Of a DNA stretch of 64,000 bases, positions 1-64,000 are shown piece after piece (position 1 is the first letter of the stretch; each line of letters opens with the position of its first letter). Origin of the DNA: Thalia democratica (taxonomy: Eukaryota). The translations under genes were made by a program, and so were the position numbers. The stretch is from positions 18,972,001 to 19,036,000 of the forward strand of contig OZ241827.1 of NCBI GenBank assembly GCA_965202585.1, in the 5' to 3' direction. The notes beneath the pieces were generated by a model that worked only from the letters and a program-made list of their open reading frames with translations, was not told the DNA's origin and did not search any database.

Positions 1-3000
1 AGTTTGTAATCACTTGAAATATCTGAAATTACTAGAATAGCTTTTCTGACTTTTTTTTTTTTGATAATGTTTTTACTTTATATACTCAATTTTAATAGTA
101 CTATTCAAATACATACTAAAGATAGGAAAAATTGTAAAACTTTTTAATCTGGTACTTTTTTAGAAAATTTAATAATTGTTGAACGTGATGTATTTAAATG
201 ATACAAATTTGAATCAGTTAATAAAAGAGTTTTCTGGTCCTCAAAACTTTTTGCGCAAGCTTTGTAATAAAGAAAGAGAAAAGTGTTATAAAGAAATTGA
301 GAATTTAGAGAAAAATTTTGAGGAAACTAAAGAAAACATAATAAAGAATGTGAAGAACATTTTTCAGTACAGCACTTCAAACTTCAAAACTCCCTCTCCA
401 AACTTCAAGTACAAACTCGAACTGATGAATAATGATGATCCAGATTTTATGATTTTAAAAAGCTCGCTTGATAAAGGTTCTGAAGTACCTACCTATTCAG
501 AGACTACGACAAGTAAAAAACTAAATGCACTTAAACAGAAAAAACTTGTTTACAAAATTTAAAGGGTAAAAGCTAATGATAAAGATATAATTGAGAAGAA
601 AAATTCTGAATCTTCTAGTGTACTTTTACTTCATGGAACAAAAGGGCCATGTGTAGAAGGTATATTGAAAGAAGGATTCGGACCATCTCAATCTGGAAGT
701 TATGGCCCAGGAGTATATCTAACTAACAGTGTTTTTTATGCTTACAACCTTGGTAATAGTTTTGTAAACGATGAGGAAACTCCTAAAAACTTGAGTTACT
801 TGTTTGTAAATAAAGTTAAAATGACTAATACAAATGTAGTACCAGCAAAATTAAGTAAAGACAAGCAGGGTACCAATATAAATAAAAGTAAGTCTTCATT
901 TGCATCTCTTAAAATTACTGTCTTTATTCAAAAAGGAAAGAAAAGGACTAGTAATAGTAGTTCAACAAGTCAACAATCAGAAAAAAGTTTAGAAGACTAT
1001 GTCAATAATAAACCATTCCTAAAGCTTTTTAAAGGGTTTAATAAAATATTATCAAGTTTCGAAGACTCCCCTCAGGACACGCTTGATAGTCAAAAGAACA
1101 AAATTATGGAAGGTGCATTTCACTGTGATATATTAAAATTAAAAGTAGCTGTAGCCCATCATGATTTAGTTACTCCTGCATATCTGATAGAAGTTGAAGT
1201 TAAACAAAATATACTATGTATGAAATCTTTAGTGCAAATGTTTGGTAAACAAGCTAATACAAAAATAAAACCTCATAGTTTGTCTAAAGTTTCAATAGGA
1301 GAAACTTGTTTGAAAACAACAAGCGACTATACTGCAGAACAGTTTTATTCAGAGTTAGAAGCGGAAATAAATTTAAACCAACGAAAAAAAGTAAACTTTA
1401 TAAAATCTCAATTTGATCATAAAATTGTTTCACTAACTCAACAGTTATCTTTTGAAGTAAGCAGTCTTTTGAAATTAAAATGTGATAGTTCTATGATGTA
1501 TAAGACTGAACTTTTGAAATCTACAGATGACGATTATCATTTTATCTTACGTTCGATAAATGATAAAAAATCTCAAGTTAACTATGAAGCTCTACTTATC
1601 TTTAGAATTAATTATGTTGATCAAAATCAACTTAAAAAAATTCAAAATTTTGACCTCAATATTCACGGAGTTAAATCTGACAAAGTTTTAAATGTACTTA
1701 AGTCTGGTTATCCAAAAGATTGGAAATCTTATCATGAACAGTGCATAAAAAATTGTTTCGCTGAGGACAATTTACTCACAAAAAACTGCTCTTGTAGAAC
1801 GTCTAAAATGTTAACAAAAGAAATTTCAAAAGGCACTTGTTATTCTAAAGTAGACGGTGAACCAAAAAAATTGTCTTTTGTTTTTGTTGTAGGCTACGAA
1901 AAAGAAAATATAAAAAGTGGTTTCAATGTTAAAAAAAAATTTTTATCAGAAGGCAGAAACCGGGATAGACCTAAAAATATTGTTTTAGACAGCAGAGGTT
2001 GTTCAATTTCTTCTGGTTCTTTTATACGTCCGAAAAACAAGATCCAATCACTTACAGTAGGGATGGTACCTGCATATTTGATTATATTTAAAGCTTAATA
2101 TAAAAATATAGGCAAAATAGTTCTGAATTTGAACAATCTTTATTTGGTTATCAAATGTCTAACAGAATAGCATTTTCTTGAAATATTTAATTTTTTAAGT
2201 ATTGTAAGTACATTAAATAGGTGAAGAATTTTTTTAACGAAAAAATGTTAGAATATTTATATTTTTTACTCTTATATAAAGAATAATGTATTATTTGTTT
2301 AACAAGTCTAGGTTCTCTTTTAAAACTTAATTTTTTTTATGATTCATTTGGTTTGAAGATTGTAAATTTATAATTGACAGTTTCGTTTTTTTATTCCTAA
2401 ATTTTGCTGAATATATTTTCTGTAACTAACTTTGTATAGCTTTCTTTTCATATAATAAAATGAAATTACTTTCTAATATTATCTTAAAGTTCGTGATATC
2501 TTTTTCTCGATGTTTCTTAGTTTCTGAATTTCGTCAAATAAATTAGTTTTCATGCAATACAATAAACTTTTTATAAAAACATTATTCAAAGTGTTGTTTT
2601 ATATAAGTGTTGTAAAATTTAATGTTGTTCTTACAAACAAAGCAACCTTTTTAGCTAATATGTAACAAGTAATAAAATATATTAAAATATTAGTTTTTGA
2701 AAAAAAATGTTTAGTTTTATCTCAATATACATTAATATTTCTGACAGGTAAAACATTGAGTATGGTTTTTAAGGCTGACATATTTTTAAATTCTAACTAG
2801 CCTATTTTTCAATTTCTAGGTTTTTTAACAAATGTAGTTATACTTATTCTTGTTTATATCTTTAGTATATCTTACTAGTATATATAGTTTAATACTCTAC
2901 TAAAACATATTTTAAAATAGATAAAAGATTAGTGATTACTAAATAACAATGTTTTATGATTTTAAGTATTAAAAGATATAAAAACAGGAAGACATTTGTC

Positions 3001-4085
3001 ATGAACATAAAACAAAGTTCTATAAATAATACAAAACGACTCGAAAACAAAATACTTAAAAATATTTATATTTTAAAAGCAGCAGTTGGCAACCTTTAAA
3101 ATTTTTAATTTAAAATAATTAAAACAAATGTATTTCGAGTAGTTTTTTCCTTAAAATTTAAGTTTGGTACAGATCAGTTTAAAAATTAAATTTACAATGT
3201 TAGTTATCAAAAGTTTTAGTTAGCGATTCCTTAGTTGGATCGTTTGTTTTTAACTTATTTATGTCAGCAACAGAACTACAAATCGCTTAAACCAGTAGGT
3301 CACTATTTTCAAATATTTTTTGTAAAACTTATCAAAACATCACAATTGAAATAATGTTTTACAACTATACTAAATCAAAAGATTTAAGTTTTTGTACTAA
3401 AAAGAACTTATTTTTACAATTGGCAATGTTGTATTACATACTTTATTATTACTATAAAACTAAATAAAATTTATTACATATATTGTATTTCATTAATTTA
3501 AATTGTCTTTATAAGAATGCAATAAATATATTCAAAACAGACATTTAAACTACTTTTAAGTTACGAATTTTTAACTGATCATTTACCATTGAGTGATTTA
3601 ATATGTAATTAGTCAGAATTGAAACGAAAAGTTAATGGTCATTTTACATATGAAAAAAAAAAAAACAGAAGAAGAACTTACGAAATCAAAGTAGCTCACC
3701 AAACATTTAAACTAGGTTATTTTCTGTTTATTGTTTTTTAGATTGTCGTTTTTATTTCTAACAGAAACAGGATAACTCTTAGCACTTAATTTATATAGTT
3801 ATTTTAAGGCTGACAAAAATAGCTTTTAAGTACATAATCGACCCGATATACAACCTTTAAAATCAGTACTAGTTTACAAAAACCTTTTAAAAACTTTAAC
3901 TACAAGTTTGTTTAGGTATACCTGAAACATAACTTACACTTTAATATTAAAAGTTTTAAACATTCTAAAAAACAGAAGAAATTTTTAGACTATAGTAGAA
4001 GTGCATGGGTAAAGATTTTGTTTTTTAAACTCTTGTTTGTCTTGTATTTAAAGTTTTTCTATAAAATCTTTGTAGCTTGTACATA
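1..4085 (+). repeat. Segmental duplication copy A (ART gene plus flanks), paralogous to ~53825-57845
   Basis: Shared non-coding anchors: agtttgtaatcactt (1/53825), gcagttggcaacctttaaa (~3080/~56870), gaactacaaatcgcttaaacca (~3272/~57059), tagaagtgcatggg (~3996/~57759) and tttgtagcttgta (~4070/~57832). Confidence 0.9.
188..2098 (+). pseudogene. Tandem PARP/ART-like domain protein, paralog A, interrupted by one in-frame TAA at 560-562
   Basis: ORFs 176-562 and 665-2098 are in the same frame and colinear with 54011-55930. ATG 188 matches ATG 54011, and TAA 560-562 corresponds to TAC (Tyr) in paralog B. Motifs LHGTKG, GFGPSQSGSYGPGVYLT and VTPAYLI are present. Confidence 0.85.
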
Positions 4086-6008
4086 TAACTATTGTTTAAT
4101 TATTAATTTTGTAAAAAAATATCTATATATTCAATAATAAGGCGAAATTCTAAAAACAAATACGATTATAGAATAAAAACTCTAAAAAACAACAAACTTG
4201 CTTCAAGTGGCACAACTTCTGTTGTTAAATCTAAAACTATCTCTTAAACTGACTTATAGCTTTCTATGCGCATATTAATTAGGTACTCACTATTTTCAAC
4301 AAAAATTCCAAAACTATTAATTTTCTTATTATTAGTATCTGGTTAACTGTGAAAGGTTAAATATTATAAACAAGAATGATATATTGAATCAAAACTCTAA
4401 TATAGAACAAATACTTTCATTAATTTTATCAAACTGATACGACATACAAACAACGTGTTGACAATAGTAAATCACTTAAAATTTTTTTTTTTTAATAGTT
4501 TCAATCACTTTATTTTTGAATTTTTCTTCGTTCAAATGTTACTAAAAAACTATAATAACCTTTCAAGTCGTAATGCGCTTTTTCTACTTGTTTGTGTATA
4601 TTTATATATCATCTAACACAACTATACTTTATTGTCAAACAACATATGAAGGTTTGCTTTTTTCATATCAATTATATAGTAATTAAGTGCAATTCCAACA
4701 AAGTTAATAAACATTTAGAATGACAATTGTTACTAACTGAGGTTTATTCATGAACTAAAAAGCGCAGTACAAAATATACAAAGTAAGAAGACACTTATTA
4801 ACTAAATAGTAGCAATACAAAAACAAACTAATTTAAAACATATCCTTTTAAGATAAACTAGAAAAAAATCTTTTTTAATCTATTTGTGTTTTTTTTTTTC
4901 ATTTTAATAGCAACCTTTGAACCAAAGCTGTTTGGAAAATAAATAAAAATGACACCTGGCCGTTGAATAAGTTTTCTTAATTTTTTTTACAACTCTAATC
5001 AGTCAATTCATGATTTATCCAATTTCAATATATCCAACCGCCTAGAAATATTTTTCTACAACCGCCAACATTACTGTTCTAATAAACATTTATTTCTTTT
5101 TTTTGTTTTATTGCAAAACTTTTAGTTTAAATTTTAAAGGTTTTAAGAACTACTAAAAAGCTTTCACAGAAGTGATTTATGTTGGCTAGTGTTTTCTAAA
5201 CAATTAATAGTTTATGTTTATATTTTTATTTATTCTGACACAAAATATACTTTCTTTTGACATCATTGACTACTTATTTTAATACTGATCGTAATGGACT
5301 CGTAAATTCTAATTAAGGCTTTAATTTTTCAGATTAGTTGCCTAGTCATGAATGTTTTCTAAACTGTTAATCAGTTGAGATTTAGCCACAGATGATTCAC
5401 TTTAACAGATTTCCTCATTCATTTTAAAAAGTTTAAAGTCTTTAAAAAAAAATCAGAGTTCTTCTATATGTTAACAAATAAATTAAAAAACCCCTTTTGT
5501 ATTTAGTGATATCATTGTAAAAGTTGTAATAAATTACAAACTTTCAAATAACATAACAGTATGTCATTATTGTTTTCATCAGGCTGGCTTTTTTCTATAA
5601 ATTTATCTTTTTGTAAATCTTTTAGTTAAAATAACTATTAAACAACCAGTTTAAAGTGTAAAAAAAATTGGTTTATTGGTAAAAAATCTGTTTCAGTTTT
5701 TGTTAATCATTTAATTATCAATCAGTTTAAACTAATGTATTTAATTTGGTCAAAATATTCCAATTTTTCAAGTATCGTTGTTAACGAAAGTCTTAAAAAT
5801 CAGCATATACTTTTGATTTATTTTTTTAAATAGATTTTTTATTTTCTCAACAACTATAACAATAAAACTAGTTTTAGTTTGTTTCAAACCTTATAACACT
5901 CATCCAATTCATCTATTTTGCAACGTGTTTTAAATTTTATTCAATCTTATATTAGTTCTAAAGGCAATTTATATTAAGTAAATCAGCTAAACTTAACGAC
6001 ATATTTTG

Positions 6009-6165
6009 TCTGATATATTTATAACAGGCAAAATAACTGTGTTCCAGAAAGATGAAACTGAAGTTATTTCTTACGACGTTGATGCAGACGAAATGAAGAA
6101 AGAAGAACTTAAAATTGAAAATAGTTTTGCATCCTGATGCTGTATTTAAATTCCCAAGTGCAAGC
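6009..6165 (+). pseudogene. Probable C-terminal blade of a Kelch-repeat protein (relic)
   Basis: Translation SDIFITGKITVFQKDETEVISYDVDADEMKKEELKIENSFAS*CCI*IPK resembles the terminal G-K-I-x-V-F...YDVDxDE...C-x-K-I-P pattern I recall from invertebrate BTB-Kelch proteins. It has two stops. By-eye match only. Confidence 0.35.
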
Positions 6166-7899
6166 AAAAATACCATAGAAATATTTCTAACTCTTATTAT
6201 GAGCACTTTTTTACCTTTTAATGTTTGGGTTTGCTTATGTATAAGTAGAACTTTTGGTTTAGCCTTAAAAAGTAAATATCATAAGTATTTAAAAATTAAG
6301 TTCTGAATCTTAAATTTAAGTTATATCAAAACACTTTGGTAAATTTTCTTAAATGTTTGCTCTTTTAAAATTAACTGTTCGACTCAGTAAACACAAAATG
6401 TTTTTTTTATGAAGTGATTGCTGGTATCAAAAAAATAAAATACATAAATATGTGCTGCAAGTTTTTTTTAAAGTAATTAAAGATAATGAACTACTAAAGA
6501 ATTTTTAAATAGTGAACTTACAACTTACAGCCAGAAATATTCAATACGATTAAGACAAAAATTTATTTAAAAGGGAAAACAAGTAAAACTGTAAAGCTTT
6601 GTGCTTTTAAATACAAAATTTTGTATAAAAACATATTTTGCGATATAGCTACAAATACAAATACTGTAGTAGTTTTTTTTTTAAGCGGTAAATAAGTTAT
6701 TTTATTTAGTAGTTTTGCATACTGAAATTTAAAGTGTTTAAAACTACCTCAGTAAGTTATAAAACATTATTTCAAGAAACTTTGATAACACAAATAGCAA
6801 ACCAAATTAATTTTTCAGTGAATTTCAAAATTTCTTCATTTAACGTTAACTGTCTTCATAACCGTTTTTCTACAGTTTTATTTTCGCATGTTAGTTTATA
6901 ACAAGTTAAATGATGTCTTATAACTTAAAATAACTAAACTTTAAAAAGAAGTATGAAAACTTTAAAAGCTTTATAAAAAATTAATTGATATAGTTTTTTT
7001 TTTTTACTAGGTAAACTTAAAATGATTTTAAATGTATCTGACCTATGTTCAATTTAAAGTAAATTTGTTAACGTACGGTCGTTATAAAATAACATAAGTC
7101 TAAATCTTAAAACATTAACATCAGGTGTTTAATATAGAAATACTATGTTTTAGTTACATTTAATCTGAAAATATTTTACATGTTTAATTGTGCTTTCATA
7201 GTTTTGTACCTTTATATCACAAACAAGTTATTTATGTACCTAGTTGCAGTATTTTTTTTCTACAAAATTTTTTTTTATGAAACTCTAACTATAAAAACTT
7301 ACTATAAAATAGTACATTATTTACTAAAACAAGTCTGCTAGTTGCATTAGTTAATAGTTCACAGTCTCAAGATGTTTCAATAATTTGTTAGAAAATACAT
7401 TTTGTTATAAGTACCAAAGTTGGCGCTCAGTTTTTAAATGAATTTTTTTTGGTACATTACATTCATACGTCATAAAAAGAAAGCGCGCTAAATTCTTTAA
7501 GTTTTTTTGACTGAAATCAATTGTTAACTGCATTTATCAAAGATCACATAAATTTACTGTGATAGAATTTTCAACCAAGTAAGACTTTTATTAATTTGGT
7601 CAAGTTTTCCTACTTTAATTTCTTTTTTATTTGTCTAAATGTAATAGTCTTCATTTTAAGGAATGGAAGTAATAATTTAACTTTAGATAAACTCATTAGA
7701 CAGAAGATGTTATTTTTATAACCAATTTTTTAAAACTAGGTTTGTAGATCTAAGTGTTTTCGTCAATTACAGCATGCTTGAAATCACAATTAGCATAAAA
7801 AAGGCATGCGATAATTGGATTACTGTTGGCTATTTTTCTTTAACTTGCTGTAGTTGCCCAACTGTCTTCTAGTGATCTCTCCCTTAAAATATTTTATAC

Positions 7900-9620
7900 T
7901 GGTAATGGTAAACTGTGGTTTAACATGTAGGATTCTTGGTTTCTTCTGTTTGAAAAATAACAGCATATCTTAATGGATTAAATAAAGCTAATAATATTTT
8001 TATACTTCCTTATACTATCTATTAATATCTTTTTAAGATAAATGTGATACGACCATCTGGATCTTATCTTTAATCATCCAAGTCCTAACCGTTTTCTCAT
8101 CTGTTCTGCTTTTTATCCATGTTCTGTGCTTCAATGTTTCAAAACAGGTCTCTACGCTCTGAAATTAAAATTTTTGAATTTAAGATCTTTGAATTTTCAA
8201 AAATAATGAATGTTATGTATACTTGGTTGTTGAAGACATCTTTATCTTCCATCAAGAACAACAGGATGGCCGTCCACAGGGGCAGGATTGCAGCTATGTT
8301 CATTCGAAGTAGAAACATTTGCAAACCAATTCACTTTTTGTGTGCCATGGCTGGTCTTCACCCAATTGATTCTTTCGCACCTTTAATGATATATTTTACT
8401 AAAAAATAAACTTAAAACAGGTAAAATATTTTCTGCACACGTACAAACCATTAAATCTTTTACAATATAACAAGGTTTCTCACCGGACAAGTCTTAACAG
8501 TATAACTTTTCAGTATTAGGACTGTTTTCTGAACCTTCTTGGAGCAGTGGGAATTTTTCAGTTCACAATTTTTTACATGAGAGTGGATCAATTCTCTTAT
8601 CATATTCAAAAATCTATTTTTAATAAAAAATAATTTTATTTGAATTATTTCTAAATAATCTTAGAGAAAAATAATCTTTAAACTTTATGACAAAACATGA
8701 ATAAAAGATAATTATCACTATCGGACAGTTATTACTTTTGTTGTTATCGTCATCAATAGTTTAAAACAAGTTTTTGTAGCAATATTTAAAATTAAGGTTT
8801 AATTTTTTTGACATAACAGCAACTTACATGTTTCTTCTACTACAAATCTCAACTTCCATTATCACCAACATTATGTAAAGTTACTTACATATGAGTTTGT
8901 TCAACTTCTTGTTTGCATAGTTTAAATAAATTGTCTTTTAATTTATATAGTACTTAAACCACTTGCTTTTTTGATTGAAATCTAAATCTTTTTTTTAGGC
9001 CGATATTCCTCCTATTTTTTCAGCTTGAAGGTCTTTTTTAGAAACTTTTAAAAACAAGTTTTAAATTTTCTACCTTATCTGTCAAAAGAGTACACACAAA
9101 ATTTAAAGTAAAGTTTATTTAAGTTAACATCTCACTAGATCTTTTTTCTTGAATTTTTGTAACAGAGCTTTTAAAAATGGAGTTAACTCACTATTTTAGG
9201 AGACTTCTGCTATGAAAACCTCATCAAAAGTTGTTCCTTCTAACTTTATTTTCTTATCAGATTGTTAGAAAAGTCTGCAAGCTTGTGAAACCGTTATATT
9301 TACAAAAAAGATGTGCAAAATTATATCTGATGATTAAAAAGTTCGTAATTGAAGTAGTAATATTTTAGTTTCATTTTGTCTTCACTAAATAAGATTAACT
9401 ACCTTTAATTTCATCTACGTGCAATTTACAAAAAGTCTTGTTAATTACATATAGAATACTTTCTGCATTAATCTACAAAACGATGCCCAAAATAATTCGA
9501 TCTAGTTTATGCTGTTAAAACAAATTATGAATTTAAGTTGTAAGCTGTACATTTCAAACCCAAAAACTTGCTAAACATATCTTTAACAGCAAATCTTTTC
9601 ATATTAGTAAAAAGTCTTTA
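7900..9620 (-). mobile_element. Highly decayed Academ-like DNA transposase
   Basis: Ordered, frameshifted motif remnants on the minus strand: IELFWASFCRLM (~9500), KIGGIS..KW (~9010), TKSEL (~8335), VVLDG (~8255), VETCFE..IKS (~8130), EE..RILHV (~7935). The order matches my recollection of Academ-type transposases. Confidence 0.4.
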
Positions 9621-10709
9621 ATAAATTCTTCAGCAATATGTTTCTGAAAAACATAGTTCATCCGCACTAATTATTTTAGATACAAAAGTGGAAAACCCTA
9701 GTCAAAAAATTTTGTCACTGTATTATCTGTGAAAAGTATGATCAATTTTACTGAAGTATAATTACCATGTTCCCACATTTACAATAAATGGATGTGGTAG
9801 ATCAGCTGTTTTTTTCCGATTTCTTCTCGCCAAGCTCTGTTTTAAGTGGATTAACTGCAATCTCTGATTAAAAATCATTCTTTCAAGATGTTACTACATT
9901 CCACCTTTAAACAATTCTTTTATAATAACACTATTTTATGGAACATAAAAGTTATTAGATATACAATTTTTTAACATATCTTCTAAAGAAATTGTTTGCT
10001 TACTGTTTTTTTATTGGTGCTCTTTTGAAACATTAGTATTAACTGAGCTGCTTTGGGATTTGTTGAAGATAGTTTTGAAGGTTATACACTCTTTCTTAAG
10101 CTGTTTTTTATTTATATATTTACACTTTTCAATTCCTTACTTCAACAATTTATTTTATAATAAAATATTACGCACTACATGATCCTCATTCAAGTACGAC
10201 TTTACGGACTTGGATCTCGGCTTGTCTTATTTATACAGAAGGCAATTCCATTTTAATCAACTGCTGGATTGTCTTCGTCAATGATTTATTCTTCAGGATC
10301 AATACTATCATCAAACACTTGATAATCTCTCATATAGAGAATTACGATATGTTTAATTATGTTAAGAAAAGTATACCTATAACCTATATCTTCTTCGTGC
10401 TGCTTCTATAAAGCTTCCAATTTCTGAAACTTTCCTTCTTTTTGTGAAAACATTTTTAGCTTCCTTTTTTAATCCGGATGACATAATTGGTGAAATTTAA
10501 GATTAAAAAAAGAGCTTCTCCAACTTGGTTGTTTTGGCGAAAATTTCAACAAAACAGAAGTCCACAATGAAATGGTTGGAGCCCACTGTCGGAGGAAATA
10601 CGTGATGAACCAGGGCAAATGATGTTTCTCTTTCTGTAATAACTGATGAGTGTGCTTGATTTTGTCTTTTTTTCAGTATCTGGTTAATATGCACAAGTAA
10701 AATTACTTA

Positions 10710-10930
10710 ATATAAAGATTTGAAAAGTCTAGTTTGGTGTACGAACTTTTTCTGCTTACATAAGCTGGGCCTTTAAGATTGAATGCATCTAGTTGAGAGG
10801 CTTCTAGAATATGAAGCTGAAAAGAGTTCTTCGTTCTTTCTAAAACTGAAAAGCTCTCTTTTTTATATTTTTTCGCACACTCATGATTGTCTAACAAATG
10901 TTGCCCATTCACCGAGAAGTATTTTTCCGT
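10710..10930 (-). mobile_element. Penelope-like element 3' fragment (C-terminal part of GIY-YIG endonuclease domain)
   Basis: SVNGQHLLDNHECAKKYKKESFSVLERTKNSFQLHILEA, then in a shifted frame PSLCKQKKFVHQTRLF. This is the typical PLE C-terminal pattern GQHLLxNxxCA...F.IL....F.L..LEA...P.LC.QK.FV. Confidence 0.75.
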
Positions 10931-11183
10931 AGGTTTATTAAAAAATTTTATCACAATTTACTGTTTAAAAATTTATTGTTTAAGCTTTAAACAAAAACAG
11001 AAAAACAAATATATCTTTATAAAAAATCAATTAACAAAAAACTATACTAATCTTATATATTTAATAAAAAAATCTTAAATGACACGTCGTTATACTCACA
11101 AGGTATTTAACAAATTATAAAATTTATTTCATGCAATATTATTTTGAAAAGTTTAAGAACTTAATTTTAAATCTACTCTAAAG

Positions 11184-11497
11184 TTAATGACTATTTTGTT
11201 TCTGTTTATTGGACACAACTTTCTGAAAACGTGGCATTTTGTTGCTGATGGCAATTCGCATGTCTGCCTGTGCATTCAAGGTTTCTTGATTTAGTTTTTA
11301 TTGAAAAAAGTAAATCCAGACTCGAACCAGTAAGCTGTCGCGAACGGAATGAGAGTACTTAGTGTTTTTTCACCAAGTTTTGGAAACATATTCATTGTAC
11401 AACACCAATATTGTTCAAGAGTTATGCTTTCAAGCTGAATTTTGAGAAAACGGAGAGTGAAAATCTCCTTATTTATTATACAAAAATGAAAAGCCAT
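11184..11497 (-). mobile_element. hAT (Buster/Charlie-type) transposase C-terminal dimerization-domain fragment
   Basis: LEQYWCCTMNMFPKLGEKTLSTLIPFATAYWFESGF, then after a frameshift IKTKSRN-LNAQADMRIAISNKMPRFQKVVSNKQKQNSH*, the characteristic Buster C-terminus. Confidence 0.85.
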
Positions 11498-14400
11498 CTC
11501 GCGAGCACCCCTGGTTTAAAGCATTATCAGAAAATGATTTAGCTGGATTACTTGTTTCGTGCTTTCCACAACATTTGGAAACATATGATAATTTTCCCAA
11601 TTATTTTGTTGGCAATATATTAGTTTTCTTGTTTTTGTGACTACAAATAACAAAATAGTTTGTTTTAGTGCTAGTTAAAATAATAATGCATATATTTTCA
11701 AATTTTTTTTTTCTATTATTTTTTACATATATTTCAGAACTTTTAAAAAATAAATATTTACCATATTAACAATTTTCTTAAGTCTATAATTACTTTTTAA
11801 TTGATACTAAATCTTTATTATTTGAATGTTGAACATTTCTATGTCTGTAAGATAAGTGAATAAAATTTGGCTTGCATTCGCCGTTTTCAATAGTACATAA
11901 TTTTGCGTAAAAACCGTTATAATTTTATTTAGTATGAATAGATTTTCAATGCTTTTATGTGGGTTGTATAATTAATATACTGGACACACTCATAAATTTT
12001 TATATTTTCAATATCTCGGGGACAAAACTCAAGACTGTTTTAGCATTTTTATTGTCTCTATATTTTACTTTTGTTTTAACTTTTCTCAAAATTTATTAAC
12101 AACTAACGAGCTCAGGAGACACAGACATATCCTGCAATGAATCCATTTTTAAGGGAGATTGGAATTTTCGATTATACAGCTGGTCTTAGCTAGACTGTAA
12201 TAATCGTTTGAATAACTAGCATACTATTAGCTTTGACTTTTCACAAAGATATAAGTAGGTACATTTCTCATAGTACAACTTTAATTGCAATTAAATTAAC
12301 CTTTTTCAAACTTCCTGACCTTAGAAAATCCTGTTAACAGAACTTTCAACACTCCGCCCTGCCCCTAGACCTGATTCGTCTCAGGGTTGAGTAGCAAATG
12401 AGCGACTGATTGGATTTTAGATATTGCGCTTTTAAAGAAAATAAACACTATCTTATGGTGTTACGTACAGTTTCTAACAATAAATAAATCTCTTTCGATA
12501 CAAACAGATCCAGCCAAGAACTTAGTGGCTTGTTGAATTTGATATGTTTTTGTTCTGGTCTGAGCACGTCGGCAATAATAATTTGATTGATTAACGCACT
12601 ATTATCAAGCAGCCTCCACGTCGGCGGCGTCTATGGCCTCATCCATCAATTCATATTCTTCAGTGGAATTGAGCTCTAACTCAGCAAGATGTTCGGAAGG
12701 TTTTTTTTGAAGTTATTTCGGGCTCCCTGTAAATCTCGCTCCAGAAACACAGGTGATATGAAACACAAGTGCATAAACAAAATTTCTTTTTTTTTTATTG
12801 CACATCAATGTTTATAATATAATTTTATTCTAAAAATTGTATTTCTGAAACCCTTAAAAATTTAAAGTATCATGTTACACAATGTTAGTGTATAAATATA
12901 TGTTTTCAAGTTTCATTCTTTTTGATAGACTCACAAGACAAGTAAACTGTCAATCTCTATACTACAATCGTTTCTAAAAACTATAAGCGAGTTTTTTATT
13001 TGAAACAACGAAAACTGATATCTAGTTTTTATTTGCAGTACTTAAAATGTTGATCTATATTTGCATCAAGTACAGTTTTTGCATTAGTATGAGTATATTA
13101 AAAAAAAATGATCTTTTTAGTACTACCACCGTGATTTAATATACTCTGATGGTACTACAGTCCATTGTGCAAGTTTGACACCTAGCAATTTTAGGCACAT
13201 TACTGTGCATTTATAAATTTAGATACAAATTATTTAGTTTGATAACAAAATTAACAATTGTAGAACAATTTTAAGACTTCTTCTGTATATGAAAAGCTAA
13301 TGACGTCACTAAGCGTGGTAGAGTTCACAGTAAACTAAAAACTATTTGCTTTAGTAAAAATCCTTGTTTTTGATGCTTGTTGTACAAGTTTTATTTTAGC
13401 TGTATAATAGAAGTTATAATTTTATTACATGCTATTTTTAACAATACTTAATTTAGATACTATTTAGTTGTATTACACATTATTTTGTTTTATTAAAAAA
13501 AAATATTATATCTTTTAGAATGAAATAAAAGTTATTTGAAAAATATTTATTAGTTTAAACTAATTTGTTTTATGAACACATCATCAAAAAAAAATCATTA
13601 AAATCATAGTTGTCGCCGATACTTTCTAAATACTTGAGTATGTAAATGAAGTAATTTTACCCTTAGAACACTTAAAATTTATTTATTAGTGGTATGCATA
13701 TTAATCGCTTCCATTACCTAAATAATATTTCAAAACTTTTTTTCTTCTAGAATATTTTTTATGTTTTGCCTCCCTGTCTTTTACTCTAGCTTGTTACAAT
13801 GATTTTTTAAAATAATGTTAAATAAAGGTTAACAGAACTTTAAATTTTTAACAAAAAATCTAATAAATTTTTCTTAAAATGTATTGTTTATGTTTTACTC
13901 CAACCTAAAGTGAATGCCGAAAAAAATATATAAAGAAAAGTAAAACAATAAACTTTTGTTTGTCCAATGTATAATCTAAGTTTCTATGTTTGATATTAAC
14001 AAAGTTTAAAATAAAAAAATATTTGAATATTATTAGAGTAAGTTAACATAACTATTATAATCAGCGAGTTTAGACAATTTCTTGTAAACTTATATAGTTG
14101 AGGATATATTTTAAATTAAAAAATATATATTATTGATTTTGTACCGTTTTTATTTTAAATTGTAACTTACAATTGGTTATAAATGCTTACTCATTTATCC
14201 GGACATGTTCGGCAAGATTTTTTTGTAAACATTTCTAGATAAGCATGTATCCAGAAAAGTAGATTTTTTTTGTAAAATAATATAACTGCTGTTTATTATG
14301 CAATTCATAATTGATAAAATCGTTACATTTTAAACAAATAGTAATTATGAGTAAAAGATAATAAAATGACAGTTAATAAAAGCTAAATTTAAAGTTAATT

Positions 14401-15877
14401 CATTTATTTACTTTCTAAGTTGAAAAAACATCACGCTTACTAACTCTTTGCAACAAAATAAGTTTGTAAGAGTAAAGCAAGTAGAATTCTTCATTTGTAG
14501 TTCCACCTGACCTAACTATTAATTAAGAAAAGATTAATTTTTGTTTAAGAACCAAAATGAATTAAAATAATTTTTATAAAGAAAAAAATGTAATTTAAAA
14601 AATAAAACAAGTATACATATCTCTTTCTTTTGAATAAAGTTTAAATGTAGGCTTTACTACTACGACATAATAATAAACAGTTGTAAAGTATAAAATACAC
14701 TTAAAATTTATTTACAGAATGAAAGCTGAAATGATTTTATCACACAAAAATATTTTTTTTTTGATAATAAGTTTTTTTTAAATTTTTTCTCGACTGAAAC
14801 TGACTGTATAAGTGAATAAGCACTGTACTATCTGGAAATATTTAAAACGTAGTATCCATGTTTAACAAAAACTAATTAAATTTTAACAGTTTTATAGCTC
14901 CTAACTAATAATTTCTTTTTACATTTATGGTTCATTTAATTGATACTAAACTAGTCAATTAGTTTTAACCTAGGTTAATAAGTTTTTTTGTTTACATAAG
15001 TTTATTTTTATTTAATGCTTGCATGACAATTTTTTTTCCATACCTTTTAAACAATTTTATTTCTTTTTCAATTTACTTTTCTTACTTACAATCTCTTTGA
15101 GCAAAACTTAGTTTGCCAAAAAAAATTAAAAAATATGTGTTTTATTTTAATACCAGTTTTATTTTAATTCCTTTTACTTGAACATTGAATATAATAAAAG
15201 CGGTCAACCAGAAAGCAAGCTAATCAGAAAGCAAGTTGTAATAAAATTTTAAACTAAAGCAAGTTTACATTTGTAAGATATAGCTAAAAAACCAGCCACA
15301 GTGTAGTTGCATGATATTCTAGTCAAGAGCTTCCAGAAGTAGTCTTGTTTGTTTATATATTGTAAAGTCCTTTTTTAAATAGTGATTTTTTACTTACACT
15401 AGATTTTTTTGGTTCCAAGTAGTTAGTTCTTAAATAAGTTTTACATTCTTATAGTATATTTCTGGTAGTTTAATTTTTGTGTAAAAGTTTTGACCACATT
15501 TAAATTATTTACTAAAGTATGATGTTCTTTATTTTTTGGTGATTGGTATCTTCTAACTATAAAATATAACCACTGAAAGTCATGCTTACTTTTCATAAGT
15601 AATATAGGATACTTTTAAGTCTCATTCATTTCTAAGTTGAAGTTTAGATTTAATAATGTTTAAGATGTGGCTGTAGAGTACATTAAAAACTTTTATGGCC
15701 TCCTCAAGGTAAAGGACAACCAGTTTTTTAGGTAACATCTAAATAAAACTAATACAGTAATTTACTTTAAATAAATTTTAATTAAAATACAACCTTCTAT
15801 TTTCAAGGCAGTATTTATCACATTTTTATCTCACATTCTCTTATATGTTTGAAAATGTATTTCATACTGAATTTTAT

Positions 15878-16272
15878 CAGAGTTTCCACTTTACCTGGAA
15901 ACCTGGAACTTGACAATTTGGCAAATAAAAAAATGGAAAAACCTGAAATTTCATAAATTAAAAAAAAAAACTAGAAAAACCTGGATTTACAACCATACCC
16001 TAGAAAAACTTGATATTTAAACAATTTTTACCTGTCATTTAGAAAAATATTAATTTGACACAAAAAATCTACCACAAAGATAATTTTTTATCATCGTCAA
16101 CAGTTATTTTATCAAAAAACACATTTGAAGCAGCTTTACTGTTTTTTTTTTCAATGTTTTGATACTATTTAACACAATTTTTTATCTTAAACTTAACTTA
16201 AACTAAAAATAGACCCTAAAATGTGTACTTTAAAAACCCGGAAAAGTTTAGCAAAACCAAGTGGCTACACTG
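15878..16272 (+). mobile_element. ~400-bp MITE family A (CAGAGTT(G/T)CC-type termini)
   Basis: Imperfect TIRs cagagtttccact/agtggctacactg. The body (aaacctgg repeats, aacaatttttac...atttgacacaaaaaatc) is shared with 50187-50601 and 52143-52563. Confidence 0.65.
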
Positions 16273-17044
16273 ATTTTAGGAAAAAATAGATTTAGAGTAA
16301 TAAAAGAATAGCATGCACTTAATTTTTGAGGCAATACTCATATTTACTTTTTGCTCTTTTAAAAGCCCTTGAGGTTTACCAATAAATCGAAAGCCATAAG
16401 GGATAGAAAAACTATCATGCAATAAAGGGTCTCATAATGATTAAAATACCATAAGACTTTTTAAGTGCAAACAACAAAAGGTAATGTTCCAGTGTTAATC
16501 AACAAAGTCACTAAAGAACTAACAAAATTTAACTCCATAGAGTCAAAATACAACTGAAAAGGTAGAAATCCACTAATTTACAATAGAAATAAGAAAATTA
16601 AATCCACAAAATCATCATAGAACTGTCAAAATAAAATTCCAAAAAACTCTCAAGATTGTGGACAATGTATGAATACAAATAAGTCACAAAAAATAAAGAC
16701 TAATTTAAAGTCATAGTAAGTCATGTTAATTTTATATAATACTCTTGAATCCTGGCAAAATTATGGAAAAGACAATGTTTATTAGTAACTAAGATATTAA
16801 AGACCAGTAACATGCTGAAAATTTTTTGGAATTAATATTAAAGGGGTTTGCATAGGCATGACATTTGTTCAGTTGAGAAGTTTATTCCATTGAAAAGTGT
16901 GTAGAGTTATAAGTTGATTATTAGAATACTTTTTAAGTTAAATAAAAGTAAATAAACAAAATTTTCAGAATAGGAATTATATGTAAGCAGTGTTTACTAT
17001 TAATATTTTCAAAGAAATTTACATGAGTACTTTGAAAAGATGTT

Positions 17045-17180
17045 AAAGGTTTGAAATTTGGCAGGCTGTTCAGTCTAAAAAAGCAGTAAAATTGCTAGTA
17101 CCTTTTGATAACAAGATCAGTTTATTATGTGAAGTTTTCTATTTTAGTTAAGTGTTATGTAAAATAAAAATAATAAAGTA
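17045..17180 (+). mobile_element. Possible second decayed hAT transposase C-terminal fragment
   Basis: KKAVKLLVPF followed by a frameshifted LCEVFYFS, resembling A-x-K-x-L-x-P-F-x-T-T-Y-L-C-E-x-x-F-S. Confidence 0.3.
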
Positions 17181-18529
17181 ACTCTATCAAGTAGATTTCA
17201 ACAAATTTAGTAAATAGTTCTTCTTTAAAAACTAGTAAACTGTTGCTCAAGGTAATAAAAAATTTCAGTTTACAAAAACTTTTAGCCGATTTAAAAAAAA
17301 GTTTTATAAAATAACTTTTACCAAAAATTTCAAGTACACACTTTTGTACAACTTTTAAACAGTAAATTTCAGCAAAACAACTTTAGCAAATTTAAATGCT
17401 TAATATGTTTTTTTTGGTTTTTGTTGTTTTATTGGTGGAATAAGTTGATACGTTATTATAGTTAGAAAAACAAAATAAAATATAACAGCTAGTCTTTTAG
17501 TCACTTGAATAGTTTTTTGTATCATTTTGGAAGTTTTTAGTAGACTGGTTATCGAGGCAGTCTAAAAATTCATGTCTTAGATCTATCTACTTGTAGTCTG
17601 AAATATATAATTACATAAAAAATGTTTAATTTAAAACAAACCTAGTTTTTTGCATATTTAAATTTGTCAGTACTTTATCTAAAGAAAGTTTTGACGCACA
17701 AGTATAAAGTACAAATATAAGTATAACATGACATATAAAAAATCGGTTTCTTTATACTAACTATAATTAAATCTGTTATTTTGAAAAAGTATTAAGCTTT
17801 TGATAGTAATTTCAAAAAGTAAAAAAAAAGATTTCATTAAAATTGTACAGTATAAGATTTTATCAAGTAGCAGTTAGTTTTCTTTAATTTGTCAGTACAA
17901 AGTTGTAAAATAGAAATTTGTGGCACATTTACTTGATTTTTTATTTCTACTTGATATGAATTTAGCAATAAAGATTTGTTCTATTGCTAATCACTACACA
18001 AACTATTTAAGAAATATGTATTTGAAAAATATCTATTGATAACAGGTGAAAAAAAAATATTATACTTAATTTTCAACAGACCTCAACAGTTTTATTTTTG
18101 TTCTGGTTTTGGTTTAAAATTGAAAATTTAAGTTTATGTTAAAATTAAAGATCTGAGTCATCTAACAAAAAGTTCATTGAATTTAAATACTGTGATAGAA
18201 AATTAACAAAAAATTATCGGCCAAAGACTACAAGCCTAAGCCTGGACTTTCGTATGCCATGAGACAAGCTTAACAACAATAAAAGAAAAATTTTATTTTT
18301 AAGCGTTATTTTTATACTTTTACTTTAGTTTAGTTTGAAAAAAAAATTTAGCTAAACAATATTTTTGATGTGTTATTAATTATACACTTATGCAACATTT
18401 GATACAAAATAACCTAAAAAGATAGGCAATGAAATAAAACAGCTCATTAAATTTAAAAAACTATGCAATAATTTATATAACAATTATTGATTCTTTTTTT
18501 AGATATATTTATATAATAAAAACAAATGT

Positions 18530-20455
18530 TTAAGCACTGCTTTGGTTTATTACCGGTTTCGGTGGGCCTTAGCCGACCTTTTCAAATAATTTCAAAACAG
18601 TAAATAACATTTAGACATTGGCAGTAATGTGAATCTGAACTCATTGATGCGTAAAAAATAAATAAACATTAACTATTCAAATTTTAATGAAAAATGCATA
18701 ATTAGGTGAACTAAATATTGGTATTAATTAATAAATAAAAATAAAAGAAATTAAAAAACTAAATGCAGTAATATAAACGGAAACACAACAAATTCTTAAC
18801 AAAATTCTGAAAAAACTAACGGATGATTAAGATGCTAAAAATATTTAAATTATTAGGTTTTAGACTCATTCCAATAGAATAATAAAAATTTGTTTCTGTG
18901 CCTGCAAGAGCTCATTACTTCTGATCTTTTGTTAATACAGTTCTTATCTGCTTGTAGGATCTTTAATGCTTCTTTCAAGCACAACCTGCACGTCTCGATT
19001 CTCGGTCTTGATTCATATTCTTTTTCCAGTATTGTCCAAGTCAATTCATAATTCTTATTTTCGTTCTTCAATGTGTGGATGTATTTTGATAGCTCAGTTG
19101 CTTGTTTGTATTGAATATAATTTTTATCTTCTGGGTTGCTATTTATTGTCGTTCTGTGGGTTGCCACTCTTTTTTTAAAATTGGTTGGCGCTTAGACCAA
19201 TATATGATTTAGTTGCATTGTCAGTTTTTACTGTGGCTTGGTGTATGACATTTTTTGCTCTACAGTTACCGCCTTTCAAAGGACATTTCTCTTTGTTTCT
19301 ACAGTTACATGTTTCATCTTCATCATTCTTGTTGCAGTTTGTGAGCTTCTTGTTATGATTCTTTATGATTGTCTCAATGTTTGGCAAACAGCTGTAACTT
19401 AATTTGATGTTGTTCTTATTTAAGTATTTTTTGAATTTACTGTCTACTCCGAAGTATTTGTTTATTATTTGGAGAAATTTCTTGCCAATGTTTGTTTTTA
19501 TTGATTTGCAGTATGGTGGATTAAACCATATTATTTTTCTTTTTCTTTTTCTAGGCTGTTTCTTTTCATCATCTTCATCTTTGAACTTTATTTTGTAATT
19601 ATAGCCACTTAACTTTATTGCGTCATTGTAATCTTTACTTATTTCATTGAATAGATTTTCATTGCTAGAATTTTTGGAAAGTCTTTCTTCTATCATTTTT
19701 GGGATTTGTTTCAGTATTGCTGGAGGGTGGTTGGACTTTGAATTAATATATATAATTTTGCTGTTTTCTTTTCTATATGGTTGGAATGTGTGGTTGTATA
19801 GATTGAAGCTTAAGTCTAGATAGTTAATTTTACGTGAAGGATTTTCAATATCTAACTTTATTCCCATTTCTTTTGATATGTTGTGCATGGATTTTTTAAT
19901 TTTCTCTATATCAACATTACTTTTGTTTTTTTCTATGACCATTAAGCCATCGTCGCGGTACAATCCTGTTGTTAGGTTTGGGAGCGCATTCCTGAGTTTA
20001 TGTAGTATATAGAGACCTACTAGTTCGCATATTTCCGCTCCATGCTTACCTCCCATGGTGATGTCGAAAAGTTCATTCTCTTCTGTGTTACTCTTTCTTT
20101 TTACCCATACTTCTTCTTTGTTATGTAATACAGATTTAGATGCGTTTAAGATGATCTTAATTTCTTGTTCGCTTACTTTTGTACTTTCTTTTGCAAAAGC
20201 TAAGGCTTTACTTAATAGCTTTTCTGATATAGATGGGTAAAACTCCACAATGTCAAACTTCATGAACTTGTATTTGTGTTTTTTTAGTTTTTTGTACCAG
20301 TTTAAGACTTCTTGGGAACTTCGCCACTGTAGGTATTTGGTTGATTTTCTTAATACATTGTTGATTCTGTCAATTATACATTTGCTAATTTGACCTATGT
20401 CTGAATAGCTAGGATTTATTAATCTTGTTTTGGGATTGCTGGCGAAATCCTTTTT
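18530..20455 (-). mobile_element. 5'-truncated Penelope-like retroelement (RT + GIY-YIG, Neptune-like), one frameshift
   Basis: The frame is open from ~20455 (KDFASNPKTRLINP...KFDIVEFYPSI...MGG...GLYRDDGL...WFNPPY...CNCRNKEKCPLKGGNC...SYIGL). The endonuclease continues in 18853-19167 (TELSKYIH...CRLCLKE...NKRSEVMSSCRHRNK) after a 1-nt shift at ~19175. Confidence 0.93.
18547..18589 (-). ncRNA. Minimal hammerhead-ribozyme-like motif at the PLE 3' end (U3-A8 variant)
   Basis: Minus strand reads ttat-TTGAAAA-ggtcggc(taag)gcccacc-GAAA-ccggt-a-ataa: stem I ttat/ataa, stem II with one mismatch, palindromic ACCGGT stem III and a GUA cleavage triplet. Confidence 0.6.
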
Positions 20456-20645
20456 GTAGATATATTTATATTTATTTATGTTTATAAGATTTTCTTTTGT
20501 AATAAGTTTTTTTTTAAATATTGATATAAATAAAACTCTACTAATAATGAAATTAAAAAGTATGATTTTAATAATATTAGTTTTAAGAAACTATGTTTTT
20601 GTAGTATATATTTTAAATGCTAGTTCGTTTGAATTGGCTCTAAAG

Positions 20646-20883
20646 CAGGGTTTCCGAAAGTGGGCCATGATAGAAATATAGGGGGTCATGAGAAGCAAAG
20701 GGGCCAAAAGAGGTTAGAATTTTTTAATGGTAGCTTTGACACTCACCCCTGAATATTCTGGAGTTGATGATAAATAGCAAAAAAAAGTCTTAGGTGTTTT
20801 TTGAGTAATCTTGTTGGAGGGGGCCATAGCTTTTTTAATTTCTGTTTAGAGGTCTTTTTGAAAACAAAAATTGGGAAAACCTG
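20646..20883 (+). mobile_element. hAT MITE family C (CAGGGTTTCC..AAAGTGGGCC start)
   Basis: Termini cagggtttcc/ggaaaacctg. 8-bp flanks ctctaaag/gtctaaag (7/8, central TA). Confidence 0.8.
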
Positions 20884-21011
20884 GTCTAAAGTAGTTTTAG
20901 ACAACTGCTTCAAGCACTTTAATAACTTAATAGTGCTATATTTCATAAATAAACAGAAGAAATAATTCACATAACAACTATTTTCCTTACAGCTTATTTG
21001 TATATTGTAAA

Positions 21012-21865
21012 ATGGATAATCGACCTCTAAACCTTTTTGATAGCTTATATGGATTTTTGAGTGAATTCTTTAAAGTTTGTGAAAGTTTTTAATAAAAAAA
21101 TTGATATATTACAAATTTTAATCATAAAATATATGAAGCTACTGTGACATAAATTTAAAATAATCATTTTCTTAAATGTAAAAAATTAACTACTAAGTTA
21201 ATTAAAAAATTTAGGTACTTGGTTCTAAAACGGATTATAGTGATTGTCAGAAGTGTTTTTACTACTGGCATACTCAATTACAAAATACCTCGTCTGTTGA
21301 CGAAATGCTATCTTTTGAAACTTACACAAGCTGGTTATATGAGTCGACCATTAAGAAGCTCAATGAAAGAAAAGAAATAAATGATGGGAAGCTCAAAGTA
21401 ATTAATGAAAGTTTTGTAAGTCTGTACGAAATAAGAGGTATGCGTGAAGAGATATTGCTAACAAATAATCAAATAATTTTGGACCAGTATATTGAGACGA
21501 AGAGTGAGTTAGAAGACAGAAGCAATAAGTGGTTGAAGAAAGCAAAAGAAATCATACAAGAAAACGAGACAATACAGAGGCTTCTAACAGAGTCCCAACA
21601 ATACCTGGAGATAGCTAAGGAAAAAATTGCAATGAGAAAACGTGATCTACAGTTTGGCCTGACTCTTGAAAGAATCCAGCAGTTTCATCAATTTCAAGCT
21701 GATCAATCAGCGGTTAGCGATCGATGCGAAGTGTGTCTTGGGGATATTGAAGTCGGAAGAAGAATGATGCGCCTGGATTGCAAACACGTGTTTTGTCAGG
21801 AATGCATTGAAAGATGGTTTGTCGACCACAAATCGTGCCCTAAGTACCGCCAATCGTTTGCTTAA
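21012..21865 (+). CDS. Coiled-coil + C-terminal RING finger protein (putative E3). Proposed exons 21012-21074 and 21215-21865 (237 aa)
   Basis: RING CEVC...DCKHVFCQECIERW...CPKY. The frame stays open upstream of the listed ATG back to a tttag|G acceptor at 21213-14. A phase-0 GTTTGT donor at 21075 joins MDNRPLNLFDSLYGFLSEFFK in frame. The exon model is inferred. Confidence 0.75.
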
Positions 21866-22137
21866 AGTATTTAACGTGTAGTACAGAGGTCGGCAGGTCA
21901 AAAAAGAGAAACATAAAATATTATCTTTTATAGGACATTTTTTTACAATTTTTTTTTAAATTAGGCGATAGATTATTTCTAAGATAAAACTAAAACTCTT
22001 AAATGTTTTTTTAATGATATTAATTTAGTTGAAACATGTTTTTAAATCTGGGCTTCTCTTTTCCGGCCTTTGATTTAGTGTATTAAAACAAACGTATTGT
22101 ACTTAAAAAAACTTTAATTAGATTTTTTATTCTAAAC

Positions 22138-25100
22138 CAGTGGTCGGCAGGCAGTTGGTGGTCGCGGGCCAAATTTCAAGCTTACAAAGTCTTCGCGGGC
22201 CGCAGTTTTAGTTTTAGTGACGTTTGAATAATCTTTTCGTTTTAGTTTTAGTCACACTAGAGAAAAGTTTTAGCTATACATAATTTGACTATTTAAATTA
22301 AATTAAATAAAATTATAATAAAATTTACATTGACTAACATACTTAAGTGTTAATAAACTATGTACTTACATAAGCACTTACTAAGTTAAATTTAATACTT
22401 TTATAATTTTACATACAATTTAACTCTCTATAAAAACCAAACTTGAAAGACAATTTATTAGTTACTTTTATATATCTGTTATATTACCAACCCCTTTTTT
22501 CATATTTCTAAAAATATTAACTGCAAAAAAAAGTTTTTGCGTGTTAAATAGTTTACATTCAAAAAAAAATTTAGTAATTAGTTATTTAATAAAATTAATA
22601 CCTGTTTGTATTATAGAAAGCTAGAACAAATTTTTTAACATAATTAATTCAGAATACTTAAATAAAATATCTTATTAGTAACTAGTCTTTTACATGGTTG
22701 TCACTTAAAAAGCAAAAATGTCTGAGTTGTATCAAACCAGCCTAAGTTCATTAAAAGTTTAAAAAGCTAGTAAATCGTTGTAAATCAAGCTTAAGTACCT
22801 AGTAAAAATATCATCATCATTAAAAAGTACACAAAGTGTAAAAAACAAGAAAAAACTACAATTAGTAAACTACACTACAGTCATAAAAACTATTCTGGGA
22901 ATTCTAAGATTTATTTAAAGTGTTTGAAATAAAAGTTTCACACACATCTGAGTTTTCAAGCTTTTAAAATAGCCTGTTTGTGTAGCAACCCAGTTAAAAC
23001 AAAGTTCACAACATAAAGAAATAACGAAACTTATTAACAGTAAACAAATTACCTTCCAAAAAAAATATAATTCAGCTGGAATGGACAATTAACTTTCTTA
23101 AACATTTTTAACAAAAGTATAAAACTTAATTGAGTCATTAGCGAAGGGAAAAACCTCTTTTTTATTAAGCATTACAACAATTCTTTATCTGCAATAAAAA
23201 ATTAAAAATATTAGTTGTAAAATAAAAGACGAGCAACAAAAAAAAAACGTTAGTTAGGAGTTATTGCGAGAAACGATAAAAAAACAAATCACCAAAGTCA
23301 GTTCCAACAAAGCACATGATTATCTTCAGTAACTACAGAATTATCAAAAAAAAGTTGATAAGGCAAGTTATAAAGTAGCAAAATTTGTTATTAATAATAA
23401 GATACCGTTTATAATTGAAAACTTTTTTAAAGAATTTTTGTTGGCAGTAATGAAAAACTTTTGTTAATTTCTTCAATGACAACAAAAAGTCCTATTTAGG
23501 AAATGCATTGAGGTTATAAAGTCGCATAAATCAAATTATGACTTTAATCAATATGTTGAGATGAGAGCACTGATAGAAAAACTATTGCTCATCTGAGAAT
23601 TTTTATTAGAGATGTTTTTTTAACTTTTACACTTTAGTATGATTTCTTCATTTAGTGCAAACACGAAGCACAACAATCGGTGAAATTTTACAAGTAAAGG
23701 TGCAATGCACCAAAAGTTTTTAGAAGTACAATTCCTTCTTTTATTTTTAGTATAAAGTTTAATTAAAGTTTAAAAAGTGTCTTATAAAGTATATCAATAT
23801 TAAAAAAACACTGTTAAGCTACTTTAGTATATTTTTTAATAAAGAAATGTTTATTTGCTAAATTTTTTGTGTCAAATCGAAATTTCACTACTTTACATGT
23901 AAAAATTGTTTGAAACTCCAGACTTTTTCAAAAATTCTCAAATTCAAGTTTTTTTCCAAAATTTTTTAGCATAAATTTTCAAGTTCAAAGCTTGAACTTG
24001 ATATATTATAACATATATTATAACTGAAACTAACACTTTGGGTTGAGCAAAACTTACATCATTAGTTTAATTTGCAACTCTTTTAAGCAAAAAAGCCAGC
24101 CTGAATTAACAAAAACATTCCGGATATTTTGTATACAAAAAACAATTCTAGTCAAAAACTTATAAAATGATTTAGTTGGCCTGAGATTTGAAGTCTTCAA
24201 ATAGTGATAGTCTGAGAGTGTGTCAATGATTATAAACTATCCCTAAGTCTAGTTTATATTAAATAGGTAGCTCCAAAAAACAGAAAATGTGTGTATTGAT
24301 ATGCAAAGCATAAATGTTAACTTAGTTTGACAAAATCAATGTTTGAAAAATGAAAATGTATACCTAACAAAAACTATATTAGTTTATGTCATAAATATTG
24401 TTTTAATTGTGTCTGTACAAATTTAGATATTACATGTAGAAAAAACAAACTTAGAAAATTATGCATAAACTAAACTTAAACTAACTAAAGTATTTTATAA
24501 AAAGTGGTTTAAAATATGAGCATTTTTTTAAGTTTGTGTGCATATAAGTTAGTTTTTGTGCAAAGAAAACTTCTAAAAAATTAAAATGTGTCAAAACAAA
24601 ACTTAAATAAACCTTTTTTTTTTCTTATTACTATGTTATTTTAAATGTTTTTACACTAAAACATAAAATTTACAAATAAAAAATATATAAAAGAAACTTA
24701 GGTAAAAAAAATATTGGAAAGAATATATAAGCTATTAAAAAATGACACTTTATTTAATTACTGTGCATTGCTTTTGTACAAAATGGAAAACATTTGCATT
24801 TATTTATTTGATAAATAGGTATTATATAACTAACTTATTAAATTCAAGCACTCTTTTTTCAGATAACTACTTGCTGTTGTAAAAAAGAAGTTATTATGAA
24901 ACTCAGAAAAATATCCTGTTAGAATGCTAATCTGTCTTTTTCACATTTTTAAATTAAAGTAGTAACTTCTTCTAATTATTTTTAAATGTTTTACAGAGAC
25001 TTAAAACCAAACTAAACAAATTAAATCGAATTACCGAAAAAAAAATTACTTGAAATATATTTTTGCTCAGCGGGCCACTTTTACATGCTCGCGGGCCACA

Positions 25101-25212
25101 AAATTTTCTTTCGCGGGCCGCATTCCATTCAAAAAAATAACGTGCTCGCGGGCCGCAGATTTACCCTTCGCGGGCCGCAATTGGCCCGCGGGCCGCAGTT
25201 TGCCGACCTCTT
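22138..25212 (+). mobile_element. Non-autonomous hAT (Buster-type) element, copy 1, with decayed transposase N-terminus
   Basis: Left TIR cagtggtcggcag, right ...tttgccgacctct, subterminal gcgggcc arrays. Relic QLEWTINF...IKHY (~23073) and ASYKVAKFVINNKIPF...KEFLL (~23363). Colinear with 41864-45122. Confidence 0.88.
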
Positions 25213-28200
25213 TAGTCTAGAATCTAGACTAAAGACTTTTTTTTCAAAATTAGTGTTTGTTGAGTAGCATTTGAAAAGTCAAAGATTTAAAACGATAAAA
25301 ATAAAGTTTTAAGTAAAGTAAATTTTATTTCTGTTTCTAACATATCTTATATATAACATTGCTAGTTATTTGTTTTATGCTTGAACTGCTTATTACTACA
25401 GCTTTAACCTTTTCACAATAATTGTTTTAACTAAAAAAGCTAGTTGGAGTTATAGATGATAAAAAAATAAGAAAACTGAAAAAGAACTTTTTCATTGTCA
25501 AATACTATCAATTAAAGATAAAAATATTAGTTATTTATGATTAAATTAAAGTTTAGGTTATTTTTTTGGAAATAATGTTACAAAAGTTTTTATAAATCGC
25601 TAAAACAAGGCGTTCACAAGTATTTTGTTTTATAATTATTAAAAAGTTTATATAAAAAATAAATTTTCAATCGCTTTTTTACAACTACTTTTTACTTTGA
25701 ATACTTGTTAACTATAAGTAAATGTACTAAACAAACTTTTTTAAACAATCAGTAGTTGTAATGAAGCTTTATAATAAGAAAAAACCGAAATTAAAACAGT
25801 TTTTTTAGTACAAAAGTTAAACTTACAATCTCAAGTATAAGTTACATTATAAAGTAAATTATTAGTTAGTTTTCGTCGAAATAAAGTTTTTTTATTTAAT
25901 CAATTCAAATTCAAACTTTAACAATTGATATACTTTGAATACCTAAAAATGTTTAAAACAACTAAATCACAGTATAAAATTTTATTGTTTGAAAAAAAAC
26001 TCGTACAAGGAAAAGTATATTTGGTTAAAGTCTAAATACTTAAAAATTTTGTTAATAAGAAGTTACTATAAAGATATATAAAAAATTAATAATTAACAAA
26101 CTAAGTTAATGCATTTCTTTTTTACATGAACAAATATTTTTTTGAGTAATAAACTACAATATGATAGTTTAGATACATTAAAGATTATTCAGTTTCGAAG
26201 AAGTTAAATAATGAATGTTTAAAAAAAATTTAATATTAACATATTGGTAATATGAAATAGCTTTATAAAATCCATTTGAATAAAAAGGATTTCAATTTTT
26301 TAAGGTTAATATTTTCATATTTTTATCTCGCCGAAATGAGACGGTAATTATTTATGCTTGTGGATATTATTCATAAACAATTCAATTCTTTTTTACTTAG
26401 TTTTCGATTTTAATATAGTTTTTCTATTTTTAAGAAAATAACTCTTGAAAATTAAACACTACTGCATTATATAAATTAGTAAATATCTATATTATTTGAA
26501 CTTCTTTTCTTTTCAAAAGATAAACACTTTTAAGCTGGTTCTTAAAGTATTTTAAAGAACATAAAATTAATTTTGAAATTTTATATAAATTATAAATTTT
26601 TTTTGCAGGAAAGTTTTCTAAATAAAAAATTTATTTAAATTTACAATTAAGTTTTTGATAACTAACAGTTTAACCACTCATTCTCGACATAAATAATAAC
26701 AAAACTGCATAATGATTTATTAGTTATCAGGAGACACCTCAGCAAAAAATTGATCAAAATCCTTTCAATATTAAAAAGTTTGAAAATCAAAAAAAAAAAG
26801 TTTTTGAGCCTTAATTACGATTTTGTGTCCATAAAACAAAAAAAAAAGGAATACCAAGAGTCATATATAAATTTAATTAAAGATAAGTAAAATGCATTAC
26901 AGCTAAAACTTGCGAAAGCATGAAATGTTTTAATGGTGATGTTATCGAAATATTTCCTGCCGATAATTTAAAATATATTATACCTAATGAACTAACAGCT
27001 TATGTGTCTATATGTTCTACAAATAAATGGAACCTTAATAAAGCTCTTAAGAGTTAGCCTCGCAGAATATTGTAACATTAACATTAAATGCTTAATTGGT
27101 AAATTAAGTGTTAGTATAATGAATTTAATTTCTGAATTGAATAAGCAAATAGATAATCTGTTTTATAATGTTAAGAAGGAATTTATTTGTCAATATGATT
27201 TTGAGTTTTCTCAATCTCCCAAAACTAAATAGCCAACAAATCGATTTTTTTTTTAATTTTTACTATCTGTTTCAAATTTCTATCCAGTGGTCCCTACCAA
27301 AAGATCTAGTTTAAGCCAGCCTGCTGTTGTTTTGTCATTTAATAAAAAGCTAAAATTATTAAAAACTTTACATACGACCTAGAAAATCAATTATTCTTCC
27401 CAGTCTAATTAAAAAATAATAAACAATTTTTTTACTAGACAAGGCATCATTCGAGAAATTTTTACTGTTGCCAAACATGAAAAACAAAAAAAAAAACATT
27501 ATTAGGTATTATGATGTGCAGAGCGGAACGCAATGAAATCTCGCAATTAATAGAGGAGATAGTCAACATTTAGCTTTTTTAGTAAAAATAATAAGCTTTA
27601 AATGCAACTATGAAACAACCCTAAAAATACAACAAGAACTGTAAAATTTCAGGAAAAGACAACCAATTAAAACATGAAAATGTGTTTAAAATGAAAAAAA
27701 CGACCAAAAAATGCAGAATCAATATTTTGTACTAGCAAAAATCTTATTCAAGGTGAACGAACGAATAAATTGCTGTTTTCGAGGGCTTGCTATGAAGTTG
27801 ATACAAAATACACAACAAAAAATATTTGAGCCGAATGACGCTGGACTCGACAAGATTAGAGAACAATTCGAGTTAAAACTAGAAATATAAGTAAAACGAT
27901 GTACTACAAAATGCAAAAAAAAAAAACAGTCAGTCAAAATTTATTTGTCTCTAGAATATCTTACGTTATGGAGATGCACCTGTTATCAGAATCAACTGTT
28001 TCTCATTAAAACTGATCTGTAGAGTATTGAAAGTGATGAGTGCCATCTGATCAAACTGACGAAACGGGTCAACATTTCTTCACAACATAAAAACGTAAAC
28101 AGTTATACAAAAAATTTTAAGCTGCAATAAAGCCACCTTGTTTAAGGCAACGGTGATGTACTTTAATGGGAACAAAAAGACCTGTTTTGATGCGAAGATG

Positions 28201-28669
28201 AAACTAGTGGAGAACACGGCGGGCTTCATGAGACTCTCAGACCACATGAGAATATAAGGTCACAGCAAGAAAATGAAGGGACAACATCAACATGAATTTC
28301 TCAACGAACCGGGTCAAAAATTACAAAGGTCATCGTGATGAAGTAAGACAATTGATCTGAACAACTAAATTTATTTTAAATATAGCTTTAATGGCAGATT
28401 GAATACCTAGAGACACCTTATAAAGACATTGAGAACAGTTGTTTTCAAGTATTAAAGGTTATCAAAAAGATATTAAAAACGTTTTTACAAGCAATCTGTC
28501 GTGACCGAAAATTTTATCAAAATCAAAAACCAAGTTTTTCAGATATTTATATACTCAGTCGTATTCAAAATTGAAAAAAAAGAGTTTTACTTGCAATTTT
28601 AAACTGGTTGTTTTGTGTCGATCCCAAGCTAATCGTTTTATTTGAAAGAATTAATACACATAATATGTG

Positions 28670-29580
28670 AAGCTTGTGACGGTGCACCCGGGAAGGACCG
28701 TCAAAAGATGTGTGGAAATGTTGGAAGAAATATAATTGAACTGGACGATGAAACATAAATAATAAAGAAGAATAAAATAAATAGAAGAAGGATGTTCTTT
28801 AGTTACAAAGAATGTGATGAAAAAGACTTTCAGATTTCAAGAACTTGGTACGTCGGTTAAGTTCGTTTGCAATACCGAACACTTTACACGTAGTGATCTG
28901 TTCTGAGTAATAATATTAACTGACTACGTTATCAATAGTACTGATTGCATCTTTTGGAATTCTTTCCGCGATTTCCACTAGACTGGTTTTTTAGTGTCAA
29001 TCCCCAAAATCGAAGGACGTTAGTTTGAGTGTTTGATGAAAAAAAAAACGTTTTGAGTATCAATTCAAGTTTAGCACTTGAACTTTGTTACACAGCCTTG
29101 AAAAATACAAAGTTTCGTTGCAAATAAAAGCTGTAATAACCAGAATTGTTAACAATTTTTTTTATTAAAACTGTCTAAACACAGTTGACGTGAGTTTTAT
29201 GACGGTGGATCCGGGACAGGGCGCGTGTCAAAGAGAAGGAAGGAACATTGTTGAGCTGGAGTGGCTAAGATGAAGGAAAAGACCAAAACTTATGAGAGTA
29301 AAGCAAGAAGGAGGATGCTTTACCGGTTCAAATAAGAAATCAGCACAAATACTTTCTGGTTACCAAAACAGGGTACGTCCACGAGTTACGTTCTCAATTC
29401 TGACCGATGTTTCCGTACAAAGTGGACTGTTCTCAAAAAAATCAGAAAACATCATAAGCTGAATACGGTATCGATTGTAGTTCTAAGATTTCTTCTATCG
29501 GTATTTGCCGTCAAAATAGTCATTTAGTTCCAATCCCCAAAATCGAACGACGTTATAGTGAGGATTTGATCAGAAAAAAT
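28670..29580 (+). repeat. Diverged tandem duplication, period ~520 bp, family unknown
   Basis: Paired anchors tgacggtg..ccggga (~28677/~29200), ggtacgtc (~28847/~29372) and caatccccaaaatcgaa (~28998/~29531). Confidence 0.65.
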
Positions 29581-32319
29581 ATATTTTCTAATTATCGAAT
29601 AATGTACTACAAGGTAAAGAAAATCAACAGTCAGAAAATTCACTAAGACACTAAGAAAAACACTAAGATCTAAAAATTTTATAAATTGAGTATTGGAATG
29701 TTTGTAATATTTATTTAACAAGCAAACTTAAGTGAAATAAACTTAACAGACAATGATTCTTAAGGTTGAGTGAGGTAAGTATATGAGATGGTAAATGAAA
29801 AAATATTCTCAAAATTGTTTTTCTGCCAAATGATTCTTCAAATTCATCTCTACATTGCTTTACTGTTGAAAAGTCTGGTTTAAAAGAACCTGGCATTAAA
29901 GACAGCCATTTTGTTGTGCGAGAAGAAAGAATTAGTTTGAATTTATAAGTAAAATTTGAATTAACTATTATAGAAGTTAATGTGACTTTTTGAATATAGA
30001 GATGTTCAGTAAAATATCTTCTTAATATTCTTCGGACAAATAAAAATATTAAAAAGAACTGATAAATATTTATTTTGTAATAAGAAAAACATTTCTATTA
30101 GCAAATGCAGATGTATTATGAAAGGCTTTCTAGGTTTGAAATATTTGCTGTTAAAGGTGTGTTTAGCAAGTTTTTAGGTTTGTAATATAGAACATGAAAT
30201 AGTAAATTTCTATACTGCACAAACGAGATCATGTGAATGTTACTAGTTAGAAACAGTAGGTAATAACAAGATTTAACTTAAAAAAAGTTCATTACTCAGG
30301 TGGGCAAGCCATTTAGACTGAATCTTAAGATCAGAATCAATACATACAATAAGAAACAGGTCTTTTTTCTTCCCACTTAAAACCAAATACTGTTTTGTGA
30401 TGCAGTGAAATGACCAGCTATTGTAGTCAGCTGTTTAAAACCTTTGAAATTAATTTATAACAATTAATATTTGGAGATGTCTAGCAGACAGACAAAAGTA
30501 AAAATTGAATAATTGTTTAGCGATACGCTCTAAACTAATTGGCATTTAAGTGATATTTTTATTATATCAAAAATGAATTATCATAAATAAAAAGTTAATA
30601 AGCTTGATACATACTAAAGTAAAGTAGGTTTTATAGTGAAATTGAGGTTTTTATTAACAAATAAGTCTTAAAAAAGTTTAAATTATACGGTCAGGGAAAT
30701 ATAGGTTTAAAAAACTTTTTGCAACAACATTTGTGCTAAGAGAAAATGTGTAAAACTAAGTTAGTATCACAATTGTATCAACCTACTTGAAAACTTATAA
30801 CAAACTTGTTTATCTTTATTTTAAACTATTAAAATTTTTATAATAGACCTTTTAGGAATGCTTTTTTACATTTTTTGACTTTTTTTTGGTTCGAATAATA
30901 GTCTTTTAAATTTAAGTACTCAAGAACCATAAATTTAAAAGTTCTATAAATATTAATAGAGACCAGAGTTGCGTATTAATTTAAAAAAATATAAGGTTTA
31001 AATAATAACAATAAACGTTTGTGTCATGCTTAAGTACCGTTTTGCAATATCTTTAAATCGATAGAAGGTAATGATTATCTTATAAATAACAATTATATTT
31101 TTAGATTAAAAAAGCTTTGTTTATGCTAATAAAAACGTACTATTCTCATTAAATTAAAATGACAATTTGGGATTTGGTAAAGCTAGTACTTAGATTAACT
31201 TTTTTGTTTGATAAAACTTAATTCATTAACAACAAATAATCTAATTATAATTACTAATTATGCTTTTTATAAAATTAATATATAGTAGTAGTATCTTAAA
31301 AATATGTTCCTCGGTACTAAATAAGATATTGTACTTGACGTAAAGATATCACCTTACAGAATAAAACAATTTTTTATCATTTTACACTAGAAGACAGCTA
31401 ACATCAATTTATATTTAACTGAGATAACAACATTATCAGTTCACTTTAATAATTTGTTTTAATTAGTATTTTTAAACACTGTTGTAAATGTTAAGATCAT
31501 GTTTATTTTCTTAACTTTTACATTATTGAATTAATCAAGTTTTTTTGTTTTTTATCTAAATATTTTTAATTCGATAAAACTTGAAATTTAGTGCGTACAT
31601 TGAAAGTGTTATTTGCTTATACCTATGCGTATAAGTTATCGAATTTAACTATGTATTTATTAGTGAACATAAATTTGACTTTGGCAAATTAAATAAAACT
31701 AACAAATTATCGATAGTTTTTAACGATGTACAGTTTATACAAAGAATTTTTCGTGCTAAATTAAATAATTTTAAATTAGAATAACACAATCAACGTCTCA
31801 TAAAATTACAAAAATAAGTAAATACTTAATTATTATAAAAACATGAGATTAACTTTAAACTGCTCAATTACCATCAAATACTTTATACGAATTTAGGGTT
31901 GTCTTTTTAGTTGTGTAAAAGGATTTAAAACTTCAAAAAAAATCTGAAGTACTACGTCTATAGAAAACACAAGGATTTATATATGTTTTAGTCAAAAAAA
32001 CAAAGAAGCTTAACACAAATTGAAGAAATTAAAATTAAGCATGTTTCGGAACTTTTAATTTATTTTCAAAAATAAATCTGATTTTAATCATTACTCTTCT
32101 GGGTAAAATTATAATATGATTTTAAATACTTGTTAATTAAACACAACAAATATTATAATGCAAGTGCGAAGCTAGATTTCGCTTTATGATTAATTATCTG
32201 AAGTTTAGTTTGAATAATAGTTACAAGAATTTTGTATGGGGTATATCTATCAGTTGTAACTTCTACTGCTTCTAAAATAACCACATGTGACAGACTGTAA
32301 TTGTATTTTGTCAAAATAT

Positions 32320-32490
32320 GGTATCCATCAATTGCAAATACTTTGTTGCCTAAAGTAACTAATGAAAGACGAACTCTTGCCTCCACCATATCAGGAAAAT
32401 AATTTTATTTTTTATCGTGATAATCATGCACTTCGACTGATCTTAAATGATACATCTGATTTACTTTGCCACCTAAAACAATATTTTTAC
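32320..32490 (-). pseudogene. Kelch-repeat gene fragment
   Basis: KNIVLGGKVNQMYHLRSVEVHDYHDKK*NYFPDMVEARVRLSLVTLGNKVFAIDGY is a Kelch GG...SVE.YD....W...M...R pattern, with TAA at the conserved Trp. Confidence 0.75.
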
Positions 32491-32805
32491 CAAAAAATTA
32501 AAATTTTAATTAATTCAAAAATCTAGTATTATAACAATTTCTCGTGCAATAAGTTTGATATGCCATACTTTACAGTAATTGTAAAGTACCTTATTTCTTT
32601 TGTGCAAGTATTGTGGATTTTTTTATAAACACAAAATACTAAATAGTCGTATATACTACCGGAAATTTTTATAACGATTTAAATAAAAAAATACTCTTTT
32701 GATGCGTATTTGTAAATCCATAAAAAATAAGCAAACTAGTTGAAAGTTGTTAAATTAGAGAAAAATTTGCTAAAAACCCGATATTTACAGTTCTAGGTTA
32801 TTAGT

Positions 32806-33173
32806 GGTTACATGACAATTCAAATTCGGACAACTTAAATTCCGACAACTCAATTTATTAAAAAACAAATTATAAGACTATATCTTAATAAGTTTTACAA
32901 ATTTGAAAAAAAAATATGTAGATCTTATGAATATCTACAAGCCAATTTTTTTCTTTTTTGCAAAATCTTAATTATTTTATAACAAATATTAAATTTAAAA
33001 ACAATATATATGTTTTTAACTTTATTTAAGCCATATTATGTTTTGCCAAAAGAAAAAATGACTGGTAGGTATTAATAGGACCTACATAAGTACTTTTTAT
33101 ATTTGACAAATACAAACTACTTTTTTTAGTGTATTTATGGCAAAATTATCCGAATTTTAATAGTCGTGCACCT
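32806..33173 (+). mobile_element. MITE family B (MULE-like, ~28-bp TIR, 9-bp TSD)
   Basis: TIRs ggttacatgacaattcaaattcggacaa / rc ggtgcacgactattaaaattcggataa. Flanks gttattagt/cttattagt (8/9). Confidence 0.75.
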
Positions 33174-34796
33174 CTTATTAGTAAAATAAAGTCCTTTTCA
33201 AGATATGCGTAACTTAAACACGAATATGTTTCAACTAGGCAAGAGTCACAGCTAGTTTAAACTTTTGTTTAGGATTTTTAAAACTTAAGATGACTCGTTA
33301 GAATTTTTATTGCAAAGCTTTAGCAAATTTGGATTATATATACTTAATCTATGCTTAAATTTGATTTTTTTACTTTAATTTAAAACGTAGAGATTTTAAT
33401 TTGAGATACGAACAATCAGGCAAAAATATATGAGGCATTTCGATTTAAATTGTTTTTGATCTACTACAACTTGAAAAAAAATATTTATTACTAGAAAAAA
33501 CTTTTTGAAAGGGAACTTAATCTAAAGAAGACTCTAAAAATCTCAAGTTTACATAAAGCTTCAGTTAAATCATATATACTTTTTAGAAACTTAAGCAAAC
33601 TTTTAAATTTACTCCTTTTTTCTAACCTGTTCTAGTTTTAAATATTACTCGGATTAATGAAAACTTGTAATGTAAGATTCTTTGATTTTACTTGTTCTAT
33701 CTCATCAGCTAACATCATTTTATGAAAACCAGAAAAATTTACTTTTAACATTTAAGTTATTTTTATCATCAGATAGTTTTATTTTATATAAATTTGAATT
33801 TTTTTAAATTTAACTTTATTAAAAGCATTGTAGTAAAAAGACATAACGAAAAAAATTATTTAGTGTTTGTTTTAATCTTTAGTGTTTAATTACAAATCTT
33901 ATTTTAGTGTAATACTAATCCACGCTCAGTTTTAACAGTTTTAAAATTTTTTAGTTCCATTTCTGATGATAGATAAGCTTAGATTAACATAGGTTTTACT
34001 AAAAATCATACTTTTAATGTAGACCATCATACCATATAACATTTTAGAGTATATTACGCATTAGTTAAATATTTTCGTAAACTTAGAGCTGTTCAAAAAA
34101 ATAACTTAAAGATAGTCTTGTATGTTATGTTTATGCCTTAATATTGACTAAAAATTTCACGTATTATTGCTTCCATGTGTAAAAACATTTTTAGACATAC
34201 TAAGTATAGTTAGCAATTTTTAACTATCGATTTAATTGATCTCATTAGGTATTTGTGCCAAAAATATTTTATAGTCAAAGCTTTGAGCTTAACACATTCA
34301 GAAAAACAATGCGAAGCTCAAAAAGCTAGGGGTAATAACATTTGTAGTTGTGTCAAATATGTACAGACCAAAATAGCTAAGCATTTACCACGAAATAATC
34401 AAAAAAATGCATAAAATATCATATTGCTGCACACTAAACATTATTGCCCAAAATTATTAATTTCCAGACTAAACTTTCGATCTTTTATACGTCTTATTAT
34501 GTTTTATACTCAATACTAAAATAAGAAAATCATCAAGTTGTTTAATATATTTTATTAAAAAGATAACTTGTTCATTTGTATAGCCGAAATAAACAAAAAA
34601 TAAATTAAGTATCTTAAAATGCATAAAATTATTTATAGTTCGCAATAGTTTGTTTACAGCATATAAAAATGATATTATATATTTCTAAAGATTTAAAGTT
34701 AAAACGTTACTAATTTATATCAAGAAAGCTTCATTAGAAAACTTATTTTTTGGAAATCAAAAAATAATAAACAGTTTAATAATCTTCTCCATCAGA

Positions 34797-35696
34797 CTAG
34801 GGCTCGTCACCAACTGAATTGAGTCTTGTTTTCTGAAACCGATTTCGCATGTTTCGTGACGTCATATGAACTCTGTCGGGCGTGTAAGTAATTGGATCTC
34901 TAACATCTACTTCCCTGTGCCTGGCAGCTGCTTCCCTGTTTTGCCTTATCAGACTTCCTAGTCGTGCTCGTACTAATGCAATTTCTGCTTGGTTTTCCAA
35001 ATTTTCATTTGAATTGAGTCTTGTTCTCGGAAACCGATTTCGCATGTTTCGTGATGTCATTCGCATGTCGGGTATGTAAATGATTTGATGTCTGGCACCT
35101 GCTTCCCTTCGCCTGACATCTGCTTCCCTGTGTCCCCTTACCTGCATTCCTAGCTGTGCTAATATATTTACTGCTTGGGTATCCAAATTTCCATTTAAAA
35201 TATTTTCGCTCGATAACAAGTCGCTTGGTACCATTACTCTCTGTCTAATAACTTCGGTAGGTTGTGTTCGGACTCTATCGGGCGTATAGGTAATTGGATC
35301 TCTGACATCTGCTTCCCTGCGCCTCGCATCTGACTCCCTAAGTTCCCTTTGCAGAATTTCTGCTTGTGCTAATGCATTTTCTGCTTGGGTTACCATATTT
35401 TCATTCGAATTATCTCCGCTCGAAAAAGTTTCGATTGGTAATGGTATTCTCTGTCTAATGTCATCCAACAAATGCGACGGCATTGCTGTAGTAGGTGTAA
35501 CACTTACTGCGGTTGGTGGATTGACTATTATCCTATCCGGATCATTCAAAACAGGCACTGGCGGGTTGCTTTGCAATGGTGGTGCGTCTGCCTCTTGTAC
35601 ATTATTTTGTAGTTGACTGGTCGATCCACTTTGGCCTTCTGAAGATATAGCTCGTGCAGCTTCCGGTTGCTCGTTTGGGTTGGCGTTGTTACTCAT
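34797..35696 (-). CDS. 299-aa orphan protein with ~65-70-aa internal repeats; Arg/Pro/Asn-rich with only one Lys
   Basis: Long single-exon ORF, markedly GC-richer than its surroundings. Repeats (R/H)RE(A/V)DVRDPITYTPDRV and MTSRNMRNRFxxTRLNS. A TATA-like TATTTATAAA lies ~45 nt upstream. Confidence 0.75.
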   Translation of the reverse strand: MSNNANPNEQPEAARAISSEGQSGSTSQLQNNVQEADAPPLQSNPPVPVLNDPDRIIVNPPTAVSVTPTTAMPSHLLDDIRQRIPLPIETFSSGDNSNENMVTQAENALAQAEILQRELRESDARRREADVRDPITYTPDRVRTQPTEVIRQRVMVPSDLLSSENILNGNLDTQAVNILAQLGMQVRGHREADVRRREAGARHQIIYIPDMRMTSRNMRNRFPRTRLNSNENLENQAEIALVRARLGSLIRQNREAAARHREVDVRDPITYTPDRVHMTSRNMRNRFQKTRLNSVGDEP

Positions 35697-38600
35697 TTTG
35701 TTTACAACCTGTTTGTTTGTTTTTTGTTTGTTAAAAGTGTTTATAAATATAGTTTCAAAATCTGTTTAATCCATGTAAAAATTTAATTCAGTTGAAATTA
35801 AATGACTTGTTTGTTCTTAAAATACTAGAATAACAATTTGAAAAATGATGAAGTGTGAAAAAAAAACATGATGTAAACTTTGTATAAGACTTCTTCTTTA
35901 TATCAAATTTAAAAATTCGGCATTTTTCAAATAAAGAAGTTATTCTGATTTTTTTTTTTTTCTAAAAACTGTTAAAATATATATCTTTTTAGTCCTATAA
36001 TGTTATACAACATTTTGTTACACATATTTTTTATAAAGTTGTAGTTTATAAAATGTAGAATAAACATATTTGTATAATATGTATCAATAAATAATATATA
36101 TCAAAATATTTCTATAGCATATCTTTATATTTTGTTCGGTATATCTGTAAATTATATAGAATAAAAAACTAAATGCTTTAACTTCTTTGCACCAACTAAG
36201 TTATTTAAGTAAAAGTTTGTTTTAGTCAAATGTGGGTTAACTTTTTATATTCACTTTTAACAAATATCAAAGTATAATAAAACTATAGGTCTATAGCTTA
36301 AAACATAACTTTTACACCTGCATTAAAATATAAATTTTGAAATTACAATTTTAGAATTTATTTAAAAATTAGATTAATATATTCACCGTTCAACATTTAA
36401 AATATAAGATTCAAAATTCAACGAAGAATTTCCTTTGCAACACAAACCTCTTGAGTAAACTTTTAAATGTTCATTTACTTAATTTACTAACAATAATATT
36501 AAGAATAAGTCTATAACATCTCTTTTAAAAAATTATATTAAAATTATTCAGTTTATTTTATCATAAATATTCCGGTGTAGTGGTTTTCGAGTGTTTTTTT
36601 TTGATTTAGAAAATTTTATTAGCTTAGGTATATTTCCCTTATCCATTAATTTTATAAGATAGCAATTTTTTACTGTTGCAAAATAGTCATTACAAGAAAT
36701 TGATGAAAACGTTTTTTTAGAAGATAAGTATTAGTTTACATGCATAGCAATAAAAAAACTGAACTATGTATTGGGTATTCTGTTTTTATGTATATTTTTT
36801 ATATTCTGGAGTTTATCTAAACATGTTAAGCAATGTTATTCAGCTTAAGATAAGAAGTGAATCTCTTGAACACGATTAAGAATTACGCATAAAAAATCTT
36901 TTTGCATGACACATAAGGTTTTATCTACCGCCATGAAACGAACAGCAAACGGAAAATTAAACTTAAAATAAGTTAAGAGGAACAAGTTTATAAAGTATTT
37001 AGTGTTACGTCAGATTAGTAATTTAGTATTCTACCAAATTTCGTTTAAAGCATTTAGCATAAAAAGTTTGTTTTATTTTGACTAGATGGTCGGTATTCAC
37101 AACCTTTACGTTCGGTAGGTAACTTATTTTCCTTATTTTATTATTTTATAAAACTATCTATTTTTTCTCTTTTCAATTTTCTTTAACTTTTATTTTACTA
37201 TCGTGCAAAAAAGATTCACACTTAATAAACCTTTTCCCATTTAAATAAATAAGCTAATTACATATGTTAATAAATTAGCTTTGATTTCTTACTAATTGTT
37301 CAAAAGTTGAATGTTGAATTTACAATTGTGTAGTGTATACCTGAACAAAAAACAAAGTAAGTTTGTTGGTTTACTTCACAAAATTGTTAGATAGTTGTTA
37401 ATTTAGCCAATTGTTTAAGTTGTAAATTATTTTAATACCAGAGTGACTTGGTATTTGTATAACCATACACTTCTTAAGATCATGTTCCAAAATACAAATG
37501 AAAGTATTTGTAATTAGGTTAAGAATGTGCAATATTCTTCAAGTTTATAATTTCATTATCATAAAATAATCTGCAGGGTAGCTTTAAATTAAAATACAAA
37601 GAATTTTCCCAAGTCTATCTCCCCTTTTCTTATTTAAATCAATCTAGTTAAATCTGTAGAATATATGTTTTGTTTTACAAGTTAATAGTTATGCATTTTT
37701 TAAGTTTTATACCTTGATCAAATATTTAATTCTTGTAAATTATTTGTTTTACAAATTACCAATGTGACTGTTTAGCAGAGGATCATTAAAAATTCATTAA
37801 AAATTGAAAACATTTTTAGATATTTAGCTCACAATTTTTGTTGGAAAACTAAAAGTTTTTTTTGGTTAGTTTTTAATCTATTAAAATTATTATTTTAAAT
37901 AATTTTTAGCCCTCAGTACTTAGTTATAACTTTGAAATAAATTCCACATGTGTTTAGCTGTTTTTTATTAATAAAATAATGAAACTTTTATTGACATATT
38001 ACTATTTCTTTATTAATTTTAGAGTAGGGTTTCATAATGAGGGCAGTGAAGTATCTTAAGGGTTGAGTTTAGCTTTTAGCAGGACAACAAAAAAGGCGAA
38101 AAGTAACTAAATGACTTACTGACTAGTAAAAGATAGATAATGAAATTGGGGGATGTTTAATACTAAATTTATTTACAGGGCTACTTAATGATTATATTTT
38201 TACCTACAAGCACAATTACACTTAATTTTACTTAGCTTATTTAAAATAACATTTTTATTTTCCATTAAATTCCTAGAATACTTATTTTTTCAATGCAACA
38301 GGTATACTATAAATAAAGTTAAGATAGGTAGCTAAACTAAACTAAAAAAAAAAAGTTTATTCAATGCTGCTGTTCACCAAAATGTTTTATCATTATTACT
38401 CATTTATGTTGAGTTATATTTTCAAAAAATCAGGATAAAGTTCAAATTTAAAACTTTTATTTCAAAAAACTATATCAAAATGTTGTTTTTGTTTTTACAC
38501 ATAAGTTTTCTTATCATGAGTTAAATCAGTATTTGGAGCTCTGTCCTGATATTTTACTAATACTTTTTTATTACTAAAGCTGACAAAAAGTTTTACCTTA

Positions 38601-38909
38601 ACAGTTTTATCAATAGTTCAGTTTCTAACAAAAAACTATTATAAATCCTTGTTTTTGCTTAAGTAAGTATTAATAAGAATTACTATAGTGTGACATAAAA
38701 GTTACAGTGTTTAGTATTTTAGGAACAATAAGTTAAACTTAAAAACTAAGCAAACTTCATTTGATAAACAACAGTTGTACTTGTAAAACTAGACATTTCA
38801 GTGCTGCAGTAGACTAACATATAATAAGTTAAAAAAACTATGTATAAAAATTTTATTAATCAGTCAATATAGTTCTTTTACAATTTTTTACAGCACCTTA
38901 TAATAAATC

Positions 38910-39140
38910 ATGATCGAAGTTGTATGCATCCATCGTCTTGGCTTTAAAATCCACGTCGAAGTAAGCGAACATCACACTGTTGGCGACCTCAAGAAGATTA
39001 TTGAAGCTAAGACTACAGTCAGTCAGGACTTGATCGTTTTAAGGATGTTGGGCGTAATCTTAAAAAATCACATACAATTAGATGATTATGAAATAGACGA
39101 TGGAACAAGTCTTGATATGTTGTATTTAGGACGTAATTAG
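38910..39140 (+). CDS. UBL5-like: Divergent UBL5/Hub1-like ubiquitin-fold protein (intronless paralog)
   Basis: Gap-free by-eye alignment to human UBL5 (MIEVVC..RLG.K...TxGDLKK...IVL...DYEIxDG), about 35/73 identities. AATAAA at ~39170. Confidence 0.85.
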   Translation: MIEVVCIHRLGFKIHVEVSEHHTVGDLKKIIEAKTTVSQDLIVLRMLGVILKNHIQLDDYEIDDGTSLDMLYLGRN

Positions 39141-39499
39141 TATGAAATAGTTTATTCGCTTTGAAATTTAATAAAATAAATCTATACATTTATAAAACTA
39201 GTTATATTTATGTTTCATGTTTTTTTTTATTTAAATGTTGTTAACTAACTTTAAATAGACTATTTTGAAAAATTTATATATATTTCAGTATATTTATTTT
39301 ATAAAATTTATAAAAAATATAAAATTACGTTATAATTTTTTAACTTCAAAAACAAAAACAAAATTATTTTTTGTTAAACAAGCTCGCTTACAGAAATTTT
39401 GGTTTTCTGAAAAAATCTTGTCTGTTCATTGGCCATTATTATTCAAGTTAAGCCTGGTAATTCTCCACATAATTAATTTTGTTATTTTAAAATTTTCAT

Positions 39500-39717
39500 T
39501 TACTGTCAAATAGTTTTTAAAGTTCACTAAACTACTAATTACCTCAAACTAGTTTTAAATTTTGATAACTTTTTTTATTATACTTCAACAAAATCGCATA
39601 CAAGGTTTAAAAAATCCAAGTTTTTCCAGGTTCTTTTATAACATCTTAAAGTTCAGTTTTTTGGCAAAATTTTCAAATTTATGGTTTTCCTGGTTTTTTA
39701 GTTTTTTGGCTATCCTG
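39500..39717 (-). mobile_element. MITE family A fragment
   Basis: Minus strand starts caggatagcc, followed by aaaaccaggaaaacc...aacctggaaaaacttgg motifs as in 15878-16272. Confidence 0.4.
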
Positions 39718-40029
39718 TTGAAAAATACTTCGCTCATAATTAGTAATTTAACTTGAGAAAATTTAAAATTTTGTCTTTAAAATGCATAAGATTTATTTTT
39801 ATCAATAAAAACATTAAAATACTAAAATAATTTTATTTAAAAATGAAAATAAATATTTATTTGACACGTTTAAAATCCTGTTTCAAGGAGTTAAAAGCTG
39901 AAACAATTAAAAAGATTATCAGTATATAATTAGTCTACTGAATGAAAATTTAAATACTTGATAAACTTGGTATAAGTTTTCCTTGCTTTTTCTTCAATTA
40001 TATATGTTTAGTAAATGTATGACAAAATA

Positions 40030-40281
40030 AATAACTAATCAGGATATCTTCTTTGAAGCAATTTTTGGCTAAAATAAGTTTCAAAGTATACTAATTGTTA
40101 TTAATTTTTGAATATCTTAAAAAATGTTTAAAATTTTACAAAAAGAAAAAAAAAATGGCTTGTAGATATTTATAAGACCAACATAAATTTTTTCTTTGAA
40201 ATTTATAAACTTTCTGAGATATAATCTTTCAATTATTTTTTTAGAATTTGAGTTGTCGGAATTTGAATTGTCATGTAACCC
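40030..40281 (-). mobile_element. MITE family B, truncated copy inverted relative to 32806-33173
   Basis: The rc reads gggttacatgacaattcaaattccgacaactc...atatctacaagcca, matching the 32806 copy. Confidence 0.75.
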
Positions 40282-41863
40282 TATTAAGGAATGATGTAAT
40301 TTTAATTATCTAATGTTGACCTTTGTATAAATTCAAGATTGAATGTGCAACTAAAAAAAAAGCAATTTTTGGAAGTATACAAGGGTTATTAGTTTTTAAT
40401 TATAGTCCCTTTTATAGTAACTACAAACTTATACCTAGCTTATCTTAATATATAGGTTTTTATTCATTTCCATTAGCTAAATATGTATAATTGATAAAAA
40501 AATAGAAGTAACAACTCTAAAGTGGTACAAACTGATCCATTTTATTTTATTAACTGTATATATGTATACTAACTCTTGCATGTTTAAAAATTAACTTAGA
40601 GTATTAAAACGTCTGTAATAAACTTAGGCATATAATTATAATATTTTAAATGTGTTTCTACAGTTAAAAAAGTGATATAGTAAAACTATTAAAAGAAAGT
40701 TGGTGGAATATGTATAAACTAAACAGCTATTGTTTCAAATGTACTAGTGTAGTTAGAAGTCACACATAAATTGTAAAAAGTGTTAAAAAAAATTTTTTAC
40801 GTTGTGTTTAGACAAAACATACATTAAAACAAATTTCTTTAAAATTCTTATTTTTGTGTTAACCTTTAATTTGATAAACTTAAGACTTTATATAAGTAAA
40901 AGATATAAAAGGACATTTCCTAATTTAACAGAACTTTTTTTGCTTAGTTAAAAAATCTGTTTTTGTTTCCTAAGCTTAAGCAAAACGAAGCTGCATTTAT
41001 TTTTAGACTAACTTTTGTTTTTGTTTGGATACTTAAATCTTTTTTACTATCATTCAAATATTAAAACAACCATAAAAATTTATGCTATAAGTGTAAGAAT
41101 ATGTGTTTAACAATATTATTTTGTTTTACTCAAGAAATAGTGTTAATATATCAAGTTAACTTGTGACTTTTAGTGACTTTACAATAATAAATGTGACTTT
41201 TAGTACACAATGTATATTTTTTTAATTATCAAACAGTATAAGCATATTTTTAATTGCATTAATTGATACTTATACTTGGTAGAATCTTTTACACATTGAA
41301 AAAAATAATAGTTTTAGCTTTTAAGTGAAACTTTGTGTAAAATTTGGCCTGACGACAGCTTTTAAAACTTTACTAGTTGAACATTGTCGATTGAAAACCA
41401 ATGGCCAACATATATAAACAATGAATAACTGCTATAAAAACATTTGAAGCACATATAATACTTTTTACATATGCTAAACTGAATAGGTTATTCAACAAAA
41501 GTATGACTACATCACTAAAAAGCTATCCTTTAAATTTTAGCAAACGTTTTGAAACTATGATTTTTTATAAAAATATAAACAAATTTCAGTAGGAAAAATT
41601 ATAACTGCTTAGTAAAAAAGAATTTTACCTATGAGTTGGATGCTCATAATAATAATAACTTAACGTAACAATGTCTTTATTGCCACCAAGGCTAGGAGCC
41701 TCACTGATTATCTTTGAAATTTCCTCATGCTCGGCAACCTCGTCAGATTTCAGGTTAGCAGTAGCCTCGGAACAACTCATTTCGGTTCGAGACCGCGTGC
41801 GCGGAGGTTTTAGTGTTAATACCTTTTTTAGGGGTTTGAAAGACATATTTATATAATCTATAT

Positions 41864-44800
41864 CAGGGGTCGGCAGGCAGTTGGTGGTCGCGGGCCAAAT
41901 TTCAAGTTTACAAAGTCTTCGCGGGCCGCAGTTTTAGTTTTAGTGACATTGGAATAATATTTTGGTTTTAGTTTTAGTCACAATTAAAGAAAGGTTTTAC
42001 TTTTTTTTCACCTTATTATTTTAAATGACTTTTAGCTATACATGGAATGCCTATTTAAATTAATATTTATTATAATAGAATTTACATTGACTAATATACT
42101 TTAGTGTTAATAAACTATGTACTTTTAAAGCACTTAATAAGTTAAACTTAATACTTTTGTATTTTTACTTACAACCTAACTATCTATAAAAACCTAACTT
42201 TAAAGACAATTTATGGTTACTTTTATACATTTGTTATATTATCAACCCTTTTTTCATATTTCTAAGAATATTTACTTCAAAAGAAGTTTTTGCGTCATAA
42301 ATAATTTACACTCATTAAAAAATTTATTAATTAGTTAACTTAATAAAATTAATACCTGTTTGTATTCCAGAAAGCTAAAACAAACTCTTTAACATAATTT
42401 ATTCTCGATAAATTTTAATAAAATATCTTATTAGTAATTAGTATTTTACATGGTTGCCACTTAAAAAGCAGAAAATGTCTGAGTTGTATCAAACCAGCCA
42501 AAGTTTATTAAAAGTTTAAAAAGCTAAAAAATAGTTGTTAATCAAGCTTAAGTACCTAGTTAAAATATCATCATTATCAAAAAGTACACAAAATGTAAGA
42601 AAACAAGAAAAATTACAATTAGTAAACTACACTACAGTCATAAAAACTATTTTGAGAATTGAAAGATTTCTTTAAATTGTTTGAAATAAAAGTTTCACAC
42701 ACACCTGAGTTTTCAACTTTTAAAATAGCCTGTTTGTGTAGCAACCCAGTTAAAATAAAGTTCACAACATAAAGAAATAACGAAGGTTATTAATAGTATA
42801 TAAATTACATGCCAAAAATATATAAGTCAGCTGGAATGGAAAATTAAGATTCTTAAACAAATTTAACAAAAGTATAAAATTCTATTGAGTCATTAGCGAA
42901 GTAGAAAAACTTATTTTTTATTAAGCATTTTAGCAACTCTTTATCTGAAATAGGAATATTGCATTTAAAAATAGTAATTGTAAAATATGAGACGAGCTAC
43001 AAGAATAAAAAAACGTTAGTTAGGAGTTATTGCGAGAAACGATAAGAAAAAAAAAACACCAAAGTCAGTTCTCCAACAAAGCACATGATTATCTTCAGTA
43101 AATACAGAATGATCAGAAAAATTGTAAAGGCAAGGTATAAAGTAGCAAAACTTATTACTTAAAATGAGATGCTTTTTATAATTGAAAACTTTTCTAAATA
43201 ATTTATGTTGGCGGTAATGAAAAGCTTTTGTTTATTTCTTCAATGACAACTAGAAGTCATGTTTAGGAAATGCGTTAAGGTTATAGCCGCATAAATCAAA
43301 TTAGTACTTTAATCAATCTGTTAACATGAGACTACTTATAAAAAAAAACTATTGCTCATCTGAGAGTTTTTATTAGAGATGTTTTTACTAACTTTGACAT
43401 TTTAGTAGAGTTTCTTGGTTTAGTTTCAAAGCGATGCACAACAAATGGTGAAATTTTACAAATAAAGGTGCAATGTACCAAAACAAAGTTTTTGGAACTA
43501 CAATTCCTTCTTTTATTTTAGTATAAAGTTTAATTAAAGTTGAATAAAATGTCTTAACAAATATATCAATATTAGAAAATACTGTTAAGCTACTTTTATA
43601 TATTTTATAATAGAAAAATATTTATTTGGTAAGTTTTTTGTGTCAAATCGAAATTTTATTTCTTTACATGTAAAAATTGTTTGAAATTCCAGGTTTTTCA
43701 AAAATTCTTAAACTAAAGTTTTTTTTCAGAATTTTTAAGCATAAATTTTCAAATTCAAAACTTTTCCAAGATTCAAGTTTTTTGGCTGATTGTTTACACT
43801 TAAATGTACACAACAATATAAATATTATTTTGAATTTTATTAGCTGCAAGACTTAAAATTTAACATTCATTATAGCTCAAACTAACACTGTTGATTGAGC
43901 AAAACATACATCATAAGTTTAATCTGCACTTTTTCAAGCAAAGAAGCCAGCCTGAGTCAACAAAAACATTCCTGATAGTTTTGTATACAAAAAGCAATTA
44001 TAGCCAAAACCTTAAAAAGTGACTTAGTTGGCCTGAGATTTAAAGTCTTCAAATAGTGATAGTCTGAGTGTTTGGCAATTTTTAGTTGTTTATTTGCTTG
44101 AACTTAAACTATTTTGATTAACAATGTACAAACTTGATAAACTTACCATCCCTAAATCTAGTTTATGTTAAATAGGTAGCTTCAAAAAACAGCAGTTGTG
44201 TATATTGATATGCGAGGCATAAAAATTAACTAAGTTTGACAAAAAAAAAATGTTTGAAAAATTAAATTGTATACCTAACAAAAATATACTTCAAAAAAAA
44301 TGTGTGTGTACAATTTAGATATTACATGTACAAAAACAATGTTAGAAAATTACGCATAAACTAAACTTTAACTAACTAAAGTATTAAATAAAAAGTGGTT
44401 TAAAATATGAGCATCTTTTTAAGTTGGTGTACATAGAAATTAATTTAAAGTGCAAAGAAAACTTTTAAAGAATTAAAATGTGTCAAAACTAAAATCAAAT
44501 AAACCTTATTTTTTATTACTATGTTATGCTAAATGCTTTTACCCTAAAATGTAACACTTACAAATAAAAAATCTATAAAGGAAATTTTAAAGGAAATTTA
44601 GGTATAAAAAATATTGAAAAAGAATATCTAAGCTATAAAGAAATGACACTTTAGTTAATTACTGAGCATTACTTTTGTACAAAATGGAAAACATTTGCAT
44701 TTAGTTTGTTTAATAGATAGGTATTATATATCTAAATTACTAAATCCAAGCACTCTTTACACTCTTTTTTCAGATAATTACTTGCTGTTGTAAAAAAGAA

Positions 44801-45122
44801 GTTATTATGAAACTGAGAAAAATATCCTTTTAGAATGCTAATCTGTCTTTTTCACATTTTTAAACTAAAGCAGTAATTTCTTCTAATTATTTTTAAATAT
44901 TATAAAGAGACTTAAAACCAAATTAATCAAATTAAATCAAATTACCGAAAAAATTTAACTTGAAATATATTTTTGCTCAGCGGGCCACATTTACATACTC
45001 GCGGGCCACAAAATTTTCTTTCGCGGGCCGCACTCCATTCAAAAAATTAACATGCTCGCGGGCCGCAGATTTACCCTTCGCGGGCCGCAATTGGCCCGCG
45101 GGCCGCAGTTTGCCGACCCCTG
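41864..45122 (+). mobile_element. Non-autonomous hAT (Buster-type) element, copy 2, 3259 bp
   Basis: Perfect 12-bp TIR CAGGGGTCGGCA, perfect 8-bp TSD ATCTATAT (41856-63/45123-30, NNNTANNN), subterminal gcgggcc arrays and the same transposase relic as copy 1. Confidence 0.95.
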
Positions 45123-45174
45123 ATCTATATAATTAGGTCTAATTAATTGAGCTAATGTTGATCTATTATATACA

Positions 45175-45929
45175 TGTAAGGCAACAACAGCTTACAATAA
45201 GTCTGAACACTTAAAGTCAACAATCAAGAAGGAGAAACGTGCTCTGGATTCCTTACTTGACGTGTTACTGGTTTCCGATCGCTCAACTTCTGGCACTCGA
45301 CCTTGGCCCGTCTCGTGTACAGAGTCTTGGTGAACGTTTGCTCGGACTTCTTTCGGTTCCTTTGTAATCGGCGTGCGGCGATAAAGACACAATATTAAAT
45401 AGATATATAGCGTAAACATATATAAATATTTTGAATGAAAATATTAAATATGAGAAACAATTTTTTTGTAAAATTGTAGCTGGGGTTGACGCCACGGTCT
45501 GTGTGGGCTTATTCGACGAGATAAATACTCAAGTTTGTTTACTTTGTTGATAATAGGCTCAGTTGGCTTGATCCCACTCTGTGTGGACTTATTGTAAAAG
45601 TATATTGGCAAAGTATTATAACTGTGGACTTTGTTTCGTCGATGCCACAGAATGCGTGGGCTTCTTCGATTATGCGGCTGTTCAAGTCTTCTATGCTTAA
45701 AGGTTAGTGTTGGATGCCTTGTTTCGTAAGATGGCGGCAATCGCTTTAGGTATCTGTGGAGCAGAGTGGCGCTTGTTTCGAGGTAATTGACCTAATTCAC
45801 GCTCTGATTTGGCGTATTTATAGTTTTTTTATTCTCTTTCTGGAATTTTCGATGGACTTTGGACTTGTAGATCACGCGATCTCTCATTTTAGTTCTCTCA
45901 TTTTACCTTCGCTAACACTCGGAAACACA
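45175..45929 (-). mobile_element. LTR-like or regulatory segment of an unidentified element
   Basis: GC-richer block bounded by TGT...ACA, with a minus-strand TATAAATA at ~45815 and internal ~75-80-bp repeats. No TSD or PBS found. Confidence 0.35.
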
Positions 45930-47728
45930 TTATTTATAGTTCAATAAAGAAATCAAAACTTTGTAAAAAGTTCCCAGATTTTATGTATCCCAAAAAAAGC
46001 CTTATAAAGTTTTTTTGAATATACATATATTTTATAAATTTACTGTAAATAAAAGTACTTAACAACTAAAATTCCTTAAAATTCAATTATAACAAGTTGT
46101 AAATATTAATCATTATAATACTTTTTAATTCACTAATTCTGTATTCCTACTTAACTTCCCTTATTCCACTCAACACTCTAAAAAATAATTAATTACAAAC
46201 TATTTATATCAATAGCTTTAGAACCAAATTCTTGTCAACAAGAGTGAAACCTTGGCAATCACAAGCTATAACTTAAAAAAACTCAAACTATTAACAATCT
46301 AACTTATAATTTTAAATACGTAATAGTAATGAAATTATAAATTTAGTAATATGATTTATAAATTGTATAAAAAACATTTATGAATGTATTTTGAGGTAGT
46401 ACAAAATAAAAATACCAAATTAAGAAAACATTTTATTTTTGTTCGTGCTTATATTTATTCTATCAAACTAAAAACATATGTGAAATCCTTAAATTATGAG
46501 TAAATTATATACCTTTAATGCTATTTTAATATTTAAAGATCAATAGTTTGTTGAATACTGAACCTAAAATAAGTGAAGCAAGTGTGTATACAAACTATTT
46601 TTTAAACTTATAGTAAAAAATGTTGGACAAACAGTAGAAGTAGCAAGGAATGTCAAATACCTTATAAAGGATAAGTATATTACTAATTTTATTGTTGTAA
46701 ATGTTTTTATATGCTTAAGTTTTGAAATCACATTGTTTTTCTTTTAATTTAAATTTACAACAGCTTTTATAACCAATTTTAAGTTATAGCATAATTAAAT
46801 ATATTAAAAACTAAACTATAGTTAAAATTTCAAAATTTCTATTGTTAGTATATTTTGTATTGTGTTAAATTTTTACTAAGCATTATTTATCAAATACCAA
46901 ACACATTCACTTATTTTATTTTTTTTAGTAAATAATTGTAGTTTAATTTGTAGTCATTATCCTAGTTTTCCAATTTCACTGTCTTTTATTAATTTTACCT
47001 ATACTTGTTAAACCAGCATTTTATAAAAATTACATCATACTAATAAGTAACATATAAAAAAGTTATAAACAAAAGCTTACTTATAGTTAACGTTAATTTA
47101 TTTTAAGCCTGTCACTAAAAATATTAATTGCTTGAAAATTTCTAAAAAGAGGGTACATAACATTAAATATATTTTAGTTTTTAGACACAAAAAGTCCAAT
47201 TTTTTGTTTTTAAAACCACATTCATAACCCATATTACCCAACTTTTCAAGATCAGATTGATTACAAAATACTTTCAAATAAAAATTAAATATTAAACCTG
47301 GCAGTTCACAAACTTTACTTTTGAACTCAAAAAGTTAACATCAATTGCACGACAATTCAAGTGTAGGATACTTTAACAATCACAAAGTATAAATTTGTAA
47401 ACTTTTAATCTTTTTACCTTGTTTGATATATAACTAGTATTCATATTAGTGACCTTGTGTGTTTATATGAGTTTGATAAATTTAATTTAGACAATATAAT
47501 TTATCATTGAATTTTTGTTAGATCTCTCAAGTGACCGGATTTTTTATGGGATATGTTTAAAATAGTTTTTTTTTTACTTGTTTGTAGTTGAATTTATTTT
47601 ATCGAATTAAAATCATGAGTCAAAATCTTTTTGTTAGAAGGAAATTTTGTACCTTTAATGCTACCTTTATATTTAAAGATATATAAATTGTTGATTACTG
47701 AATCTGAAATCAGTGAAATAAGTGTGTA

Positions 47729-48757
47729 ACGAGCGTAGAGTTAATTTTATAGGCAAATTTATTAATTTTTCAAAAAACATAAAACTTTAATGTAAATTAT
47801 TTTCCTTATCTTAAAAGCTATCTAATTTTTTTTTATTTTAGAGAATGCACCTTTGTCTTTAATTTAAAAAAAATTGGTTTGGGGTTTAAATTATTTCATG
47901 GGGTCCCTCCAAAAATAAAGATTTTTTTTCATTAATATGATAATATAACCATAAATAAATATTTTTTTTTAATTTATATTTTTTTCCTTAGTTTTCATGT
48001 TATTTAACCTACTAAGTGTTTATTTTATAAATAATATTAATATCTTTTACGATTTGGCCTCCAATCAAGGTCCGGATTTGCTAAAACTTAAAAACAAAAT
48101 GTAAAAGAAAAAAATAGTTAATTAAATTATTTTAGTTTAATTAAATTTGTTGTAATCCACACTACTATTTTTTTTTTCCTTTGTCAATTTTTTATCGAGG
48201 AAATGGCCAAGGCAAATGATAGTGTAATATACATCATTTGCTTGTTTCTCCTCTTATTTCATAAGGATAAAGAAAAAAAAGAATTTATAAAAGGAAAAAA
48301 AAAATAGTAGTTAGTGTGGATTACAACAAATTTAATTAAATTAAAATAATAAAACTATTTTTTTTTTCTTTTATATTATTTTTTTAAGTTTTAGCAAATC
48401 TGGTCCTTGATTGAGGCCAAATCGTAAAAGATATCAACATTGTTTATAAAATAAACACTTAGTAGATTAAATAACATGTAAACTAAGGGAAAAAAATAAA
48501 TAAATAAATAAAAAATATTTATTTTTGGTTATATTAGCATACTTATGAAAAACAAAAATAAATTTATTTTCAATTTTTGGAGGGACCCCATGTAATAATG
48601 CAAACTCCAAACCAATTTTTTAAAATTAAAGACAAAGGTGCGTCTTTAAAAAAATAAAATTAGATAGCTTTTTAGATAAGGAAAATAATTGACTTAAAGT
48701 TTTATGTATTTTTTGAAAAATTAATAAATTTGCCTATAAAATTAACTTTATGCTCTT
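47729..48757. mobile_element. Foldback/MULE-like element, 1029 bp, ~450-bp inverted arms, 9-bp TSD AAGTGTGTA
   Basis: The arms are reverse complements around a ~110-bp spacer. TSD at 47720-28 and 48758-66. A single copy of the target occurs in the paralogous empty unit at 46580-88. Confidence 0.92.
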
Positions 48758-48866
48758 AAGTGTGTATCCAAATTATTTTTTAATAAAAGCTCATTCTAAA
48801 ACAAGTTGGACAAGTAGCAGATGTAGCAGAAAATGTTAAATATCTTATACAAGATAAATATATTGC

Positions 48867-49350
48867 ACGAGCATAAAGTTAATTTTATAAGCAAATTTAT
48901 ATATTTTTCAAAAAAAAAAACTTTAATGTCGATTATTTTCCTTATCTTAAAAGCTATCTAAAAATATTTTTTTTATTTTAGAGAACGCACCTTTGTCTTT
49001 AATTAACAAAAAATATTTGGTTTGGGGTTGGAATTATTTCATGGGGTCCCCTCAAAAATAAAGGTTTTTTTTTTGTTATTAATTCGATAATATAACCAAA
49101 AACAAATATTTTTTTTTTAATTTCTATTTTATTTTCCCTTAATTTGCATGTTGTTTAAACTCTTAAATGTTTATTTTATATTAATGTTAATATCTTTTAC
49201 GATTTGGCCCCAAATCAAAAAGATGTATTTTACATTATCATTTGCCTTGACCATTTCCTAGATAAAAAATTGATAAAAGGAAAAAACAAATTAATAAGAA
49301 TGTGAATTTTAACAAACTTAACTAAATTACTTTAGTTTAAAACTATTTAG
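48867..49350. mobile_element. Second, internally deleted copy of the foldback element
   Basis: Starts acgagcataaagttaattttata and follows the arm for ~350 bp, then jumps to the spacer in the opposite orientation (tatcatttgccttgaccatttcct). Confidence 0.8.
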
Positions 49351-50186
49351 TACCGCACTTTAAACTTCAAAATTTCAAAATATAGTTATTTTTTCTTTGA
49401 GCTAAAGTTTATTTTATCAAACTGAAATCATATGTAAAAATCCTTATATTTTAAGGACACTATGTACCTTTTATGCTAACTAAATATTTTAAGATAAATA
49501 ATTTGTTGAATAGTGAATATAGAGTCAGAAAAGCAAGTGTAAATTCCCATTGTTCTTTAATATAACCTCATTCTTAAAAAGATTTGACAAATAGTAAAAG
49601 TAGCAGGAAATGACAAATATTTCATGCAGGTTAGTATATTACTTGTGTTTTTGTTGTAAATGTTTTCTGTATAATCAAGTAGAAAAAAATCACACTGTTT
49701 TTTTTTTTAAATTTCGATTTAAAATAGGATTTTTAACTAATTTTTAGTTCAAATATAGTTGAAATTCACAGAAAATAGATTATGATTAAGATAAAAAAAT
49801 TTCTAATGTTAATTTATTATGAATTGTGTTAAGTTATTCCTAAACATTTATTATCAAAAACCACACTCATTCACTTAGTTGATTTATCTTAAAAAATAGT
49901 GTAATTAAATTTGTAAAGTTACTATCATAGTATTACAATTTCACTGTATTTTTTTGGTCTCACCCAAACATTAAAAAGCAGCATTGTTAAAAGATGCATA
50001 TAAAAAACCTACTAACAAAAGCTTACTTATAGTTAAGTTGAATTTAATTTAAGCCTGTTACTTAAAATATGTTTGCTTTGAATTCTCTAATAATAGAGTA
50101 CATATAAATCTTTAATGGTGTATTTTTCTTTTTTAATATAAAAAGTCCACATTTCCTTAGTTTTAAATTCACATTCATAACCAACT

Positions 50187-50601
50187 CAGATTTGCAACTA
50201 TCCAACTCAGATTTGCAAATTACCTAAAAAAATCTGGGATTTGACAATTTAGGCTAAAAAAAACTAGGAAATACCTTGATTAAAAAAAAAACCTGGAGTT
50301 TTGTACAAAAATCACTAAAAAACCTGAAATTTAAACAATTTTCACATATTCAGTAGTAAAACTTTGGTTTGACTAAAAACTCTATCATGTAAATTAAATG
50401 TTTTTTACATCACCAAATTTGAAAAAAAACATTTAAAAAAAAGGTTTACAGTATCTTTTCAATGTTTTAATACTATCTAAAACAGTTTTTTACCATAAAC
50501 TAAAATTCAAACTGAAAATAGACCTAAAATGTTAATTATAAAAACCTGGAAGATATTTAAAAAACCTGGAAACATTTTAGAAAAAACTAAAGGCAACTCT
50601 G
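50187..50601 (+). mobile_element. MITE family A with 6-bp flanking duplication CCAACT
   Basis: Termini cagatttgc/ggcaactctg. CCAACT flanks both sides (50181-86 or 50202-07; 50602-07). The empty site has one CCAACT at 47238-43. Confidence 0.8.
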
Positions 50602-51242
50602 CCAACTTTTTAAAACCAGCTTGATAACAAAGTCTTTATAAAAAAAAAATATTAAACCTAGCAGCAGTTCACAAACTAATGCTTTTGAACTCAAATGGTT
50701 AACATTAAATGAATGAAAATTCAAGTGTAGAATATTTTAACAATAAAAGCGTGTAAATTTGTAATTTTTTTTTATTTTGTACTAGTTAAATATATAACTA
50801 GTACTTACATGTGTATTTATATAAGTAACCTTATTTGTGCATATAAATGTAATAAAATATTACTTATCTTCAAGTTTTGGCTTTAGTTTTTAAGTAACCA
50901 CATGCTTTAAGGATGTGTTAATTTTTATGTCTTACTTATAGTTACAGTTTATTTATTTTAAGCACTGTCAATGAAAATACCACTTGATTAAAGTTCTTTA
51001 ATAAGAGATTACAAACAAATAAGTTTATTTGCATTTATGGATATATAAAATCAATGTTCCTTTATTATTATTTGAATGTTCTTAAACCATCTTACTCATT
51101 TTTAAAGCAGCATTATCTTATAACAAAACCTAAATCTTGAAATTAGAAGTTTTAAACTATTATTTTTTGCACACTAATAGTAAAGAGCAAATGCATGACA
51201 TTCCTAGTTTTAAAATCATCTTTTCAATTACAACCTCTAGAT

Positions 51243-51549
51243 CAGGGTTTTCCTAACTTATTTTTCAAAAGGCTTCATTTAAAGAAATTAATGGCCTCCT
51301 ACAAGTTTACTAAAAAATTTACTAAAAACCATCAGATACTCCAGAATATCTAGTGTAAGTTTCAAAACTATCAGATTTTTTTTTGTTTTTTTGATCTTCA
51401 TCTTCATCTGCACCTCCAGAAAATCTAGTCTAAGTTTCAAAATATGACCCGATGGCCTACCTGTGACTCCTTTACTGCTCCTGCCCCTTCCTCCCTTTTG
51501 CTGCTCTGAGCCCCGAAAAGGTCTATTTGGCCCACTTTGAACAAACCTG
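51243..51549 (-). mobile_element. hAT MITE family C
   Basis: Perfect 8-bp TSD CTCTAGAT (51235-42/51550-57). The rc start caggtttgttcaaagtgggcc matches 20646. Confidence 0.85.
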
Positions 51550-51671
51550 CTCTAGATTTGCAAAAGCTAAATATATTAAAAAATCTTCAACGCAAGTTTA
51601 ATTTACTGGTAGGGATTAAGTAAAATTTAAAAATATTCCAAGTCATTAGTATCATATTGAACTAATTAAAG

Positions 51672-52059
51672 CAAAGTTTCCCAAAGTGAACCAAATTGCC
51701 CTCTTAGGGGTATTAAAAACATCAAGGGGATCGTAAGCAGCAAAGGAGCAACAGGAGAGCCATAAGTAGTAAAGGGATCACGAGGGGGCAATAAGGTTAT
51801 AATTTGTATTTATTCTTGAGTTGATGACAAAAAGATTAAAATTAAATTAGGTAAATTAGGGGCTATAAACTGTTAAAATGACGCCACATGGCCATAATCT
51901 CAAACTTACGCTAGACATTATGACAATGACGATAAATGGAAAAAATAAAATGTCTTAGGCTCTTTTTATTCTAGTTTTTATAGAATTCTTGTTGGAAGGG
52001 TCAACAACTTTTTTCATTTTTTTAAAGGGATGCTTAAAAAAAAAGCTTTGGAAACCCTG
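51672..52059 (+). mobile_element. hAT MITE family C
   Basis: caaagtttcccaaagtg...ggaaaccctg with flanks aattaaag/atttaaag (7/8). Confidence 0.8.
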
Positions 52060-52142
52060 ATTTAAAGTTAAAGTCAATTAAAAAGAAATTAAAACCAACA
52101 GTTTTAAAGAAAGATTCCTAAACAATAAATGATTCATTTATA

Positions 52143-52563
52143 CAGGTTTGCCAAAAAACCGGGAGCTCTAGAAAGTCTTGTAATTTGACTATTTAGGCTA
52201 AAGAAACCTTGAACTACTTGAAACTATTAAAAGACTTGGAATTTTGAACTAAAATCACTAGAAAACCTGAATTTATAAACATTATTTACATGTTAAGTAG
52301 TAAAATTTTAATTTGACACAAACAAAAATCTGCGATATAAATAAAAAGGTTTTGTTATTGTTAAAACTTTTGTATTACAAAACAAATTTAAAGTAACTTT
52401 ACAGTATCTTTTAGATGTTTTTATACTACTTAGTAGAGTTTAGTAACTTAACTTTAAACGTAGGTTTTAATTAAAAATACATCAAAAAACGTATACTTTA
52501 AAAATATATATGATACTTTTAAAACCTGGAAGAAATTTCTCAAAAAAAAAAAGGGCAACACTA
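52143..52563 (+). mobile_element. MITE family A
   Basis: caggtttgcc...gggcaacacta with a body homologous to 15878 and 50187. Flanks tttata/gttata (5/6). Confidence 0.7.
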
Positions 52564-53824
52564 GTTATAGAACCATTAGTCTTGTTGTATATTTAGTAGA
52601 ATAACAAATCTTAATAACAAATTTTGCGAAAACCATTAAAATATTAAAAAAATAATGATAACCTGAACTAAATGAGGTTAAGTTACTTTTATCATTATTC
52701 AAGTTTTACTCTTTAGCTTTAACTTCAGCATGTTCTAAATTTTTGTTAGTAAGTAAAATATACTTTTATAGAAAATAAGCAAAAAAAATCATTAGTTTTA
52801 CTTACAGAATATAATGTAAAAGCTGAAAAAATTTATTATTAAAGAAAACATTTTTATGTAATACTGCTTCTCTTTTAGGATATTTAAATTTAGCATTTGA
52901 TAATTGACTCTATTGATGTAGTCAAATTTATAGCATACATCTTGAAGTTTGTTTAAAACATGTTTCTTAACTTTTAATATTCCAAAAAATAATTACATTA
53001 AAAAGAAATATAACTGAAGTTAAGTATTTGGAATAACAAACATATTTTATTTATGCTTTATTTTTTTGTAAAAAAAGTGTTTTATAAGTGTAATTGTCGT
53101 AGTATTAACTATAACAGATTTTCTATGAGAGTGTATAATTACAGTTAAAATACGGTAACACACTTTTAGATTCGCAACTACACTGTAATTTTTTCTTAGG
53201 CATTAGGAATATATAGTTTGTTAAAACTGTTAACTTTTATTTACAATTGTATATTAGACATTTAAAAAGTACTAAATTAAGTTATAATATCAAAATAATT
53301 TATAAAAAATTATAAAACAACTTTTCAAAAAATTATCTCTTGATTATTAATATTAAAGATCTAAAAGCTAATTTACAGAGAAAATGAAGTGAGAAATATA
53401 CTCGAATTGTGTTCAAAAACAACTCATTATGACAAGTATAGTGTGATTTGCTTAGCTATAGAAACAATTTTCGGGTACTAAACTTAATTATTCAGGTTTA
53501 GTTTAACTAAAAAATAACTTTCAATTAAATATTAATTATTAAAATGTCACTAAAACCTTAAGGACTAAGTTTGTTGGTCTTTAGCAAATTCAAAAAAACA
53601 TTATCAGTAATCAACCAAATTAATGGTTATTTAATTAGTTATATAGGTTTAAGTGGTTTTGTTTTTATGTAGTAAAAATACAGTTTAAATTGTAAGAAGT
53701 TTAATTTTTTAAAATTTGTCATTAATTATATTTCACTCGTTAGTTTTTAATATTCTAAGAATTAAAAATATGAAATCTTTTTTTTTTCTTACTAACATCA
53801 ACAAGTCAATGAAAAAGTTTTGAA

Positions 53825-56800
53825 GTTTGTAATCACTTAAAACATCTTAAATGGCTGTAGTAGCTTTTCTATCTACTAATTTTTCTGATGATGTTTTTAC
53901 TTTGTAAATAAGTTTTGATTAGTGTTATACGAAAATATACTAAAGTTAGAAACATTTTAAAACCATTTTATCTGGTACTTTTACAGGGAAGTTTATAATT
54001 AACAAACGTTATGTACTTAAATGATAGAAACTTGAATCAGTTTATAAAAGAATTTTCTGGTCCTCAAAACTCTTTGCGCAAGCTTTGTAATGAAGAAAAA
54101 GAAAAGTGTTGTAAAGAAATTGAAAATTTAGAGAAAAATTTTGAAGAAAGTAAAGAAGATTTGATAACGGAAGTGAAGGAAATTTTTCAGTATAACACTT
54201 CAAACTTCAAAACTCCCTCTCCAAACTTCAAGTACAAACTCGAACTAATGAATAATGATGATCCAGATTATATGATTTTGAAAAGCTCGCTTGATATAGA
54301 TTCTGAATTCACTACCTATTCAGTGATTGCATCAAAATATTATTTAAATGCACTTGAACAGAAGAAACTTGTGTACAAAATTTACAGAGTAAAAACAATT
54401 AATAAAAATATAACTGAGAATAGAAACTTTGATACTTCTAGTACACTCTTTCTTCATGGAACAAAAGGGTCATGTGTAGAAGGTATATTGAAAGAAGGAT
54501 TTAGACCATCACAATCTGGAAGTTATGGCCCAGGAGTGTATTTAACTAACAGTGTTTTTTATGCTTTCAAATATGGTAATAGTTTTGTAAAAGATGAGGA
54601 AACTCCTAAAAAATTAAACTACTTGTTTGTAAATAAAGTTGAAATTACTATTTCAAATGCAGACTCTGCAACTTCTAGTAAAGACAAGCAGGGTACAAAT
54701 TTAAGTAAAAGTAATTTTTCATTCGCATCTCCTAAAACTACTGCTTATTATGAAAATGGAAAAAAAAGGACTACTTCTATAAGTTCAACAAGTCGACAAT
54801 CAGAAAAAAGCTTAGAAGACTATGCTAATAATAAACCTTTCTTTAAGTTTGTTAGTAGTTTTCCCAAAAAATCAACAAGTTTCAAAGATTCACCTCAGGA
54901 TACGTTTGACAGTCAGAAGAACAAAATTCTAGAAGGTACATTTAACTATGATTTATTTAAAACAAAAATAGCTGTAGCCCATCATGACTTAGTTACTCCT
55001 GCATATCTGATAGAAGTTGAAGTTAAACAAAATGAAGAAGAAATTGTTAAAAATGTACTATACAGCACATTAAGTGTGCATAGCTTTAGTAAACAAGCTA
55101 ATACAAAAATCGAACCTAAAAATCTGTCTAAAAATTCAGAAGATAACAATTGTTTGAAAACAGCAAGCGACTATACTGCAGAACAGTTTTATTCAGAGTT
55201 AGAGTCGGAAATAAATCTAAACCAAAGAGCAAAAGTTGACTTTATAAAATCTCAATTTGATCACAAAGTTGTTTCACTAACTCAACAATTATCTTTTGAA
55301 GTAAGCAGTCTTTCGAAAACTACTAGTGATAGTTCTATGATGTATAAGACTGAACTATTAAAATCTACAGATGAAGATTATCAGTTTATCTTACGTTCGA
55401 TAAATGATCAGAAAACTAAAGTTAACTCTAAAGCTCTAAATGTATTTAGAATTATTAATCTTGATCAAAATCAACTTCTAACAATTCAAAATACTGAACT
55501 TATTCTTCACGGAGTTAAATGTGGCAAAGTTATGAATGTACTTAAGTCTGGTTATCCAAAAGATTGGGAATCTTATAATAAACAGTGCAAAAAAGATTGC
55601 TTTGGTGAAGACATTTTTCCCTCAAACAGCTGCTCTTGTAGAGCGTCTAACATGTTAACAAAAGAAATATCGAAAGGCACTTGTTACTCTAAAGTAGACG
55701 GTGAAATAAAAAAATTGTCTTTTGTGTTTGTGATAGGCTACGGAAAAGCAAATACAAATAATGATTTCGATGTTGAAAAAACTTGTTTATCTGGAGGCGG
55801 AAACCAGAAAAGACCTACAGATGTTGTTTCAGACAGCAGAGGTTGTTCAATTCTTTCTGGTTCTGAAAACGAGATCCAAGAACTCACAGTAGGGATGGTA
55901 CCTGCATATTTGATTATATTTGAAGCTTAATATATAAAAATAGTCGATACATTTTTGTTTTTGAACAATGTTTAATTGGTTATCAATTGTCTAACAGAGT
56001 AGCATTTTCTTAAAATAGTAAATTTTCAAGCGTTGCAAGTACACTAGATAGTTAAAGTTCTTTTTTTAACGAAAAAAAGCTAGACTTTTTATATTTTAAC
56101 TTTTTTTTTAAAGGATAATGGAGTTTTATTTAACAAGTATAGGTTCTCAATTATAAATTTAGTTTTACATAATTCATTTGGCTTAAAGATTGTTCAATTT
56201 ATACTTGTTTATTTAATTTTTTTTATTTCTTAAGTTTTGTTGAACAAATTTCTTTCAACTAACTTTTTACAGCTTTCTTTACATATAATAAACTGAATTT
56301 ACTTACCTAAAATATCTTAAAGTTTGTGAAATCGTTTTGTCGTTGTTTCTTAGTTCCTAAATTACGTAGTATAAATTATTTTTCATGCAATAGAATAAAC
56401 TTTCTTTAAAAATAACATTTAGAGTTTTTTTTTAATAAGTGTTGTAAAATCTCAATGTTGTTCTTACAAATAAAGAAACCTTTTTAGGTTATATGTAAAA
56501 ATTGATAAACCGTTTTTTTAAAATATTAGTTTTTGAAAAAAATATTTCTTTACTCAGAAATTTAATTAAATAATTATTAATTTCTATGTTTTCAAAAAAG
56601 TGGTTATACTTATTCTTGTTTCTAAATTTGTAGTTTTGTTTGTAAAAATTAATTAGTATACTTTTACTACGTAAGTACAGTGTAAATCTAATATAACATA
56701 TTTAAAATTATATTAAAGACCACTGAATACTGAACAACAAAATTTGATGCTTTTAAGCATTAAAGAATATACAAACAGAAAGATATCTTTAATGGAAAAC

Positions 56801-57845
56801 AAAAATTATACAAACATTATAAAACAATTACAAAACACAGTGCTTTAAAATATTTATAGTTTAAAAGAAGCAGTTGGCAACCTTTAAAATTAACGATTTT
56901 AAATTGTTAAAAAAGTATTTGTTTAGTTTTTTTTTTCTTTAAAACTTAATTTTGGTACAGATCATTTAATCCTAAATTTACAATGTTACTTAACAATAGT
57001 TTTAGTTAGCGATTCCTCAATTGTATAATTGGTTTTAGAGTTATTTATGTCTGCAACGGAACTACAAATCGCTTAAACCAAAAGGTCACTATTTTCAAAA
57101 GTTTTTACTAAATATTAACAAACATCACAACTAAAATAATGTTTTACAATTATACTTAATCCAAAGGTTCAGGTTTTGCATTAAAAAAAATTACACTTGG
57201 TAATGTTATATCACATACTTAATAATTCAATGAAAATTATTACAGACATTGAATTTCATTTATTTAAATTGTAGTTTTAAGAATACAATACATATATTCA
57301 AAACAGAGATTTAAACTACTTTTAAGTTACAAAAAATGAATTGATCATTTACCATTAAGTCGTTTAATGTGTATATAGTCAGAAGTAAAAGAAAAAAGTT
57401 CATGATCACTTTACATATAAAAAAAAACAGAAGAAATTACAAAATCAAAATTGCTCATTATCAATCAAACTAGATTATTTTTTGTTTATTGTTTTTAAGA
57501 TTGTTTTTTTTTATTCTTAATAGAAACAGGATACCTCTTAGCACTTAATTTTTATAATTTCTTAATGCTGCAAAAACAGCTTAAGTACAATAATTACCTG
57601 GTATGCAACCATTAAACTAATTACTATATGACAAAAAAAACTTTTAATAAATTAAACTAAAAGTTTTTTTGTGTATCACCTAAAATGTAAGTTACACTCG
57701 AGTATACTCATGGAAATTTTAAACAGTCCAAAAATTTGAAGAAATTTTAAGACTAGAGTAGAAGTGCATGGGAATAAATTTTGATTTTTAAACTCTTGTT
57801 TGTCTTATGTTTAAAAATTTTCTCTAAAATTTTTGTAGCTTGTAT
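53825..57845 (+). repeat. Segmental duplication copy B
   Basis: Colinear with 1-4085. Homology ends where the LINE 3' end begins. Confidence 0.9.
54011..55930 (+). CDS. 639-aa protein with two tandem PARP/ART-like domains (domain 1 H-Y-I type, probable mono-ART; domain 2 degenerate)
   Basis: Domain 1: YKIYRV...FLHGTK...ILKEGFRPSQSGSYGPGVYLT...LFVNKV...KIAVAHHDLVTPAYLI. Domain 2: VFRII...ILHGVK...VLKSGY...LSFVFV...MVPAYLI. An in-frame TAA at 53996-98 fixes the start. Confidence 0.88.
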   Translation: MYLNDRNLNQFIKEFSGPQNSLRKLCNEEKEKCCKEIENLEKNFEESKEDLITEVKEIFQYNTSNFKTPSPNFKYKLELMNNDDPDYMILKSSLDIDSEFTTYSVIASKYYLNALEQKKLVYKIYRVKTINKNITENRNFDTSSTLFLHGTKGSCVEGILKEGFRPSQSGSYGPGVYLTNSVFYAFKYGNSFVKDEETPKKLNYLFVNKVEITISNADSATSSKDKQGTNLSKSNFSFASPKTTAYYENGKKRTTSISSTSRQSEKSLEDYANNKPFFKFVSSFPKKSTSFKDSPQDTFDSQKNKILEGTFNYDLFKTKIAVAHHDLVTPAYLIEVEVKQNEEEIVKNVLYSTLSVHSFSKQANTKIEPKNLSKNSEDNNCLKTASDYTAEQFYSELESEINLNQRAKVDFIKSQFDHKVVSLTQQLSFEVSSLSKTTSDSSMMYKTELLKSTDEDYQFILRSINDQKTKVNSKALNVFRIINLDQNQLLTIQNTELILHGVKCGKVMNVLKSGYPKDWESYNKQCKKDCFGEDIFPSNSCSCRASNMLTKEISKGTCYSKVDGEIKKLSFVFVIGYGKANTNNDFDVEKTCLSGGGNQKRPTDVVSDSRGCSILSGSENEIQELTVGMVPAYLIIFEA

Positions 57846-59340
57846 ATTATTATTATTATTATTATATTGTTTATTTTGCAATGTTGGACTCAGCCATCAA
57901 AACCTGAGCCACTTAAACAGGACACACAGAAAGAGAACAAGAAAATAAACTTATATTCAAAACTTTAAGATAAATTATATATATATAAATATAATTTAAA
58001 TAAAAACACTAAGTTAAACACAATATGATATACAAATGAACTAAATTAAAAATTAAATTTAAAAAATTTAAACTTATATATTACTTAGTACACACAATAA
58101 CGAAGTTTGTCTAAAATCATCACTTATAAAACAAAATTCATAATTACAAAATAAATAAGTAAACTAATAGTTTGTAGGGGGGAGGCGTAGGGAAACGAAT
58201 ATTTTTTCTTTTGTTTATAGTGGAAAATTGGTGAATTTTACTAGTATTTATTGTATTTAAATAAAATCTTTTTAGCTTTAAACGAAATTGTTTTACCCTC
58301 TCACAAGATACTATATCCTGAGGTAGTCTGTTCCACATAGCTTTTGCTCTGTGAAAAAATGCGCCTTGCCACTGACTGTTTTTAAAATCATGTTTACATT
58401 TTATTTTCAAATTATTTCCTCTTAGTTGATATTTATTTTGGGAAAAGTTAAAAAAATGGTTAAAAAAACTTTTATATTTGCCATGGACAATTTTGTAAAG
58501 AGTTAATAAATCAAATTCCCATCTTCTATATTCCAGTGATTTCAAGCCAAATTTAATCATTCTATCATTATATGATGTGTAAGATATGTTGCAACGACTA
58601 CAAATATGACGGGTAAAACTCCTTTGAACAGATTCAATTTTGTTAATATCCTTTTTTAAATGGGGTGACCATATTTGGGTACTAAACTTAAGTTTAGGGC
58701 GAACGTATGTTTTAAATAGTTTTGTCAGAATTAAAGCAGAATTAGTTTTAAAACTTTTTAATATTTGATAACATGTAGTTTTTGCAATCTTATTTAAATA
58801 GTTGATATGTTCATTCCATTTTAAATCTTTGGAAATATAAATTTTTAAATCTTTAAAAACTTTAATTTCTGGTAACTTGATGTTATTGATTAAGAGGTCA
58901 GTTAAAGAAGATTTTTTTTTGTTAATGGTTAGAATTTTACATTTGCTGGGATTTAAGTTTAGTTTTCTTGTTTTTAACCATATGTAAATATTATCTAAAG
59001 ATAGTTGTAATGAAGTATTTGACTGACTAAAGATTTTGGCATTATCTGCAAATAAGCTTAACAAACTTTTAATATCAATGTTTGAACAAATATCATTGAT
59101 ACAAATTAAAAAGAGAAGGGGACCAACTACACCACCTTGTGGTACTCCACTGTAGATTGTTAAAGAGTCAGAAAGCGTATTATTGATGAGTACTCTTTAT
59201 GATCTATTATTTAAAAAGTTATTAAACCAATCAATCAAGCTTTCATGTAGCCCATACTGATTTAAAATTTTTAATAATCTTATGTGTGATACTGAACCAA
59301 AGGCTTTTTGAATATTCGTATAAACTACTTTAGTAAATTC
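57845..59340 (-). mobile_element. 5'-truncated, inactive CR1/L2-type LINE (RT C-terminal half)
   Basis: KAFGSVSH...SGVPQGGVVGPLLF...INDI...LFADNAKI (catalytic D changed to N), YVRPKLKFSTQIWSPHLKKDINKIESVQRSFT, LKSLEYRR, WNRLP. The 3' end has AATAAA and a (TAA)n tail at 57845-65. Degraded sequence may extend to ~60000. Confidence 0.9.
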
Positions 59341-60049
59341 ATTTTTGAGATAAGGAACTAACTAACAATGTAAGCATATATACAACTAATGTTTTATCGT
59401 ATTTTTCAAAATAAATTTTAAAGTTCATCTTTATGTTATTTAATAAATCATAACATTTTTTATTATTTTTCGTGATAAACAAAAATCTTTTAAATAACAT
59501 ATTGGTACGTCAACATTGTTTTTATCGGGCTAGATTTTTTTATAAAAGTTTATTTTCTTGTATAACTTGTGATGCTTGGTTTAAGCTAATAAAGTAACAA
59601 TCCAGATGATTTTTAATTAGTAAGTTTAAAAGTTTTTTCTTGGATTTGGCGTCGAAAATTAGGATTATTTGGGAACATGATCTTTTAAATTATTTTCTTC
59701 GTTATTTCTCTTAGGACTATTAGGTTTTTAGGATAAAACATCAATATTTTGATTCTGTTGTCTCAAAAAAAAGTTACTTTTATGTTCATTAGACTGTTTG
59801 AAATTATCAACAATATTTCGCAACTGTTGATATAAAGTCACGTTTGTGTTTACTTTGTAAGTATTAATGTTAAGGGTAGGTTCTGAAATATTTCCATCAA
59901 CTTCGCTCTTCACTCTACGATTTTCCAAAACCCCATCATCAGCGATCTCGGAATTTAAAAATAAAATTTTCTTCAACATTTTCTTTACAATCAACTGCAT
60001 CGAATAAACTTTTTATTGAAAAGTTATTAGAGACACCTTGCTTTATTAC

Positions 60050-60900
60050 CTTGCTTAGACTTGAACTTTATGATGTTTTTTTTTAATTGAATTAAAATTT
60101 ATTAGTATAAAACAAAGTTTTCTTCATAGGATAAACTTAGTTTTGTTATTTTATAAATTAGATAAAATAGTTTATTTAGGGCAAAGGGAGGGGGTAAATG
60201 ATTTGTTTATTACATTTAGTTTATTTATTACCTAATAATATAACATACTTTTTTTATTAATTAATCAAAAAAATAAAACTATTTTTTATTTTTGATCCTA
60301 TGTATTTTAATTTGTCTTTAACTTTATTCTGACATGTGGTTTGTATTATATATCAAGAATTTTTCCTGAAAGTTTGAAGTAAATTGGTTTAAAATTTAAG
60401 TATGAGGTAGCTTTTCAATGATTTTTTTATGAATTGCAAGAAAATTGGCTTTGACAGATTTTATACTATAGAGCTAAAATGGATTTTTTTTTTCAAATAA
60501 AGATTATTTCTCAAAAACTATTCAATTTTTCTATTATATTATTTTTATAGAGAAAGTATATATTAATAATTATTTTTAAATACAGCCAATGTTTTTTTTT
60601 AATTATTTTGATGTCCTTTATCATTACAAGTTATACTCACTTTGAATATATCATAAGCTTCTTTAAAAGTTTTATTTATAGAAGCCTTATGCTCTTAACC
60701 ATTTTTTAATGTTTAGTTGTTATGTGTTTAAATCTAAATACTAAAGTTTTTATTCCATAAGGTAATCATAATTGTATACTTTGATTTTTAATTTTTTACC
60801 AACTGAAGGTTTGGTTAACTGAGTGAAAAAAACTTTTAAAACAAAATGGTGACTAAATAATCTAGTAATTATACAAAACTATTTAAATCAAGTTTTAAAA
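60050..60900 (+). repeat. Dispersed repeat, direct copy of ~62740-63540
   Basis: Shared ttagacttgaa, gggagggggg...acatttagttt, ctgaaagtttgaagtaaattg and tagaagccttatgct...accattttttaatg. Confidence 0.8.
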
Positions 60901-62739
60901 ATTCAAGTACATGTATTCTTAGCTCAATTTAAACTGTGGTGCTTACATTTATTCAAACTGTCTAGTTTAGTTTATTATGATACGTTTTTGTTATGATGAT
61001 AAACCTTTAGTTGTTTTTATATTTAGTTTTAGCTTTTGTTTTATATAAACAAGTACAATTAATGTTTTAAGTGTTATTACTAAAAAATATTTTTTATTTT
61101 ATTTTTCATTTGGTAAAGCTATTGGATCTATTTTATTTTATAAAAATCTTGTAAATTACTGTATGATCTACATAGTGTTATTAAAAATTATAGTACACAA
61201 TTTAAGTTTTTTATAACCAGTTTTGTAAATTAAGAGTGGCTAACAGGTATAATAAAGTGCATTTTTATTCTTAAACCCAATATGTTTTGTTTATTTTTTT
61301 TATTAATTCAATCACTTAAAAACCTTTTTTTTTGTCTTATGAGTTGTACACACGCAGGAAAACTCATGTTTGTTAAAAAATGATGAGAATATCATGCTAA
61401 CTAAAGTTATTTTTGACACTTGTTGAGTCTCATGCTAGTCATTAGAACTTTTTCTTGAATTAAAATTATTTTATTGCCTTAATTTTATAAACTTGCTGTT
61501 TTAATGTATATATTGTCAGTTGGTAGTAGTTTTATCTTTGACTTATATAAATTATATGTAAATGCTCATATAAGTTGAGGGTATCCCTGTTATCAAAGGT
61601 TGATAACCATGTATCTTGTTTGCAGTAAATACTTGAAAAATTTTTAGATTTTTTAAGCTCTTTAAGTTTTAGTTAATAGTTTAGGTAAGTATCTAATTAC
61701 TTAACTATTTGGTTTAATGTACTAATAATTTTTAAGTTACTGACTAAATATTATATTTTTAAAACTCACCAGACTCAGAAGATAAACTACCTTTAGATGT
61801 TTAACAACCCAAAAATAGAGATATCTGAAATCTTGGAAATCAGTTGATAACTTAAAAGGTTTTTTTTATATGTAACAATTGATAGTAATTTAAAATACAA
61901 ATTTGAGTATTTATACTTTGAAATCAACTACACAATTTTTTTTTCTGAAAAACTTAGCTTTTTTTACTGAATATTTTAAAGCAAAGGTTTTTAAAGCAGA
62001 TTTAAGATTTTCATTTCTGTTTTTTATAAAAAATGTTTTTTTAGTTACTTCTTAAAGTATAATTTGTAATTTTAGTTTAATATTGCACAAATAATCATTT
62101 ATCATGTAAAGTCTAAAATCCTATTTCACTTATTATTTGAAAATTGATATTTTTTAACAATCTTGTAAGTATTGTTGTTCAACAGTTAGCAATGCAATTT
62201 TCAATATTTTCCATAAACTTAGACTATAATTTTTAATGGTTATAATCAGATTTTGCAAATATTTAAATAACATTTTTGAGTTCAAAACAAAATATGCTTT
62301 TCACTTATTAAGTAAATTAAATGGTTTAATGGGGTCATTGGGGTGAAGGGAGGCACATAACTTGTTATAACTTGTTAAAAAGATTTAGTTTTATTTTTAC
62401 TCAGTTAACTACGATATCGGTTGTTTTTTTTATTAAGTATAAGATAAACAAATAGCTTTACTTAAAACTTTGGTCATAATATGCTTTGTACTGTAGTATT
62501 AATTTCTTACTTAAACTTAAAAATGTAAATTTTAAACTTTGGTTTTTAAAGCAAAAACTTATAAATGAAATTTAATGTTGTGAAATTAATTATTAATATG
62601 CAATGTCTAAATACCTTTTTATTTTATTACTTTAAAACTCATTAATATTTTTCAATTATTGTTTCCATAATTTATTAAATACTATTTTTAAACACTATTT
62701 AATAGTTTAGTAACAAACATATTTTATGTTATTACTATA

Positions 62740-63540
62740 CTTAGACTTGAAATTTTTGATGTTTTTTTTTTGATTTTGCAAAACTTGGTTTTGTAATTTT
62801 ATTAATTAGATCATGTGGTTAATTGAGTCCATAGGGAGGGGGGGAAATCTGTTTATAACATTTAGTTTTAATTTTTCCTTATAAATTTGACAAAATCTTT
62901 TTAATAAAAAAAAGGAACTTAATTTTTTATATAGTTCATAAAATATTATAATTTGAATTTTAATAAATCTTTTTATGACAAGTGTTTTTTAATAATATCA
63001 AGATCTCTTTCTGAAAGTTTGAAGTAAATTGTTTTAAAGTTGAAAGAGATGGTAGACTTTTAGTTTTTTCTATAAATGCCAAGAAAATTGACTTAGACAG
63101 ATTTTCATACTTTACAGTTGACTGGATTTAATAAAAAAGTTTATATAACAAAAATTAATTAATTTTTTCTAAAGAAAGTATGTTCTAGCAAACTCTTTTT
63201 AAATATAGCCAATGTTTTTTTTTTTATAGTTTCGATCCCTTATGGCATTAACAAGTTGTACACACCTTGTATATAACATGTTACAAGCTTCTTAAGTAGT
63301 TTTATTCATAGAAGCCTTATGCTTTTTACCATTTTTTAATGGCTAATTGTTATGTTTTTTGGTATAAACAATAAATTTATTATATGTTACAATGTTGTCA
63401 TAATTATATACCTACATTTTTAAATTTTATTTTAACCAAAGGTGTTATTAATAGAGTGGAAATTATTTTATAACAAAAGTCGGGACTAAACAATCTTAAA
63501 ATTATAAAAAAGTATTTAAAGCATGGCTAAACTTAAATAT
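62740..63540 (+). repeat. Dispersed repeat, second copy
   Basis: Same anchors as 60050-60900. Confidence 0.8.
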
Positions 63541-64000
63541 AAATCATGACTAAACTTTTACTGTTTATTTATTAGTTCATTTTATTTGACAAATAGATTA
63601 TGTTAATATTCTTCTTCAAAAAAATAACGATCGAACCTTTTCAGGTTAGATCTGCAATAAACACACTTAAACAGAATCTGAAAGACTTCATTTACACGCC
63701 AAATTCAAGTAAGCTTAGTTTTGATGACAAAGCAAATATAACTAGTTTTTTAATTTAAGCTTTTATTAAATAAATATGGTATAACATTAGTTTTTAATTA
63801 TTTACTCAAAAATAAACATCTATTTACTTATAAACGCCAACAAATGTACTACTACTTTCTTATAACCAAAAATTACTAACATTAAGTTAAAGATTTAGTC
63901 TAATCAGTTTTTGGTTAAATTTAACAACAGTGAAATAAATAAATGTTATTTATTCTCTAATGATTTAAATAGTTTTTATTTATCCATATAACTGAATTTT

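Follow-up and report, generated by a model that had tools for sequence, protein, structure and literature searches.

A Nearly Lysine-Free Open Reading Frame

The locus described here raises the question of why a protein encoded in strongly AT-biased DNA contains almost no lysine, and whether selection or composition is responsible. The window (the whole 64,000-nucleotide stretch of Thalia democratica DNA that was analyzed) includes the following features:

34797-35696, reverse strand: single-exon open reading frame (ORF) of 299 amino acids with an ATG start
34830-34832, reverse strand: AAA codon of the only lysine in this ORF, residue 289

A recount of the ORF gave one lysine, no cysteine, no tryptophan, and 38 arginines, in agreement with the original prediction, which had described this composition and its AT-biased, lysine-rich surroundings. 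The GC content of the ORF is 44%, compared to ~24% in its flanks and ~25% in the 64-kb window as a whole, and five other ORFs in the window contain 8.6-15.4% lysine and few arginines. The lysine-free run comprises residues 1-288 (96% of the 299 amino acids), and the ORF classifies as a lysine desert by both operational definitions of Szulc et al., in the form in which a review summarizes them (PMC13696103). AGA and AGG account for 25 of the 38 arginine codons, each of which is a single G-to-A transition from a lysine codon. Avoidance of A-runs at the nucleotide level was considered as a cause and ruled out, since the same DNA encodes many lysines when read in other frames (4-7 in antisense frames, 27-28 in the two remaining sense frames) and A-runs cross codon boundaries.

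The shared repeat segments reported earlier were recovered in the translated ORF. The motif IRQR is found at residues 80-83 and again at 150-153, MTSRNMRNRF at residues 213-222 and 278-287, and DVRDPITYTPDRV at residues 130-142 and 264-276, while the arginine-to-lysine change relative to the sister repeat is visible in the comparison of FPRTRLNS (residues 221-228) with FQKTRLNS (residues 287-294).

A Multi-Copy Family in T. democratica and Related Species

A six-frame protein search of the 802-Mb T. democratica genome returned 49 matches and a profile search returned 52, and these resolved to ~26 loci. The ORF had been described as an orphan, a label that is untenable given these loci and the marine metagenome homologs detailed below. 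The loci are distributed as follows:

C1, 93.75-94.78 Mb: family cluster
C2, 18.95-19.17 Mb: family cluster to which the window belongs
C8, 23.07-24.23 Mb: family cluster
C2, 68.2 Mb; C1, 37.9 Mb; and four small contigs: further family copies

Intact ORFs of 150-300 amino acids each were identified at 17 of the ~26 loci. These share the N-terminus MSGN.NPNEQ.. and, with the exception of the window copy, the C-terminus ..FPRTRLNSVGDEPYSD(G/E)E.. Beyond this genome, a set of 5.8 billion clusters contained seven homologs, and a set of 1.84 billion representatives yielded 14 matches, one of which (P0015) is an unrelated repeat protein. All seven of the homolog contigs that were looked up are marine metagenome assemblies, and three of the records name Tara Oceans or PRJEB4352. 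The metagenome homologs share 33-40% protein identity or more with the window protein, and their contigs are collinear with the genomic flanks at 65-91% nucleotide identity. This collinearity indicates that the contigs represent DNA of related species. No record was returned when the window protein and one intact paralog were looked up by exact sequence. The three sequencing runs that match the stretch cover coding and intergenic positions evenly, which identifies them as genomic DNA. A foreign origin of the family was also considered and rejected: its GC3 (0.29-0.40) is like that of other single-exon genes in the window.

The gene is carried within a larger unit that has been copied along with it:

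30516..37095, reverse strand: segment co-duplicated with the gene at many paralogous loci, with sharp shared ends

Neither long terminal repeats (LTR) nor terminal inverted repeats (TIR) were detected in positions 29800-37800, and no other conserved ORF was found within the 6.6-kb unit. The sharp shared ends, the lack of terminal repeats, and the lack of another conserved ORF point to segmental duplication rather than transposition. A mobile-element protein was likewise rejected as a candidate, given the lack of a Pfam match and of LTR or TIR and the clustering of the copies in a few regions. The possibility raised at the outset that the ORF is a gag or ORF1 fragment of a transposable element (TE) is at odds with the same evidence and with the lack of a PDB match.

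Collectively, and within the reach of these searches, the family is lineage-restricted, undescribed, and without a recognizable domain. Comparison of its copies indicates that it is young, fast-evolving, and multi-copy, and that segmental duplication, unequal crossing-over, and gene conversion drive both its growth and its decay.

Mosaic Structure and Truncation of the Window Copy

Sliding-window comparison with the paralogs resolved the window copy into segments from three source lineages, and repeat and paralog comparison identified two copies of its tail-module coding sequence:

35400-37050: 5′ flank plus the N-terminal part of the coding region, closest to the copies at C1:94.77 Mb and C1:94.31 Mb (85-93% identity)
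34950-35400: middle repeats, closest to the copy at C1:94.61 Mb (94-95% identity)
33600-35000: 3′ flank together with the tail and the last repeat, closest to the ‘short’ subfamily (91-95% identity through the proximal 3′ flank and 85-89% further downstream)
35010..35060, reverse strand: coding sequence of the tail module, internal copy (MTSRNMRNRFPRTRLNS)
34815..34865, reverse strand: coding sequence of the tail module, terminal copy, which shares 94% identity with the internal one and bears a proline-to-glutamine and an arginine-to-lysine change
34776..34796, reverse strand: residual in-frame tail SDGEDY and TAA behind a TAG, matching the conserved acidic C-terminus YSD(G/E)E..

The repeats are therefore mosaic, as the original prediction had proposed, and this mosaicism arises between paralogs, with three source lineages along the gene. 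The junction at which the L003-like middle gives way to the short-subfamily 3′ part falls at the 3′ edge of the internal tail-module copy, which it left behind, and lies in the assembly, its one source, at a microhomology of Asn-Ser codons (~35010-35015). The alignment column of Lys-289 is occupied by arginine in 16 of 17 paralogs, and the neighboring, near-invariant proline has been replaced by glutamine in the window copy.

A TAG, likewise seen in the assembly only, stands at a conserved tyrosine codon seven codons before the family stop, and the profile match of the window copy reads through this one TAG. The tail behind it is still readable, and the nonsense change therefore looks recent. 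Splicing to downstream exons, which had been raised as a possibility, is not needed, since the family ends seven codons past the TAG of the window copy. These features suggest that the window copy is probably under relaxed constraint and probably not the best representative of its family.

Selection Against Lysine and, Apparently, Cysteine

The 17 intact paralogs comprise 3,638 residues, among which are 3 lysines, no cysteine, 2 tryptophans, and 420 arginines. All three lysines are singletons, each confined to one sequence. The 13 metagenome homologs (2,219 residues) contain 8 lysines and 1 cysteine, and the two most divergent of them contain no lysine in 338 and 256 residues, respectively. 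Lysine has been gained in frameshifted or broken copies of the family. Paralogs and homologs from other species therefore share the avoidance of lysine, and homologs with a normal lysine content, which would have spoken against the original prediction, were not encountered.

The median pairwise dN/dS (Nei-Gojobori) among the coding sequences is 0.71 (interquartile range 0.63-0.85) and is ~1 in several pairs that involve the window copy. Codon parsimony on the tree relating the 17 coding sequences yielded 478 nonsynonymous and 130 synonymous changes, and the residues derived by these changes were compared to expectations computed from one-step mutational neighbors, with two mutation models for lysine:

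Derived lysine: 3 observed, 31-43 expected (P = 8e-11 to 5e-16)
Derived cysteine: 0 observed, 7.6 expected
Derived tryptophan: 1 observed, about 4 expected
Most other derived residues: within roughly two-fold of expectation

The deficit of lysine persisted when only single-nucleotide changes were counted (3 versus 18-25 expected; P = 9e-6 to 2e-8) and when all changes were counted but restricted to columns filled in at least 14 of the 17 sequences (3 versus 18-25 expected). Combination of both filters left 3 derived lysines versus 9-13 expected (P = 0.013 to 0.0007), and all of these values depend on an approximate mutation model, uncertain alignments of the repeats, and a tree blurred by gene conversion. 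The desert is both conserved in homologs and beyond mutational and compositional expectation, the two properties by which a ‘selected lysine desert’ is recognized. Collectively, the substitution record indicates that the exclusion of lysine is demonstrably family-wide, ongoing, and under selection, and that replacements to cysteine are apparently removed by selection as well. Almost any residue in these proteins would appear free to change, with replacements to lysine, and probably those to cysteine, being filtered out.

Maintenance of the Reading Frame

Conservation of the coding sequence does not exceed that of its flanks, which indicates weak constraint except on the open frame, on the exclusion of lysine and cysteine, and on the termini. 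Together with a dN/dS near 0.7 and the premature stop in the window copy, this is what would be observed if the ORFs were non-functional and represented an accident of composition, an ORF carried by a TE, or a decaying pseudogene family. Several observations make such an origin very improbable, however. The 608 sense changes on the tree would be expected to have been accompanied by 24-30 nonsense events, yet 17 of the ~26 copies are open, and indels, scored against the window copy, preserve the frame more often in the coding sequence (21 of 27) than in the flanks (81 of 316; Fisher P = 1e-7). A lysine-specific exclusion would be impossible without selection at the level of translation. In addition, the copies lack TE hallmarks and are clustered rather than dispersed, and intact, lysine-free homologs are present in other species. 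Maintenance of the ORFs points to selection on a translated product, and on this evidence the ORF is very probably a real member of a protein-coding family.

Two elements flanking the ORF bear on the extent of the gene:

35709..35712, reverse strand: splice-acceptor-like motif ‘acag’, 12-17 nt upstream of the ATG, present in most paralogs and also in metagenome homologs
34650..34715, reverse strand: conserved 3′ flank block ..TGACG(C/T)TTTAACTT..ATCTTTAGAAATATATAATATCATTTTTAT.., ~65-150 nt past the stop

The acag motif may be the acceptor of a 5′UTR intron or of a trans-splicing event. Unlike the ORF, the interval between this motif and the ATG contains AAA codons, which fits the ATG as the true start. 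The 3′ flank block persists in metagenome homologs, even where the protein shares no more than 33-37% identity with that of the window, and it is a candidate 3′UTR element.

Predicted Protein Architecture

AlphaFold2 modeling with a 22-sequence family alignment yielded a model of the window protein with a mean pLDDT of 55 and a pTM of 0.23. Three long helices were predicted, one per repeat, with block-mean pLDDT values of ~70-94 that are lower at the helix ends:

35301..35408, reverse strand: predicted helix 1 (residues 97-132), with the repeat core NEN..TQAENALAQAEILQRE.RE
35091..35207, reverse strand: predicted helix 2 (residues 164-202)
34899..35012, reverse strand: predicted helix 3 (residues 229-266), of the ‘short subfamily’ type (..VRARLGSLIRQ..) and with the highest pLDDT

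The remainder is predicted to be disordered, such that the disorder anticipated for this protein is borne out by the model outside the three helices. In the family as a whole, the model suggests a disordered N-terminal region rich in proline, serine, and asparagine, followed by one to three repeats of ~70 amino acids, each predicted to comprise a long helix rich in arginine, glutamate, alanine, and glutamine and a PIT(Y/F)TP(D/G)R linker. The C-terminus is a module of short motifs (..TP.R..MTSRNMRNRFPRTRLNSVGDEPYSD.E..). Invariant or near-invariant columns are found mostly in this module (N..R..F...RL.SVGD..YSD.E), preceded in most members by TP.R. The module fits the consensus of CDK-type (TP.R), basophilic AGC-kinase-type (R.R..S and then a hydrophobic residue), and CK2-type (SD.E) sites, as pattern matches only.

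A Pfam search with the window ORF (E ≤ 0.01) identified no family, and a search with the 22 aligned members (E ≤ 1) returned scattered single matches, none of them consistent. A search of PDB sequences with the family profile and with single sequences returned nothing significant, and a protein-language-model atlas searched with an intact paralog gave no usable match. Among these Pfam and PDB results there was no domain or motif belonging to the ubiquitin-proteasome system (UPS), such as RING, U-box, HECT, UBL, UBA, UIM, BC-box, and F-box, and no recognized degron.

The helices suggest another way in which lysine could be lost, namely through a requirement for arginine rather than harm done by lysine. 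Arginine makes up 11.5% of family residues and is concentrated in the helices and the tail, and the net charge is near zero, with arginine alternating with glutamate or aspartate. Arginine/glutamate helices of this kind could serve as mixed-charge or as nucleic acid- or condensate-binding elements in which lysine would be a poor substitute. We regard this as unlikely, because the arginine positions are not conserved: 46 arginine replacements led to 14 different residues, only 2 of them to lysine, which is chemically the closest and mutationally the easiest replacement. Moreover, the N-terminal 96 residues are arginine-poor and also free of lysine, and a function specific to arginine leaves the exclusion of cysteine unexplained.

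Genomic Neighborhood

Two ORFs elsewhere in the window encode proteins that resemble components of ubiquitin or ubiquitin-like pathways:

38910-39140, forward strand: UBL5-like ORF, 3.2 kb from the family gene and divergent from it
21305-21865: RING-H2 ORF, member of a hugely amplified family

The domain of Snu66/SART1 known as HIND binds Hub1/UBL5 and has the core (L/M)RA.LGL.PLE. Like HIND, the repeats of the family contain an amphipathic helix, and the RARLG of helix 3 resembles the RASLG in the SART1 HIND exon of the same genome. The UBL5-like gene is adjacent to the window copy and co-duplicated with a family member at two other loci. These observations could be taken to suggest that the family protein is a non-covalent partner or decoy of UBL5/Hub1, or of the neighboring paralog, bound through HIND-like helices and encoded in a linked gene pair. 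We consider this the least probable of the explanations weighed here, and hardly credible. Only three copies of the UBL5-like gene exist in the genome, each paired with a family member in a single larger segment that was duplicated, while the canonical UBL5 is located on C7. Adjacency at 3 of ~26 loci that trace to a single segmental duplication is therefore incidental, and the proximity that had been offered as a functional hint loses its force. The likeness to HIND involves four of five residues (RA.LG) in a helix rich in arginine, alanine, and leucine and is confined to one subfamily; unlike in HIND, the continuation LGL.PLE is missing, and the resemblance is probably too short to carry weight. 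No sequence match to solved structures was obtained. Complex prediction of residues 90-299 with the UBL5-like protein and with canonical UBL5 gave a score of 0.00, in runs without controls and with a UBL5 chain that carried an extra N-terminal asparagine and lacked the last glutamine, and this score speaks neither for nor against a partnership.

The RING-H2 family comprises at least 150 scored matches and about 2,000 candidates, including a tandem array with a period of 1.1 kb on C10. RING copies are found at ~2 kb or less from some family units (C8:24161575 and C65:37285) and belong to one duplicated clade. Because the RING family is so large, this closeness constitutes weak evidence of a relationship.

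Possible Reasons for the Exclusion of Lysine

Denial of acceptor sites for ubiquitin-type conjugation is the most likely reason for the exclusion among those considered, and we favor it tentatively, at somewhat less than an even chance. In a protein without lysine acceptors, ubiquitin or a ubiquitin-like modifier would find no site for lysine-directed conjugation, and the disordered protein could thereby persist, or could serve as an adaptor, regulator, or pseudo-substrate alongside E3 ligases, with the conserved C-terminal module as a docking or regulatory piece. The specificity of NatA is established, and N-acetylation is expected for a Met-Ser start; acetylation would probably leave the protein without a primary amine. 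We infer, in line with the original prediction, that the product may be a ubiquitylation-resistant scaffold, adaptor, or decoy. Serine and threonine can also accept ubiquitin and are abundant in the protein, which speaks against evasion of ubiquitin, as does the lack of a UPS domain or recognized degron in the searches described above.

The exclusion might instead protect the protein from chemistry other than ubiquitylation. In such a case the family would represent a nucleophile-free design directed against quinone or aldehyde tanning, transglutaminase, lysyl oxidase, acetylation, or SUMOylation, for example as a glutamine-rich, lysine-less, one-sided transglutaminase substrate or as a protein that stays soluble amid cross-linking. 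The two most nucleophilic side chains are specifically missing, the likely acetylation of Met-Ser would remove the last amine, and glutamine is common (19 of 299 residues in the window ORF). Avoidance of lysine modifications other than ubiquitylation is described as unexplored in a recent review (PMC13696103). Conversely, no signal peptide or hydrophobic segment was found in the 299-residue window protein, which makes an extracellular setting unlikely, and histidine is not depleted (14 derived residues versus about 19 expected). On balance, protection from such chemistry appears to be a possible but somewhat unlikely cause.

Evasion of ubiquitin, our preferred reading, also has a more specific form. 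The proteins, lacking lysine and cysteine and having a blocked N-terminus, could be acceptor-free pseudo-substrates or adaptors that co-expanded with the amplified family of small RING E3 ligases and that bind these ligases without being consumed, through a C-terminal module regulated by phosphorylation, in an intragenomic or host-parasite arms race. This scenario is a long shot. If true, it would provide the first residue-specific filter on ubiquitin acceptors visible in a freely evolving multigene family.

Relation to Known Lysine-Poor Proteins

‘Naturally occurring lysine-less’ is a term in use in the literature, and it applies to small regulators such as p14ARF, p16INK4a, and HPV-58 E7, which are turned over via N-terminal ubiquitylation. 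Like these regulators, the family lacks lysine (almost) throughout the protein, and ARF is also rich in arginine. Unlike them, the family is repetitive, balanced in acidic and basic residues, and probably N-acetylated, and it has no relation to them in sequence or fold.

Lysine deserts are enriched among disordered proteins of the UPS, where restoration of lysine can bring ubiquitylation and loss of the protein, and where co-depletion of cysteine has been noted (PMC10169902; PMC13696103). Members of the family resemble the UPS lysine-desert proteins San1, Slx5, Hrd1, VHL, UBQLN1/2, RAD23A, and BAG6 (PMC13696103, PMC10169902, PMC10665810) in having a long lysine-free stretch that is largely disordered and conserved in homologs. 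The resemblance to UBQLN extends to the co-depletion of cysteine, and the presumed logic, in which no acceptor is available for lysine-directed ubiquitylation, would be common to both. In contrast to these proteins, the family has no RING, UBL, UBA, or BC-box and no detectable homology to them, such that its link to the UPS is inferred only. Moreover, the desert of UPS proteins is regional, whereas that of the family spans the whole protein, and the family is, unlike them, young, fast-evolving, and multi-copy.

A third point of comparison is provided by the catalytic chains of AB toxins such as ricin A, cholera toxin A1, and pertussis S1, in which lysine is depleted and arginine retained, a pattern read as escape from ubiquitin-dependent degradation (PMC13696103). 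Those chains are folded, secreted, and retro-translocating enzymes, whereas the family lacks a signal peptide and an enzyme fold and shows no sign of being a toxin. These comparisons indicate that the pattern is of a known kind, that of lysine-desert or naturally lysine-less proteins, while the family itself is undescribed.

Significance

The extent to which selection, as opposed to composition or chance, shapes lysine deserts is still unresolved according to a recent review (PMC13696103), and the family provides a natural experiment on this question. AT bias favors lysine, young paralogs are numerous, evolution is nearly neutral, and most arginine codons are one transition from a lysine codon, and still lysine and cysteine almost never appear. 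Their rarity despite AT bias, young paralogs, and near-neutral evolution allows ongoing, residue-specific purifying selection to be told apart from inherited composition. Relaxed copies such as that of the window offer a ready comparison set. If the family works beside E3 ligases, it would extend the repertoire of lysine deserts by a lineage-specific class without a domain; if it does not, another selective reason for purging amines and thiols would exist. The value of the family lies in the unusually clean evolutionary evidence that it provides for residue-specific selection against lysine.

UBL5/Hub1-Like Paralog and SART1

Contigs (C) of the window's own genome are prefixed G000; other coordinates are window positions. 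The features related to UBL5 and SART1 were as follows.

38910-39140, plus strand: UBL5/Hub1-like paralog, 76 aa
G000:C7:2935698-2935913: canonical UBL5
G000:C1:84573000-84595407: SART1/Snu66 gene

The paralog and the canonical UBL5 of this animal share 47% identity; the paralog has His in place of Asp at position 22 and terminates in LGRN. Exactly three UBL5/Hub1-like copies were identified (38910-39140 in the window, G000:C1:94780046, and C1:94318527), which are 92-95% identical to one another and are all contained in one segmental duplication. The exon of this animal's SART1/Snu66 that encodes HIND, the Hub1/UBL5-binding helix, contains ..MRASLGLAPLEI..; the human form of HIND is longer.

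Amplified and Mobile Sequences and a PARP-Matching ORF

18512-20458: very young, high-copy mobile element, ~1.95 kb
18853-19167, minus strand: ORF of this element
19175-20263, minus strand: second ORF of this element, 362 aa
21305-21865, plus strand: single-exon RING-H2 protein, 186 aa
22139-25212: high-copy repeat, ~3 kb, copies 93-97% identical
32800-33130, and inverted at 40067-40273: MITE-like element, ~330 bp
41865-44000+: high-copy repeat, at least 2.1 kb, >30 copies, 88-98% identical
54011-55930, plus strand: ORF of 639 aa matching the PARP catalytic domain (E = 6.5e-9)
58144-59064, minus strand: fragment of a reverse transcriptase (below the Pfam cut-off, E = 3.6e-5)

Dozens of copies of the ~1.95-kb element, 98-100% identical, are spread over the chromosomes. 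A Pfam search with its 362-aa ORF returned no match. The RING-H2 family is enormously amplified, with ~2,000 candidates at first look, and includes a tandem array (G000:C10:25.05-25.13 Mb) of at least 60 units spaced ~1.1 kb apart, most of which retain an open 180-aa frame. Many copies of the MITE-like element are dispersed at ~79% identity; of the two in the window, the first sits within the duplicated unit of the Lys/Cys-free repeat-protein gene and the other, in inverted orientation, is on the far side of the UBL5-like gene.

Other Features of the Duplicated Unit

32153-32389, minus strand: ORF, 78 aa
34650-34715, minus strand: conserved non-coding block 3' of the stop codon of the Lys/Cys-free gene

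The 78-aa ORF within this gene's duplicated unit contains a Kelch-repeat-like string (GNKVFAIDGY) and is a candidate that may represent a relic exon. The non-coding block occurs at equivalent places in three other stretches (L001, L034, and L050) and is still recognizable in metagenome homologs whose DNA elsewhere shares only ~65-70% identity with the genome's copies. This block may be a regulatory or localization element of the 3'UTR.

What the first reader, a model, noticed from the sequence alone, without database searches (positions are those of the whole stretch)
38910..39140. UBL5/Hub1 paralog with both known spliceosome-binding residues swapped
Seen: intact 76-aa single-exon ORF, only about half identical to human UBL5, with D22H, H63D, loss of the K45-K46-W47-Y48 patch, and the C-terminal YYQ replaced by LYLGRN. 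Known: UBL5 is highly conserved, and in Hub1 D22 binds the Snu66/SART1 HIND motif while H63 binds Prp5. Inference: the core residues are kept while the functional surfaces are remodelled, suggesting a neofunctionalised retrocopy with new partners. It has no di-Gly, so standard conjugation is not predicted.
Basis: partly seen in the sequence, partly recalled or inferred. Interest (0 to 1): 0.7.

Follow-up and report, generated by a model that had tools for sequence, protein, structure and literature searches.

The report
Divergent three-copy UBL5-like gene family
This short gene is one of three copies of a strongly altered relative of the splicing helper protein UBL5; selection has kept it intact next to a normal UBL5 gene, but no transcript was found and its function is untested.

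Summary
It is not a lone retrocopy. It is one of three intact copies (92-95% aa identical), on two chromosomes, inside segmental duplications tens of kb long. Two truncated fragments lie elsewhere.

A canonical UBL5 (73 aa, D22, KKWY, H63, YYQ) sits on another chromosome and is also intronless. A frameshifted dead copy shows what decay looks like here.

The family is under purifying selection. dN/dS among copies is 0.13-0.36. Seven of 16 substitutions are nonsynonymous where 75% are expected (p=0.008). The ORF varies half as much as its flanks (p=3e-4), and it has no indels where 3.2 are expected. Neutral drift to its 40% divergence from canonical UBL5 would leave it open and indel-free with P<=6e-5.

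H63D, W47L, Y48G and the LYLGR tail are fixed in all copies. D22H is private to this copy and not confirmed in independent data. The HIND-binding face is mostly retained, and the opposite (Prp5) face is rebuilt.

No RNA run holds it, and no public protein is more than 53% identical.

Verdict: a probable lineage-specific functional gene of unknown role.

The parts
38910..39140 (+). Coding sequence (76 codons plus TAG) of the divergent UBL5-like protein. This is the window copy, with private V18, H22 and M46.
   Evidence: ORF. Best PDB matches are UBL5/Hub1. AF2 beta-grasp model with pLDDT 94.2. Top structural matches are 4pyu, 1m94, 3plu and 3plv at TM 0.89-0.94. Selection tests.
38884..38893 (+). 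Splice-acceptor-like TTTTTTACAG ending 16 nt before the ATG. Candidate 3' splice site or trans-splice acceptor of a 5'UTR (inferred).
   Evidence: Invariant in all three copies (alignment A1). Similar ...acag motifs lie 12-25 nt before the ATG of the PARP-like and orphan neighbours and about 19 nt before the canonical UBL5 ATG. No transcript data are available.
39170..39180 (+). Two overlapping AATAAA poly(A)-signal motifs about 30 nt after the stop codon (inferred function).
   Evidence: Read. The TTTAATAAAATAA block is kept in the window and copy A; copy B keeps AATAAA and carries a 13-nt insertion inside the block.
35010..40066 (.). Core of the segmentally duplicated block that carries the gene. 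It is colinear with C1:94.78 Mb (copy A) and C1:94.32 Mb (copy B). Wider homology spans about 32.6-57.7 kb of the window.
   Evidence: blastn of the window against 40-kb stretches around the two sister copies. Identity is 85-92% to A and 86-87% to B.
34797..35696 (-). Co-duplicated head-to-head neighbour: an orphan repeat protein. Listed as context only; no functional link is shown.
   Evidence: Present at all three loci but only about 61% aa identical, with a different repeat number. No Pfam or PDB match.

Best explanation
The ORF is a member of a small, lineage-restricted family of protein-coding genes descended from UBL5/Hub1: three intact copies plus two truncated relics. After an old duplication of the intronless UBL5 gene, one lineage changed very fast (about 50% aa divergence, while the host's canonical UBL5 stays about 82% identical on average to UBL5 of other eukaryotes). 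It then settled under purifying selection and was later copied, together with tens of kb of surrounding DNA, to three loci. These steps are shown.

The following steps are inferred. The protein is a non-conjugatable beta-grasp adaptor that acts by non-covalent binding, as UBL5 does. It keeps most of the helix-binding (HIND) face used by UBL5 to dock on SART1/Snu66. The opposite face has been rebuilt: H63D, W47L, Y48G and K45R, a new C-terminal tail, and a net charge of -4 instead of +1. UBL5 uses that face for the helicase Prp5/DDX46. So the protein probably no longer stimulates Prp5. It either docks on HIND-type helices without transmitting the UBL5 signal, or serves a new partner. Its low GC3 (0.40, against 0.72-0.90 for housekeeping exons) and the lack of RNA evidence suggest weak or conditional expression.
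For: The own-genome search finds three intact copies plus a canonical UBL5, and the DNA census finds exactly three full copies and two 99-nt fragments. Copies share flanks over tens of kb. NG86 dN/dS is 0.13, 0.36 and 0.15. Tests against the gene's own flanks: variable sites 6.5% vs 14.0% (p=2.7e-4); 0 indel events vs 3.2 expected (P=0.04); 7 nonsynonymous of 16 changes vs 74.8% expected (p=0.008). Synonymous sites against the canonical gene are saturated (pS about 0.8). Neutral simulation to the observed 40% nt divergence gives a joint P(open frame, no indel) of 1e-8 to 6e-5. A real dead UBL5 copy on C6 carries 10- and 18-nt deletions. A second organism holds codons 1-56 with 8 differences and no gaps. 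The acceptor-like and AATAAA signals are conserved in all copies. The fold is a confident UBL5/Hub1-like beta-grasp. HIND-face residues from PMC4141198 are mostly kept. The D22/HIND and H63/Prp5 assignments are confirmed in PMC8790634. D63 and L47-G48 never occur in 148 family representatives.
Against: There is no expression evidence. No RNA run holds any part of the stretch, although other agents report transcripts at other loci of this genome (unchecked). None of the three proteins is in a 15-billion-protein collection, and no relative above 53% identity exists among 1.84 billion representatives, so there is no deep phylogenetic conservation to lean on. Substitution counts are small (16 changes). 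Gene conversion between copies could account for part of the ORF's extra similarity, though not the excess of synonymous changes. Codon usage is far from that of housekeeping genes. The region is decaying and prone to transposon insertion. Binding to HIND could not be evaluated (one search gave no answer). Assigning W47/Y48 to the Prp5 face rests on fold topology, not on a measured interface.
Confidence: 0.6

Rival explanations
1. It is a non-functional relic. An old UBL5 duplicate was functional for a long time, has recently lost expression, and is now decaying slowly. The three copies are still open only because the duplications are young and gene conversion homogenises them.
For: No RNA holder. 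Absent from all protein collections. GC3 of 0.40 is drifting toward the AT-rich background and far from housekeeping values. Two truncated fragments on C4 show that copies do die. Against its closest copy (A) the ORF is hardly more conserved than its flanks (4.8% vs 5.5%). The window copy has 3 private nonsynonymous changes to 2-3 synonymous ones, including loss of the otherwise near-invariant D22.
Against: The excess of synonymous changes (p=0.008), the absence of indels and the halved variability since duplication. All three copies remain intact, as does the segment seen in a second organism. Flanking signals are invariant.
Confidence: 0.2
2. It is a sub-functionalised but still spliceosomal UBL5: a stage- or tissue-specific variant that still binds SART1/Snu66 through the retained D22 face and works in splicing with altered regulation.
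For: The family keeps D22 and most HIND-contact residues. It also keeps many UBL5-specific surface charges: E3, R9, K13, D26, K28, K29, K52, E61 and D64. In human cells HIND binding is not strictly essential and other surfaces contribute (PMC4141198).
Against: H63D, W47L and Y48G are states never seen in 148 representatives. K17E reverses charge on the HIND face. There are 18 changes at positions that are at least 90% conserved. The window copy has lost D22.
Confidence: 0.12
3. The ORF is only the first coding exon of a larger gene. A donor-like GT inside codon 75 (GAC|GTAATT) would splice the UBL domain onto downstream exons, making a UBL-fusion protein.
For: A GTAATT/GTAGTT motif is present at the same place in all three copies. 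Several proteins in the representative search carry UBL5-like domains within longer chains.
Against: The in-frame TAG two codons later and the AATAAA 30 nt downstream are conserved in all copies. Divergence rises sharply downstream (up to 20% against B) with many indels and no conserved open frame within 1 kb.
Confidence: 0.06

Closest known systems
UBL5 / Hub1 (ubiquitin-like protein 5; PDB 4PYU, 1M94, 3PLU/3PLV)
   Same: Same length class and the same beta-grasp fold, with an ungapped alignment over residues 1-72. It is the best sequence match (E 6.5e-16) and the best structural match (TM 0.89-0.94). There is no di-Gly, so non-covalent action is expected. The family keeps D22 and most HIND-contact residues.
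   Different: Only 42-56% identical to any family representative, whereas family members share at least 56% and 77% on average. D63 replaces H63, L47-G48 replaces W-Y, the di-Tyr tail is replaced by LYLGR[N/S], and net charge is -4 instead of +1. There are 11 substitutions to residues never seen at near-invariant positions. It is multi-copy, and the window copy also has H22.
Processed UBL5 pseudogenes (for example human UBL5P copies; cited from memory)
   Same: An intronless extra copy of UBL5 away from the parent locus.
   Different: Not disabled. Synonymous sites are saturated relative to the parent. dN/dS is 0.13-0.36. It was duplicated as part of large DNA segments. The parent gene is itself intronless, so retroposition cannot be inferred. 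The genome's real dead copy on C6 looks quite different, with frame-breaking deletions.
Retained divergent UBL paralogs such as SUMO4 or ISG15-type lineage-specific UBLs (analogy only)
   Same: A ubiquitin-fold protein that diverged from a conserved parent and sits among fast-evolving RING and PARP-domain genes.
   Different: There is no sequence relationship beyond the shared fold. No conjugation motif is present. No evidence of induction or of an immune role was obtained.

Membership tests
UBL5/Hub1 | Beta-grasp fold with UBL5/Hub1 as nearest sequence and structure relatives | tested here: met
   (E 6.5e-16 to human UBL5). (pLDDT 94.2). (4pyu, 1m94, 3plu and 3plv on top).
UBL5/Hub1 | C-terminus without di-Gly, ending in di-Tyr plus one residue (YYQ/YYN) | tested here: not met
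   There is no di-Gly, but the tail is L71-Y72-L-G-R-N/S in all three copies. Only Y72 is kept.
UBL5/Hub1 | Asp22 forming the salt bridge to the HIND arginine (PMC4141198, PMC8790634) | tested here: inconclusive
   D22 is present in sister copies A and B and in organism B's contig. The window copy has H22. Independent data do not confirm the H22 state.
UBL5/Hub1 | His63 surface used for Prp5/DDX46 (PMC8790634) | tested here: not met
   D63 in all three copies. D is never seen at this position in 148 representatives.
UBL5/Hub1 | Extreme sequence conservation (family pairwise identity at least 56%, mean 77%, in the sample used) | tested here: not met
   The paralogs are 42-56% identical to the representatives. 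The host's canonical UBL5 is 62-93% identical to them.
UBL5/Hub1 | Physical binding to the HIND element of SART1/Snu66 | not testable with these tools
   Complex prediction with host SART1 HIND exon 2 returned 'no answer', which is no evidence either way.
Conjugatable ubiquitin-type modifiers | Exposed or processable C-terminal Gly-Gly | tested here: not met
   The sequence ends G74-R75-N76 and contains no GG anywhere.
Processed pseudogene / young retrocopy | Loss of parental introns, poly(A) remnant, target-site duplication, neutral evolution | tested here: not met
   The parent has no CDS intron. No A-tract follows the ORF. Copies are segmental duplicates. dN/dS is 0.13-0.36 and neutrality is rejected.

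The most novel reading that the evidence does not exclude
A lineage-specific 'half-UBL5': a selected, multi-copy derivative that keeps the HIND-helix docking face but has replaced the Prp5-activating face. It would act as a natural uncoupler or decoy at the tri-snRNP, or as an adaptor for a new HIND-like partner. It may be conditionally expressed together with the surrounding fast-evolving PARP-domain and RING genes as part of a stress or immune module.
Probability: 0.2. Interest if true: 0.6.

Novelty: new variant of a known kind. Interest (0 to 1): 0.4.

Why it matters
UBL5/Hub1 is one of the most conserved and usually single-copy ubiquitin-like proteins. Its two binding faces, HIND/Snu66 and Prp5, have so far been separated only by engineered point mutants (D22A, H63L). 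A naturally selected paralog that keeps one face and rewrites the other would be a ready-made separation-of-function variant, and an example of how a core splicing cofactor can be recruited to a new role. No divergent UBL5 paralog turned up in a full-text literature search. The value is limited for now, because expression and partners are unknown and the family seems confined to one marine lineage.

Tried and rejected
(1) The word-based homologue search found nothing. Exact-product look-ups for all three copies found nothing. Viral and metagenome scans found no relative.

(2) HIND-like motif in the head-to-head orphan neighbour. Its third repeat reads V-R-A-R-L-G-S, which resembles the core M-R-A-S-L-G-L of the host SART1 HIND that I located at C1:84.58 Mb. 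The motif is absent from the orphan's copies at loci A and B, and the orphan has no PDB match. I rejected it as chance.

(3) Complex prediction of the D22-bearing copy with the unaltered second HIND exon of host SART1 gave 'no answer'. This is not evidence for or against binding.

(4) I first read a contig of sample S1 (361 nt, 3 differences, reading I18/D22 next to the window's own 5' flank) as showing that H22 is polymorphic. I withdrew this. The first 51 nt of the ORF are identical in all copies, and the two differences form a closing bubble, so the contig may be a collapsed path between paralogs. H22 is simply unconfirmed. M46 is supported by the majority depth in S1.

(5) Retrocopy hallmarks (A-tract, target-site duplication) were looked for and not seen.

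(6) Technical slips: sequence too long; simulation timed out, rerun.

Full report
OBSERVATION. Pfam sees only the general ubiquitin family (E 5e-9). Against all PDB sequences the best hits are human UBL5 (E 6.5e-16, residues 1-72, no gaps) and yeast Hub1 (4.7e-13), well ahead of ubiquitin (1e-8). H22, D63, R-M-L-G at 45-48 and the tail LYLGRN can be read directly. The 'known' part of the finding is correct: the Asp-22 surface binds the HIND of Snu66/SART1 and the His-63 surface binds Prp5 (PMC8790634; PMC4141198).

THE GENOME HOLDS A NORMAL UBL5 AND THREE COPIES OF THIS FORM. A six-frame search of the window's own 802-Mb assembly found three intact 76-codon copies. They are the window copy (C2), copy A at C1:94,780,046 (95% aa identity) and copy B at C1:94,318,527 (92%). 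A fourth locus on C7 encodes a textbook UBL5 of 73 aa with D22, K45-K46-W47-Y48, H63 and a YYQ end. A search with that canonical protein also found a C6 locus matching in two frames. At the DNA level this copy carries 10-nt and 18-nt deletions, so it is a dead UBL5 copy. A DNA census found exactly three full copies of the divergent form plus two 99-nt 3' fragments on C4.

NOT A RETROCOPY SIGNATURE. The canonical CDS is itself a single exon. It is also intronless on four marine-metagenome contigs, one of them from Tara Oceans, that encode the identical protein and are colinear with its flanks at 78-84% identity. These contigs are genomic DNA of related species. The three divergent copies share homology far beyond the ORF. 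The core block 35.0-40.1 kb of the window is colinear with both C1 loci, and wider homology spans about 32.6-57.7 kb. The copies therefore arose by segmental duplication. No A-tract or target-site duplication flanks the ORF. Origin by retroposition can be neither shown nor excluded, and it is not needed.

SELECTION. Among the copies, Nei-Gojobori dN/dS is 0.13, 0.36 and 0.15, with dS 0.09-0.17. I used the gene's own 2.6 kb of aligned flanks as the neutral standard, with these results:
- Variable sites: 15 of 231 in the ORF against 14.0% in the flanks (p=2.7e-4).
- Indel events: 0 against 3.2 expected (P=0.04).
- Nonsynonymous changes: 7 of 16, where the flank mutation spectrum predicts 74.8% nonsynonymous or worse (p=0.008).

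In comparisons with the most diverged copy, the ORF is the best-conserved 231-nt window of the 3-kb block. Against the canonical gene, synonymous sites are saturated (pS about 0.8) and dN is 0.41, so the split is old. Simulating neutral drift with the local spectrum to the observed 40% nucleotide divergence leaves an open, indel-free frame with joint probability 1e-8 to 6e-5. Contigs from a second organism hold codons 1-56 with 8 differences and no gaps. 'Young processed pseudogene' is refuted. The caveats are the small counts and possible gene conversion, though conversion would not produce the synonymous excess.

WHAT CHANGED AND WHAT DID NOT. In an alignment with 40 diverse UBL5 representatives, the host's canonical protein averages 82% identity (62-93%), representatives share at least 56% with each other, and the paralogs share only 42-56%. 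The paralog consensus differs from the UBL5 consensus at 35 of 73 positions. Eighteen of those are at sites that are at least 90% conserved, and 11 use residues never seen there (N7I, D8H, K12F, K17E, C18I, A32E, Q34K, G36T, K41L, D53N, Y71L). Net charge falls from +1 to -4. Across about 148 representatives, D22 occurs 146 times, position 63 is never D, and W-Y is nearly universal.

D22 is kept in copies A and B and in the second organism's contig. H22, V18 and M46 are private to the window copy. The published HIND-contact set of human Hub1 is M1, V16, residue 17, C18, N19, D22, residue 29, L30 and A33. In the family this set is mostly kept: M1, V16, D22, K29 and A33 are identical, C18I and L30I are conservative, and K17E and N19S are changed. 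The fixed radical changes (K45R, W47L, Y48G, H63D, new tail) lie, by fold topology, on the opposite beta3-beta4 side, which the literature assigns to Prp5. That assignment is an inference. AF2 models the protein as a confident beta-grasp (pLDDT 94.2; the alignment is mostly canonical UBL5). Its nearest solved structures are human and yeast Hub1 (TM 0.89-0.94).

GENE SIGNALS AND EXPRESSION. A TTTTTTACAG ending 16 nt before the ATG is invariant in all three copies, and AATAAA motifs about 30 nt after the stop are kept in all three. Similar acceptor-like motifs precede the ATG of the canonical UBL5 and of the neighbouring genes. That pattern fits 5'UTR splicing or trans-splicing, but this is inferred.

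GC3 of the paralog is 0.40, like its lineage-specific neighbours (0.20-0.40). The canonical UBL5 has 0.78 and SART1 exons 0.72-0.90, in a background of about 24% GC. This fits weak or conditional expression. No RNA run holds any part of the stretch. None of the three proteins, nor anything above 53% identity, exists in the public protein collections. Other agents' unchecked notes describe this genome as a pelagic tunicate with many expanded ubiquitin-system families, and report transcripts at other loci. The lack of RNA support here therefore counts mildly against strong expression.

CONTEXT. The gene lies head-to-head, 3.2 kb apart, with a fast-evolving orphan repeat gene. A RING gene lies 17 kb upstream and a PARP-catalytic-domain gene 15 kb downstream. 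Apart from the RING gene at 21.3 kb, these lie inside the duplicated region (about 32.6-57.7 kb). I found no evidence of a functional link. A HIND-like motif in the orphan proved not to be conserved. A complex prediction with the host SART1 HIND exon gave no answer.

VERDICT. However, it is a three-copy segmentally duplicated family, 'retrocopy' is unsupported, D22H is a private and unconfirmed feature of this one copy, and only one of the two known faces is rebuilt family-wide. It is a new variant of a known kind and of moderate interest. Transcript data would decide it.

Noticed in passing
L022 (G000:C6:37867528-37867718): A dead copy of canonical-type UBL5. It is GC-rich like the functional gene and 67-76% aa identical to it. 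It carries 10-nt and 18-nt deletions that break the frame.
   Followed up: partly
window 41853-45133 and 22138-25214: A non-coding element of about 3.26 kb with 23-nt terminal inverted repeats (ATAATCTATATCAGGGGTCGGCA and its complement) and subterminal TCGCGGGCC repeats. It is present twice in the window and once near copy A, but absent at the matching site of copy B. This looks like a recently mobile non-autonomous DNA transposon.
   Followed up: partly
window 40034-40327: A very high-copy short repeat. Summed contig word depth is 4e4-3e5 there, against a few hundred elsewhere, in all three runs, including the second organism.
   Followed up: no
window 34797-35696 (-), with counterparts in C1:94.775 Mb and C1:94.313 Mb: The orphan 'lysine-desert' repeat gene evolves very fast. 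It is about 61% aa identical between duplicated loci, with 3 repeats here against 2 in copies A and B. In copy B the N-terminal part is in another frame.
   Followed up: partly
window 665-2098 (+) and 54011-55930 (+): Two paralogous ORFs with near-identical 3' flanks. The second has a PARP catalytic domain (Pfam E 6.5e-9). The PARP-like gene is part of the same duplicated block at both C1 loci.
   Followed up: no
L004, L024, L027, L028 compared with window genes: A sharp codon-usage split. Conserved housekeeping exons (UBL5, SART1) have GC3 of 0.72-0.90 inside DNA of about 24-31% GC. Lineage-specific genes of this window have GC3 of 0.20-0.40.
   Followed up: partly
L005 / L006 (G000:C4:13.349 Mb and 13.752 Mb): Two truncated 99-nt relics of the paralog's 3' end (codons 58-76 plus 3'UTR, 88% identical). 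They lie inside a 3-kb segment duplicated at 96% identity, 400 kb apart.
   Followed up: partly
L024-L031 (G000:C1:84.58-84.60 Mb) and G000:C652: The host SART1 gene's HIND element is split by a phase-0 intron (…SIEATNK | MRASLGLAPLEI…). A second set of SART1 exon matches lies on the small contig C652, which may be an unplaced haplotype or a duplicate.
   Followed up: no
L037-L040 (ENA marine metagenome contigs): Four short marine-metagenome contigs, one from Tara Oceans (PRJEB4352), encode the host's exact UBL5 protein, with flanks 78-84% identical to the host locus. Relatives of this organism are therefore sampled in ocean metagenomes.
   Followed up: partly
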